In this document: positions 1 to 64,000 of the stretch, in pieces
Position numbering within the stretch: position 1 is the stretch's first letter
Layout of the letters: every line of letters starts with the position of its first letter
IMG/VR virus record: IMGVR_UViG_3300037461_000711
Span: 1-64,000 of that record
DNA length: 64,000 nucleotides
Strand: one strand, 5' to 3'
From: a virus
Lineage: Duplodnaviria > Caudoviricetes
Translations under genes and position numbers: made by a program
The notes under the pieces: generated by a model
Told to the model about the DNA's origin: nothing
The model's input: the letters and a program-made list of their open reading frames with translations, nothing else
Databases searched by the model: none

Positions 1-753
1 TCGCTTCGTGCGCAATCTGGGGCATTTCATTATTACAAGCGCACGGTTGATGACGCGGCTACCTACGATGCGTTTGGTTATATTGGACCGATCAACAGCG
101 CCCCGTTCGTGTTTGGAGTTTGGGGGGCTGAGACATATTCCACCACGACCACGACCCATACGACCACCTCAACCATTTCGACATCGAGCACAACCAAGAC
201 CACTTCTTCGGGGTGGACAACAACTTCAAGCTCTACCACTTCGACTACGTTCTACGTACCCGATGCTGAAATTGGCTTTGAGAGGGAAGACATTTCAGAG
301 GTTTTCACTCATGAATCTATAACCCCCATCTTTACCCATCCGGAAATTTCGGGTTTTGAACACGAAAGTATTGCATCAACTTTTATTCATGATAAGATTG
401 CCAGTACATGGAGGGAGGTGGTTTTGGTGGGTGATACAAAGCCGAGTCTCGAAACGATTTACAAGCAGCCGGATGAATCATTCCCAATCTATGCCGATTT
501 TGTCAACGTGCTTGCCACAGGCGAAGAATTGAACATTGATGGGTCTGACGTAATTGTTGTGGATAAAGATGGCACCGATGTCACAACGGATATGGTCATA
601 GGGCTTTCGGTCTATGATGACACCAAACTGAAGACCCAAGTGAAAGCCTACGGTACGGCAGCGGCCTCTCCCTACAAGGTGACTTTCTTGGCTGCTACCT
701 CTTTGGATAACATTTACGAAGTCGATGGCAGAATTCGGGTGGTAGAGCTATGA
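1..753 (+). CDS. 5'-truncated putative virion protein with internal Thr/Ser-rich linker and C-terminal beta-rich domain
   Basis: Frame is open from base 1 (SLRAQSGAFHYY...) into track ORF 109..753; linker YSTTTTTHTTTSTISTSSTTKTTSSGWTTTSSSTTSTT; lies upstream of lysis-like membrane genes. Confidence 0.6.
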   Translation, partial: SLRAQSGAFHYYKRTVDDAATYDAFGYIGPINSAPFVFGVWGAETYSTTTTTHTTTSTISTSSTTKTTSSGWTTTSSSTTSTTFYVPDAEIGFEREDISEVFTHESITPIFTHPEISGFEHESIASTFIHDKIASTWREVVLVGDTKPSLETIYKQPDESFPIYADFVNVLATGEELNIDGSDVIVVDKDGTDVTTDMVIGLSVYDDTKLKTQVKAYGTAAASPYKVTFLAATSLDNIYEVDGRIRVVEL

Positions 754-959
754 ACGTAGAATCAGAACACGTTCTCGAAGCCTTCAAAGCTTCCCCTGTG
801 ATTGTAGCCCTGTTGCTGGTTATCTTTCTTCTATTCTGGCTACTGAAAAGCAAAGACACGGCTTTGAACAAACTGATCGAAGTCTCACGGTCAGATTCGG
901 AACGCTACGGTAAGCTCATAACCCTACTAGAAATCCTTGTAAATCGAAAGGAGAACTAA
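750..959 (+). CDS. small single-TM membrane protein (holin-like)
   Basis: Hydrophobic VIVALLLVIFLLFWLL followed by charged coiled tail; 4-bp overlap with upstream stop. Confidence 0.45.
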   Translation: MNVESEHVLEAFKASPVIVALLLVIFLLFWLLKSKDTALNKLIEVSRSDSERYGKLITLLEILVNRKEN

Positions 960-961
960 TC

Positions 962-1198
962 ATGGTAGGCATGAGATTGGTAGAACGCTTGAGGGGGTTT
1001 TTCGGCTACATAAGCACAAGCCGTATGCTTGAGCAAATCAACCAGATGGAAAAAGAAAAGACCGTTCTTGACAACCGTTATGCAAAATTGGCGAAAGCCA
1101 CTATGGATGGCGACGAACGGTGGTTTCTATCAGTTGCTCGAAAGAACCCCGATTGCGCCATGAAAATCATCGAGGAGTGTAGAAAAGACGATGCCTGA
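962..1198 (+). CDS. hypothetical protein
   Basis: Tightly packed in operon, GGAG upstream. Confidence 0.6.
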   Translation: MVGMRLVERLRGFFGYISTSRMLEQINQMEKEKTVLDNRYAKLAKATMDGDERWFLSVARKNPDCAMKIIEECRKDDA

Positions 1199-1586
1199 CT
1201 ACCTGTTGGATGTAACCTTATGGTTGTACGTGGCAATCGCAGTAGTCTCCGCCTGGGGTCTTTTTCTGTTTATTTGGTGGTGGAAAAATATTGGCAATGC
1301 CAGCGAGATTTATATTTACTTTACAATTCTTTTGGCCTCCAAAGCGTTTTATAGCGGGTTGGGTGCGGTAGCTCGCTATTTTCATATTAATGACAATGAC
1401 CTTTCGGATTTCTCTGATTTTACCAACAGCTTTGTTTGGACAACTCGCTCTGCGATTCATCTTTTTATAATAACAGTTATCGTTATTAGAATGTCCATGA
1501 GAATGTTTGCCACGATCAAAAAAGCCAATCGGTTCAAACTCGAAGAAGAGTCGGAGGGGTCTGATGTGCAAGGTTCTAATCGTTGA
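1191..1586 (+). CDS. multi-pass membrane protein (3-4 TM)
   Basis: Several hydrophobic segments; overlaps both neighbours. Confidence 0.65.
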   Translation: MPDYLLDVTLWLYVAIAVVSAWGLFLFIWWWKNIGNASEIYIYFTILLASKAFYSGLGAVARYFHINDNDLSDFSDFTNSFVWTTRSAIHLFIITVIVIRMSMRMFATIKKANRFKLEEESEGSDVQGSNR

Positions 1587-1950
1587 AGATGAAACGAGCG
1601 TTCGAGAAATTCTAAAACAAACAGTTGAAAGGTCTGGTCTGCAAGCGAAGGAAGCATCGAACGCCGTTGAAGCCCTGCTTCTTATCGAAAAATTTAAATC
1701 TATAAGAATAGTTATCTGTGATCTTCACTTGCCTGGGATGGATGGTCTTACCCTTTGTCGCAAGATGAAGAGACTAGACCCCCTTCTAATCATTCTTGGA
1801 ATTACTGGATATAAAACCTTATTCAATTTGGTCGAGTGTCGCCAATCGGGGTTCGATGACTTGATTTTTAAACCGTTTGAGGTTATCCTACTAAAAGATA
1901 TGCTTGCATATCACAATGCCACAATTGAAAGGTGGCAAACCCAAACATAG
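1564..1950 (+). CDS. stand-alone CheY-like response regulator receiver protein
   Basis: KVLIVEDE, ICDLHLPGMDG (phospho-Asp), LGITG, FDDLIFKPF motifs all present; ATG at 1564 after GGAGGGG. Confidence 0.9.
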   Translation: MCKVLIVEDETSVREILKQTVERSGLQAKEASNAVEALLLIEKFKSIRIVICDLHLPGMDGLTLCRKMKRLDPLLIILGITGYKTLFNLVECRQSGFDDLIFKPFEVILLKDMLAYHNATIERWQTQT

Positions 1951-1960
1951 GAGGTGTTCT

Positions 1961-2431
1961 ATGAAGAAGCTGTTCGCTGTTGTGTTCATCGTTCTTTTTT
2001 TCATCGTTGGCTGCGACACGGTTTACAAACCCCCGGTAACTCCAGTCTGTCTCAAACCCGAATACTCAAACAGCGTGATTTGTGCTATCGGCACGTACCT
2101 AAAGATTCAGCCGGAGCAAATGCACGAAATCATCATCGACACAACTCTTTTGGGTATCGGGTTCAAGCTGACCAATGGACCTGAAGTTCGAAAGACGGTT
2201 GACAAGATTCGCACGTTCGTTCAAGAAAAGGACGTTCTCTCGATGCAGGGGCTTGTGGGGTACCTCATGAAAGAGGCCGAATTGAACCCCGCATTTGCCC
2301 TGTTACTACAACGCCGATTGCCCGACTTTGCCGGGGTGCCGGAGCTTTCTGTAAAACCATTTCAGCCCATTGACAAATTCATGGTGTTGTGGGAACTCGA
2401 TCAACTTGACGAATATCTAAAATGGATGTGA
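1961..2431 (+). CDS. lipoprotein
   Basis: MKK + hydrophobic core + lipobox IVGC; GGAGG RBS before ATG 1961. Confidence 0.75.
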   Translation: MKKLFAVVFIVLFFIVGCDTVYKPPVTPVCLKPEYSNSVICAIGTYLKIQPEQMHEIIIDTTLLGIGFKLTNGPEVRKTVDKIRTFVQEKDVLSMQGLVGYLMKEAELNPAFALLLQRRLPDFAGVPELSVKPFQPIDKFMVLWELDQLDEYLKWM

Positions 2432-2447
2432 AAGGGGGTGGGGAAAA

Positions 2448-2741
2448 ATGAAAAGCGGTTTCATGACCAGTGAATTTCTCAGTCAGCTTCTTGGCCCGTA
2501 TGGAATAGCTTTGGCGATTTTGTATGTCGGTCTGGGCGATACCGAAACTTTAGAACTTCTTAAACAGGCCATTTCGGGGTTTTCCCCACAGGCACAAGCC
2601 GTGGTGCTGTTGGGTATCAAATTCGCTTCGATCTTGGGGGCAGCCATTGTTGGAGCAAAGGGGGCCGATACCACCAAGGCATACAATAATGGCAGGGCAC
2701 AGTTGAAGTTGAAAGAGATGGATAAAAAGGAGTGCGTGTAA
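2448..2741 (+). CDS. 2-TM membrane protein (holin-like)
   Basis: Two hydrophobic helices, charged C-tail, last gene before terminator. Confidence 0.5.
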   Translation: MKSGFMTSEFLSQLLGPYGIALAILYVGLGDTETLELLKQAISGFSPQAQAVVLLGIKFASILGAAIVGAKGADTTKAYNNGRAQLKLKEMDKKECV

Positions 2742-2745
2742 GATT

Positions 2746-2780
2746 TAGGCCCGGTGCTGATTGCCGGGCCTATTCTTTTA
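2746..2780 (+). terminator. intrinsic terminator between convergent operons
   Basis: TAGGCCCGG-9 nt-CCGGGCCTA followed by TTCTTTT. Confidence 0.75.
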
Positions 2781-2940
2781 CCACTCTGAACCAATCCCAA
2801 CGATCTTTTTTATATACAAAGATGTCTTCAAAATTTTCGTCCATCAGATGAAGATTGTTGTGCTCGTCAATTTTATGTCGATGGGCTTCATGAGTATCAA
2901 AACAATGTTTGCCAATCTCCATTACGTCATATCTATTCAT
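2770..2940 (-). CDS. small hypothetical protein (56 aa, below track cutoff)
   Basis: MNRYDVMEIG...FRVVKE*; ATGA overlap with stop of the upstream gene. Confidence 0.45.
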   Translation of the reverse strand: MNRYDVMEIGKHCFDTHEAHRHKIDEHNNLHLMDENFEDIFVYKKDRWDWFRVVKE

Positions 2941-3125
2941 ATTATCCCTTTCAGTTCAGCCAACCATTGTGGGATTGTAAACTCGTAGTCTCGGCCTTTT
3001 ATTTTTCGCTTTTCGATCACTTGGCTTTTTGGTAGCCAGACTTTATTCATTCCATCAAACACCAGATAGGAGTTCTCGCTCTCGTAGGTTATCTCCCCAC
3101 AAAATTCAACTTCTGGTACGGGCAT
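2937..3125 (-). CDS. hypothetical protein
   Basis: Start MPVPEV just after stop of the Rad50 C-half. Confidence 0.6.
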   Translation of the reverse strand: MPVPEVEFCGEITYESENSYLVFDGMNKVWLPKSQVIEKRKIKGRDYEFTIPQWLAELKGII

Positions 3126-3129
3126 TTGT

Positions 3130-3795
3130 TTACTTCCCCCTTTTGATAAGCTTCTTGACTTTGGTTTCGGGTTTATTGCCCACAATCAGCCTGAGATTAC
3201 TTCGAGTGCCGTCATGGTCTACTTGCCATGCCTTGTCTGCTATCTCTGCCAGTTCAGGCTCATGTGTAACCATGATGATCTGAAAGCCCAATCGGTGACT
3301 GATTTCTTTAATCATGCGACCGGCTCTCATGAGTAAGTCCCCCTTGCCGACAAACTTCATGGGTTCGTCCAACACAAACACGTTTCGGCTCTTGGGGTTC
3401 TCAAGGTGCCAGAGCACAACCCTGAAAGCGAAACTGATAAGGTCGATGATGCCCCCGCCTAATTCGTCTTTGGGTTCGTATTCGCTATCGCCTTCCACCA
3501 CTACCGGGCGGCATTCGAATTTATTTCGCTTTTGCTCGAATATCAGTTTGAATTGAAATGGTCGCTCTTCGAACACGGCTCGAATGGCAGAGGTGACAAG
3601 GGCTTCAACCTTGGTCTGAAAGTTCTTCTGGGTTTCTTTGGCAATCTCGGCAAGTATCCATCTTGCTTTGGTGTGGTGTTCTGAATCAACCTGTAGACGT
3701 TCGAGCGAAGTTTGCATTTCATCCCTTTGCGAAATTAGGAGTGCTCGCTCGGCTTTCTTCTTGGTGATGATGGTTTCGAGTTCAGAGAGGTTCAC
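3130..3795 (-). CDS. SbcC/Rad50 (gp46-like) C-terminal half
   Basis: Coiled coil, ABC signature ELGGG, Walker B FVLDEP, H-loop MVTHE; no Walker A. Confidence 0.85.
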   Translation of the reverse strand: MNLSELETIITKKKAERALLISQRDEMQTSLERLQVDSEHHTKARWILAEIAKETQKNFQTKVEALVTSAIRAVFEERPFQFKLIFEQKRNKFECRPVVVEGDSEYEPKDELGGGIIDLISFAFRVVLWHLENPKSRNVFVLDEPMKFVGKGDLLMRAGRMIKEISHRLGFQIIMVTHEPELAEIADKAWQVDHDGTRSNLRLIVGNKPETKVKKLIKRGK

Positions 3796-4019
3796 TCTTC
3801 TTCTCCCAAAATCTCTTCGGCTTTTTTGAGCAGGGTTCGTTGTTCGCTGTCAAGCCGTGAGAGTTCTTTGTCGATCTTGGCAAGTTCCTTCTCGGCAGAT
3901 TTCAGGTCAGCTATGCCAAGAGCGTTGAGGTCTTTCATCAGCCGGTTCAATTCGGCTTCAGCTACGGCAGCTTTGGTCTTGGCTTCGTCGTGCTGGCGTT
4001 TGAGTTGTTGAATGTTCAT
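3792..4019 (-). CDS. small coiled-coil protein
   Basis: Heptad pattern throughout; translationally coupled to the Rad50 C-half. Confidence 0.65.
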   Translation of the reverse strand: MNIQQLKRQHDEAKTKAAVAEAELNRLMKDLNALGIADLKSAEKELAKIDKELSRLDSEQRTLLKKAEEILGEEE

Positions 4020-4238
4020 TTAGTACTCCAGTCCATTGTATCTTTTGGCTATGTCTTCAAGTAATCTGTGAAGACGTGAGATTTCATCGTGAACATCGGA
4101 GTGTAGTAAATCCCCAATTATTCTATCGGGGTGGTCAATTAAAAGTTTCATGGTTTTGTGTAGACGTTCTAATTCATTGTCAATTGCTTTTATTGAATCT
4201 TGTCTCTCTTTCTCGAACCCCTCTTTCTCAAACATCAC
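4020..4238 (-). CDS. hypothetical protein
   Basis: Coupled ORF, AT-richer than neighbours. Confidence 0.55.
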   Translation of the reverse strand: MMFEKEGFEKERQDSIKAIDNELERLHKTMKLLIDHPDRIIGDLLHSDVHDEISRLHRLLEDIAKRYNGLEY

Positions 4239-4582
4239 TTTATCTCCTTTTCTTCAAACCATTCTGAAAACCCACGAAAGACCCAACAGCCTCCACCGAC
4301 TACAGTAACACCTAAAGTACCTTCATCACATTTTTTTTCATACGTAAATGCCATAGTTACTTCAGTGTTGGGAGTTATTCGTATTACTATTGCTGCGTCA
4401 CCAATATTGAGATTCTTGCTTGGCAAATTTATTATTCCATCTTCTACGAAACTTACTCGCGCTATTTGTTTTGGTTGGGAGTCATGTGATTTAGTGGAGT
4501 CAAACCACCAAGCAACAACAAGCAAAATTATAAGGGGTATTGTGCCACCAATTACCCCAAGTATTATATCTCTGAGTTTCAT
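4235..4582 (-). CDS. N-terminally anchored membrane protein
   Basis: IILGVIGGTIPLIILLVVAWWF segment. Confidence 0.55.
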   Translation of the reverse strand: MKLRDIILGVIGGTIPLIILLVVAWWFDSTKSHDSQPKQIARVSFVEDGIINLPSKNLNIGDAAIVIRITPNTEVTMAFTYEKKCDEGTLGVTVVGGGCWVFRGFSEWFEEKEIK

Positions 4583-5505
4583 TCTGGCTCCTTATCATAG
4601 CGACTCATGACTTCTTCGATAATGTCACAGATGGTCTTTTCGATTTTGTTCTTTCTCAAAAACGCATGAATGTTGTCAACCAGATTGGCACCGACTTCCA
4701 TTTTATCATCTCGAACGGCTGAGATGAATGATTCCAACATCGTGTCTGATTCAGTCTGGGCTTCGATGTGTTTTCGGCTCAACACCTCCTTTGCTGGCTT
4801 GTGGGGTATCTTGCCTCTTGAGAGCTTCTTGGTTTCGGTGTCGTAGACATAGAAGCAGGGTTCGTGGGAAAAATTATAGTGTGAGGCATCTTTTCTCATC
4901 ATAGGGCCGGTGTTCACCAGATACCGGCCTTTCTCTGAGAAATAAAAATGCCGGTGCATATCTCCACAAAGAATCAGGTCGTAGTCCTTATAGTCTTGCA
5001 GAAACCGTTTGGCCGAATAATACGATTGGCCGGGGTACAATGCTTGGTCGGAGATCATGCCATGCACGACCAATATGTTTGGCCCCTTTGTAATCGGTTT
5101 GGGTATTTTGAAGTCAGGGCTAAAGTTAGCTCCATATAATGTGTGAGAACTGCCAGTGAGTTCAAGGGGCCGTTCATCGAGGTTAATTGCCAATTGATTG
5201 TGGATCAATACCCCCATAGCTGTGTACTCTCGATTCTCAACGGAATACATATACGTGTCGTGCTGCCCGTACACACAGATAATTGCTCTGTTGTATTTTT
5301 TTAGAAGCTTTACCAAGTCTAACAGAATAAACCAATCTCTCGGCTTATCGAACAAGTCCCCTGCTTGTAGAATTTGGGCATTGATTTTCTGAGCGTACTT
5401 GAGCACGTACTCAAACTTTTGCAGACAGGTGTTTCGATAATCGTCCAGTCTGGCGATGGGGGTCTTGCTCGAAAGGTGAACGTCAGATAGAAGCAACAGT
5501 TTCAT
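4579..5505 (-). CDS. SbcD/Mre11 (gp47-like) metallophosphoesterase nuclease
   Basis: SDVH, AGDLFD, GQHD, VHG, GDMH motifs. Confidence 0.9.
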   Translation of the reverse strand: MKLLLLSDVHLSSKTPIARLDDYRNTCLQKFEYVLKYAQKINAQILQAGDLFDKPRDWFILLDLVKLLKKYNRAIICVYGQHDTYMYSVENREYTAMGVLIHNQLAINLDERPLELTGSSHTLYGANFSPDFKIPKPITKGPNILVVHGMISDQALYPGQSYYSAKRFLQDYKDYDLILCGDMHRHFYFSEKGRYLVNTGPMMRKDASHYNFSHEPCFYVYDTETKKLSRGKIPHKPAKEVLSRKHIEAQTESDTMLESFISAVRDDKMEVGANLVDNIHAFLRKNKIEKTICDIIEEVMSRYDKEPE

Positions 5506-5508
5506 ATA

Positions 5509-5763
5509 TCACCAAATTCTTTCGGGGGTCTTATTTTTTCTGTAAATATGGAATTGAAGCATGAAATTGTCATCGTCTCCATCGTATCTTGGCGAAAGCG
5601 CAGAACACCACCAAGCTTTATCGCCTTTGTTGTTTTCGTATGTCCAACCAAATCCTGATTTCTTTGCTTTCCAATTTTCATCTGGGTATTTTTCTTTTAG
5701 ATATTTGAGTGTGTCTTGTTTTTTAATACTTTTGAAATTAAAGATGCTATCGACCTTGCTCAT
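5509..5763 (-). CDS. hypothetical protein
   Basis: Coupled AT-rich ORF. Confidence 0.55.
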   Translation of the reverse strand: MSKVDSIFNFKSIKKQDTLKYLKEKYPDENWKAKKSGFGWTYENNKGDKAWWCSALSPRYDGDDDNFMLQFHIYRKNKTPERIW

Positions 5764-6818
5764 ATTTCCCCCACTAATTTCTTAATGGCTTTGTCATCTA
5801 TGGGCTGTAGACAGGTGGGGCACGTCTTGGTCTGTTTCAAAGCGTCAAGCAGTTGGGCCTTGGAGTGCTTTCGTAACTGGTCAGCTTTTTGAAAATAATC
5901 AAGCTTGGTCTGGGCTTCGGTTATGATTTTCGATTTTTGGCTCAGAGAAACCTTGCTTTCTTCTAAAGCAACCACTTTCTCGATTAATTCTAAGGCACCT
6001 TTTTGCTTGAGAAGGGTTCTATGGGCTTTTATGGCAGATCGTGCAACCTTGGCCCTCTCAGAGAGTTTTTCGATTTCGGTATTTATTTTTTCAGCGGCAT
6101 CTAAAATGCCTGAAAGAGATGATCGCAGAGTTTCGAATTTAATAAACGCAGCGGATTTATCATCTATGTCAGATGTTAAGTATGTGATTTTACTCTTTAA
6201 TTCATTTAATTTATCAAGTCGTTCGTCTATTTCTTTAGCCCGGTCTAAAATGGGCTGAAGTGGTACAAGTACTCGATATGATTTGATTTTATTTTTAGAA
6301 GCCTCAATTTCGGCTTCAAGTCTTTCCTTTTCACGGTTGATCGAATTGATTTTAGAGGTGAGGTCAGATACCCAATTATCCACCATTTCGAGCCGGGTAA
6401 TGCGGTTGATGGTCTTGGCGACTTCACCGGCTGAAGAGGTAACGAGAAAGGGTTCGTCCAATTGTTTCTGAACATTCAACTCTGATATTCTGAGGGCACG
6501 TTGAACCATGTCGGGCACGTCTTTGCCTATTTTATCGAAGAGGTTGTCTCCGATAGCGTAGGAATTATACTTATCATCTTTGACGTGCCAGATCGAATCT
6601 CCTTCAGAAGTCTCAATCATTACCTTGGTGGCACCCTTGGCAAAGTGGCTTCTGATTCTTTCCCCCGAGGGGCGGTTGTGAAACAGCCAGTACAAGGCTC
6701 TCAAAATGGCTGTCTTGCCGCTCTGAGAAACCCCTGTAATGACGTTTACGCCGGGGTCGAGGTTGAGTTCGGTCTTCTCGTGCGACTGAAAATTCTCTAT
6801 GACAAGTTTTTTAATCAT
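5760..6818 (-). CDS. SbcC/Rad50 (gp46-like) N-terminal half ending in zinc hook
   Basis: IKKLVIENFQSH, Walker A GVSQSGKT, Q-loop VQKQLD, coiled coil, CPTC near C-terminus. Confidence 0.88.
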   Translation of the reverse strand: MIKKLVIENFQSHEKTELNLDPGVNVITGVSQSGKTAILRALYWLFHNRPSGERIRSHFAKGATKVMIETSEGDSIWHVKDDKYNSYAIGDNLFDKIGKDVPDMVQRALRISELNVQKQLDEPFLVTSSAGEVAKTINRITRLEMVDNWVSDLTSKINSINREKERLEAEIEASKNKIKSYRVLVPLQPILDRAKEIDERLDKLNELKSKITYLTSDIDDKSAAFIKFETLRSSLSGILDAAEKINTEIEKLSERAKVARSAIKAHRTLLKQKGALELIEKVVALEESKVSLSQKSKIITEAQTKLDYFQKADQLRKHSKAQLLDALKQTKTCPTCLQPIDDKAIKKLVGEI

Positions 6819-7354
6819 GATCGGGTAAAGTACATTCCACCGTGATAGATGGCTTTGATGGCAGGTTTTTCTTTTATTCTTTCCAGTTTCTCTTTCAGTC
6901 TTTCGATGGGCTGAACGTGTTGGGTGTAGCCACGCTCCACCATTCTGCCGATTACGTAGTCTTTTCTATCTCCACCATAGCCGATGAAGACCCGCTTCGA
7001 GTGATGTTGAAAGTTGTCAATAAGGTATTCCAACTGCACGTCACTTATGAATCGAATAACCTCTATGCACAATGCCAAGTCAAACTGTGAGCGTGTGGGC
7101 AGTTCTCTACAAATATCCCATAACAGTATGGGGGTTTCGGGGTGGCTGTGATAAAACAAGTCTGGGGAATTATCAACCCCTATGGCCGGTATGCAAAGGT
7201 GGTTGAATTCAAAAACCAGTTCACCAATCGAACAACCAAAGTCAATAACGGATGTCGGGTTGAACACACTCTTGAAAGCGGGGCAAACTAAAGGTGCTCG
7301 CCATGAGAGAAACTTTCTCTTTCTGAAATATTTTTCATCGAACATGGCGAGCAC
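6815..7354 (-). CDS. class I SAM-dependent methyltransferase (glycan-cluster type)
   Basis: SVIDFGCSIG, GVD, FDLALCIEV motifs. Confidence 0.75.
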   Translation of the reverse strand: MLAMFDEKYFRKRKFLSWRAPLVCPAFKSVFNPTSVIDFGCSIGELVFEFNHLCIPAIGVDNSPDLFYHSHPETPILLWDICRELPTRSQFDLALCIEVIRFISDVQLEYLIDNFQHHSKRVFIGYGGDRKDYVIGRMVERGYTQHVQPIERLKEKLERIKEKPAIKAIYHGGMYFTRS

Positions 7355-7361
7355 CTTTCCC

Positions 7362-7574
7362 TTATGAAAGTTTGGCCTTGCGGTCTTGAATCAGAATGCG
7401 AAGGGCTTTGCACTCTTTCGCCACGGCACTCAGGTTGAGGCGAATGTGCTTGGCGGCGGCTTTTGCGCCATGCTCCCCGGCATCGAACTTCTCGGCCCAC
7501 CGTGCCATTTCAGGGTTCGTTATCAGACTGCCCAATTCTTCCAGATGTTCAGAAATCAGTTTCTTCTTAGCCAT
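7362..7574 (-). CDS. hypothetical protein
   Basis: Start MAKKKLISEH overlapping the aminotransferase stop. Confidence 0.5.
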   Translation of the reverse strand: MAKKKLISEHLEELGSLITNPEMARWAEKFDAGEHGAKAAAKHIRLNLSAVAKECKALRILIQDRKAKLS

Positions 7575-8736
7575 TAGCACTTGCCTCCTTTGCCTTTGCC
7601 TTTTTTGGGTTTGTTTTGCTTGCCTTTGCCTTTCGCCACTTTTCAATCTCCTTTCTGATTATTCGGCAGACTCTTTGCACGTCTTTGCCGTTTACGGTTG
7701 TGCCGTTCGGCAGCACCAGCACCCGTTCTGCCACGAAAGAGGTGTTGGGCATCGAAATGTTTAAGGGTTCGTAAAGGGCCATGCGGTGAACGCCGGGGTA
7801 GAAATACCGTCGAGCATAGATTTTTTCAGCCCATAGAGCTTGCATTACAGTATCCCTAACTTCGGGGTTTAGCTCGATAACAACATACTGGTAGTTTGGA
7901 GTGTTTTCGAATTTATGCCGTAGGAATCTATACACCACGAATTCAAGATTGTCTCTGTAGATTTGGTAGTTGTAAAGATTGTGGGCAACATAGCGGTGAT
8001 AATTTTCAAGGGAGCATAACCCCATTGTCGCGTGAATCTCGCTCATCTTGCCGTTGGTGCCGATTTCGGTTGAAAGGTCGTAACCTTCAAAGCCGAAGTT
8101 TCTCAAGAGTCTACATGTATCGGCTATTGAATCGAAACGAGTTGTAATGACCCCCCCTTCAAACGAGTTCACCACTTTGGTTGCGTGAAAGCTAAAAACT
8201 TCTCCAAGACCAAAGCTACCGATTTTTACTCCATTTAGAGAGCAGCCGAAAGCGTGGGCGGCATCGAAGATCACAGCCGGTCTTATGGAAACATTCGCAA
8301 TCTTCTGACTCGCCCATGTGTGGCAGGGCCGACCCCAAAGATGGGTAGGCAAATACGAGAAACGGGGGTCTATTCTGCCGGGGTAGTCGATATTGTGGGA
8401 GCGTCGATTGATGTCAGCAAATGTGATCTGAGCACCAATCCAATTCATGGCGTACACCGTTGCGGGGAAGGTAAACGCCGGTACTACCACTTTCTTGTGC
8501 CCTTGCTCGAATTCAAGTGCTTTGGCAAGAATCTGCAAACCCACCGTGCCATTGCAGACAGCGATGGCATGGGGCACGTTTAGAAACTGGCAGATTTGCT
8601 TTTCGAACTCCTTTACATAGGGGCCGTCATTGGTCAGTCTTCGGGTTTTGAAAATGGTGTCGATGGCAGCTTTGAGTTTACCTCTGCCAGCGAGATTCGG
8701 GCAACCCACGTATAACGGCTTCTTGATAGATTCCAT
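7567..8736 (-). CDS. vioA: DegT/DnrJ/EryC1/StrS sugar aminotransferase, VioA-like
   Basis: TNDGPYVKEFE, CNGT, DAAHAFG, FSFHATK (PLP lysine), GTNGKMSE motifs. Confidence 0.88.
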   Translation of the reverse strand: MESIKKPLYVGCPNLAGRGKLKAAIDTIFKTRRLTNDGPYVKEFEKQICQFLNVPHAIAVCNGTVGLQILAKALEFEQGHKKVVVPAFTFPATVYAMNWIGAQITFADINRRSHNIDYPGRIDPRFSYLPTHLWGRPCHTWASQKIANVSIRPAVIFDAAHAFGCSLNGVKIGSFGLGEVFSFHATKVVNSFEGGVITTRFDSIADTCRLLRNFGFEGYDLSTEIGTNGKMSEIHATMGLCSLENYHRYVAHNLYNYQIYRDNLEFVVYRFLRHKFENTPNYQYVVIELNPEVRDTVMQALWAEKIYARRYFYPGVHRMALYEPLNISMPNTSFVAERVLVLPNGTTVNGKDVQRVCRIIRKEIEKWRKAKASKTNPKKAKAKEASANG

Positions 8737-9334
8737 CTTTGTAGAACTCCTCTCGAAGTTTTCTCTCGATTGAGAGAATTGTTTCAGGCGGGTACTCTTT
8801 GACCTTTCGAGCCGGTGCCCCCACGTACACCGACCATGGATCGCAATCTTTCATGACCAAAGACCCCGCCCCGATCAAAGCCCCTTCACCGATTGTAACC
8901 CCCGGCATGACAACGCAGTTTGCGCCGAGGGTGGCGTGATTTTCCATTATCGTGGTTGACCGTTTTGCGTTCCGATATGGCAGGGGTACGGTTGGGTTGT
9001 TCAGGTAGTTGCCATGCCAATCTTCGTTGCCGGTCAGCACCCGGCACCCGGTAGCAATGGAGGTGAAGTCTTTCATGATGAACGTGCCCCGGCCCGTAAT
9101 CGAAACGAAAGAAGCGATGTGAACAAAGTCGCCTATGGAACCATGAATGGCAATGAACACGAAATCGTCTATGACTACCGAATTGCCGATAGAGAGGTGT
9201 TCCTGAAAGATGATTTTAGCAAGTGGATAAATTGTCACGTTCTTGCCACAACTTTTGAGGTTACTATTCCTATAGTAAGGGTGATCTATCCATTCTAAAT
9301 CTTCGATTCTGGAGTCATAGTTCAATGTCTTCAC
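8678..9334 (-). CDS. vioB: hexapeptide-repeat (LbH) sugar N-acyltransferase, VioB-like
   Basis: IDDFV..VHIA, EDWHGNYLNNPTVP, PGVTIGEGALIGAGSLV..W.VYVGAPA pattern; adjacent to the VioA-like gene. Confidence 0.8.
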   Translation of the reverse strand: MKTLNYDSRIEDLEWIDHPYYRNSNLKSCGKNVTIYPLAKIIFQEHLSIGNSVVIDDFVFIAIHGSIGDFVHIASFVSITGRGTFIMKDFTSIATGCRVLTGNEDWHGNYLNNPTVPLPYRNAKRSTTIMENHATLGANCVVMPGVTIGEGALIGAGSLVMKDCDPWSVYVGAPARKVKEYPPETILSIERKLREEFYKDGIYQEAVIRGLPESRWQR

Positions 9335-18242: not shown

Positions 18243-20831
18243 CTATACATGGTAGGGTTCAATTTCGTGCCAAGAGCCACCTACGGGGGCTATCTCGGTT
18301 TCGATTTTGATTGGCACATTAATCCAGTCAAAGGTCTTTGGCATCTGTACTTCTGCAATCTGCTTGACGGTCTTGATTACATGGGGCACCTCCTTTGGGT
18401 GAAAGTCAAAGAGCATCGAATCGTGAATCTCGGCGGGTATTTTCGTTCGCCACTTCTCTTCACGTCGATGGGCGTTCACTTGAATATAAGTCCACAACAA
18501 TAAGTGAAATGCCGTACCTTGAATAGGATAATTCGAAGCCTCATTGTACCCCATGTAATCGGAGTACTTGAAGCCTAAGAACGATTCAAGATAACCGTCA
18601 CGTCGAAAGTCCGCTTGCTGTTGGTCTTTCCATTTCTTGTAGACTTTGAACCTATGCCAGAGGGTGTTCTCGCATTCCTTCAAATGTTCGGTAAATTCAT
18701 CGAGATTGGTTATACCCTTCAATCGCATGTGTTCTTTCAGGGGTTCACCGCTTGTGGTTTCAAGATCAATGCTGTTCTCCCACAAACCCCTGGCACAGTT
18801 GATATAAATAGAACCGTAGAATTGAGGGAATACCCATTGGTTCTTCAAAAAGAACCGAATCATCTTGGATATTTCTTCGGCTGGTAAGAGCCAGATGTCA
18901 CAGGCTGCGTCACGGTGCATATCCCCACCCACGGTGAGGTAGCTAATCATCTTGGGGTCTTTGTGGTAGCAGCAGCCCACGGCGACTTCTATACCGCTGA
19001 AGTCAGCCTCCCCCAATTGGCGACCGATTCGGGCGACAATGCCGCGTCGAACGAGTTCTCTAATATAAATGCTGCGCTTTGGTACGTTCTGAATGTTGGG
19101 GTTTGAAGCGGAACTTCGGTAAGAGGTGGGCCGGTAAAGGTTTATGTTGGGGTAAACAAAGCCGTCAATGGCCCAGTCCAGATAGCCTTGCAGATAAGTC
19201 TTGAGTATTTGAACATCGGAGCGTAGGTCGATGATATGCCGAATGATTTTGTGCTGCTTGGTCAGTCGAGTTAAAACTTCTGAGTCCGTTGCGATCAGAT
19301 CGGTTGCAGTGAATTTTTCGACCGGCACCCGCAGCACGGTTTCAAGTAGATAGCGGAGGTCTTCTGCCCCTACATTCTTTTTGATATTTATAATGCGACC
19401 TTTTTGTTTTCTGAATTTTACAGCGGCGGGGTCACAGAGTATTTTTTTCTTGGTTTCTTCAATGTTCTCTTCTATCTTTTTCTTCTGAGATTGGAACCAT
19501 ACCGTGTTCGTGCGAATACCGGCTCGCTCCATGTCAGAGAGAGCGATGGCCCCTTTCAGAAAGAATTTATGATAAGCGTCAAACAGCCTACCCCCATCAT
19601 CTTTGTCTGCCTTGAACTCTTTGGTCTGCCGCTTCATCAGATGTCGGCCACAGAAAGAGTCCATAGCGTTGTAGGTTAGAAGCTTCTCAAGGGGTATGTC
19701 AAAGACGTGGTTGAACTTGTTCTTGCCTTTTGGTTCAAGAAGTGAGGATACTTCGAGATTGTAGGGCTTGAAGCCAAGCTTCACTAAGGACTGAAACTTC
19801 AGACTGTAGACCGCTCGGCGGTTGTCTAAGACGTGAGCGGCGAGTTGAGTATCCCAATGCCAGTTGACAGGTTCGGCAAAGTGCTTGCAACTCCAGTTGT
19901 TTTCAAACTGGCAGCTATGCGCGGCCTTTTTTATCTTGGGGTCTTTTAAGATTCTGCTCCATAAGTCTTTAACTTGTAATTGTTCGCTTGCCGTCAACAC
20001 GTTCGGGTACTGGTAGGGTATGGCGACCCCCTCAAAGTTGTCACACGAAAACGATATGCTGGCAACCTTGGCCCCCGGCAACATGGGTTTAAGACAATTC
20101 GTTTCATAGTCGAAATAGAGTACAGGGGGCTTGCTATCTAAAATCAACTCAAGTATTCGATGGATTCTTTCAAAGTCGGTTACAACGTCAAGTGTTGGTA
20201 TGAGGGGCTTGAAGGGTGGGTCTTGCAAATGCGACACAGCGAAAGATAAATCGTGTATGTAAGTGGATTGCAAATTCTGATCGTTTTCTTGCCGCACCAG
20301 ATACGAGGGGTGAAACAGGGGTAGAATATAAGCTCCCCATTCGGGGTCTGGTATTTGGTGTCTTCTCCACTTGCCGATTGCCAACATGGTGGAGTCAAAG
20401 TATCTGCCGTAGAAACTTTCGATAGCGACTCCACCCATTAGCCAGATGTGTTCGGGTTTCAACTTTTTAATGAGAGCTTCGATGCGGGGTCGGCAGTATT
20501 GAATCTCTTGCGGAGTTGGCTTTCGGTTGTTGCCTTTGGGGTCGGTGGGTCGGCAGCAGACCGAGTTGGTCTTGTAGAAGTCATCATCCAACGACAGGTC
20601 GAATGCGGCCAGTTTCTTTCTAAACCATTGGCCGATCTTGCCTACGAGTTGTCGGCCAAGATTGTCTTCATCTTCCCCAGGGGCTTCGGCAATAATGAGG
20701 CATTTCTTCTTGCCGTTGCCGGTGTATTCCATCTTCGGGTGCTTGCAGCGTTTGTATAACCCGCACTTCAGACAGTTGACATCGGGGTTGAAGTCTTTGG
20801 TGGCGCAGTTATATTCCTGATTGAAGAGCAT
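18243..20831 (-). CDS. polA: family A DNA polymerase with N-terminal family-4 uracil-DNA-glycosylase domain and 3'-5' exonuclease
   Basis: UDG4: C..C, EAPG, CRP..NRKP, HPSY; exo: FDYET; pol motifs DFSGIE, KNQWVFPQFYG, IHDS. Confidence 0.93.
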   Translation of the reverse strand: MLFNQEYNCATKDFNPDVNCLKCGLYKRCKHPKMEYTGNGKKKCLIIAEAPGEDEDNLGRQLVGKIGQWFRKKLAAFDLSLDDDFYKTNSVCCRPTDPKGNNRKPTPQEIQYCRPRIEALIKKLKPEHIWLMGGVAIESFYGRYFDSTMLAIGKWRRHQIPDPEWGAYILPLFHPSYLVRQENDQNLQSTYIHDLSFAVSHLQDPPFKPLIPTLDVVTDFERIHRILELILDSKPPVLYFDYETNCLKPMLPGAKVASISFSCDNFEGVAIPYQYPNVLTASEQLQVKDLWSRILKDPKIKKAAHSCQFENNWSCKHFAEPVNWHWDTQLAAHVLDNRRAVYSLKFQSLVKLGFKPYNLEVSSLLEPKGKNKFNHVFDIPLEKLLTYNAMDSFCGRHLMKRQTKEFKADKDDGGRLFDAYHKFFLKGAIALSDMERAGIRTNTVWFQSQKKKIEENIEETKKKILCDPAAVKFRKQKGRIINIKKNVGAEDLRYLLETVLRVPVEKFTATDLIATDSEVLTRLTKQHKIIRHIIDLRSDVQILKTYLQGYLDWAIDGFVYPNINLYRPTSYRSSASNPNIQNVPKRSIYIRELVRRGIVARIGRQLGEADFSGIEVAVGCCYHKDPKMISYLTVGGDMHRDAACDIWLLPAEEISKMIRFFLKNQWVFPQFYGSIYINCARGLWENSIDLETTSGEPLKEHMRLKGITNLDEFTEHLKECENTLWHRFKVYKKWKDQQQADFRRDGYLESFLGFKYSDYMGYNEASNYPIQGTAFHLLLWTYIQVNAHRREEKWRTKIPAEIHDSMLFDFHPKEVPHVIKTVKQIAEVQMPKTFDWINVPIKIETEIAPVGGSWHEIEPYHV

Positions 20832-20835
20832 AAGG

Positions 20836-21903
20836 CTACACCATCAAAGCGATTATGTGTCTGAAGTTGTGGACCTTGAAGAGTGCCAGAGGTACGTTGT
20901 CGTTGCCCTTTTTGACATTGACGATTTGAAGTTCCTTACAACCGAGTTTAATGATTTCGGCCAACATGATCGGGTTGATGTTGAAACTAAAATCGGTAGC
21001 TGAATCGACGGTGTTGATAACATCCTTTAGTTTCTTTGAAATAATACCTCTCGTGCCAGAGGCATTTATACTCATTTGGCCGTCTGCGACTTTTATGTTG
21101 ATGGTTTTTTGATCCTGTTCATCGGTGAAGAGTTTGACAAACCCGATTGAATCCAACACCCCATCGGGCAATGATATTCTGTATTTGGGTTTTGCGTTTG
21201 AAAACAGGTCGAGAGCATCTTCAACAGGGTAATCTCCCTCAAAGCGTCTGACAGAATACACCAGACCGTCTTTTGATTCGAAAAAATGAATCCACGCTCT
21301 GGTGAGGCAGTAGAGTTTTGGGGTGTAGTTTAGAAGATCGTTCACCACAGAGGCTTTCACCATGAAGCTTTCAGATTTGATAGGGGCTTTCATGGTGTAA
21401 AGGCTCAATCGGCTTCTATCGGTTGAGAGCACCTTGTCATCGACAATCTTGATACAGGTCAGCGCCCCGCCAATGTCTTTCACGAAAGCCGAGAACCGGC
21501 ACAAATCCAAAGCTGTCATCAGGTCTTCGGGTAGGTTGTAAAATTTGGTCTGGCTTTTTATTTCGTTCAGAACGGACTTTAGAATCTCGTTGATTTCGCT
21601 ACCCTCACCTATCGTAAAGCTGGCGGCGACCCCTGCGGTGTTGAACTTCAATCGACCGTCTTTTAGCTCCACCTTTACCTTTTCGGTGTCGAGCTTATTT
21701 AGAAGATTGTAAAGTGTCTGGGCGTGAACCGAGCATTCGAAGTCGGTCAAGAATGGAAGTCTCACGAATACTTGGTCGTTGTACGTTAGAATTTCTTTGC
21801 CGGTGAAGTGGAACATCGTCATCTGATCGACCAGACCTTTTTTGTCCACGCCGGGCATCATCTTCAATAATGCTTCGATAAACTTCTTGCGCTCGAATAT
21901 CAT
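20836..21903 (-). CDS. dnaN: DNA polymerase III beta-type sliding clamp
   Basis: About 355 aa three-domain pattern, STDRSRL, FEGDYP; AGGAG RBS before ATG 21903. Confidence 0.75.
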   Translation of the reverse strand: MIFERKKFIEALLKMMPGVDKKGLVDQMTMFHFTGKEILTYNDQVFVRLPFLTDFECSVHAQTLYNLLNKLDTEKVKVELKDGRLKFNTAGVAASFTIGEGSEINEILKSVLNEIKSQTKFYNLPEDLMTALDLCRFSAFVKDIGGALTCIKIVDDKVLSTDRSRLSLYTMKAPIKSESFMVKASVVNDLLNYTPKLYCLTRAWIHFFESKDGLVYSVRRFEGDYPVEDALDLFSNAKPKYRISLPDGVLDSIGFVKLFTDEQDQKTINIKVADGQMSINASGTRGIISKKLKDVINTVDSATDFSFNINPIMLAEIIKLGCKELQIVNVKKGNDNVPLALFKVHNFRHIIALMV

Positions 21904-22165
21904 TTCTCGTTTTCTCCTGTAGAGAGATTTCTCTGCATCGGGTGACATATTTCATTGAGAATATGAACACCACGGCAAAGATTAGAAGTAGGGCATTAAA
22001 GTCCTCCGAGGGGATAGAAACCCCAAACCCTGTGCCAAAGATTGTGTAGTTAAAGGTTATCATTTCCCTCACCCATTATCTGTTTGAGTTTGTTTTTCAA
22101 TTGCCTGATTTCGTATTCATGACAGACGAACAGAAAAACCAGCAGAAAGACACACAAGATTTCCA

Positions 22166-23332
22166 TTATAGCAACCTACCTTTCGGGTTGAGTTCTTCGT
22201 GGGCAACTTCGCCAAGGGTTCGATAGCGCCTTGAATCAGAGGAATAGCTGAAGGTGTTTATCACCACCTTTTTCATTTCTTCGCTCTCGTGCTTGAACTT
22301 GCCGAAGTAACGAACACGCTTGTTCTCCCCCCAGATTTTATAGTTTCTCAAAACCTCTGTGCCGCAGCACTCACAACCGGCACCGAGTTTGCCCATGTAA
22401 TTGTCGGCCACGAAACACTTAATATTGTTTTTTTCGGCCAAGTCAATAGCTAAATCAATGTACTCTCGCTTTCTGTTTTTAGTGATTTCGTAGTCCGAGC
22501 CTACCTGTACACCTCTCATTCGATAATACTTTCTTATTCCAAGGCCCAAGAACTCATCGTCCCCCACGTACTTGCCGATCTGCTCGAAAATCTTTTGCTC
22601 ATGGGGGTTCATCGACACCCGCACTTTCAGCCCTTCGACGTTGAATGCCCAGGCACCGTGATCCTTAAACGCTTTTACGAGGTCGGGCAAGTCTTTCAGA
22701 ATCTTGGGGTAGATGGCGGGTTGAACTTTGCACATGACATTTCTGCCTTGAGAGACTAATCGTTCCACAGCTTTCAGGCGTATGCGAGGGGGTGGGGCAT
22801 TGGGTTCACACGTTCGAACAAAGCGTTCGTCCAGACTGATGATCGTGGCAGAAACGGCCCAATTGGGGTTTTCAAAATCCGGCGAGTACCGGGCCAGCAT
22901 TGATGGATTCTTGGTCAGTATTTGAACGGGGTAATCATGCTCATGTAGGGCTTTGAGCATGTCGTAGGTAATGCGGTACTTGTACTCTATTGAGGGGAAT
23001 GGGTCTGCAATACCACCAAGTTTGAGGGGCAAGCGTTCCAGCAGGGCAACCTCTGCCCCCCTCTGGTAGTTGTACTCGTTTGTCTGAATAACCCGGTCAA
23101 GCCATGCCTTGAACTTAACCGGGTCATTCATTTCGATGTACGAGAACTTTTTGTTACCCTCTTCAGGGTTATTTCTTCGGCTGTACTCCACAAAGTAGCG
23201 AGCAAAACAATAATTACATCCATTAGAGCAACCGTTGTAACTATCCACCCTGAAGGGTATGGGGCAGACCGGGTACTGAGAAGTCAGCACCGGGGGGAAG
23301 AACCTCTGCCTCTCACCCGTTTTGCGGCTCAT
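22166..23332 (-). CDS. radical SAM protein (SPL-like)
   Basis: DSYNGCSNGCNYCFA CxxxCxxC, DPFP, LTKNP, EPNAP..RLKA motifs. Confidence 0.85.
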   Translation of the reverse strand: MSRKTGERQRFFPPVLTSQYPVCPIPFRVDSYNGCSNGCNYCFARYFVEYSRRNNPEEGNKKFSYIEMNDPVKFKAWLDRVIQTNEYNYQRGAEVALLERLPLKLGGIADPFPSIEYKYRITYDMLKALHEHDYPVQILTKNPSMLARYSPDFENPNWAVSATIISLDERFVRTCEPNAPPPRIRLKAVERLVSQGRNVMCKVQPAIYPKILKDLPDLVKAFKDHGAWAFNVEGLKVRVSMNPHEQKIFEQIGKYVGDDEFLGLGIRKYYRMRGVQVGSDYEITKNRKREYIDLAIDLAEKNNIKCFVADNYMGKLGAGCECCGTEVLRNYKIWGENKRVRYFGKFKHESEEMKKVVINTFSYSSDSRRYRTLGEVAHEELNPKGRLL

Positions 23333-23636
23333 CGGCGGCTTCCTCTACCTGAATGTCCACGTCTTCGAGAACTCTTGGGGGTTTTTTCTCTATTGGCTTT
23401 GGTATTTCCCCAAATCGGTCAATTAGTTTTGGGTGAGGTGGATGATCTTTCAAATGCACTCGCAAGCCGAAACTCAAGGAGCCGGTTGCAATCATGGGGC
23501 CAGTGTAGTTGATAACCCCGATTGAATTCAGATGTTGTTCACAGGCGAATTCGGCGGTTTCGGCAACTTCATCCGTAACTTTCACCTGTGGCCCGAACGT
23601 CAGAATGATTTCAGCGGGTATTCGCAAGGTTTTCAT
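23313..23636 (-). CDS. hypothetical protein
   Basis: Coupled ORF, ATGA overlap with upstream stop. Confidence 0.6.
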   Translation of the reverse strand: MKTLRIPAEIILTFGPQVKVTDEVAETAEFACEQHLNSIGVINYTGPMIATGSLSFGLRVHLKDHPPHPKLIDRFGEIPKPIEKKPPRVLEDVDIQVEEAADEPQNG

Positions 23637-24802
23637 TTGGTCTCCCCCCAAACCTTTTTACCCTGCGGGGTGAGGGTCAGAATGTGGTTGTCGTTGCGGT
23701 TCATGTAGCCCATCGCCACGAGCTTCTTGACGGTCTTGGGGTGCTTGCCCAGACCGGCCTTGACGATATCCCCCATCGTGCAGGGCTTCTTGGCGACCAT
23801 TGTGACGAACGAGTGGGTGAGCGACCCCATCAGAAAACCAAAGGGGTCTTTGCCCTCCCCTTTCGTGCGGGGGGCTTTGGCCTTTTTCTCAGGCTTCACA
23901 GCGGCCTTTTTTTCGGGCTTTTTCGGTTCGGGGGTGGTCTTGGCCTTGGCCGGGGCTTTTTTCTCTACCTTGGCCTTTAGAACCGGCTTTTTGACGGCTT
24001 TGGCGGTGGCTTTCGCAGCCGGTTTTGTGGTTTCTGCGGGGGCGGGGCAAGCCGATTCGAGCAGTTTCTTGACTTTGGCCTTCCAGACCGTGACGCTTTC
24101 GTTGTTCTTGAGTTTGATGTTGAGATTGTTGGTGGCGACAAAGGCTTTCACTTCGGGTTTCTTGGTGAGTGATTGCAACTGTTCGAGCATTGTGGGTTCC
24201 TCCTTCGGGGGGTTGGTTTCTTTCCTACCTATTTCGGAATTTTTTTTTGCTACGGCTTTCGGTGCCGGTCCTTTGGGTTGGGTTTTTTTGGCCGGGGGTG
24301 GCGGCGGGGCTTTTTTCTTGGTAGTGCCCACGGGCCGACCACGACCACGCTTTTTGGGGGCTGTGGGTTTATCGTCTTCTTCTTCGAGTTCTTCAAGCTC
24401 CTCCTCTTCGTCTAAGGTTTCTTCTTCGTCTTCGCCGGGTAGTTCCTCTTCAGGGTCGAGTTCGTCGAGTTCTTCAACCTCCTCTTCTTCGGTGGGGGTT
24501 TCTTCATCGAGGGGTTCGGTTTCTTCAACCGGGTCTTCTGTCTCTTCTTCGGCCTTGCCCCCCGCCTTTACCTCCACATCTTTGTACCCTGCCGATTCGT
24601 CAGCGAAGAGGTCATTGAAAAAATCGACGGTCGATTCGGGCAAGCCTTCCCCCTGCTCGTTCAGCACTTCAACGCCTCCCGCAAAGGCTTCGGCCAATTG
24701 GGTGATGCTGCCCTTGGTCTTGATTTTGAGATTGAATGTCTCGTTGAGTTGTTTGATTTCAGCCAGCAATTGTTTCTGATTGATTTGTGACTCTGGTTTC
24801 AT
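23633..24802 (-). CDS. acidic/basic low-complexity DNA-binding protein with AT-hook (nucleoid-like)
   Basis: Glu-rich tract, KKRGRGRPVG AT-hook, Lys/Ala/Pro-rich repeats, C-terminal domain similar to ORF 40359..40835. Confidence 0.65.
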   Translation of the reverse strand: MKPESQINQKQLLAEIKQLNETFNLKIKTKGSITQLAEAFAGGVEVLNEQGEGLPESTVDFFNDLFADESAGYKDVEVKAGGKAEEETEDPVEETEPLDEETPTEEEEVEELDELDPEEELPGEDEEETLDEEEELEELEEEDDKPTAPKKRGRGRPVGTTKKKAPPPPPAKKTQPKGPAPKAVAKKNSEIGRKETNPPKEEPTMLEQLQSLTKKPEVKAFVATNNLNIKLKNNESVTVWKAKVKKLLESACPAPAETTKPAAKATAKAVKKPVLKAKVEKKAPAKAKTTPEPKKPEKKAAVKPEKKAKAPRTKGEGKDPFGFLMGSLTHSFVTMVAKKPCTMGDIVKAGLGKHPKTVKKLVAMGYMNRNDNHILTLTPQGKKVWGETK

Positions 24803-26347
24803 TCACTCACCTCCATCTTGTGGGATTGCTCGCACAGAATCAAGATGCACTTGTGCGGTTTTAAGGTTTTGCAGAACAAGGCATGAGTCGATTTCGTGAA
24901 ATTCGTTGTGGCGATGCTCAAGAACCGAAATTCGCATGACCCCCATTTTCTTTTCTTGTGGGGTTTGGTTGATTGCCAGCATCATATCCACATGACCTAA
25001 CTTGCCAGACCACCGGGCGGTGTGCTTGACTTTGATGCTGTGGGCTTCGAGTCCATCTTTGGTGATCTGGGTAGGGGTAATAACCAGACTGCGCTTCTCA
25101 CCGGCAAGCTGAGACAGGGCAATCCAGGTGCGATCTTCTTTCTCGTACCCTTCGAGGGCAGAACCGTCTTCGGGCTTGAGAATATCCGCGTAGTCAACAA
25201 TAATAATGTCGGGCACCCACCCATCTTTTTGTTCCAGTAGTCGTAGATCGTTTTTGATGTCTTGAATGTTTGCCGTGAACCGGGGGTATGACTTGAAGCG
25301 AAAACGGTTTTTGAAATACCGTTCAAACTTCAACCGTGCTGCCGACACCGTTTGCTCGTTGTAGGGGATCACGGCTTGTACTTTTTCGAACCACGTAGCC
25401 GGTTCATAGTGCTGAAAAAAGTTACGGTGCTCTTTGCAGAACGTGCAGACTTTATAACGTGAATTCCTTCGTAAGTCAATAGGCTCCCCGGCTTGCCAAT
25501 CAAGAGCGATGTTATTGGTTCGTCTGGCAAAGGCACATTCATCCCTCTGGTTCTTGCCGCAATCGAACACCGGGTTCACAATGCCGTTTTGCTCGGTGGT
25601 TGCGGCCATGAGCCGCTTGAAGATGCGCTCGTACATTCCTTTTTCGGTCATCTCAAGCGAAAAGAACGCCACGTTGAGATGAGAGAGCATACCGATTATG
25701 CCGAACTCCATAGCGCACCACGTCTTGCCGGTCTTATACGCCCCCATGATGCCGACAAGCCAGCCGCGTTCCATCAACCCAAGAAAACTGCCCAACTCAC
25801 CGGGCATTTTAAAAATCAGGTTTTCATTGGCTGTGAATTGTTTTTGCATAAGTGCCTCATCGAATAAATCGTGAACGTCAGAGAAGCGTTGCTCCACCTT
25901 TACGCACTCGGCCCATACTTTTTCGGCTTCGGGTACATCCCCCCTTTCAAGATGATAGAGAATATTGTGAGCGGTGATTTCGAGTTCCCTCTTCTTGAAG
26001 AATTTAATGGTTTCTTGCACAAGGTAAGGAGTGTTGCTTTCAGCCCCCTTGGTAGCGATTCGGCTGAAGATGTCATCCACCAATTGAAGGTAGTTTTCGT
26101 ATTCGTCTGGTTTCAGCTTGGGCTTGTGGGCTTCGATGGCAATTTTTATTCCATCGTTAATGGCCGATTCGAACCGGCTGTAGTGCTCAACGGCCCACTT
26201 GACGATCTTCTGATGAAGTGGATTCTTGAAATACCCAAGGTCTATAACGTGCTGAACATCGCGGATAAATTCTGGGTTGGTCAGAGCGGCGGCAACTATC
26301 CTACTCTCTAAGGCACTATCAATCTTCTCTATGTTGAACCGGGCCAT
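24803..26347 (-). CDS. dnaB: DnaB-like replicative helicase
   Basis: Walker A GAYKTGKT, FFSLEM, IIVDYADIL, TPTQ motifs. Confidence 0.9.
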   Translation of the reverse strand: MARFNIEKIDSALESRIVAAALTNPEFIRDVQHVIDLGYFKNPLHQKIVKWAVEHYSRFESAINDGIKIAIEAHKPKLKPDEYENYLQLVDDIFSRIATKGAESNTPYLVQETIKFFKKRELEITAHNILYHLERGDVPEAEKVWAECVKVEQRFSDVHDLFDEALMQKQFTANENLIFKMPGELGSFLGLMERGWLVGIMGAYKTGKTWCAMEFGIIGMLSHLNVAFFSLEMTEKGMYERIFKRLMAATTEQNGIVNPVFDCGKNQRDECAFARRTNNIALDWQAGEPIDLRRNSRYKVCTFCKEHRNFFQHYEPATWFEKVQAVIPYNEQTVSAARLKFERYFKNRFRFKSYPRFTANIQDIKNDLRLLEQKDGWVPDIIIVDYADILKPEDGSALEGYEKEDRTWIALSQLAGEKRSLVITPTQITKDGLEAHSIKVKHTARWSGKLGHVDMMLAINQTPQEKKMGVMRISVLEHRHNEFHEIDSCLVLQNLKTAQVHLDSVRAIPQDGGE

Positions 26348-26350
26348 TTT

Positions 26351-27220
26351 TTACCTGAGAGTTTCGATTTTATTCAGAGGTTTTTCGACGGTGTTAGGGG
26401 AGCGATAAAAACCCTGATCTCTAAGCCAAACATCTAATTTTGTAAAAGTGACATCGTTCGCCAGCCAGTGAGGTTCGAATATTGCCCAATTCTTGGAGGT
26501 CTTGCAAACGCACATCATGCCGTACACGGCACGTTCGGGGTTCTTGATGCTGAGTCGCATGGCGGGTTGAAAATATTTTTCGTGCTTGACCAAGTATTCG
26601 TGCAATCGGTTTGAGGTTTTGATGAAAGCGGCTTCGTGTTCGAGTCCTATATCTTTGTCTGATGCCGTGTGCCCCCATTTTTCTGCGGCAAAATAATTTT
26701 TTATCATGCGGGTCAGATAGGAGTTTAATTCTTTGTAGAGGGTCTTTGGCGGGTCTTGGTAAATTTTTAGGTAACTCGTGCCGGTGTATTTATCGTAGAT
26801 GAAGTGGGGGATATCGAGTGATCTTAATTTCTTTACCTGTTTGCCGCTTTTGATTGGCATGAATTCGGGGTCGTATGCAGCAAGCAGCAGATGGCTTACG
26901 GCTTTCATAATTTGGTCTGATGAATATTTTTGAACGTGAAGATGGTTCCCCTTCATGACGGCAATTAATTCAGACAAGGCTTTTTCGTGGGCATTTAATT
27001 TATTTTTTCGGCGGGGTGCTCTCAACCCTTTGCCGTCTTTGGTCTTGGTGGATTCCCAGAAATGAATTATTCGCCAAGCATATAATTCATGTCGGCTTTT
27101 TGGGGTTTCGATTATTTCATCTTCTGGGTACAGGGTGGATTCGAATTTCGGGTGTTGAAATAAAAATAACAAATTCGGTTTCGAGGGGATCAACGGTTCG
27201 GTTTTCATACCAATCTCCAC
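26351..27220 (-). CDS. hypothetical replication-module protein (initiator/loader candidate)
   Basis: Lies between origin-like element and helicase; no recognised motif. Confidence 0.6.
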   Translation of the reverse strand: MEIGMKTEPLIPSKPNLLFLFQHPKFESTLYPEDEIIETPKSRHELYAWRIIHFWESTKTKDGKGLRAPRRKNKLNAHEKALSELIAVMKGNHLHVQKYSSDQIMKAVSHLLLAAYDPEFMPIKSGKQVKKLRSLDIPHFIYDKYTGTSYLKIYQDPPKTLYKELNSYLTRMIKNYFAAEKWGHTASDKDIGLEHEAAFIKTSNRLHEYLVKHEKYFQPAMRLSIKNPERAVYGMMCVCKTSKNWAIFEPHWLANDVTFTKLDVWLRDQGFYRSPNTVEKPLNKIETLR

Positions 27221-27259
27221 TCAGCGATTTTCGTGCAGAACAAGGTTTGGTTTCTGTGG

Positions 27260-27343
27260 AATGCTAGAGTACCTACTTCGTAGGTACTAGAATATCTAGA
27301 ATATAATATAGAAAATAATTTACGAAGTAAATTATCTAGCATT
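27260..27343. other. symmetric double-hairpin AT-rich element, putative replication origin
   Basis: AATGCTAG + 9-bp hairpin (loop TTC), 26-nt AT-rich spacer, 9-bp hairpin (loop GAA) + CTAGCATT. Confidence 0.4.
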
Positions 27344-27424
27344 TCGAAAAACCACGAAGGACATTGATTAAGAGGGGAACCATACGACCCATATTGATGA
27401 GAAAAAGAAACCGTGGGCTTGTTG

Positions 27425-27472
27425 ATAGAAAAAGAAAACCCCGGTCTGATCGGGGGATCAGAACCGGGGTTT
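27425..27472 (-). terminator. intrinsic-terminator-like hairpin
   Basis: 16-bp stem with one bulge (27436..27472) followed on the minus strand by TTCTTTTT. Confidence 0.55.
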
Positions 27473-27640
27473 GATGCTTTGGGGGGGCAAGCTGCCAGGC
27501 TTACGGGACCCGCACCCAAAGAATTAAAACGCAAATTGTCTGATGTCGTGTTATTCATTCTGGCAACTTTCTTGCCCGTTTGCTTAACCCAACAAGCTTT
27601 CGCTTGCCCCCAAAAAGGGTTAAGTCTTGGCTTGGTAGAG

Positions 27641-27669
27641 AATATAATTCATGCGCGTTTAAATGTCAA
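27641..27669 (-). promoter_or_regulatory. sigma70-type promoter
   Basis: TTGACA-17-TATATT. Confidence 0.65.
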
Positions 27670-27676
27670 GGGGTTT

Positions 27677-28564
27677 TTAATGACTGAAAATTTCTCGCCT
27701 GAGATGTCGCACGTCATCCAGTTTCATTTCGCCGGGGTCGCCCGATTCAAGCCGTATGACATGCGCTTCGAGATTATAGCCAGACAGTTCATAGGCCAGT
27801 TTGTCGGCTTGTTCCTGTGCTTGGGGTTCAGCGTCGAACATGACAAACACCCGCTTGTACCGTCTGAGCAACGAAAGTTGTTTGGCTGTGTAAATGACTC
27901 CATAAAGTGCCACGGCCCCAGAACCAATGCGCCATGCGTCTAACGGCCCTTCCACCACCACCACCGTATCGCTTGCCTGATCGCTGTTGTATAAAGTTTC
28001 TTTAGCAAATAGCACACTTGATTCTTTTGGCAAGTGCAAATATTTGGGAGACTTCGACACACTCACGTAGCTTCGGGTCGTAAAACTGACCACCCTGTTT
28101 TGAACCGTAATTGGAATATACAATCTGAATTTGTATTTCGCCGTGGGGTGGAACGTCTTAACCCCATATAATTTTTCGATATACTTGTAAGCGTAGCCTC
28201 TTTCTCTCAGATACCTTGCAGCTTTGGGATTGATGAAATCTTGGGTGTTGGGTGGGTGGAATGCTGTGGTTCTCTCAGCCCCAGACCGAATGATTTTGCC
28301 GAACTCAACGGTTGAAAACTCTGACAAAATCTGGTTTACCCGGCTCCAAGAACCCTCTACGGCAAACAGGTAATCTTTGACGCTACCTGTGGTGCCGCAG
28401 CGCCAGCAGTTGATGCCGCCGCCATCCTTAATGCCGAGGTGGTTTGAGGTGTCGTTGCAAAAGGGGCAAGCGGTTCCCACCCACCCCTGTTGCACATTCT
28501 TGCCCTCAGTCGAATATGGAATACCCCTGCTTGAGAGGTAGCCTACGATGTCAATGTTATTCAT
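27677..28564 (-). CDS. DNA primase-like protein (Zn finger + TOPRIM)
   Basis: CPFC..NHLG...CWRCG, VVVEGPLD, VMFDAE. Confidence 0.88.
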   Translation of the reverse strand: MNNIDIVGYLSSRGIPYSTEGKNVQQGWVGTACPFCNDTSNHLGIKDGGGINCWRCGTTGSVKDYLFAVEGSWSRVNQILSEFSTVEFGKIIRSGAERTTAFHPPNTQDFINPKAARYLRERGYAYKYIEKLYGVKTFHPTAKYKFRLYIPITVQNRVVSFTTRSYVSVSKSPKYLHLPKESSVLFAKETLYNSDQASDTVVVVEGPLDAWRIGSGAVALYGVIYTAKQLSLLRRYKRVFVMFDAEPQAQEQADKLAYELSGYNLEAHVIRLESGDPGEMKLDDVRHLRREIFSH

Positions 28565-28901
28565 GTTCAGGCATTCTATACACGAATCGAATATCGTTTG
28601 GACCCAACTTGTATAGCAGATCAAGCAGTGACCACGTTTTTAATTCGTCCCATGAAACTCCCCCACCGGCAGCATGAATCGCTTCGAGTAAAGAGTTCTG
28701 CATTTCAAGAATTGAGGCGATGTTTTTCTGGGTGAATTTGCCTTTGTGCTCTTCGGGGTCATATTTTGGAGTTGGCTTTTCGGCTGAGTACTTCAGTTCT
28801 TGCATTCTTTTGTAGATGGAGTCATAGCATTTCGAGCACAGGGTTATAACCGAATCGAATGACCTTTCACATTCTCGGCACATAAATTTTTTCTCTTTCA
28901 T
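28557..28901 (-). CDS. hypothetical protein with Cys motif
   Basis: CREC...CSKC; coupled. Confidence 0.55.
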   Translation of the reverse strand: MKEKKFMCRECERSFDSVITLCSKCYDSIYKRMQELKYSAEKPTPKYDPEEHKGKFTQKNIASILEMQNSLLEAIHAAGGGVSWDELKTWSLLDLLYKLGPNDIRFVYRMPEHE

Positions 28902-29116
28902 TTTGGTCTCCTAATTACCAATTGTTTTTTCGGTTTGCGAATGACTAAACCTCTGATCGCCAGTTTGGTGGAGTTTGCCAGTTCTTCTTTGAATAGATAG
29001 GTTTCTTGCCCCCTTTCATCGAGCACATGCCATCCACTCATGGCTGATTTAGACAGCGTGAATATCTGGTTTTTGTACGGGCCTGAATTGACTTTTACTT
29101 TATCGCCGGGTTTCAT
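28898..29116 (-). CDS. small KOW-like protein ending KKQLVIRRPK
   Basis: MKPGDKVKVNSGPYK start; coupled. Confidence 0.6.
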   Translation of the reverse strand: MKPGDKVKVNSGPYKNQIFTLSKSAMSGWHVLDERGQETYLFKEELANSTKLAIRGLVIRKPKKQLVIRRPK

Positions 29117-29215
29117 TACCCTCTCCCGATATGACTAATAAACCAAAATATAATAAGAGCGACTAAGCATGTTACTAAAGAATCAAGAGTGGTTGACATT
29201 AGATGATCCCTCCTA

Positions 29216-29494
29216 TTATTTCTCAAGTCTTTTCAGAAAAACGGTGAAGTGGGCTTTTGAAATTTCATCGGGTCTGTGGTCAAACTTTATATCACAAAGA
29301 TCGGGGTATTGAGCGGTTTCATAACTCCACCCCAGAATTCTCATCATGTCATACGAAACATACCCGTACCTACAGATTATTGTTGCGGGTTTCATGGTGA
29401 CTGACAGAGGGGTAACTCTATCGTTCACATAAAGTCTGTTGTCAAAGCCAAGCACCCGATCACCGGGCATAAAGGTTTCGTCTGAATTAATCAT
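29216..29494 (-). CDS. hypothetical protein
   Basis: Coupled ORF. Confidence 0.55.
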   Translation of the reverse strand: MINSDETFMPGDRVLGFDNRLYVNDRVTPLSVTMKPATIICRYGYVSYDMMRILGWSYETAQYPDLCDIKFDHRPDEISKAHFTVFLKRLEK

Positions 29495-29781
29495 GTCTTT
29501 CTCCTAATCACCAGTTGTTTTCTTTCAGGTTGGTTGACAAGTGTGAGTTCCCCACCTTGTTTCATCATGACATAGCGATAGCCGCATTTATTGCACATAA
29601 ACATTTCAATGCCGTGGAACTGTGCGTACCGAAACAGGGTGAAATGGGTGGGGTCGTTCGGGCAGGGCACGATGCAGCTTTCGGTCATCTGAACTCCTTC
29701 GCTAATGCACTGCCTGACCTTTCGAATTAATGCTTTTCGAATTTCAACTGGCACGTTTTCGAGAGAGGTTTTCATAACCAC
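29491..29781 (-). CDS. hypothetical protein ending RKQLVIRRKT
   Basis: CP..., CNKC; coupled. Confidence 0.6.
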   Translation of the reverse strand: MVMKTSLENVPVEIRKALIRKVRQCISEGVQMTESCIVPCPNDPTHFTLFRYAQFHGIEMFMCNKCGYRYVMMKQGGELTLVNQPERKQLVIRRKT

Positions 29782-31130
29782 CCTTCGTCTAAGTACAGAC
29801 AGATTCGTTCCCCAAAGTGTTTAATGAGGTAGTTGTGGGAACTGTCGAAAAAGTCAACTATCGAAACCCGGTCTTTATCGTCGGTTCTTCGCAGTCCCCG
29901 GCCAATGTTCTGCAAGGTTACGATTTCTGATTTACCCAAGTGGGCCAGCACGATCATGTTCAGGCTCGGTATGTTGACCCCTTCTTTCCAGACCGTGGTG
30001 CAGATAGCCCCGAATAATTTCTTTTCAATCAGCTTGGTTTTGATTTTAACCCGTTCGAGACTTGGGGTAGCACCATTGACAAAGGGTATATCCACCCCTT
30101 TCTTCATGAGTGCCGATTTAATCAGGTTGCCGTGGTCGATGCGGTTTACCATGATGAGCACGACCCGCTTGTGATGGATGTTGCTCTTAACGATAGTTGC
30201 GATTTTATCGGTTCTTTCATCATTCTTGACGATGCCGTGTTCCACCACTTCTTCATAGCTGCGGTAGAGTTGGCGAATTCTGAAGTCCTCACTCAGCTTG
30301 ATAATCTTGATCTTGGGCTTTGCAATAATGTTCAACTTGGCGGCTTCGTTGATGGTCAGTCGCGCTACGGTCGGCCCGATAAGCCCCTCTAATGCCATTT
30401 CAGCTTCTTTATTTACGGGCTTTGTGGCTGTAAAGGCCCAACGGTACGGGGCCAATAGAGTGCCCAACGCTCTGCCATAGTTGCCGTCGATGGAAGACAC
30501 ATGATGCCCTTCATCGACAATGACACAATCGAAGTAGGTCATGTAGTCATCCGGGTTGTATTTGATGAAACTCTGAACGGTGGCAACCACGATGGTTTTC
30601 TTTAACGGTTGAAGGTGCCCCTCAATTATCATCTGGTGGTTCAGGTTGAATTTGTGAAGCTCCTGAGAAGTCTGCATTACAATGTCTTTGGTATGGGCAA
30701 GAATGAGGGTGCAGAAGTCTTTTGGTAGGGTGGTAATCAGGCCCATTTGCAGAATCGTTTTGCCCGACCCGGTGGGGGAAACCACCACCCCCCGCTCTGC
30801 TTTCAATGCTTGGTCGATTAGCTTTAGTTGGTCTGGTCGAAATTCGATACCTTTCAAATCTGGGATTTTGAACTCGAACTTGGCTTTGTCAAACATGGTT
30901 GTGATCTTGGTGTTGGAGTTGGCTTTTCTCACTCGTGGAATGAACCCCGCCAAGAAATAATGATAGCCGTCTTTCTGCTTTTTGATTAGGGACTTCGAAT
31001 ACTCGTACCTACGCATGGCCCATTGGCCTTTGCGCCAGTACGATGCGGTGTAGCAGAGGGTGGAGGCCAGCTTCTTTGACCCCTCTTCATTCGTTCGGGC
31101 TTCGATTGGGTTTACGATTTCTATTTTCAT
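29772..31130 (-). CDS. SF2 (UvsW-like) helicase
   Basis: SPTGSGKT, IVDEGHH, FTAT, EGVNIPSL, QNIGRGLR. Confidence 0.92.
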   Translation of the reverse strand: MKIEIVNPIEARTNEEGSKKLASTLCYTASYWRKGQWAMRRYEYSKSLIKKQKDGYHYFLAGFIPRVRKANSNTKITTMFDKAKFEFKIPDLKGIEFRPDQLKLIDQALKAERGVVVSPTGSGKTILQMGLITTLPKDFCTLILAHTKDIVMQTSQELHKFNLNHQMIIEGHLQPLKKTIVVATVQSFIKYNPDDYMTYFDCVIVDEGHHVSSIDGNYGRALGTLLAPYRWAFTATKPVNKEAEMALEGLIGPTVARLTINEAAKLNIIAKPKIKIIKLSEDFRIRQLYRSYEEVVEHGIVKNDERTDKIATIVKSNIHHKRVVLIMVNRIDHGNLIKSALMKKGVDIPFVNGATPSLERVKIKTKLIEKKLFGAICTTVWKEGVNIPSLNMIVLAHLGKSEIVTLQNIGRGLRRTDDKDRVSIVDFFDSSHNYLIKHFGERICLYLDEGWL

Positions 31131-31474
31131 AGTAGCTTCTTCCGAATTACGAGTTGTTTCTTCTTTTTGCGAATCACCAATTGTTTCTTTGTCTTGATCT
31201 GAATGGAGGCTGCTTGGCCCCCTACGGTGCAGTAGCAAATCTCCTTTCTCTGCCGTGCTTGGCAGACCTTGAGGTAGACCCATTGGTCCCTATCGCCACA
31301 CCAGAAGATGTTAGTGGGTTCAAAGGCTTCGCAGCTTTCGTCTCCCTCATTGACGATGCTTTCTTTTACCGGGCAAACTCGGTTGATGATGATGGTCTGT
31401 TTGCCCCCGCCGATATTGACTTTCTCTTCGACACGTTCCGCACCGTGGTACTTCAGGCACAGTTGGCAAAACAT
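31127..31474 (-). CDS. Cys-rich hypothetical protein ending in a doubled KQLVIRK motif
   Basis: Multiple Cys; ATGA overlap with helicase start. Confidence 0.65.
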   Translation of the reverse strand: MFCQLCLKYHGAERVEEKVNIGGGKQTIIINRVCPVKESIVNEGDESCEAFEPTNIFWCGDRDQWVYLKVCQARQRKEICYCTVGGQAASIQIKTKKQLVIRKKKKQLVIRKKLL

Positions 31475-31478
31475 GGCT

Positions 31479-31730
31479 TCACCTTATGGTTTTGTGTGCG
31501 ATGTTTTTCTCAAGCCACTCTTTGTTTCTGCGTTCCTTCAAGAGGTGAGTAACCAACCACGAGAAAGAACGCTCCCTTCGAGCGGCATACTCTTTTGCCC
31601 ATTCGATTAATTTAGCGTCGGATGAAAAGCTGGCTATCACCTTGCTCGATTTTGCCGATATGGTCTGGTAAATGTTCGCGTTCTTTTCTTTCTGAATGCC
31701 TTTTTTTCTCACAGATAGCTCCCCCTTCAA
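31479..31730 (-). CDS. putative ribbon-helix-helix transcription regulator
   Basis: VIASFSS-AKLIEWAKEYAARRERSFSWLVTHLL strand-helix-helix pattern. Confidence 0.6.
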   Translation of the reverse strand: MKGELSVRKKGIQKEKNANIYQTISAKSSKVIASFSSDAKLIEWAKEYAARRERSFSWLVTHLLKERRNKEWLEKNIAHKTIR

Positions 31731-31737
31731 ATAAATA

Positions 31738-31792
31738 TTTTCTCGTGAAACAAATATTTTCTCGTTAAAATTTTCTCGTAAAATTTTCTCGT
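31738..31792. repeat. four tandem TTTTCTCGT boxes (putative operator array)
   Basis: Copies at 31738, 31757, 31771, 31784. Confidence 0.75.
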
Positions 31793-31830
31793 TGAAAATC
31801 TGAAGACCCTTATGTTTCGGGTTTTACGCA

Positions 31831-31859
31831 ATCTTAATAATGATTAATAGAAATGTCAA
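31831..31859 (-). promoter_or_regulatory. sigma70-type promoter of the replication operon
   Basis: TTGACA-17-TAAGAT; shares CCCCTTGACATTT with the 27641..27669 promoter. Confidence 0.7.
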
Positions 31860-32215
31860 GGGGCTAATTTTTGCAGGGTGGTGAGGGTTTTTCTGAGGGC
31901 TTCGAGAAACCTGATTTCTTCTTCTATCCATTCAACGGTTTTGGGCTGGTCAGAAAATATTTCTATCGTGTCGTTCTCAAGGTGGATTTTTCTGAGGTTG
32001 ATATCCGATACGGCATCGGCAATTCTGCGGTTTTCAGAAACCATTTTCTGAAAGCGGGTGGTGGGTTCTTTCGTTTCGGGTTCCAGGTTGATGGGGGCAA
32101 TGCTGTTTTGAATTCTGTCGATGTTGCTTGAGATGATTCGAACTTCGTGATCCTGTAATGGTCTGTCAATCGGTACTACCATGTTCAGGTTGATCTTGAT
32201 TTCGGGGTTCGTCAT
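31856..32215 (-). CDS. hypothetical protein
   Basis: GGAGG RBS, MTNPEIKIN. Confidence 0.6.
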   Translation of the reverse strand: MTNPEIKINLNMVVPIDRPLQDHEVRIISSNIDRIQNSIAPINLEPETKEPTTRFQKMVSENRRIADAVSDINLRKIHLENDTIEIFSDQPKTVEWIEEEIRFLEALRKTLTTLQKLAP

Positions 32216-32567
32216 TTTCAGCCTCCTTCAATAGGTTGATTGTGCTGGTTCTGATCTGCCAGACTTCGGCCCAACGATTATCACAAAAGCAGAAGCGTAT
32301 GCCGGTATCCACAAACAGTTCGGTCTTTCTCAGGTCTTCAATCGTGCTTCTCATTCTGCCGCATGAGCATACGACAAACTGGTTCTTTTGAAGACAAATT
32401 CTGTCATAGCCTGAAATCTCATAGTTGCTGTCGATTCTGGTATAGGGATGACCCTTACCCTGGATGCCGACCCCTACTATGGATGACGTGTCGCCTGTAT
32501 ATAGTACGTGAAGCTCTACGGGCTGCTGCTGGAGAACGATTTGGCCGATGGCTCTTTTTATGGACAT
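32166..32567 (-). CDS. hypothetical protein
   Basis: AGGGGG RBS before MSIKRAIG. Confidence 0.55.
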   Translation of the reverse strand: MSIKRAIGQIVLQQQPVELHVLYTGDTSSIVGVGIQGKGHPYTRIDSNYEISGYDRICLQKNQFVVCSCGRMRSTIEDLRKTELFVDTGIRFCFCDNRWAEVWQIRTSTINLLKEAENDEPRNQDQPEHGSTD

Positions 32568-32580
32568 GGATTTGCCCCCT

Positions 32581-32688
32581 AAAAAGTGAATTGTCGCGGG
32601 GCTTCGAAACCGGGGACCACCCCCGGTAAGGGAGGTACATCGTGGGCTAACGCACGATGGAAGCCCCGCGACAAACCTTGGATTTGTA
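32581..32688 (-). ncRNA. putative structured small RNA (three-way junction) with exposed anti-SD
   Basis: 15-bp closing stem, two 7-bp inner hairpins, junction UACCUCCCUU, 3' UUCACUUUUU, own promoter; 5' end estimated. Confidence 0.55.
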
Positions 32689-32694
32689 ATGGCA

Positions 32695-32724
32695 ATTATA
32701 CGGCACCAGAGCATCCAAAGTCAA
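32695..32724 (-). promoter_or_regulatory. sigma70-type promoter
   Basis: TTGACT-18-TATAAT. Confidence 0.65.
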
Positions 32725-32805
32725 CGATTCATAGCTACCACCAAATTGAGTAACCCATTAATCCCGACCACGAACTCCTTCTTATTCGTGATCGGTGTTG
32801 ATGGG

Positions 32806-32973
32806 TTAATCCGTTGCTTCGACGAAAAACTCGCATAGGTGCTCCTCAAACATATTGCATTCGAGCGAGCATTCAATGCAAGCTTCGTCCATGAGGGTTT
32901 TGGCTTCTGGGTCCGCATTGTCGATGTAGTTTGCACAGTTGATGCATTGTTCCGAGTAGCGGCTGAATGTCAT
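32806..32973 (-). CDS. small Cys-rich hypothetical protein
   Basis: ATGA overlap with upstream stop; CINC, CIEC. Confidence 0.4.
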   Translation of the reverse strand: MTFSRYSEQCINCANYIDNADPEAKTLMDEACIECSLECNMFEEHLCEFFVEATD

Positions 32974-33248
32974 GAGCATCTCCATTTCTTGACGGTGCCG
33001 ATGATTTGGTCTCCATCCATTAGAAGGGTGCTGCTGCCGATTGCCCTGGTATTGTGCATGAGAAGAAAGCAGGGCTTCCAACCCGTTGTTACCCCCACGT
33101 ATCCACGCTTTGTTTCACCGTATCTTGTTTTGACGATAATGCGCTGTCCACTACAGAAGTAGGGTATGAATTGCTTTGACAGGTCTGAATCGTCAAAATT
33201 GGGGATACGGCTTTTTTTCTCCCTCAACCAATCTTCAAAATTTCTCAT
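32970..33248 (-). CDS. phage hypothetical protein
   Basis: GGAGGTG RBS; RGYVGVTTGWKPCFLL. Confidence 0.65.
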   Translation of the reverse strand: MRNFEDWLREKKSRIPNFDDSDLSKQFIPYFCSGQRIIVKTRYGETKRGYVGVTTGWKPCFLLMHNTRAIGSSTLLMDGDQIIGTVKKWRCS

Positions 33249-33526
33249 GAGTCACCTCCAACGGCTTCTCTTACTGCAATTTCGCAGTATTCAGCGATGC
33301 CGTCTTCCCCTTTCGCTCGCAGGGCTTCACATGCGAGCATGAGGCGCTCCAGAAGTTTGGGGCTTGCGGCGATCAGTTGAGCGTTTCTGTCCAACTCACA
33401 GAAATCTTTGAAGTTGGGGTTTCCATACTTGTCTTGCCCGTAAGTGAGATAGAACGCCCCACTTGGAGTGACAATGCTTCTGCCAGCTTGCAACTTCCAT
33501 GGCCCAGGCGTGTGTTTGGTTCTCAT
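33245..33526 (-). CDS. phage HTPGPW-type hypothetical protein
   Basis: MRTKHTPGPW...NAQLIAASPKLL; conserved leader. Confidence 0.7.
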   Translation of the reverse strand: MRTKHTPGPWKLQAGRSIVTPSGAFYLTYGQDKYGNPNFKDFCELDRNAQLIAASPKLLERLMLACEALRAKGEDGIAEYCEIAVREAVGGDS

Positions 33527-33609
33527 AGCTACCTCCCTTGGTTAGTGGTTATCCAAGGCTAATGCCTTGTGTCTATGCTCAAAGTTTCCCTTGAGCATAG
33601 GGCAAAACA

Positions 33610-34023
33610 TTACCAATTGGTTATGCGTTTTCCGGTTGCCGTACAACGCATGGGGGATGCACAAACCTTACATATTTCATTTAATCTGCAAACTAATTCG
33701 TCAAATGGTTTAAGATAGGTTTTATCGGAAAGCTGCACAACACGATTTTGTTTGTCAAGAAAAAAAGCGGAACCCATTGCCATAACAAATTCATTCAGGT
33801 TTGGATGTTTCGATAAAATTTTTCTAGCTTCTGATTCGATCAATTTGTAGGAAATAATGTCGATCTGTTGACAATGAAAGTCGATAGTTTCCAGGGCTTT
33901 TATTTTGTTTTCTACATTGGGTTCTAAAATTGAGAGAATAAGCTCCCTATTGTCTTCAAAAAAATCTCTGTCGCTATCATAATATCCAGAAAAATCTGAG
34001 TCTTTTCTCTTTTTAATTTTCAT
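33610..34023 (-). CDS. hypothetical protein
   Basis: Conserved leader; AT-rich. Confidence 0.7.
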   Translation of the reverse strand: MKIKKRKDSDFSGYYDSDRDFFEDNRELILSILEPNVENKIKALETIDFHCQQIDIISYKLIESEARKILSKHPNLNEFVMAMGSAFFLDKQNRVVQLSDKTYLKPFDELVCRLNEICKVCASPMRCTATGKRITNW

Positions 34024-34133
34024 AGCTACCTCCCTTGTTTGTTGTTAGCTGCATTAGGGGCGTTTTATCGTGCCCTTTATCGTAAGGCATGATTACCCAT
34101 GCCTTACTGTAAAAAACACGCATACAAGCCCTC

Positions 34134-34844
34134 TCAGTCGTCCTTTTTGCCTAATTTAATCAACATTTCGGGTTCAAATTTTGAAACATGGGCAATAATG
34201 TTTTCTGGTTTGTCTTGCGACTTGAACGACCAATCACATCCATGAATTACATTGCCTTTACAATTCAGATATAATTCTCCCTCGTTGAATGAAATCACGT
34301 CTTCTTCCCAAATATTATAAAGAAACGGTGTTTTTTCGACAACTTTTTTACCCCAATTTTCAGCCCGTCCTTCAGAGATACAATGCTCATAATCGGGTTT
34401 CCATTTATCGTATTTGTAGTGTACTGTCAGATTATTTTCTTCGGCAAAATCTAAAAGCTTATGGGCGTCCGGGTTGCCACAGTGAAATTGATCGTTCGAA
34501 ATATCCACGCTTGAAATTTCGTTATCATCACACCAAGCATGTAGACGTTCCCAAACATTTAAGAATTTTCTTGTGATCCGTTCAGCATTGGTTGCAATGT
34601 AATAATTGCCAACTCCTACGCTGTGATTTCTGCAAGCGCCAATGAACAGACCAATAATTTCCGGTGCAAGAGTGGGTTCCCCACCAGTGAATGTGACAGT
34701 ATCCACGTACTTGAAGTGCCCAAGAAGTGTAGATATATTCTCGTAGGTCTGTCTCATCCGTTGTCGTTGACCTCTAAGACAATGGTAGCACTCCAGGTTG
34801 CACCATCTTGTGACCTCAATGATTACGCTCCCTTGTAATTTCAT
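34134..34844 (-). CDS. radical SAM protein
   Basis: IEVTRWCNLECYHC, FTGGEP, IATN. Confidence 0.88.
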   Translation of the reverse strand: MKLQGSVIIEVTRWCNLECYHCLRGQRQRMRQTYENISTLLGHFKYVDTVTFTGGEPTLAPEIIGLFIGACRNHSVGVGNYYIATNAERITRKFLNVWERLHAWCDDNEISSVDISNDQFHCGNPDAHKLLDFAEENNLTVHYKYDKWKPDYEHCISEGRAENWGKKVVEKTPFLYNIWEEDVISFNEGELYLNCKGNVIHGCDWSFKSQDKPENIIAHVSKFEPEMLIKLGKKDD

Positions 34845-34956
34845 AGCTACCTCCCTTGTTTGATTGTGATTGTTAGCCCAGATTCAATTAGAATCCGTGA
34901 CCGGGCAAAAATATTTTCTCGTTGTTTTTGCCCGGTGGCTGATCCTAATTCTCGAC

Positions 34957-35892
34957 TTATTCTTCCACTTCAACTTTTCTCACAGACATGGCCCAATGGA
35001 TGTCGAACTGTCCAACATCAGTGAGCAAAAACAGGTGATCGAATTTGTACGGCAGAATTTCCTTTGCCAGTTTCAGGCATTTTTTGGGGGTATCATCCTG
35101 ACCCCGGTGAAATCCATTTTCGAACCGGGTGCAGTATGACTCTTCGCTTTCCAGACACTTGAACCCGGCAGCTTCGACGTGTTCTTGCATCCAGTATGGT
35201 AGTGCTTTGTTAAGCGAATTCAGGTAATGCTCGATCACGTCATCTGCTCCATCCTTTTTCACGCATTCGTGACAGAGTATTTCGCAGTCCGAAACCCATA
35301 CCCATGAAGTTTGCCAACCGTAGCTGTCGGCGGAAGTTCTGACGGCTTTGTAACAATTACAGCAACCAGTCCATTCGTCTGACCATTCAATCGAAATATT
35401 GCCTTGAAAGAATTTGTCGATCCAATCGCAAAGCTTCTTCATTTTGGGTGGGTTCCAGTTGGCGGCGATTGTGGGTATGTCGTCATAGCCCATTTCCGAA
35501 ACACCATTGTAGAAGTCTGCATATTCGCCAATCCGGTCGATGTATTCGAGAATGTCTGAAATCGAAACTTTCTCCCACCTGCGGCGTATTCTTTTCTCGT
35601 ACTCCATACGAGCAGTATTGGATGCCGCTTTCAAAAATTCTATCTGCATGGGGGTGAGATCCTCTACTGGCACGAACTCCCGAATGCCGGGCAATTCGAT
35701 TTGAACTTCTTTCCAGAGCAGTTCGGCGGTTGTTTTTTCGGCTTGAGCAAATCGGAAAAGCTCAAGAGGGTTGTTATGAACATAATATTGACGTCCATCT
35801 CTGCCGATAATAACCACCTTTCCCGGCAAATTTGCATACCGCAAAGCGATAGCAAACTCTCCATCGGTTTTCACCTTGAAGTCTTCGTACAT
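34957..35892 (-). CDS. hypothetical protein
   Basis: Conserved leader; CCNC and CHEC. Confidence 0.75.
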   Translation of the reverse strand: MYEDFKVKTDGEFAIALRYANLPGKVVIIGRDGRQYYVHNNPLELFRFAQAEKTTAELLWKEVQIELPGIREFVPVEDLTPMQIEFLKAASNTARMEYEKRIRRRWEKVSISDILEYIDRIGEYADFYNGVSEMGYDDIPTIAANWNPPKMKKLCDWIDKFFQGNISIEWSDEWTGCCNCYKAVRTSADSYGWQTSWVWVSDCEILCHECVKKDGADDVIEHYLNSLNKALPYWMQEHVEAAGFKCLESEESYCTRFENGFHRGQDDTPKKCLKLAKEILPYKFDHLFLLTDVGQFDIHWAMSVRKVEVEE

Positions 35893-35985
35893 AGCTACCT
35901 CCCTTAGTTAGATGGTTGAATGTTAGCCCAAGGGTTAATCCCTTGCGTTTGCCCATAGCTCCTTGTCTATGGGCAAGACAAAAGA

Positions 35986-36186
35986 TTAAAGACTTGTCAC
36001 GAATTCGTATCCTATGCCGTCGATTTCAACGACATACCCCGCGAAGTCTTCCCTCTGAACCCAGAGTTCTTTCTTCTCCGATTCGTCGATGAGAATGATT
36101 TCTCCATCTTCGTTCGGCCCTTGGTAGACTTCGTACTCGGTGTCTTCCAATGGTTCCCTGGCCTGACTGCCAATCTGCCGAATCAT
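35986..36186 (-). CDS. small acidic hypothetical protein
   Basis: GAGGAG RBS. Confidence 0.6.
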   Translation of the reverse strand: MIRQIGSQAREPLEDTEYEVYQGPNEDGEIILIDESEKKELWVQREDFAGYVVEIDGIGYEFVTSL

Positions 36187-36197
36187 TTTTGATCTCC

Positions 36198-36392
36198 TCA
36201 GTCGTTAAAGATTTGCATGAATGCTCCGCATGCCTTGCACTTGTAAGTCCATTTAATAATCTCGCCAGACTTGTCCCGAAGGGGCTGATCTAACGTGAAG
36301 AATGTCTGACATACGGCACACTTCATCCCGGTGTGTTCGAGTGTTGACATTTCGGTGACGTATCCGTTGTCGGTCTTTGTCCAGATGGTCAT
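36198..36392 (-). CDS. small zinc-ribbon protein
   Basis: Conserved leader; CAVC..CKAC. Confidence 0.65.
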   Translation of the reverse strand: MTIWTKTDNGYVTEMSTLEHTGMKCAVCQTFFTLDQPLRDKSGEIIKWTYKCKACGAFMQIFND

Positions 36393-36490
36393 AGCTACCT
36401 CCCTTGGTTGGTGTTATCCCCCTCTTGTTTTGGGGGTAAAGTCTCAAGTCTGTCCACGAGATAAAAATTTCTCGTGAACAGGTTCAGGCT

Positions 36491-37087
36491 TTACTCCTTT
36501 TCATCGGGCAGAACAAGTTCGCCGGTTTCCACAGAGAATACGGGGTACGGGGCTTTGCCATCCTCAAACCAATCGTGGCTGAAGCAATAGCCCTTGGCGT
36601 ATCCAGCGTTTTCGGCGTGTGATTTGTACGCTTCTCCATAAGCATTGGGTGCTATCTCAGAAACAGTTTTCAACTGCTCCTTGACTTCACCCACCGGCTT
36701 GAACGGATTCATGAGGTAAACAGCACCCGGCGCACACGGAGAGCAGAACTGTGCATAGGTGAAATATAGCGACTTTGTAATAAATATGTCGCCGTCATCC
36801 CCGCATTCTGCCGTGTACTCACCATCGTCCACGTACCACGAAACAGGTTCGAGCATGTCAAAGTCTCCATCGTCGAATTCGTGCCCACAATCGGGGCAAG
36901 TCTCCGGCACTTCTTGGCCGATTTCCCGCTCGCATTCGGGGCAGTAGTAGACGTAGTTGGGTTCCGAACTGTCGGCCCACGCTTGGAGAACCTCATTCTG
37001 GCTGATTACCCCATACCGAATGTTTTTCTCGTGGTCGATGTTGGAAATACCTCTGCCATAGTCGATACCAGCATACGGTTCCTTCAT
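36491..37087 (-). CDS. Cys-rich hypothetical protein
   Basis: Conserved leader; CPEC, CPDC, CSPC. Confidence 0.75.
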   Translation of the reverse strand: MKEPYAGIDYGRGISNIDHEKNIRYGVISQNEVLQAWADSSEPNYVYYCPECEREIGQEVPETCPDCGHEFDDGDFDMLEPVSWYVDDGEYTAECGDDGDIFITKSLYFTYAQFCSPCAPGAVYLMNPFKPVGEVKEQLKTVSEIAPNAYGEAYKSHAENAGYAKGYCFSHDWFEDGKAPYPVFSVETGELVLPDEKE

Positions 37088-37194
37088 AGCTACCTCCCTT
37101 GTTGGTTGTTGTTGTTAGCCTAAGAGCGTATCCTTAGCTCTTAATCCAAGGCTGTCATGCCTCTATATACGGGATGACAGCCTTGTGTTAAAAA

Positions 37195-37452
37195 CTAAGC
37201 GTGAGCGGCGCGGGCAACGATCCAGAGGTCGAGAACCTCTTCCAGAGATTTGCCGTGGCGCATGGTGCCGGGGTGATCCGTAGTGTAGCGGGTCAAGTGA
37301 CTGAGAATAGAAGTCCTCAGAAAACCTCCCGGCTCGACTTTCGACGTATCGAATCCACCAAAGTCGGTGATGAAATCCAGGTAATCGAAGATCGCATCGA
37401 GACTGTAGGGATTCGACGTGAAAAGCCTGGGCATTCCATACACGTTTAACAT
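37195..37452 (-). CDS. hypothetical protein
   Basis: Conserved leader. Confidence 0.65.
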   Translation of the reverse strand: MLNVYGMPRLFTSNPYSLDAIFDYLDFITDFGGFDTSKVEPGGFLRTSILSHLTRYTTDHPGTMRHGKSLEEVLDLWIVARAAHA

Positions 37453-37609
37453 AGCTACCTCCCTTGGTTAGTTGTTAGCACTCCATTCAGCCCATGACTT
37501 CCCATCATGGGCTGTAGCAATGCTAACTAAAAGGAAAACATAAATACAACCATGAAAAAGATACAGACAAAAATCAGAATCCCACCGATGATGTCCTTGG
37601 CTTCTTGTG

Positions 37610-37828
37610 TCATGCCGTCCTCACAAAAGAGATTGATTTGTGATTGCCAACGCGGTCGATCCAGTGAACATCGACCGCATCCCCAATTTCGGCCATGTCA
37701 AAGACCGGATCATACGTGACGTGCTTATAGCCCAAGCACTTGACCAGTCCTTTGATGTAAGTGTAGACCTGACCGATTTCAATTTCCCCGAAGATGGCAC
37801 TCCAGAATTTCATGGGTCTGTTTTTCAT
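37610..37828 (-). CDS. hypothetical protein
   Basis: Conserved leader. Confidence 0.65.
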   Translation of the reverse strand: MKNRPMKFWSAIFGEIEIGQVYTYIKGLVKCLGYKHVTYDPVFDMAEIGDAVDVHWIDRVGNHKSISFVRTA

Positions 37829-37899
37829 AGCTACCTCCCTTTGTTAGTGGTTAGCGTTCAAGTCCGTGCTCAAAGTTTCTCTTGAGCACAGGTTCAACA

Positions 37900-38160
37900 C
37901 TAACTTTCCCGGCGTTTGACAAGATAATACTTGCAATCGCACATGATAGCCTGATGTCCACAGATTGGGCATCGCTCGTTATCACAGCCGGGATGATGAG
38001 GCTTGCCGAGTTTTGCTCTACAGTCATGGCAGCGTTCCTGATCGCAGAGGTTAGAAGTGTCCCTTTTGTAAAGCTTTTTGCCTTTGATTTTCTTGGCATG
38101 AGTCCAGATACAACCATCTGAAGTCAACATTTCCTGCTTGCAAAAATCGCAAATTGCCAT
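37900..38160 (-). CDS. Cys/His-rich metal-binding protein
   Basis: Conserved leader; CHDC..GKPHHPGCDNERCPICG. Confidence 0.7.
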   Translation of the reverse strand: MAICDFCKQEMLTSDGCIWTHAKKIKGKKLYKRDTSNLCDQERCHDCRAKLGKPHHPGCDNERCPICGHQAIMCDCKYYLVKRRES

Positions 38161-38325
38161 AGCTACCTCCCTTGGTTGGTGTTTACTGAATCGTTCCATC
38201 TGCTCTGTGCAGGAGGGTCGCGCCATTACCACTTCTCCCTGCACAGGCACATCTAACGATTCATAATGATTACCTCTCTTTCCCAAGAAATTTCTCGTGG
38301 CAGAGCCTTCCAAGAAACTTCTCGA

Positions 38326-39234
38326 TTAGTTCCGCAGATGGTCGAAATGCCTTGCAAGCACAAACGCCATCTGCTCTTCCCGCTCTTTTCTGCCCGATGA
38401 GTCCTTGACTTCGTGGGTGATCCACTGAGTCAAGATGCTATTCATCGTCCAGGCAGAAACAGGTTTGCCGGTGTTGAACATGCTCTCCAGGGTGATGCCG
38501 GTTCCGGTTTCGGGCAAGGCCAAAATCTTTTCGGTCTGCTTTTCCGAAATCGGCAGCGCCTCAAAGATTTCCTCGGCCTGGGCCTTTTCGATCATGAGCT
38601 TGGTCCATGAGCGCCACAGTTCGTGCTCTTCTTCCATGGTCTTGATGCAAGTGTTCAACTGCTTGACCACGGCGTCCATACTCAGACCTTGCCGATGCTT
38701 CCGTTTGAAATGCTGGAGAACCTTGGTCGATACCATGCCGTTTGAACAGCGGAAGACCACTGCCCCGCCCGTCCCGGTCAATTGGGTCTGCGAGTCATAC
38801 GAATTTTTGAATCCGATGAAAGGCTCGATGACGTCCTTGCCGATCTTCAACTTCTTGGCTTCCTTCATCTCGGGGAAGAACGCCCGAACGAATGCCTTGG
38901 CTCCCTGGTCGTACAGGTTCACCTTGAATTCAGGCACTCCCCAATGCGACCAGTTCGAAGTGACTTCCCGCATGAGCATGTGCGTTACCACCTCATGCGG
39001 GACGAGCTTGTAGTGATCGGTCACGAAGTTGGGGAAGACCATGCCCTCATCTCCGTTGTCGATCACGACCGCGTTCCACTTCTCGGCCAAGTGCTCGGCA
39101 CCGTTCCCGATCCAGACCGCATCGAGATAGGCATTGGGCCATTTGACGTCCTTAAATTGGGCGTGCATTTTGGCTTTGATGTCCTCCACGTGAGCGGCAT
39201 CTTCCAGAAGCTTGCTGAGTTCTTCCTGTGTCAT
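38326..39234 (-). CDS. DUF932-family protein
   Basis: VTDHYKLVPH, NSYD, FRCSNGMV, KHR pattern; conserved leader. Confidence 0.75.
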   Translation of the reverse strand: MTQEELSKLLEDAAHVEDIKAKMHAQFKDVKWPNAYLDAVWIGNGAEHLAEKWNAVVIDNGDEGMVFPNFVTDHYKLVPHEVVTHMLMREVTSNWSHWGVPEFKVNLYDQGAKAFVRAFFPEMKEAKKLKIGKDVIEPFIGFKNSYDSQTQLTGTGGAVVFRCSNGMVSTKVLQHFKRKHRQGLSMDAVVKQLNTCIKTMEEEHELWRSWTKLMIEKAQAEEIFEALPISEKQTEKILALPETGTGITLESMFNTGKPVSAWTMNSILTQWITHEVKDSSGRKEREEQMAFVLARHFDHLRN

Positions 39235-39344
39235 AGCTACCTCCCTTGGTTTGGTGTTATGAGGTGGGCAAATCCCCCTCGGTGAAAGCACGAGAATCCA
39301 GAGAAATATTTTCTCGTAAAAATTTTCTCGTGCTTCCAACGAAA

Positions 39345-40046
39345 CTAATTTGCCGATATGCGACTTCTTCCAGAGGCAAGGTTCAAATTGTTTCCATCAG
39401 CATAACCACGTGCAAGCGCAGAATTGTCCCCAACAGAGCGGGGTCGCATCTTCCCAAGCTTGGGGTAAACTTCATTTATTTTTGCTTGCACCAAAGCTTT
39501 AGAAATTACGACCAAATCCCGGCACGTGTTGTCTAAGGCATCGTTCACTTTTTTGTACAAATCCTCAAGACGCTCGTTCACGCGACAAACCATTCCGTAG
39601 GCATAGGCGCGTTGCTTCCTGATGCCTTTGGGGTAGGCTTCCTCGGCCCATGAGCCTATCTCTAATCGCAAACGCGAAAAGAAATAGTCGATCATCTCCA
39701 AATCATCTTTAGAACCGAAGAAACGCAGACTGCTCCGATGATTATGAACGATGATTTTTGAATTGAAGCACCGGGCAATCCCTGAACCGAGGTGAATCTC
39801 CCAATCGGCTTCCTTGTCGAACAAGTCTTCAAAGGTGTCCTTGACCTGATCGGTAGCCTTTTGGGGTTTCGGTTCCTTTGACCGCATCTCCAGCGAACTG
39901 ATTTGCCATTTGAGCATGAGCTTTTCCGCTGCAAACTGTGCAGCATTGCGCTCACCTTCCGTAGCAGCCGGGTCCGCAGCCAATTGCATACACTTCAAAA
40001 TCTTCTCCATGGCTTGCTCTCTTAATACGTGATGAGATGAGTCCAT
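39345..40046 (-). CDS. DUF2786-family protein
   Basis: EKILKCMQLA...EGERNAAQFAAEKLMLKW; leader variant. Confidence 0.75.
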   Translation of the reverse strand: MDSSHHVLREQAMEKILKCMQLAADPAATEGERNAAQFAAEKLMLKWQISSLEMRSKEPKPQKATDQVKDTFEDLFDKEADWEIHLGSGIARCFNSKIIVHNHRSSLRFFGSKDDLEMIDYFFSRLRLEIGSWAEEAYPKGIRKQRAYAYGMVCRVNERLEDLYKKVNDALDNTCRDLVVISKALVQAKINEVYPKLGKMRPRSVGDNSALARGYADGNNLNLASGRSRISAN

Positions 40047-40099
40047 ACTAGCTACCTCCCTTGTTGGTTGTGGGTTTCTCTCAGTAGACCATGGCGGGG

Positions 40100-40221
40100 T
40101 GAACGGCATTCAGTGAGTGAACGACATTCAGTGAATGAGGTAAATTCACTAACTGAATCTGATTCAGTGAATGAACGATATTCACAGAATGAACGATATT
40201 CAGTGAACGAAATTTCATTCA
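40100..40221. repeat. 18-bp-period array of TGAA(T/C)-N3-ATTCA
   Basis: Units at 40100, 40118, 40136 (degenerate), 40154, 40172, 40190, and a degenerate one at 40209. Confidence 0.75.
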
Positions 40222-40358
40222 CTAAATACAATTCATTTTTGCCATAGTCTACTATCACCTTGTTAGCCATTTTATAGGTTTTAACCTATACGTTGGCGCA
40301 CTATCAAGCGAGTCGTGGTCGTGCCGTGATAATGCGCCAGATATAGCTTAAAACTGTT

Positions 40359-40835
40359 TTATGCCGCTTTTTTGTCTACTGCCTTGCTTGACCTTGCGAT
40401 TTTTGCGGCCGGTGTCAGTTGGCCTTGTAGGCTATGGCCTTTCGGCCATACTCGCATGTATATCTGATGATTCTCGAAAACGGCCAAATTTTCAGAAATC
40501 AACCGTGCTTTACATTTCGAGTGTGGGCCGATCGGTTGACCATCAGGTGCAATAATTGCGGCCGCTTGATTCATGGTAAGGGGTTTTTCGCATATTGCAT
40601 TACAGAAAATATCAGTATAACTGCCTTGAGCATAGCCCCAAAAACCCTTGGCTTTCGTCACTTTCGGTTGGGAATTCTTTTTTGCTTTTTTGGCAGTTTG
40701 AACTGCCTCAACGCAAGCTTTGAATTGTGCGTTGAATTTGTTTTTACAGTCAACGCAAGCTTTATGCTCAATAGTGCGTTTACCAGTACCAAAAAGCTTG
40801 CAATCAAAAAGCAAATTGTTTTTGTCGATAGCCAT
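40359..40835 (-). CDS. hypothetical DNA-binding protein, partly similar to the C-terminus of 23633..24802
   Basis: GFWGYAQGSYTDIFCNAICEKPLTM vs PFGFLMGSLTHSFVTMVAKKPCTM. Confidence 0.65.
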   Translation of the reverse strand: MAIDKNNLLFDCKLFGTGKRTIEHKACVDCKNKFNAQFKACVEAVQTAKKAKKNSQPKVTKAKGFWGYAQGSYTDIFCNAICEKPLTMNQAAAIIAPDGQPIGPHSKCKARLISENLAVFENHQIYMRVWPKGHSLQGQLTPAAKIARSSKAVDKKAA

Positions 40836-41017
40836 GTTTTTACCTCTCTTTTAGTGTTAGTTTAAGGTTATTTAGCAAAAATTAACAGAATGCCGAAAAC
40901 AATAGACAATAGCCAAAAAACCAAGTCTACTTTAATCAATAATACCTCTCTTTCGTTATAGGGTTTTTGGGAATTCTTTAGGTAATAGCATGTAATAAAG
41001 ACTAGGCCAACATAAAG

Positions 41018-41317
41018 TTAAATACAGTAAAATGTATTATTACAATCGTGGCCAAAAACTTGTTTAACTCTTGCATTTATAACTTCGTCAACATCAACAT
41101 CAATCTCATTATTCAAGTTCGAAAGTTCACATAAAGTATTGTCTAAAATGCCTTGATTCAATTCAAGTATAGTTGAAATTTCATAAAGTAAATCGTTCGG
41201 TAGATTTTCGGCATTATTAGTTGAATCATTATCAATTAAAATTTGTTGAAGAGTAGACAAGGCAAAAAACATTAAATCACCGGCAAGCTTAACTTTATCG
41301 CTTATAGGTTTTCGCAT
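41018..41317 (-). CDS. low-GC hypothetical protein
   Basis: AGGTGA RBS inside 36-bp direct repeat. Confidence 0.6.
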   Translation of the reverse strand: MRKPISDKVKLAGDLMFFALSTLQQILIDNDSTNNAENLPNDLLYEISTILELNQGILDNTLCELSNLNNEIDVDVDEVINARVKQVFGHDCNNTFYCI

Positions 41318-41345
41318 TTTATCACCTATTTTTAGTTGGGAATTT

Positions 41346-41600
41346 TTATTTGTTTTCGTAATACTTCAAAAATTTTTGAATTTCATTTTTTGAATTATTG
41401 GGCATTAAATTTATATCTGAATTCAAAATCATATCAGCGAAAGTCAACAACATTTCATTCAAATTTGCATTTTTGTTTTTGCCTTCGAGAATGTCAATTA
41501 TTAGGTTTTTGCAAAGCTTAGAATAGTCTGAAATATGGGTAAACATATTATCATATTTTTTCAAAACGTCGTTTAATTCATCTGCTATTGTTTTCGGCAT
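41346..41600 (-). CDS. low-GC hypothetical protein
   Basis: Same 36-bp leader as the previous gene. Confidence 0.6.
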   Translation of the reverse strand: MPKTIADELNDVLKKYDNMFTHISDYSKLCKNLIIDILEGKNKNANLNEMLLTFADMILNSDINLMPNNSKNEIQKFLKYYENK

Positions 41601-41883
41601 TTAATCACCTATTTTTAGTTGGGAATTTTTATTGCCTAGTCTTTATTACATGCTACCACCTAACCATATTTAGTGTCTTTTTAGTATCAAGCGATTAAGG
41701 TTATTTTGAAAAGTAAAATTTACGTTTCAACTCTCGATCATAGCAAATACATTCTATTCTGTGACACAAAAAACAAGCTTTTTTAGTTGGGAATTTTTTA
41801 AATTTAAAATAAGGTTTTTTGCTTGGTTTTTTAGGTAAAAATTTAAGAAAAGTCGAATTCGGCATATTGTAAGCGATAGGCAT

Positions 41884-44111
41884 AAAATCACCTATAAGCT
41901 TGATACTAAATAGACACTAAAAAAAACATAGCCCACTATCAAACCGAAATAAAAGCTTGATAGTGGGCTATTTGGCTAACACCATAAGGTAGGTAGTAGC
42001 TATGATGCCTAGCGAAAATTCCCAAAGTCAATTAAACGGGTTTTTAAACCTAGCCTTATGATGCGGCATATTGCATTGCCTATTGTCACGATTTTACATG
42101 CTCAATTAGGCAATTACCAAACGTACAGAATAGCAGTGCAGTGCTAGGTAACCGTTTGACTTTGGCCTAGGCTATGTAGAATCACTTTTCACCCTGTACC
42201 ACTGAAGCACAAAAAAGCTTTACCGACCTATCGAACTGTTGCCCGTAGGCAACTAGGCAAGTAAATCAAGCTTTAGGTGATCGGCTTTTCGTCGGGAATT
42301 TTTTTCGGCTTTACCATCGGCATTTAGCGGCCAGCTCTCAGATAATCATTGTGCTGGTATTGCTTCGGCTAATTTCTTCGATCAATTAGGCAAGTCAATT
42401 AGAAAAAAACCGCGCCGCATGCCTACTCTATGCCTACTCAAAAGCCCTATGTCAAGCGATAGTTGCGTGTTACGGGTTTTCAAACCGTTTGCCGTTATTG
42501 GCCTATCGACTCAGCCGAAAACATACAATTTCAGCCTTACCTATAGACTATCAAAAAAAAACAGAATGTCAAGAGAAAAAAACATTTTTTTAAAATATTT
42601 ATTTTTATAAAAAAATAAATTTCGGCATGTTTTTTGACTATTTCAAATTTAATGCCAAAAAATCAAAAAAAGCGAAAAACGACGATCTATTTTTTTGAAT
42701 AGTAGGGTATGGCTAAAAAACAAAGTGTCATAAAACGCTTCTAATTGCGTTTAAAACGATTTTTGATTATGGCATGATACTTGCTAACTACATGAATTTA
42801 CAAGCAAATAAATAAATCAAATTAATTTAATGAATTTCATTCAGTGGCATACTCTATGCAATTGGCAGATAACATGCCGAATTAAATAAATCGAATTCAT
42901 ACTATGAATCCTATTCAGTATATGAATCCCCTTCATTAATTAATTCTGATTAAATAAATAATCATGCCAAATAAATTAATTCTCATTCAAAGATTAAACC
43001 AGATTCAAATTCTAAATTAAATTCGTTTTCTAATTTTCATTTATTTTATTTTTCAAATTCAAAAATTAATTCCACCTCATTCTCTAAACGTAATTCAGAA
43101 ATTAATAATAATTCATTTTCTGATTCCACTTCATTTCTTAAATCAGATTCAGATTATTAATAAAAATTATAACTTGATTCCACTTCACAAAATTAATAAG
43201 ATTCACAATCTAAATCTGATTCAGAATATAAATGTGAATTATAATCTGAAAGCAATTTATAAAATAAATCACAGTCAATTTCTAAATTGATCTAAGACAC
43301 TATCTATGGTTCACCTACTAAATACCATTCACTAACTAAATAAACCCCATAAAACAAACGAGATTCAGTCAGTATAGCCAGAGTCAGATACTATATGTGG
43401 GTCATTAATTAAATAGGGTTCTATTTATTGAATGAGAGAAGAGAGAATGAATGAGGTTCATTTAATTAATAGACTTCTATGGGATGACGATACGTTTTAT
43501 TTATATATAAATAATATTTTATGAATGATATTCATTCGTTAGATACCATAGTATATAGTGAATAGCATTCATTAAATAAATAAGACCAATAATATGAATT
43601 ATGTAAACTAATTAAATGAATGATATTCAGTAACCATCAGCCAATTATTGAATATCATTCAGTAAATAAATGAATGTCATTCAATAAATAGCCCCGCCTC
43701 AGTCCATCTCGCAAGGGGGGTCCAGGCATCGCGCAATAGGGCCAACACCACAATTTTTTTTAGCTATAGAAATTTCAAGGTACTCATTATTCTCCTCAGC
43801 CCCCCATCTCACCACAATTTTTTTCTGTCTAAAAATTCTATAGAACCCTTTTGTTTTAATTAACCCCAGGAACCCCCATAAATAGAATCTACCCCTATAC
43901 GTGCCCGAAGCTTAATTTAATTTAATGAGAACCGAATAAAAGGAACCGGACTATAGAAATTAAATCAGGCAGACCCCCCCTCTTTGATCTGGCGTTCTAT
44001 ATAATAAGGTAGGGGTTAGGGTTTCGGAGTGTAAAAATTAATCAGGTTGGTCGAAAAATAATTTTACGATTTTTCTTGATTTTTGATTATTCGTGATTTA
44101 TTCTCTACGAC
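41884..44111. other. long AT-rich non-coding region at the divergence of transcription (candidate terminus/packaging/control region)
   Basis: About 2.2 kb without a credible ORF; A-tracts, palindrome array, GC-rich patch near 43690..43750. Confidence 0.6.
42545..42572 (-). promoter_or_regulatory. possible leftward sigma70 promoter
   Basis: TTGACA-16-TAGTCT. Confidence 0.35.
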
Positions 44112-44408
44112 ATGAAAATCATTTATGGCAAAAACAAATCGCTTATGGCTTCTGTCAACTGGTCGCCGGTTGAGTCGATAATCTACACGAAGGGAGTTCT
44201 CACTGCTTTTACCGGCAAACCCCCCACCTATTTATATTTGAGTTTGGATGCTCTGAAAGTCATTGAGGCTGAATTGTCATGGATTCATGGTGAAACCGTG
44301 ACCAAGTTAGATAAAATTGTTGAAATGAAGGTGATGAAGCTGCCGGAGTGCCAAGGCATCATTATTTTAGCCTATGAAGAATTCGAGATGGAGGTAAAAA
44401 ATGATTAA
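44112..44408 (+). CDS. hypothetical protein
   Basis: First of a coupled rightward ORF series. Confidence 0.55.
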   Translation: MKIIYGKNKSLMASVNWSPVESIIYTKGVLTAFTGKPPTYLYLSLDALKVIEAELSWIHGETVTKLDKIVEMKVMKLPECQGIIILAYEEFEMEVKND

Positions 44409-44673
44409 AGAAAAAGATTTTGATAAGGAGTCGTGTCTTGGTTTTATTTATAGCAACTTCGATCATGTGCTTGAGGAAGAAAAGGTGCCCCTTCTCGAAA
44501 CCTTGGGTTCTTGGGCTGAACACGGGGCTTATAATTTTTATGGTATAATCTGGTTTGAGAACAATAAATATAAGGAGGAAGTGTTTCAATACCAGATGAG
44601 TCAGGGGGTTTTCGAAGCCGATTCGATAGAAGACCTCATTAAAAAGGTTATAGAGATTTTTGGGAGCGAATAA
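44401..44673 (+). CDS. hypothetical protein
   Basis: GGAGG RBS, overlap. Confidence 0.65.
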   Translation: MIKEKDFDKESCLGFIYSNFDHVLEEEKVPLLETLGSWAEHGAYNFYGIIWFENNKYKEEVFQYQMSQGVFEADSIEDLIKKVIEIFGSE

Positions 44674-44694
44674 TAAATAAAGAAAGGTGGTAAA

Positions 44695-45000
44695 ATGGAT
44701 GAGAGAATAAAGAACACGGTGGTTACTGCCCAGAATATTTTGAAAATCAGTTATGAGCAGTGCCCCGATTCTGAAGAAAAAACAACCTACCTTAATTTAA
44801 TGGCTTTGCTGCAATTTATTCTGAAAGTGGAAGTCTCGCCTGAAATAACCCTGATCTTGACGAATTTGGCTGTGCTGGCTGCATGTGATGCAGCAAAAGA
44901 GGTTCGGGCCTTGCGCCAGGTAGTCAATACGGTTTGCGACATGGTACTTAATAGAGAGAAGGAACAATTCAAACAATTTCTTAAAGAAAGGGGGCTGTGA
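44695..45000 (+). CDS. hypothetical protein
   Basis: AAGGTGG RBS. Confidence 0.6.
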   Translation: MDERIKNTVVTAQNILKISYEQCPDSEEKTTYLNLMALLQFILKVEVSPEITLILTNLAVLAACDAAKEVRALRQVVNTVCDMVLNREKEQFKQFLKERGL

Positions 45001-45144
45001 TGTCATTTCATCAAAGATGGGGTCTGGCGTTGATTATCATTTCTGCTGCATCGTTGAACGTGACGGCATGGGTGGTGCTGCCGTTGATATTGGGGTGTGG
45101 GTTGTTTCTATACGAACCCAAGAAAAAATGGTGGATGAGAGACT

Positions 45145-45468
45145 ATGAATAAACTATCGGCAGGGTTTCTTTCGAAGCCAGAAAAAGACAGCTTATTTGA
45201 CGAAATCTTGGCAATGGTCATTGTGGGTTTTTCATTGGTTGGGATGGCCGTGGCGATTTACCTACCTGTGACGTGGTATTTTGCTGATGAGAAGCCAGTA
45301 GCGATTCTGGAAGAAAAGAAAGAAACTGTGACAGAAGAGTTCATGCGGCGGTGGCAGATCATACCAGAACCGCCGGTAATAAAACCGTATGAAGACGAAG
45401 AAAATTCAGATGGCGATAAAACTTGGAAGTTTGACCCCGCAAACAAACCGAAAGAATGGTCGATATAG
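45145..45468 (+). CDS. single-TM membrane protein
   Basis: ILAMVIVGFSLVGMAVAIYL. Confidence 0.6.
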   Translation: MNKLSAGFLSKPEKDSLFDEILAMVIVGFSLVGMAVAIYLPVTWYFADEKPVAILEEKKETVTEEFMRRWQIIPEPPVIKPYEDEENSDGDKTWKFDPANKPKEWSI

Positions 45469-45484
45469 ACTTTAACAGGAGGGA

Positions 45485-45853
45485 GTGATGGTAGACCGAT
45501 ACGATATAGAAAATGACTTTGCCGCTCAAAAAGAATTTGACGCAACACAAGAAGGAAGAATACTTAGTCTGGCCTCGCAAAACGCCGCCCTTGAGCAGCG
45601 CCTCAAGGAGCTGGAGGAAGAAATAGTCCTATTGGAAGGCGAAGTGGAAGCCTATCAGCGATCGGGCGATTTTAAGCTCGACGACGACACGGCCGAGAAT
45701 AAAAGACTCCGCGCCGAGAACGAGCGGCTCCAGACCCGCCTCAAGGAGCAGGCCGAGCAGTACCAGGAGTTGATCGCAAGCCTGCACCGGCAGATAGCAT
45801 TGGCGCAGAAGATGTATCCGTTCCTGCGTGATGAGGGGGGAGGTGCGGAATGA
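45485..45853 (+). CDS. coiled-coil protein
   Basis: GGAGGGAG RBS, heptads; locally high GC. Confidence 0.65.
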   Translation: MMVDRYDIENDFAAQKEFDATQEGRILSLASQNAALEQRLKELEEEIVLLEGEVEAYQRSGDFKLDDDTAENKRLRAENERLQTRLKEQAEQYQELIASLHRQIALAQKMYPFLRDEGGGAE

Positions 45854-46104
45854 AGGAGATATGGCTATGGGTGCAAGAAGTTGGTAATGCCCCCACAGAT
45901 TCAGTGCCACACCCGGCCACGTTTCATGGGTGGTACTACCCCGCCGCCGAAGTTGAGCGGCTGGTGGAGGCGGCTATATTCGCCAAAGTAGGGATTGACA
46001 ACTATATCCACGGCGAATGGGGTCTGAGTACGCTCCAAGAAGCCTATGACAAACTCTCAGCCGCCATCGCAGCGGTGGAGGGGGATGGAAATGACACTGC
46101 CTGA
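45850..46104 (+). CDS. hypothetical protein
   Basis: ATGA overlap. Confidence 0.6.
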   Translation: MKEIWLWVQEVGNAPTDSVPHPATFHGWYYPAAEVERLVEAAIFAKVGIDNYIHGEWGLSTLQEAYDKLSAAIAAVEGDGNDTA

Positions 46105-46333
46105 AAAAGTAACCCTGTCATGTTTAAAAAAGGGTTGCCCACGAAAATTAAAAATACCGAGAACAAATCTTGAATCATACGTTCCTGCGGATACAGTAGA
46201 GATTAAGTCGTTCTGCCCGTGGCATGAGCAGCACGGTCATAAAGACGCTGGTGAGCGGTATTACAACACTGAAGGGATAGAACTCGCAGCGGTGGAGACC
46301 GAAGATGGTTCACAAAATAAAGGAAAATTGTAG
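46091..46333 (+). CDS. hypothetical protein
   Basis: GAGGGG RBS. Confidence 0.5.
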   Translation: MTLPEKVTLSCLKKGCPRKLKIPRTNLESYVPADTVEIKSFCPWHEQHGHKDAGERYYNTEGIELAAVETEDGSQNKGKL

Positions 46334-46487
46334 AACATTCTATTGTGATATATGTGGTAAAAAGATTTTGTTAGATATAGAGGATGAGGAAATTTTAGTT
46401 AGCGGCTTTCTTGTAGTTTGCAACAGTTGCATACCTCAGTCAGAAGTCATATCAGAGGTAGAAAATAGTTGTGTAAAAAAGACTTGA
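46305..46487 (+). CDS. small zinc-ribbon protein
   Basis: CDIC...CNSC. Confidence 0.5.
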   Translation: MVHKIKENCRTFYCDICGKKILLDIEDEEILVSGFLVVCNSCIPQSEVISEVENSCVKKT

Positions 46488-46512
46488 CAAACGATTTTAT
46501 TTTTGTTATCTT
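46484..46512 (+). promoter_or_regulatory. sigma70-type promoter with extended -10
   Basis: TTGACA-17-TATCTT with TGn immediately upstream of the -10. Confidence 0.65.
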
Positions 46513-46534
46513 ATTAGAAAAGGGGGGTGAGATA

Positions 46535-46756
46535 GTGAGTAGACAGTCAAGTGACAGCAGCTACCAGACAAAGCACGAAATTAAATTTATCAACCATCTT
46601 GGCGATCACAGGTCTACGGGCCGTTCTGGACTATCGAAGAAAGAAAACCTCATTCGGTATAGGGACATTCTACAGAATCGCCACGATTGGAACAACGGCC
46701 AGATTGACAAAGATGTGGTGATGAATCACATAGAAAGGCTAATTCAGAAACTATGA
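46535..46756 (+). CDS. hypothetical protein
   Basis: GGGGGGTGA RBS before GTG. Confidence 0.55.
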   Translation: MSRQSSDSSYQTKHEIKFINHLGDHRSTGRSGLSKKENLIRYRDILQNRHDWNNGQIDKDVVMNHIERLIQKL

Positions 46757-46983
46757 AAACCCCAAGTGGTAGATTCTGTTATGTCTGCGGGTGCAAGATA
46801 ACGAAGAAAAACACAGCCGGTTTCACCTCTCGTGGGGAACCGAATTCGCTCTGTAGGAGTTGTGGCAAAGAAGTGTCATACTGCCGCAAGTGGACAAAAG
46901 AGTCGAAACGGGCGATTCAGAAGAAACTGTATAAGATGTTTCGGCAGAGGTTGATACTTGAAAACCTTTTGCGATCCAAGTGA
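46753..46983 (+). CDS. zinc-finger protein
   Basis: CYVC..CRSC; overlap. Confidence 0.55.
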   Translation: MKTPSGRFCYVCGCKITKKNTAGFTSRGEPNSLCRSCGKEVSYCRKWTKESKRAIQKKLYKMFRQRLILENLLRSK

Positions 46984-47152
46984 GCTTTACCGATTGGTGG
47001 AAGAATACTTCAGGTGGTTAGACGTACCCCTTGGTTGGGGGTTTGCCAAAAAGAAACATGAAACAGAAAGGAGGCTTCGGAAATACCTACTCACACACAA
47101 ACCCGGCAAGAGATTGGTTGTTCGGCATAAACCCTTTTCCCGAAAGGTTTGA
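46958..47152 (+). CDS. hypothetical protein with KRLVVRHK
   Basis: Coupled. Confidence 0.5.
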   Translation: MKTFCDPSELYRLVEEYFRWLDVPLGWGFAKKKHETERRLRKYLLTHKPGKRLVVRHKPFSRKV

Positions 47153-47153
47153 A

Positions 47154-47432
47154 ATGAACGTCAAGCTGAGATTCAAGTTCAAGAACGGCTGCTCGGTGGC
47201 AATGCTTTACAACATCGGTGATCCCCCCAAAGGTACTCCCCCTGATGCTCATTATCTTCTGGAATCCGTCAGTCTGGTAGAAAAGATTCAGCACAACGGC
47301 GTGTGTTTGCAAATTTCGCCTGAGAATATAGGCAGCATATTTGTCCAACCGCCTGAGGAGCTTCGTCAGGCTCATAAGGAGATGAGTTATGGGTCTACAA
47401 GAAATTCTCGCCAGATCAGGCAAGCTTTGTAA
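47154..47432 (+). CDS. hypothetical protein
   Basis: Starts 1 nt after previous stop. Confidence 0.55.
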   Translation: MNVKLRFKFKNGCSVAMLYNIGDPPKGTPPDAHYLLESVSLVEKIQHNGVCLQISPENIGSIFVQPPEELRQAHKEMSYGSTRNSRQIRQAL

Positions 47433-47622
47433 GATTCAAGGGTGTTGGCAGCACCGAAGAGTTCGACCCTGTGAGTCTTACGGCACTTGCCGGTTGCCTA
47501 TATTCTCTGAGAAAGGCGAAGATTGTTTCATTTGTGGGGCTGTGGCGTTGAAACTTGAAGAGTTTTGTTACTATCACACTAAATTTGGAGCAAACGGCAA
47601 TGGGAACGACAAAGAATGTTGA
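47389..47622 (+). CDS. Cys-rich hypothetical protein
   Basis: AGGAG RBS. Confidence 0.5.
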   Translation: MGLQEILARSGKLCKIQGCWQHRRVRPCESYGTCRLPIFSEKGEDCFICGAVALKLEEFCYYHTKFGANGNGNDKEC

Positions 47623-47839
47623 GTTCTGCGCTGTTTGTGGATCAGAAAGCCAGAAAATCATTCTGACGATGCCTGAATCGTGTGGATATTCACGATTGGG
47701 GGCATACATTTGCCTTGAATGTTGCCGAGAATGCTCATTTTTTGATGGTTGTGCCGAAATTCTATCCCTTTTTGACGCATTTTTGGCTAAAAAATCGGTG
47801 AAAGTTCGGCCTGTTGAGGGCATTTTGAGCCGAATTTAA
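47555..47839 (+). CDS. Cys-rich hypothetical protein
   Basis: CAVC, CLECCRECS. Confidence 0.45.
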   Translation: MKSFVTITLNLEQTAMGTTKNVEFCAVCGSESQKIILTMPESCGYSRLGAYICLECCRECSFFDGCAEILSLFDAFLAKKSVKVRPVEGILSRI

Positions 47840-47887
47840 GTGATTTTTGGGTAGGTTACACTGGCCAAATCTAACCCGGAAAGTGAG

Positions 47888-48160
47888 GTGATGCCCATGA
47901 TGAGGTGCGCTAATAACGGGCTGGTGGTGCTGCTTGTGGCTATGGTGGCTATTTTGCCGATGCAGTTTCCATCCGCAGCCGTGAGTGCCGGTAGTTCCCC
48001 TGATTGGCGGTGGGATGAACAAGGCCGAGTGTATGACGCAAGCGGTCAGTACAGAGTATTAACTCGGGAAGAGACTTGCAAGCTCTTTCAGCTAAAGTGT
48101 GATGATCTGCCAAAGATTAGTTCTGAACTATTTGCCGGTGACGGCGGTGGTAGTAAATAG
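47888..48160 (+). CDS. secreted/membrane protein
   Basis: GAGGTG RBS, signal-like hydrophobic N-terminus. Confidence 0.5.
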   Translation: MMPMMRCANNGLVVLLVAMVAILPMQFPSAAVSAGSSPDWRWDEQGRVYDASGQYRVLTREETCKLFQLKCDDLPKISSELFAGDGGGSK

Positions 48161-48260
48161 GGGGTCGCATCCTATAAAACACGCTTTGATTTGAACCCTG
48201 AATTTGTGCCGTGGTTGGTAAATGCGACCACGGCACAAAACTCTACTATTAGAGGTGGAA

Positions 48261-48569
48261 ATGAAAAACATTCTTTTCTTTGTTTTGCTGATTGCCGGGG
48301 TTGCTTTGGTTATTTTGCAAACCGCTTCGAATATTGCCGCTTCAAAGGAAATGCAATTATTGATAACCTATAATATGGAACTTACCGAAACTCTTGAGCG
48401 ATGCCAGAAAACGTATTTGACTTGTTCTGAGGATTTCGGTATAAGTAAGGAAATCAATTTGCGTCTTGTAGAAAAAAATCAAGAACTAATGGGACAAAAT
48501 AAAATGCTGCGGGGTTTGGTCTATCAGGTCATACCAAACGCAAAAAAGAAAGCGAAAAGAGGCCAATGA
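48261..48569 (+). CDS. N-anchored coiled-coil protein (i-spanin-like topology)
   Basis: MKNILFFVLLIAGVALVIL + coiled coil; near the NlpC/P60 gene. Confidence 0.5.
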   Translation: MKNILFFVLLIAGVALVILQTASNIAASKEMQLLITYNMELTETLERCQKTYLTCSEDFGISKEINLRLVEKNQELMGQNKMLRGLVYQVIPNAKKKAKRGQ

Positions 48570-48763
48570 CTCCAATTTGTATAGTTTGCAACAAAACAAA
48601 TGATCCCCTCATCCCGATAAATGTGAGGCACGAGGGTCGTTTGCTTTTTGTGAAACACGTTCACCCCGGCTGCTACGAACAAAATAAGGAATGGGTCAAG
48701 AAAAAAGTTCATGGCAAGAACCCAAAATACTTCGTAATGGGGAGACGTTATGAACAACCGTGA
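48566..48763 (+). CDS. hypothetical protein
   Basis: ATGA overlap. Confidence 0.55.
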   Translation: MTPICIVCNKTNDPLIPINVRHEGRLLFVKHVHPGCYEQNKEWVKKKVHGKNPKYFVMGRRYEQP

Positions 48764-49175
48764 TGTGGTTCTGCAAGTAGCTTGGTATTATCTTGGCAAG
48801 CCTTATATTTGGGGAGGCGACAACCCCCAAGGCTTTGATTGTTCCGGTTTGGTGATCGAATGCTTAAAGTCAATTGGCAGATTGCCTAGAAAGGGAGATT
48901 GGTCTGCTGATGGTCTTTACAAGCTGTTTGCCCCAAAGATTCAGGCTCAAGATGTCGAACCGGGGGATTTAGTATTCTGGTATGATTCGACGGCTGAGAA
49001 ATACGTTCATGTAGAGATTGTCGTTTCGAAGGGGCTTTCGATAGGGGCTTCTGGTGGGGGTTCTTGGGCCACTGACGCGCAGTTGGCTTTCGTGCGGGGG
49101 GCATATATCAAGGTGCGCCCCTATGCGACCAGAGGCGGCGAGATGAGCTTTATTAACCCGTACAAAGGTGGTTGA
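48750..49175 (+). CDS. NlpC/P60 peptidoglycan endopeptidase (endolysin candidate)
   Basis: LGKPYIWGG...GFDCSGL, PGDLVF, HV. Confidence 0.88.
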   Translation: MNNRDVVLQVAWYYLGKPYIWGGDNPQGFDCSGLVIECLKSIGRLPRKGDWSADGLYKLFAPKIQAQDVEPGDLVFWYDSTAEKYVHVEIVVSKGLSIGASGGGSWATDAQLAFVRGAYIKVRPYATRGGEMSFINPYKGG

Positions 49176-49839
49176 AATGCCAACATTTGACGAAGAACCA
49201 GAAGAAGAGATTGAGGATGTCGGGGTTAAAAGTACCCTGCCCACATCTTGGAAAAGTTCTGAGCGTCTTCGGGTTCGAACATCCAAAAACCCCACCAAAG
49301 ATTTGCTGAAGCTCTATGTTTGGAATACCCTCTCGCCTTGCCACAAAGAAGAGTGCCCGATTCATGACCGTTGTCCCCACGCTACTGAGGATATTTCTGT
49401 CTGCAAGATTGAAAAGTTCTATATCGACAAAGTGGCAGAAATGGCGTGGAACAACTTCAATAAGAAATTCACTGAAGATCAGTTTTTTATGGTGGGTATG
49501 CACATTCTGCCCATGTACCGGCACTTGTGCCGGTTGAAACTTTGGGAATGGTCTGTGCTTCACGTCATGTACGAAGACGAAAGGGGCAAGCGGCATATCA
49601 ACCCCATTTATAAAGAGATCAGAGAGCAGATCAAGGCAATCTCCGCACAATGGAAAGGTCTTGGTGTCGGCAACTTTCAAATTGTCGAACCGAGAAACCC
49701 TTGGGGTACGAGAGGCAAGCCCGACCCCAACTATGTCGATGATATGGAAAATCCCACCGAGTATTACGAGAAAATGCTTGAGGGTAAAATTCAAATACAA
49801 TCCCCCCGCAGGGTGGTGCCGCTTAAACGGGCTAAATGA
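49168..49839 (+). CDS. putative terminase small subunit
   Basis: Directly upstream of TerL; RHINPIYKEIREQIKAI helix resembles P27-type TerS. Confidence 0.55.
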   Translation: MVEMPTFDEEPEEEIEDVGVKSTLPTSWKSSERLRVRTSKNPTKDLLKLYVWNTLSPCHKEECPIHDRCPHATEDISVCKIEKFYIDKVAEMAWNNFNKKFTEDQFFMVGMHILPMYRHLCRLKLWEWSVLHVMYEDERGKRHINPIYKEIREQIKAISAQWKGLGVGNFQIVEPRNPWGTRGKPDPNYVDDMENPTEYYEKMLEGKIQIQSPRRVVPLKRAK

Positions 49840-51713
49840 AAAAACAATTGGTCATTAGAAAAAAGCCGGAGCCAAAACCCCCCAAGATCACAAGTTACAG
49901 AGAAGGGGCCGAGGGCTTTATTCTTTGGTGTGAGCACAAGGTTTGCATACCTGTTTACCCTCCTGATAGTGACGTGGCGGTTTATCTGCCGATTCACTCC
50001 TTGCCTGATTCTTTAGACCCAGAAACAAATAGAAGCCCCGCCACATTTTGGGAAGAGCTAAAAGGTGTCGCTCGTCAATGCCTGAAGATGGAAAACAATC
50101 GTTTCGTTTTCAATCTTCTCGTTTTCTGTTGGATGCGCGGCGAAGCCAAGTCTCTCTTTGTCTGTCTCATTCAGCTTTGGAAGTTCTTTAACTGGCCCAG
50201 ACAAAACATAGTCTTGGGGGCAAACAGTAAAGATCAGGTTAAGTTTGTCCACTTTGACATCATGGTTGAAATCATTCAGAACAGCCCCCGGCTTTTGTCG
50301 GCTGTGGGGGCAAAGAACATAAAAGAAAAAGAGATACGCTTAAAAGACCGTGAGGGCATTGTAAGGTCGATCATACGGCCCATATCGTCGTTTACGGGCA
50401 TTGTTTCGAACATCACCGGCTACACCTTTTCAGAAATCTTTGCGATGAAGAACCCCAAATTCTTTACTCAGTTGGATGGTTCCATTCGTAACATACCGAA
50501 CGCATTGGGGTGCATTGATTCCACTGTTTCTGATAAAAACCATGTTCTCTATCAGTTGTATGTCAACACCCTGATTGAGCGCAAAACCAAAAGGGTCTTT
50601 TTCAGTTACCGGCATTCCAGACCACCAGATGGAGACCCCAAAGACTTCTGGCACCCCTACATGACAAGCGTTCAATTGGCGGACTACAAAGCCAAGTTCG
50701 TGTTTGGCGAGTTCGAACGGTACTTTCTCAATTTGTGGGAAGCCGGTGTGGTCAACATCTTCAAAGACCCCATGATTGAAGAAATCTACTGTCTCGGCTT
50801 TGACAATGGCATTTTGAATCATGAACCGTTGAAAGAAGCTCTTGGTAAAAAATGGGAATATATCGAAGCGATCAAATCGGTTGCCGAAAAGGGCTTAGAT
50901 GGAGCCGTTGTCAACATCAATCAGAAGATAGACACGATTATGGGGAGAATTACGCCTGTCGATTCTCTCTATTCTCTTTTTGATAAGTATGGTTCACCAC
51001 AACACATCACACTCGACAAGCTGAACGAAATTGGGGAAAGACTCGACACCGATTGGGCCATTCTTTCAGGAGCAGACTTTGGCGACCCTTACGCTCAGAG
51101 TGGCAGAGCAAGAACGATTTTGACGATTGTGGCAAAGGGCTTACCCGGCAGCAGAAGCAACCCCGAAATATGGCTGCAACAGGTAGCCGACCCCAAGTAT
51201 GTCTATTTTATCATTGGCTTTTACCACATCAAGGATCATTCTCTCGATGCTGTCAAAAAGATACTCGATTCGACCCATCTCGAATATGAGGGGCTTGATA
51301 CGTATTGCAGCGAGCGGTTTGGTAACTGGGACGTTGCCGGTTGGTGTGAGGAGCGTGGTATTGCCTTTGAGCCTGTCTTTGCCAGTTATGACCGGCAGAA
51401 AGAGTGCTTCAAGGCCATGTTTGAAATCATCAGCAAGGGGCTTCTCAAGTCCCCGAACATCGTAATACCGGGGGTGAAGGGCAAGAACCTGTTGAATGAA
51501 GAGCTTTCGGTGTTCATGCACGATTCGGTAAAGCGGTGGTTTGGTAGCCCAAGCAAAGGGGATAGATTAGGAGAACAAGACGATTCTATCTTTTCTTTGG
51601 GGTGGACTTTGTATGGTGGCAGAACCTTGACATCCGATCATTTTAGGATACGCCGCTCTTACGGCAACTTTGGTTGGGCGGGGGTTAATAATGCTCTTTT
51701 GGGGAGGTATTAA
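49836..51713 (+). CDS. terL: terminase large subunit
   Basis: MRGEAKS (Walker A-like), FSE (Walker B-like), C-terminal GADFG and DDSIF nuclease motifs; position before portal. Confidence 0.8.
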   Translation: MKKQLVIRKKPEPKPPKITSYREGAEGFILWCEHKVCIPVYPPDSDVAVYLPIHSLPDSLDPETNRSPATFWEELKGVARQCLKMENNRFVFNLLVFCWMRGEAKSLFVCLIQLWKFFNWPRQNIVLGANSKDQVKFVHFDIMVEIIQNSPRLLSAVGAKNIKEKEIRLKDREGIVRSIIRPISSFTGIVSNITGYTFSEIFAMKNPKFFTQLDGSIRNIPNALGCIDSTVSDKNHVLYQLYVNTLIERKTKRVFFSYRHSRPPDGDPKDFWHPYMTSVQLADYKAKFVFGEFERYFLNLWEAGVVNIFKDPMIEEIYCLGFDNGILNHEPLKEALGKKWEYIEAIKSVAEKGLDGAVVNINQKIDTIMGRITPVDSLYSLFDKYGSPQHITLDKLNEIGERLDTDWAILSGADFGDPYAQSGRARTILTIVAKGLPGSRSNPEIWLQQVADPKYVYFIIGFYHIKDHSLDAVKKILDSTHLEYEGLDTYCSERFGNWDVAGWCEERGIAFEPVFASYDRQKECFKAMFEIISKGLLKSPNIVIPGVKGKNLLNEELSVFMHDSVKRWFGSPSKGDRLGEQDDSIFSLGWTLYGGRTLTSDHFRIRRSYGNFGWAGVNNALLGRY

Positions 51714-51800
51714 ACCGTATTAATAACTGAATCTTGACAAGTATTTTTGGTTCGTGTAAGGATAGTCTCACTTAGGCTATCCTTTTTTATTGGCGAGCGA

Positions 51801-52262
51801 ATGGAAATAGAATATAAATCAAAACTCGATGTGCGGTTTTGTGTCGGTCCGAACAAAGGGTCGAATGACCGTTGGCAACTGTTGGCTCCATTCGTGTTTT
51901 CGGTAGATGGGGTTGAGTTTGAAGTGCCGGTGGCATTCTGGACAGATTTTGCTTCGGTGCCCCGGTGTGTATGGCCGATCATAAGCCCTTACGAGTTGGG
52001 GCACGGCCCGATACCCCACGACTTCGGGTATTTTACGGGCATTCGATCACAAAAGTTCTGGGATGATGTTTTTATGACTTGTATGAAGAAAGATAATATC
52101 TCCATATTCAAGCGGAATGCGGCATACTGTGCAGTTCGCATGTTTGGTGGATTTGTTTTTCGAGATTACCGCAGAAAGAACCTTTCTCACAACTTGGTTC
52201 AAGCGAGCGCAACCAAAAGATTCAAAATTACAAATTGGCAGAGAAAAACAGGGACAGCATGA
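51801..52262 (+). CDS. DUF1353-family protein
   Basis: FEVPVAFWTDFASVPR...HDFGY...DDVF. Confidence 0.8.
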   Translation: MEIEYKSKLDVRFCVGPNKGSNDRWQLLAPFVFSVDGVEFEVPVAFWTDFASVPRCVWPIISPYELGHGPIPHDFGYFTGIRSQKFWDDVFMTCMKKDNISIFKRNAAYCAVRMFGGFVFRDYRRKNLSHNLVQASATKRFKITNWQRKTGTA

Positions 52263-53890
52263 ACCAAAAAGAGGTCACTGAGTACATTCTGAACATGCCG
52301 GATGACGTGCTCAAGAGCATGAAGTTTTCGATGCCTTGGCAATACAGTGAAACCTCAACTGACAGCTACGATGAAGATGGGTTCCCAATTGTAGGCACAA
52401 AAAAGGGAGAAGAGTACGATTTCAACCGTCTTCAAGAAGCTTGCTTTGACAAGTTCTCAAGAAACCCATACGTCAACACTTCCATTCGTGGTCTGGTTGG
52501 GCGTATGGCCGGGTTCGGGTTCGAAACCGTTTCAGAAGTTTTTGAAATACAACAGGCGATTGAGGAGATCGAATTAGACCCCCGCAATCGCCTTTATTAT
52601 TGGTGGCCGAAGTACCTTGTTCGGTTTAACATTGAGGGGGAGCTTTTTCTTGGGTTTACTCTGCACGATGATGGTTTTGTAGAGATTGATTTTTATGATC
52701 CAGCTTCCATCAAAGGTGGGGGCACACAGAATTGTGGTATATATTACCACCCCAATAAACCTCAAATGCCTTTGGCGTATAGTATCTCTGATGGTACTGT
52801 ACCGAAGCAGATCATACCTTCAATCTTTCTTGCTCGATACCCTGAGTTGCTTTCGGTTCTTGAGAAAGATTCGAACTTCAACCCCCGGCTGCTTTCAGGG
52901 TCGAAAGACCGTTCGAAGAAATTCAAGAAGCTTGGGGGTTTTCGGCGGTTCATTATTTGTATTGAAAAAGGATTTGTCACTCGCAGGGCCGTTTCGTATC
53001 TTAGGACTACTCTGGAGTGGTTAAATCATTACGAAAATTTGAAGAAGTACGAAATTGACCATAAGAAATCCAGCGGTGCTTACCTCTGGGTTTTTTCATT
53101 TGATGATATTCGGGCTTTTAAAACATGGCTAACCCTTTCAGAGGATGACAAGCGTAAGACCGGCATAGGCTCGAAGATCACCCCCGGTTCAAGGTTGGTG
53201 CTGCCCCCCGGCATGAAGTGTGAGGTTTTGAATCCGAATCTGTCTTCCATCAAAGACCAAGACACTGACATTCTGCACATGGTCAGCGGGGGCTTGAACG
53301 AACCTGAAGATGTCATGTCGGGGGCTTCAAAGGGCACGTTTGCCTCTGTCAAAGCCTCTCGTGGGCCAATGTCAGACCGCACCTCAGATGAGGTTTCGTA
53401 TTTCAAGCGTTGGTATATCCATGATTTTTGGGGTTCTATTTTCTATCTTCGTTCTACTTTAGGTGTCATGAAGCCCACGTATAAGCACGAAGAGGCTGTT
53501 GATTTCGATGAAAACCAGGAGCCTATTTTCAAGAACGTGCCACGGCGACCGGAGCAATTGATCGACGTTTCGTTCCCCATTTCTGAGGCTGTCGATTACG
53601 ATAAGCGAGCAAGAGCGATTTTGGGTGTGAAGCACGGCCCGATAGGCGATTCCATCGGTGTACCAAATTCAACTGCGGCGGCAATGCTTGGCTTTAATGG
53701 TTACGGGCGGCTGAGATTGAGAAAAGCGGCGGAAGACAAGAAATACCCGCCTCTCATGTACGCGGGTGGGGTCGATGCCGAATCGTTGCAGGAACAAGTC
53801 GAGGGTGAACCGGGCAAACAAGGTTCTGCCGCAGCGTCAACCAAGAAACAATTAGTGGTCAGAAAGAAAAAAGAAACCAAGGAGGAATAA
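52259..53890 (+). CDS. portal protein
   Basis: Size, position between TerL and protease; IEGELF, PGSRLVLPPG, SGGLNEPE. Confidence 0.78.
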   Translation: MNQKEVTEYILNMPDDVLKSMKFSMPWQYSETSTDSYDEDGFPIVGTKKGEEYDFNRLQEACFDKFSRNPYVNTSIRGLVGRMAGFGFETVSEVFEIQQAIEEIELDPRNRLYYWWPKYLVRFNIEGELFLGFTLHDDGFVEIDFYDPASIKGGGTQNCGIYYHPNKPQMPLAYSISDGTVPKQIIPSIFLARYPELLSVLEKDSNFNPRLLSGSKDRSKKFKKLGGFRRFIICIEKGFVTRRAVSYLRTTLEWLNHYENLKKYEIDHKKSSGAYLWVFSFDDIRAFKTWLTLSEDDKRKTGIGSKITPGSRLVLPPGMKCEVLNPNLSSIKDQDTDILHMVSGGLNEPEDVMSGASKGTFASVKASRGPMSDRTSDEVSYFKRWYIHDFWGSIFYLRSTLGVMKPTYKHEEAVDFDENQEPIFKNVPRRPEQLIDVSFPISEAVDYDKRARAILGVKHGPIGDSIGVPNSTAAAMLGFNGYGRLRLRKAAEDKKYPPLMYAGGVDAESLQEQVEGEPGKQGSAAASTKKQLVVRKKKETKEE

Positions 53891-53891
53891 T

Positions 53892-55208
53892 ATGCCTTGG
53901 TCTGTTTCAGATGTGGATGACTTCAAGAAAGGTCTGACCCCTGCCCAGAAAAAAAAGTGGGTTGAAATCGCCAACGGGGTTTTGAGAAAGTGCAAGGCCG
54001 ATGGGGGCAAAGACTGTGAGGGCAAGGCGATCAGAATAGCCAACTCTAAATTCTCAGAGGGGGGAGTTTTCATGAACGAGAAAAAGCTACACAAAGGGGC
54101 ATTGAGATTTGATGCTGGTGGCAGTGCCATTTTGCAGTTTGAGGAAGTCGAAGTCGAAGGGGCGAAAACCCAGAAGCCGAAGCTCAAGATGGTGGGATAT
54201 TCCGGCGGGGTTATCAAAGATCACTGGTATTGGGGCAATTTGGGCATTGACCTTTCGGGCATGAAGTTCTCGAAAGACCGATACCCGTTGCTTCAGGATC
54301 ACCAGACTTCAATTCGGCTGGCGCACATGGGCAAGCCACAGATTGCCAACAATCAGCTAACGGCCCCCGAAGACGATGTTGTTTTTTTGGATAATGAACA
54401 CACCAAGCAGTTTTTAGCCGAGTCTTCAAAGGGCTTTCCATTTCAGGCGAGCATTTACGCCCGACCCCTGAAAGTTGTTCGGCTTGACGAAGACCAAGAG
54501 CATCTTTGCAATGGTCTTACTGTCAAAGGGCCGGGGGCTGTTTGGTTGGAATCAGAATTCAAGGAAATGTCGGTCTGCGTGTTTGGGGCCGATTCAAATA
54601 CTTCGGCTGCTGCCTTTACTGACAGCGATTATGAAATCTGTGCCTTTGCCGAAGTGAATTTGTCTGGCTCTCTGCCGGACGATAAAACCACTGAGAAGGA
54701 GGTGAAACGAATGGACAAAGAGCAGTTGAAGAAGGAACACCCCGACCTCTACAACGAGATCGTTGCGGAGGGCAAGGCGCAGCTTACCGCGCAGCCTGAC
54801 CCCGAAGTTGCCAAGCTCAAAGAGGAGAACAAGTCTCTCAAAGAGGCTGTTGCCAATCTGAGCAAGGAAAATGAACTTCGTCGGGAGAAGGAAATCAAGC
54901 TCGAAGCCAACTCGGTTTGGAATAGCAAGCTCAACGAAAGCGAGTTGCCCGAGCGTCTTCATGCCAAGATTCGGAACATGGTCGATTACAACAAGTTCGT
55001 GAAAGACCAAGCTCTGGACGTGACCGCTTTTGGTGCGGCGATTGATGCCGAAATCAAAAGCTGGATTGACCTTGGCGTGAAGGGTGTCGTTCTTGGCGAG
55101 GGCACGGTTGTAAAAACGCCGGAAGCCACTTCTGACAAGGTTGCCGAAAACCAGAAAATGACCGCTCGTTTGCTTGAGCGAGCCGGTCAGAAAAAATCCG
55201 AAAAGTAA
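53892..55208 (+). CDS. prohead protease/scaffold with ChaB-like N-terminus
   Basis: MPWS...WVEIAN...AIRIANS N-terminus, LLQDH, FQASI, EMSVCVFGAD, C-terminal coiled coil. Confidence 0.75.
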   Translation: MPWSVSDVDDFKKGLTPAQKKKWVEIANGVLRKCKADGGKDCEGKAIRIANSKFSEGGVFMNEKKLHKGALRFDAGGSAILQFEEVEVEGAKTQKPKLKMVGYSGGVIKDHWYWGNLGIDLSGMKFSKDRYPLLQDHQTSIRLAHMGKPQIANNQLTAPEDDVVFLDNEHTKQFLAESSKGFPFQASIYARPLKVVRLDEDQEHLCNGLTVKGPGAVWLESEFKEMSVCVFGADSNTSAAAFTDSDYEICAFAEVNLSGSLPDDKTTEKEVKRMDKEQLKKEHPDLYNEIVAEGKAQLTAQPDPEVAKLKEENKSLKEAVANLSKENELRREKEIKLEANSVWNSKLNESELPERLHAKIRNMVDYNKFVKDQALDVTAFGAAIDAEIKSWIDLGVKGVVLGEGTVVKTPEATSDKVAENQKMTARLLERAGQKKSEK

Positions 55209-55225
55209 AGGAGGTGAAATAGCTC

Positions 55226-55921
55226 ATGGCAGATCGTTACTCTCAAGGCGATACTCCTCACATCGTTCGAGGGGTTCAGACTGATTACAAAGACATCTTC
55301 TACAGCCGCCCCGAAATCGCGCTTGTGGTCGATGTGACCCTTCAGGCCGGGTACGGCAAGCTTGAGGCCGGTACGGTTCTGGCAAAGAACATCTCTGCTG
55401 CTGGCGGGGTGGGCAAGTACGTGCCCTACAACCCGACTGCATTCACCGGGCTTGAGAATCACCCCGGTCGGGCCTATCTCGTTGCGGCAGGGGCCAACGC
55501 TACCAAGCTTCTGTACGTGACGATGGAAGACAGCTACAAATTCGCAGTCGGGGATGACATTTGCATCAACGACAACACCACCTCTGCGGAAAATCTGGGG
55601 GCCATTACCGCTATCGACCGCACCACCTACCCCCACATGGCTGTCATTACTTCAACTTCGAACATTGGTGGCACTGCGTTTACTGTTGCTCGCAAAGCCT
55701 ATGTGTGTGTTGAGGCCGGGGCAAGCAACAACTACTCCGTTGCTCTTGCTCTTCTCGCCAAGACCGTTGACACAGGCAGTGGCGTGAACGCCCAAGGTGC
55801 CGTAGCCCCCATCGTTCTGAGCAATGCCGTGCTGTATGATGGTATGCTCGTAAACTGTGACTCTACCGCAAAGACTGCTCTTGCAATTACCACGTTCGGG
55901 CAGTATGCGGTGATGAAATAA
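55226..55921 (+). CDS. head decoration protein
   Basis: VTLQAGYGKLEAGTVLAK pattern; between scaffold and MCP. Confidence 0.7.
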   Translation: MADRYSQGDTPHIVRGVQTDYKDIFYSRPEIALVVDVTLQAGYGKLEAGTVLAKNISAAGGVGKYVPYNPTAFTGLENHPGRAYLVAAGANATKLLYVTMEDSYKFAVGDDICINDNTTSAENLGAITAIDRTTYPHMAVITSTSNIGGTAFTVARKAYVCVEAGASNNYSVALALLAKTVDTGSGVNAQGAVAPIVLSNAVLYDGMLVNCDSTAKTALAITTFGQYAVMK

Positions 55922-55944
55922 CTAAAGAAAGGAGGTGAAATTCA

Positions 55945-64000: not shown

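Follow-up and report, generated by a model that had tools for sequence, protein, structure and literature searches.

Temporal shut-off of early genes in phages is known mainly through proteins, such as RegA and RegB of T4, and to our knowledge the small RNAs of phages are few and mostly directed against host genes or single immunity genes. The principle of masking a Shine-Dalgarno (SD) sequence by antisense pairing is already established. The hairpins of Staphylococcus aureus RNAIII, the Rsa RNAs (UCCC) and RsaE/RoxS all use an unpaired C-rich motif to pair with the G-rich SD of several mRNAs, and RNAIII makes two contacts on one target. Two short, separate contacts, one of them at the ribosome binding site (RBS), are also made in the bipartite kissing complex between OxyS and fhlA. 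The c4 RNA pairs with its target at two sites and is processed by RNase P.

In a passage of PMC8198154 that cites Citron and Schuster (1990), c4 of phages P1 and P7 is presented as an antisense repressor of the icd-ant operon. Together with the CI RNA of P4, it provides the mechanism closest to the one considered here: a structured antisense RNA of a phage, located at the head of an operon, with two exposed segments, one of which is directed against an RBS. RegB of T4 cuts early mRNAs within GGAG, for which a conserved site of 11 nt is required (PMC1702504; reviewed in PMC3014915). RegB and RegA follow the same logic as our candidate, in that a sequence common to the SDs of early genes lets one phage factor inactivate all of them together. 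A literature search for phage small RNAs with anti-SD action on early genes yielded nothing comparable.

Here, we describe an RNA element which we regard, with about an even chance of being right, as a bipartite antisense regulator of a phage's own early regulon. It is encoded by record IMGVR_UViG_3300037461_000711, a complete virus of 89,318 bp with direct terminal repeats that derives from a wetland metagenome assembly; the window that was analyzed comprises the first 64 kb of this record. Terminase, protease and major head protein genes on the plus strand from approximately 44 kb identify a tailed phage, and the genes for DNA polymerase, a DnaB-like helicase and an SF2 helicase are all located on the minus strand. 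The minus-strand genes extend from a divergent region of low G+C content (41 to 44 kb) down to approximately 3 kb, and the folded RNA lies at the boundary between a block of small early genes (40.1 to 33.2 kb) and the replication module. The divergent region (41000-44000; G+C content of 32 to 35%), which separates the minus- and plus-strand gene blocks, probably serves as the early promoter region and may also be an origin. Several promoter-like sites occur at 41.4 to 41.8 kb; at 41971-41928, T8 follows an 18-bp hairpin.

DNA similarity to cultured phages was not found for 31.5 to 34.5 kb, the helicase is at most 27% identical to its counterparts there, and the 133-aa protein encoded next to the RNA element had no match among them. 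The helicase ORF (29772-31283, minus strand) comprises 503 aa, but the protein is probably 452 aa long, since the deposited protein and all homologues point to this length, with a start near 31130.

A sigma-70-like promoter sequence is present on the minus strand exactly where the preliminary description of the locus had placed it, with TTGACT at 32724-32719, an 18-nt spacer, TATAAT at 32700-32695 and a predicted start near 32688. Matching 11 of 12 positions, it is the best promoter-like site within 30 to 42 kb. The 15-bp closing stem and the two 7-bp hairpins that had been read downstream of it, on the same strand, likewise proved accurate in every coordinate. As delimited by folding and covariance models, the core of the RNA is a three-way junction (32591..32674, minus strand). 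P1 consists of 15 perfect pairs (32674-32660 with 32605-32591) and P2 of CAUCGUG/CACGAUG (32659-32653 with 32644-32638), which is closed by the loop CGUUAGCC (32645..32652). The junction strand UACCUCCCUU (32628..32637) leads to P3, ACCGGGG/CCCCGGU (32627-32621 with 32615-32609), and J3/1 is UUC (32608-32606). The predicted free energy of the window RNA is -53.9 kcal/mol (z = -4.97), and none of 200 shuffled sequences folded as well. The junction is unpaired in both the minimum free energy (MFE) and the centroid structure, at an opening cost of 0.01 kcal/mol. Just 5' of the -35 box, GGTAGCTATG, which represents the 3' half of the early-gene cassette described below without its SD part, occurs at 32732-32741 and 32806-32815 (minus strand). 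All six members of the RNA family introduced below have a TAGCT(A/G)T box in this region, 5' of the -35 box in four and 3' of the -10 box in L166 and L265.

Directly 3' of P1, the tail UUCACUUUUU (32581..32590, minus strand), a possible weak terminator in the window phage only, is followed by the SD AGGGGG (32580-32575), which precedes the ATG at 32567 of a 133-aa ORF (32166..32567, minus strand). The replication module opens with this ORF, which always lies 3' of the RNA element. No Pfam or PHROG family was assigned to its product, and the AlphaFold model of the protein has a pLDDT of 48.7. It overlaps the next ORF (31856-32215, minus strand) by 50 nt, with a similar overlap in relatives, and in L166 (966-1658) both are joined in a single ORF of 230 aa, which points to gene splitting or fusion, or to a programmed frameshift.

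The preliminary description had also claimed that the junction is the exact complement of AAGGGAGGUA in 11 early ribosome-binding cassettes at 33.5 to 40.1 kb, and this was borne out. The early module (33530..40062, minus strand) contains 11 cassettes with AAGGGAGGUA, whose first bases are at 40062, 39247, 38173, 37841, 37465, 37100, 36405, 35905, 34857, 34036 and 33539. AAGGGAGGTA has exactly 11 minus-strand copies at 33530-40062 and one plus-strand copy, at 32628-32637; when one mismatch was allowed, 17 matches were obtained compared to 3.0 expected, a number reached by none of 100 shuffles. All 11 copies lie inside the cassette AAGGGAGGTAGCT(AG)ATG at a gene start. Upstream of the cassette, GGCUAAC is found at a distance of 7 to 16 nt at 37120, 35928 and 34878, and GCUAAC at 37855, 37479 and 34049; a further GGCUAAC is located at 40268, approximately 200 nt 5' of the first cassette (all minus strand). 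Four of the five minus-strand copies of GGCTAAC in the genome fall in the 7.5-kb early block.

These leaders are modular. In the window phage, L089, L090 and L108, they carry one or two strong hairpins followed by G(G)CUAAC, a 7- to 16-nt spacer rich in A and C, (C)AAGGGAGGUA, 1 to 8 nt and GCUAUG. The hairpins are without a U-tract and could be processing or stabilizing sites. In the leaders of the window (33245-40300, minus strand), L089 (1-8300) and L090 (1-4560), the loop of the long hairpin often contains (A)CGAGAAAUU, which corresponds to a plus-strand TTTCTCGT box, and a second hairpin lies between this one and G(G)CUAAC. One leader was checked for reading frames (33551-33526), and it has stops in all three just 5' of the ATG. 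The cassette-bearing gene at 34134-34844 (minus strand) encodes a radical SAM protein (Pfam PF04055), which is kept in L090 and also occurs in this block of the distant phages L091 and L093.

In the window, the duplex between junction and cassette amounts to -16.9 kcal/mol in all 11 cases. Among the minus-strand candidate starts that were scored (3 to 41 kb), the top 11 targets of the junction are precisely the cassette genes; the next candidate reaches -15.0 kcal/mol and most range from -2 to -12 kcal/mol. The four phages with several leaders show a pairing of 7 to 10 bp (-12.7 to -18.6 kcal/mol), and the junction of L265 pairs with its one leader over 6 bp (-13.1 kcal/mol). The match is partly generic, because any anti-SD-like stretch complements any strong SD. 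The junctions of the window phage and L089 bind the cassette more strongly than a generic 16S rRNA tail does (-13.2 kcal/mol), and the junction departs from the 16S anti-SD exactly where the cassette does: the extra G faces a C and the final A faces a U. At the position of this C, opposite the extra G of GGGAGG, the 16S tail has a U.

A second complementarity had been missed in the preliminary description of this interval. The P2 loop contains GUUAGCC, which is antisense to the GGCUAAC(G) of the early leaders, and no other 7-mer is as frequent as GGCUAAC in the 45 nt 5' of 27 cassettes. A perfect complement to the loop of at least 6 nt is present in 13 of the 27 leaders and one of at least 7 nt in 9, while random or shuffled loops find a mean of 0.1 to 0.6 leaders (P of approximately 0.001 or less). 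This pairing spans 6 to 8 bp, and a good loop site occurs in only about half of the leaders. The loop of L265, GUAGCCA, forms 7 bp with its own leader (UGGCUAU), which is better than a type-A loop would do; 149 of 2,000 shuffles do as well, so that the case gives no more than a hint of covariation between loop and leader. GGCUAAC is also identical to segments of 16S rRNA, which we treat as chance. Two further readings were rejected: the element is not an inverted duplicate of a leader, as the order of the blocks is wrong, nor does the inverted cassette precede a plus-strand ORF, as GTG GGC TAA stops at once.

The element was found in the window phage and five metagenomic relatives (L089, L090, L108, L166 and L265), which were reached through contigs with helicase homologues (58 to 66% identical) and then through homologues of the 133-aa gene. 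On the contigs of the relatives, the same element lies 5' of a homologue of this gene; all six members precede a gene family encoding 114 to 134 aa, a location in the 5' untranslated region (UTR), and the gene on the other side, 5' of the element, is non-homologous across members. L089 is identical to one IMG/VR contig over the 3.8 kb compared, and three further contigs are identical to L108 over the region. Scans of IMG/VR with the P1 15-mer, a cassette 16-mer and a junction 17-mer gave only chance single matches or none, separate motif scans of IMG/VR recovered the L089 phage only, and the IMG/VR scan with the helicase protein had no match. A protein-profile scan of metagenomes likewise had no match. 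A DNA pattern for metagenomes, which allowed 0 to 2 nt before P3 and hence was blind to members of the L089 type, produced 54 chance matches with no stems. Scanning of genome contigs led to 97 matches, and among the 80 loci listed none passed the covariance model. No copy of the RNA was present in L091 to L094, whose helicase is approximately 45% identical, or in L167, within the DNA covered.

A search of Rfam and covariation in relatives had been named in the preliminary description as a check on the fold. Rfam contained no match to the window at the gathering score, and at E values of up to 5 to 10 (window, L089, L108 and L166) no family was matched, C4 included; covariation was found in the six members. 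A covariance model built from L090 and L108 only matched the window, L089 and L166 with E values of approximately 1e-6 (42 to 44 bits on the sense strand and approximately 19 on the antisense strand), and a second model, built without L265, matched L265 at an E value of approximately 1e-9. Over the six members, scores on the sense strand were 42 to 114 bits (R1) and 55 to 101 bits (R2) compared to 19 to 27 bits on the antisense strand, the sense strand outscoring the other 2 to 4 times. In the six-member alignment, whose counts lean in favor of the structure because the alignment was fitted to it and its sequences are related to one another, 98.3% of stem cells are paired and 22 of 30 pairs have changed on both sides. 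None of 500 shuffles equaled this pairing, and slid registers paired just 34 to 50%. P3 occurs in three different sequences and P2 in five, and G-U pairs are restricted to the sense strand, which makes the fold convincing. On these grounds, the RNA is, by comparison of sequences, a convincing conserved structured family and a new one with covariation support, albeit small, comprising six related sequences, of which one (L265) has a single leader.

The only unpaired stretches conserved in all six members are the CCUCCC of the junction and the UAGCC of the P2 loop, the two segments that match the leaders. The six junctions are UACCUCCCUU, UACCUCCCU, CCUCCCU, ACCUCCC, AACCUCCCUU and ACCUCCCUU, and the P2 loop has the form (C/A)GUUAGCC in four members; the other two have G(A/C)GUAGCCA. 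Junction length (7 to 18 nt), J3/1 and the P3 loop are variable. Both segments are free in the ensembles of five members at an opening cost below 0.8 kcal/mol (0.2 to 0.7 kcal/mol for the P2 loop). The element therefore has what characterizes a base-pairing small RNA, accessible and conserved seeds complementary to the RBS of its candidate targets. Between L090 and L108, the junction slips by one base, from CCUCCCU to ACCUCCC, and still leaves 7 bp with the cassette, which fits a pairing seed rather than a binding pocket or codons. Promoter-like sites with 8 to 11 of 12 matches were scored in five members, with the -10 end 13 to 20 nt before P1, and TTATGAT was read by eye, unscored, at the corresponding place in L265; the predicted start is 6 to 13 nt 5' of P1 in the five members examined. 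Two near-identical strains from other metagenome runs show no difference in 32586-32685, and the 18 differences in one strain contig of 339 nt are all located in the flanks of the element. This distribution suggests that the element is under purifying selection.

The core of the junction and the core of the cassette are both invariant in the relatives that have leaders. In the four members with enough 5' sequence, AGGGAGG cassettes occur only upstream of the RNA element; the single leader of L265 has the variant GGGAGGG, and L166 has too little upstream sequence to tell. Within the close clade, the element goes together with the cassette; distant relatives are without both, a pattern that shared ancestry alone could explain. 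Moreover, conservation of the cassette extends past the paired window in L090 and L108, and pairing alone is therefore insufficient to account for its uniformity. L091 to L094, phages of approximately 88 to 92 kb without the RNA and without the AGGGAGGUA cassette, each have their own highly uniform SD context, for example GGAGGAU or AAAGGAGGU, which is shared by many genes.

The preliminary description had proposed a discrete small RNA of approximately 105 nt that ends at UUCACUUUUU. This part did not hold for the family, as five relatives have no U-run beside P1. A U-run (CACUUUU and similar) is located 19 to 39 nt 3' of P1 in L089, L090, L108, L166 and L265, within approximately 25 nt 5' of the SD; it is not preceded by a strong hairpin in the relatives, and in L089, L090 and L108 it lies inside a small A/U hairpin. 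Since it is not adjacent to P1, the element forms, family-wide, the 5'-terminal part of the leader on the replication-module mRNA, and the transcript of the relatives should run into the downstream gene. In the lineage of the window phage, the intervening stretch is deleted, so that the homologous U-run abuts P1; the strain variant keeps it as UUCACCUUUUU. A conserved G+C-rich stem with an immediate U-tract, as in an intrinsic terminator, is not a property of the family, the U-run adjoining P1 in this lineage only. Even here, with A-U pairs closing P1 and an interruption (UUCAC) in the tail, termination is possible but not strong, and a terminator scan of the window did not list the UUCACUUUUU site. 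A free RNA of approximately 105 to 110 nt in the window phage, either terminated or released by a cut in the long P1 helix, has roughly one chance in three. The public runs listed as containing the phage included none of RNA.

Other readings of the same data were weighed. The location of the element would suit a purely cis-acting part of the 5' UTR of the replication operon, with an anti-SD strand that folds onto the SD of the 133-aa gene or a stable three-way junction that protects the long mRNA from decay beginning at its 5' end, and with the leader match as a by-product of the likeness between SDs. The element begins 6 to 13 nt from the predicted start in five members and is followed by the SD of the gene, without a terminator in the relatives; a stable stem at the 5' terminus is a known stabilizer of mRNA; and the junction can pair with the cis SD over 4 to 6 bp (-6.3 to -9.0 kcal/mol). 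However, this pairing has approximately half the strength of that with the early cassette, and against a cis SD of the sequence GAGGG it shrinks to 4 bp, as CCUCCC contains no CCCUC. In the strain variant, the cis SD has changed from AGGGGG to GAGAGGGU beside an identical element, without compensation. The SD is 10 to 60 nt away from the element and, in three relatives, just 3' of a small local hairpin of its own. The MFE structure leaves the junction free in the five UTRs folded, no expression platform of a riboswitch or cis-acting leader was found, and the conserved loop with its GGCUAAC match would go unexplained. We consider a purely cis role rather unlikely, and the earlier suggestion of a cis attenuator for the downstream gene is weakened in particular, its pairing being short, unconserved and uncompensated. 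Less likely still is a site whose structure is recognized by a protein, by RNA polymerase or by a small ligand, that is, a translational operator, a put-like processive antitermination RNA of the 30-kb operon or a riboswitch, to which the leader match would be incidental. A promoter-proximal element heading a long co-directional gene array would be well placed for this, and aptamers and operators are commonly built as a three-way junction in which the junction and one loop are conserved. Against it, no Rfam family was matched even at E values of up to 10; the variable junction length (7 to 18 nt), the slip between L090 and L108 and the unconserved J3/1 and P3 loop are unlike a binding pocket; and two independent matches to two blocks of the leader are unlikely to have arisen by chance.

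The outline of P2 followed by ACCUCC resembles helix 45 and the anti-SD tail of 16S rRNA, and an RNA that mimics the 16S 3' end could titrate whatever recognizes it or compete generally for host and phage SDs. This appears very unlikely, given that CCUCCC with UA on its 5' side departs from the 16S tail exactly as the phage cassette does, that the P2 loop of 8 to 10 nt is unlike the loop of helix 45, that the junction is internal with no free 3' end, and that the match between loop and GGCUAAC would again be unexplained. Finally, the frame of the 133-aa protein is open through the element in the window (182-aa ORF, 32166-32714) and in L090 (4653-5219, 188 aa according to the gene caller), which could indicate an N-terminal extension. 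Yet the gene call for the window itself is 133 aa, a start codon is absent from the extension frame of L089, the distance from loop to junction differs by 7 nt among members, the slip that separates L090 from L108 alters two codons while the nucleotides CCUCCC are kept, and the stems change by compensatory pairs. The extended ORF of 182 or 188 aa is most likely an artifact of gene calling, and we give a coding role hardly any weight.

If the element is indeed an antisense regulator of the early genes, it could work as follows. Once the promoter fires, the RNA, at the 5' end of the replication-module transcript, would pair with early mRNAs. The P2 loop would contact GGCUAAC first, upstream, and the junction would then cover the SD. 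The order of the two seeds is opposite to that of a continuous duplex, and binding of both at once would need the 7- to 16-nt spacer of the leader to be looped back along P2, which appears feasible. Pairing would block binding of the 30S subunit and possibly expose early mRNAs to decay, and translation of the whole early set would be lowered together as the replication genes come on. The RNA would act as the 5' part of a long mRNA and, in the window phage, perhaps also as a short RNA of approximately 105 to 110 nt whose 3' end is formed by termination at the U-run or by cleavage at P1. Should the promoter be an ordinary sigma-70 promoter of the host, synthesis of the RNA would begin with infection itself, and there would be no delayed switch.

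Compared to the described systems, the element resembles C4 in exposing two segments, one against an RBS, and this resemblance is one of mechanism only. The fold differs and does not match the C4 covariance model; the targets lie upstream, in 11 separate early leaders, whereas those of C4 are downstream in its own operon; and the setting in the window looks like a lytic temporal program, whereas C4 serves immunity. The Firmicutes small RNAs with a C-rich seed are host encoded, carry the seed in hairpin loops and have diverse targets, in contrast to the phage RNA, in which the seed lies in a strand of a three-way junction and the targets represent one repeated cassette within the phage itself. 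OxyS and fhlA are different RNAs of a host system with a single target. The effectors in T4, RegB and RegA, are proteins, and the candidate effector here is an RNA. What is new is the RNA family and the targeting, by a phage, of its own whole early regulon through a repeated modular leader. A further step, that the element is an RNA counterpart of RegA and RegB, an antisense timer with two seeds that sits in the 5' end of an mRNA and acts on the phage's own early regulon as a whole, is plausible but somewhat on the doubtful side.

Because the pair of loop and GGCUAAC lies outside the SD, clean tests with compensatory mutations are possible, and the system is compact, with an RNA of approximately 100 nt and a leader of approximately 40 nt, and easy to test. 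It might also serve as a tool for multiplex translational control. If the proposed role is true, one folded RNA and one repeated leader would control a whole gene class post-transcriptionally, and transcribing the next class of genes would itself shut down translation of the previous one.
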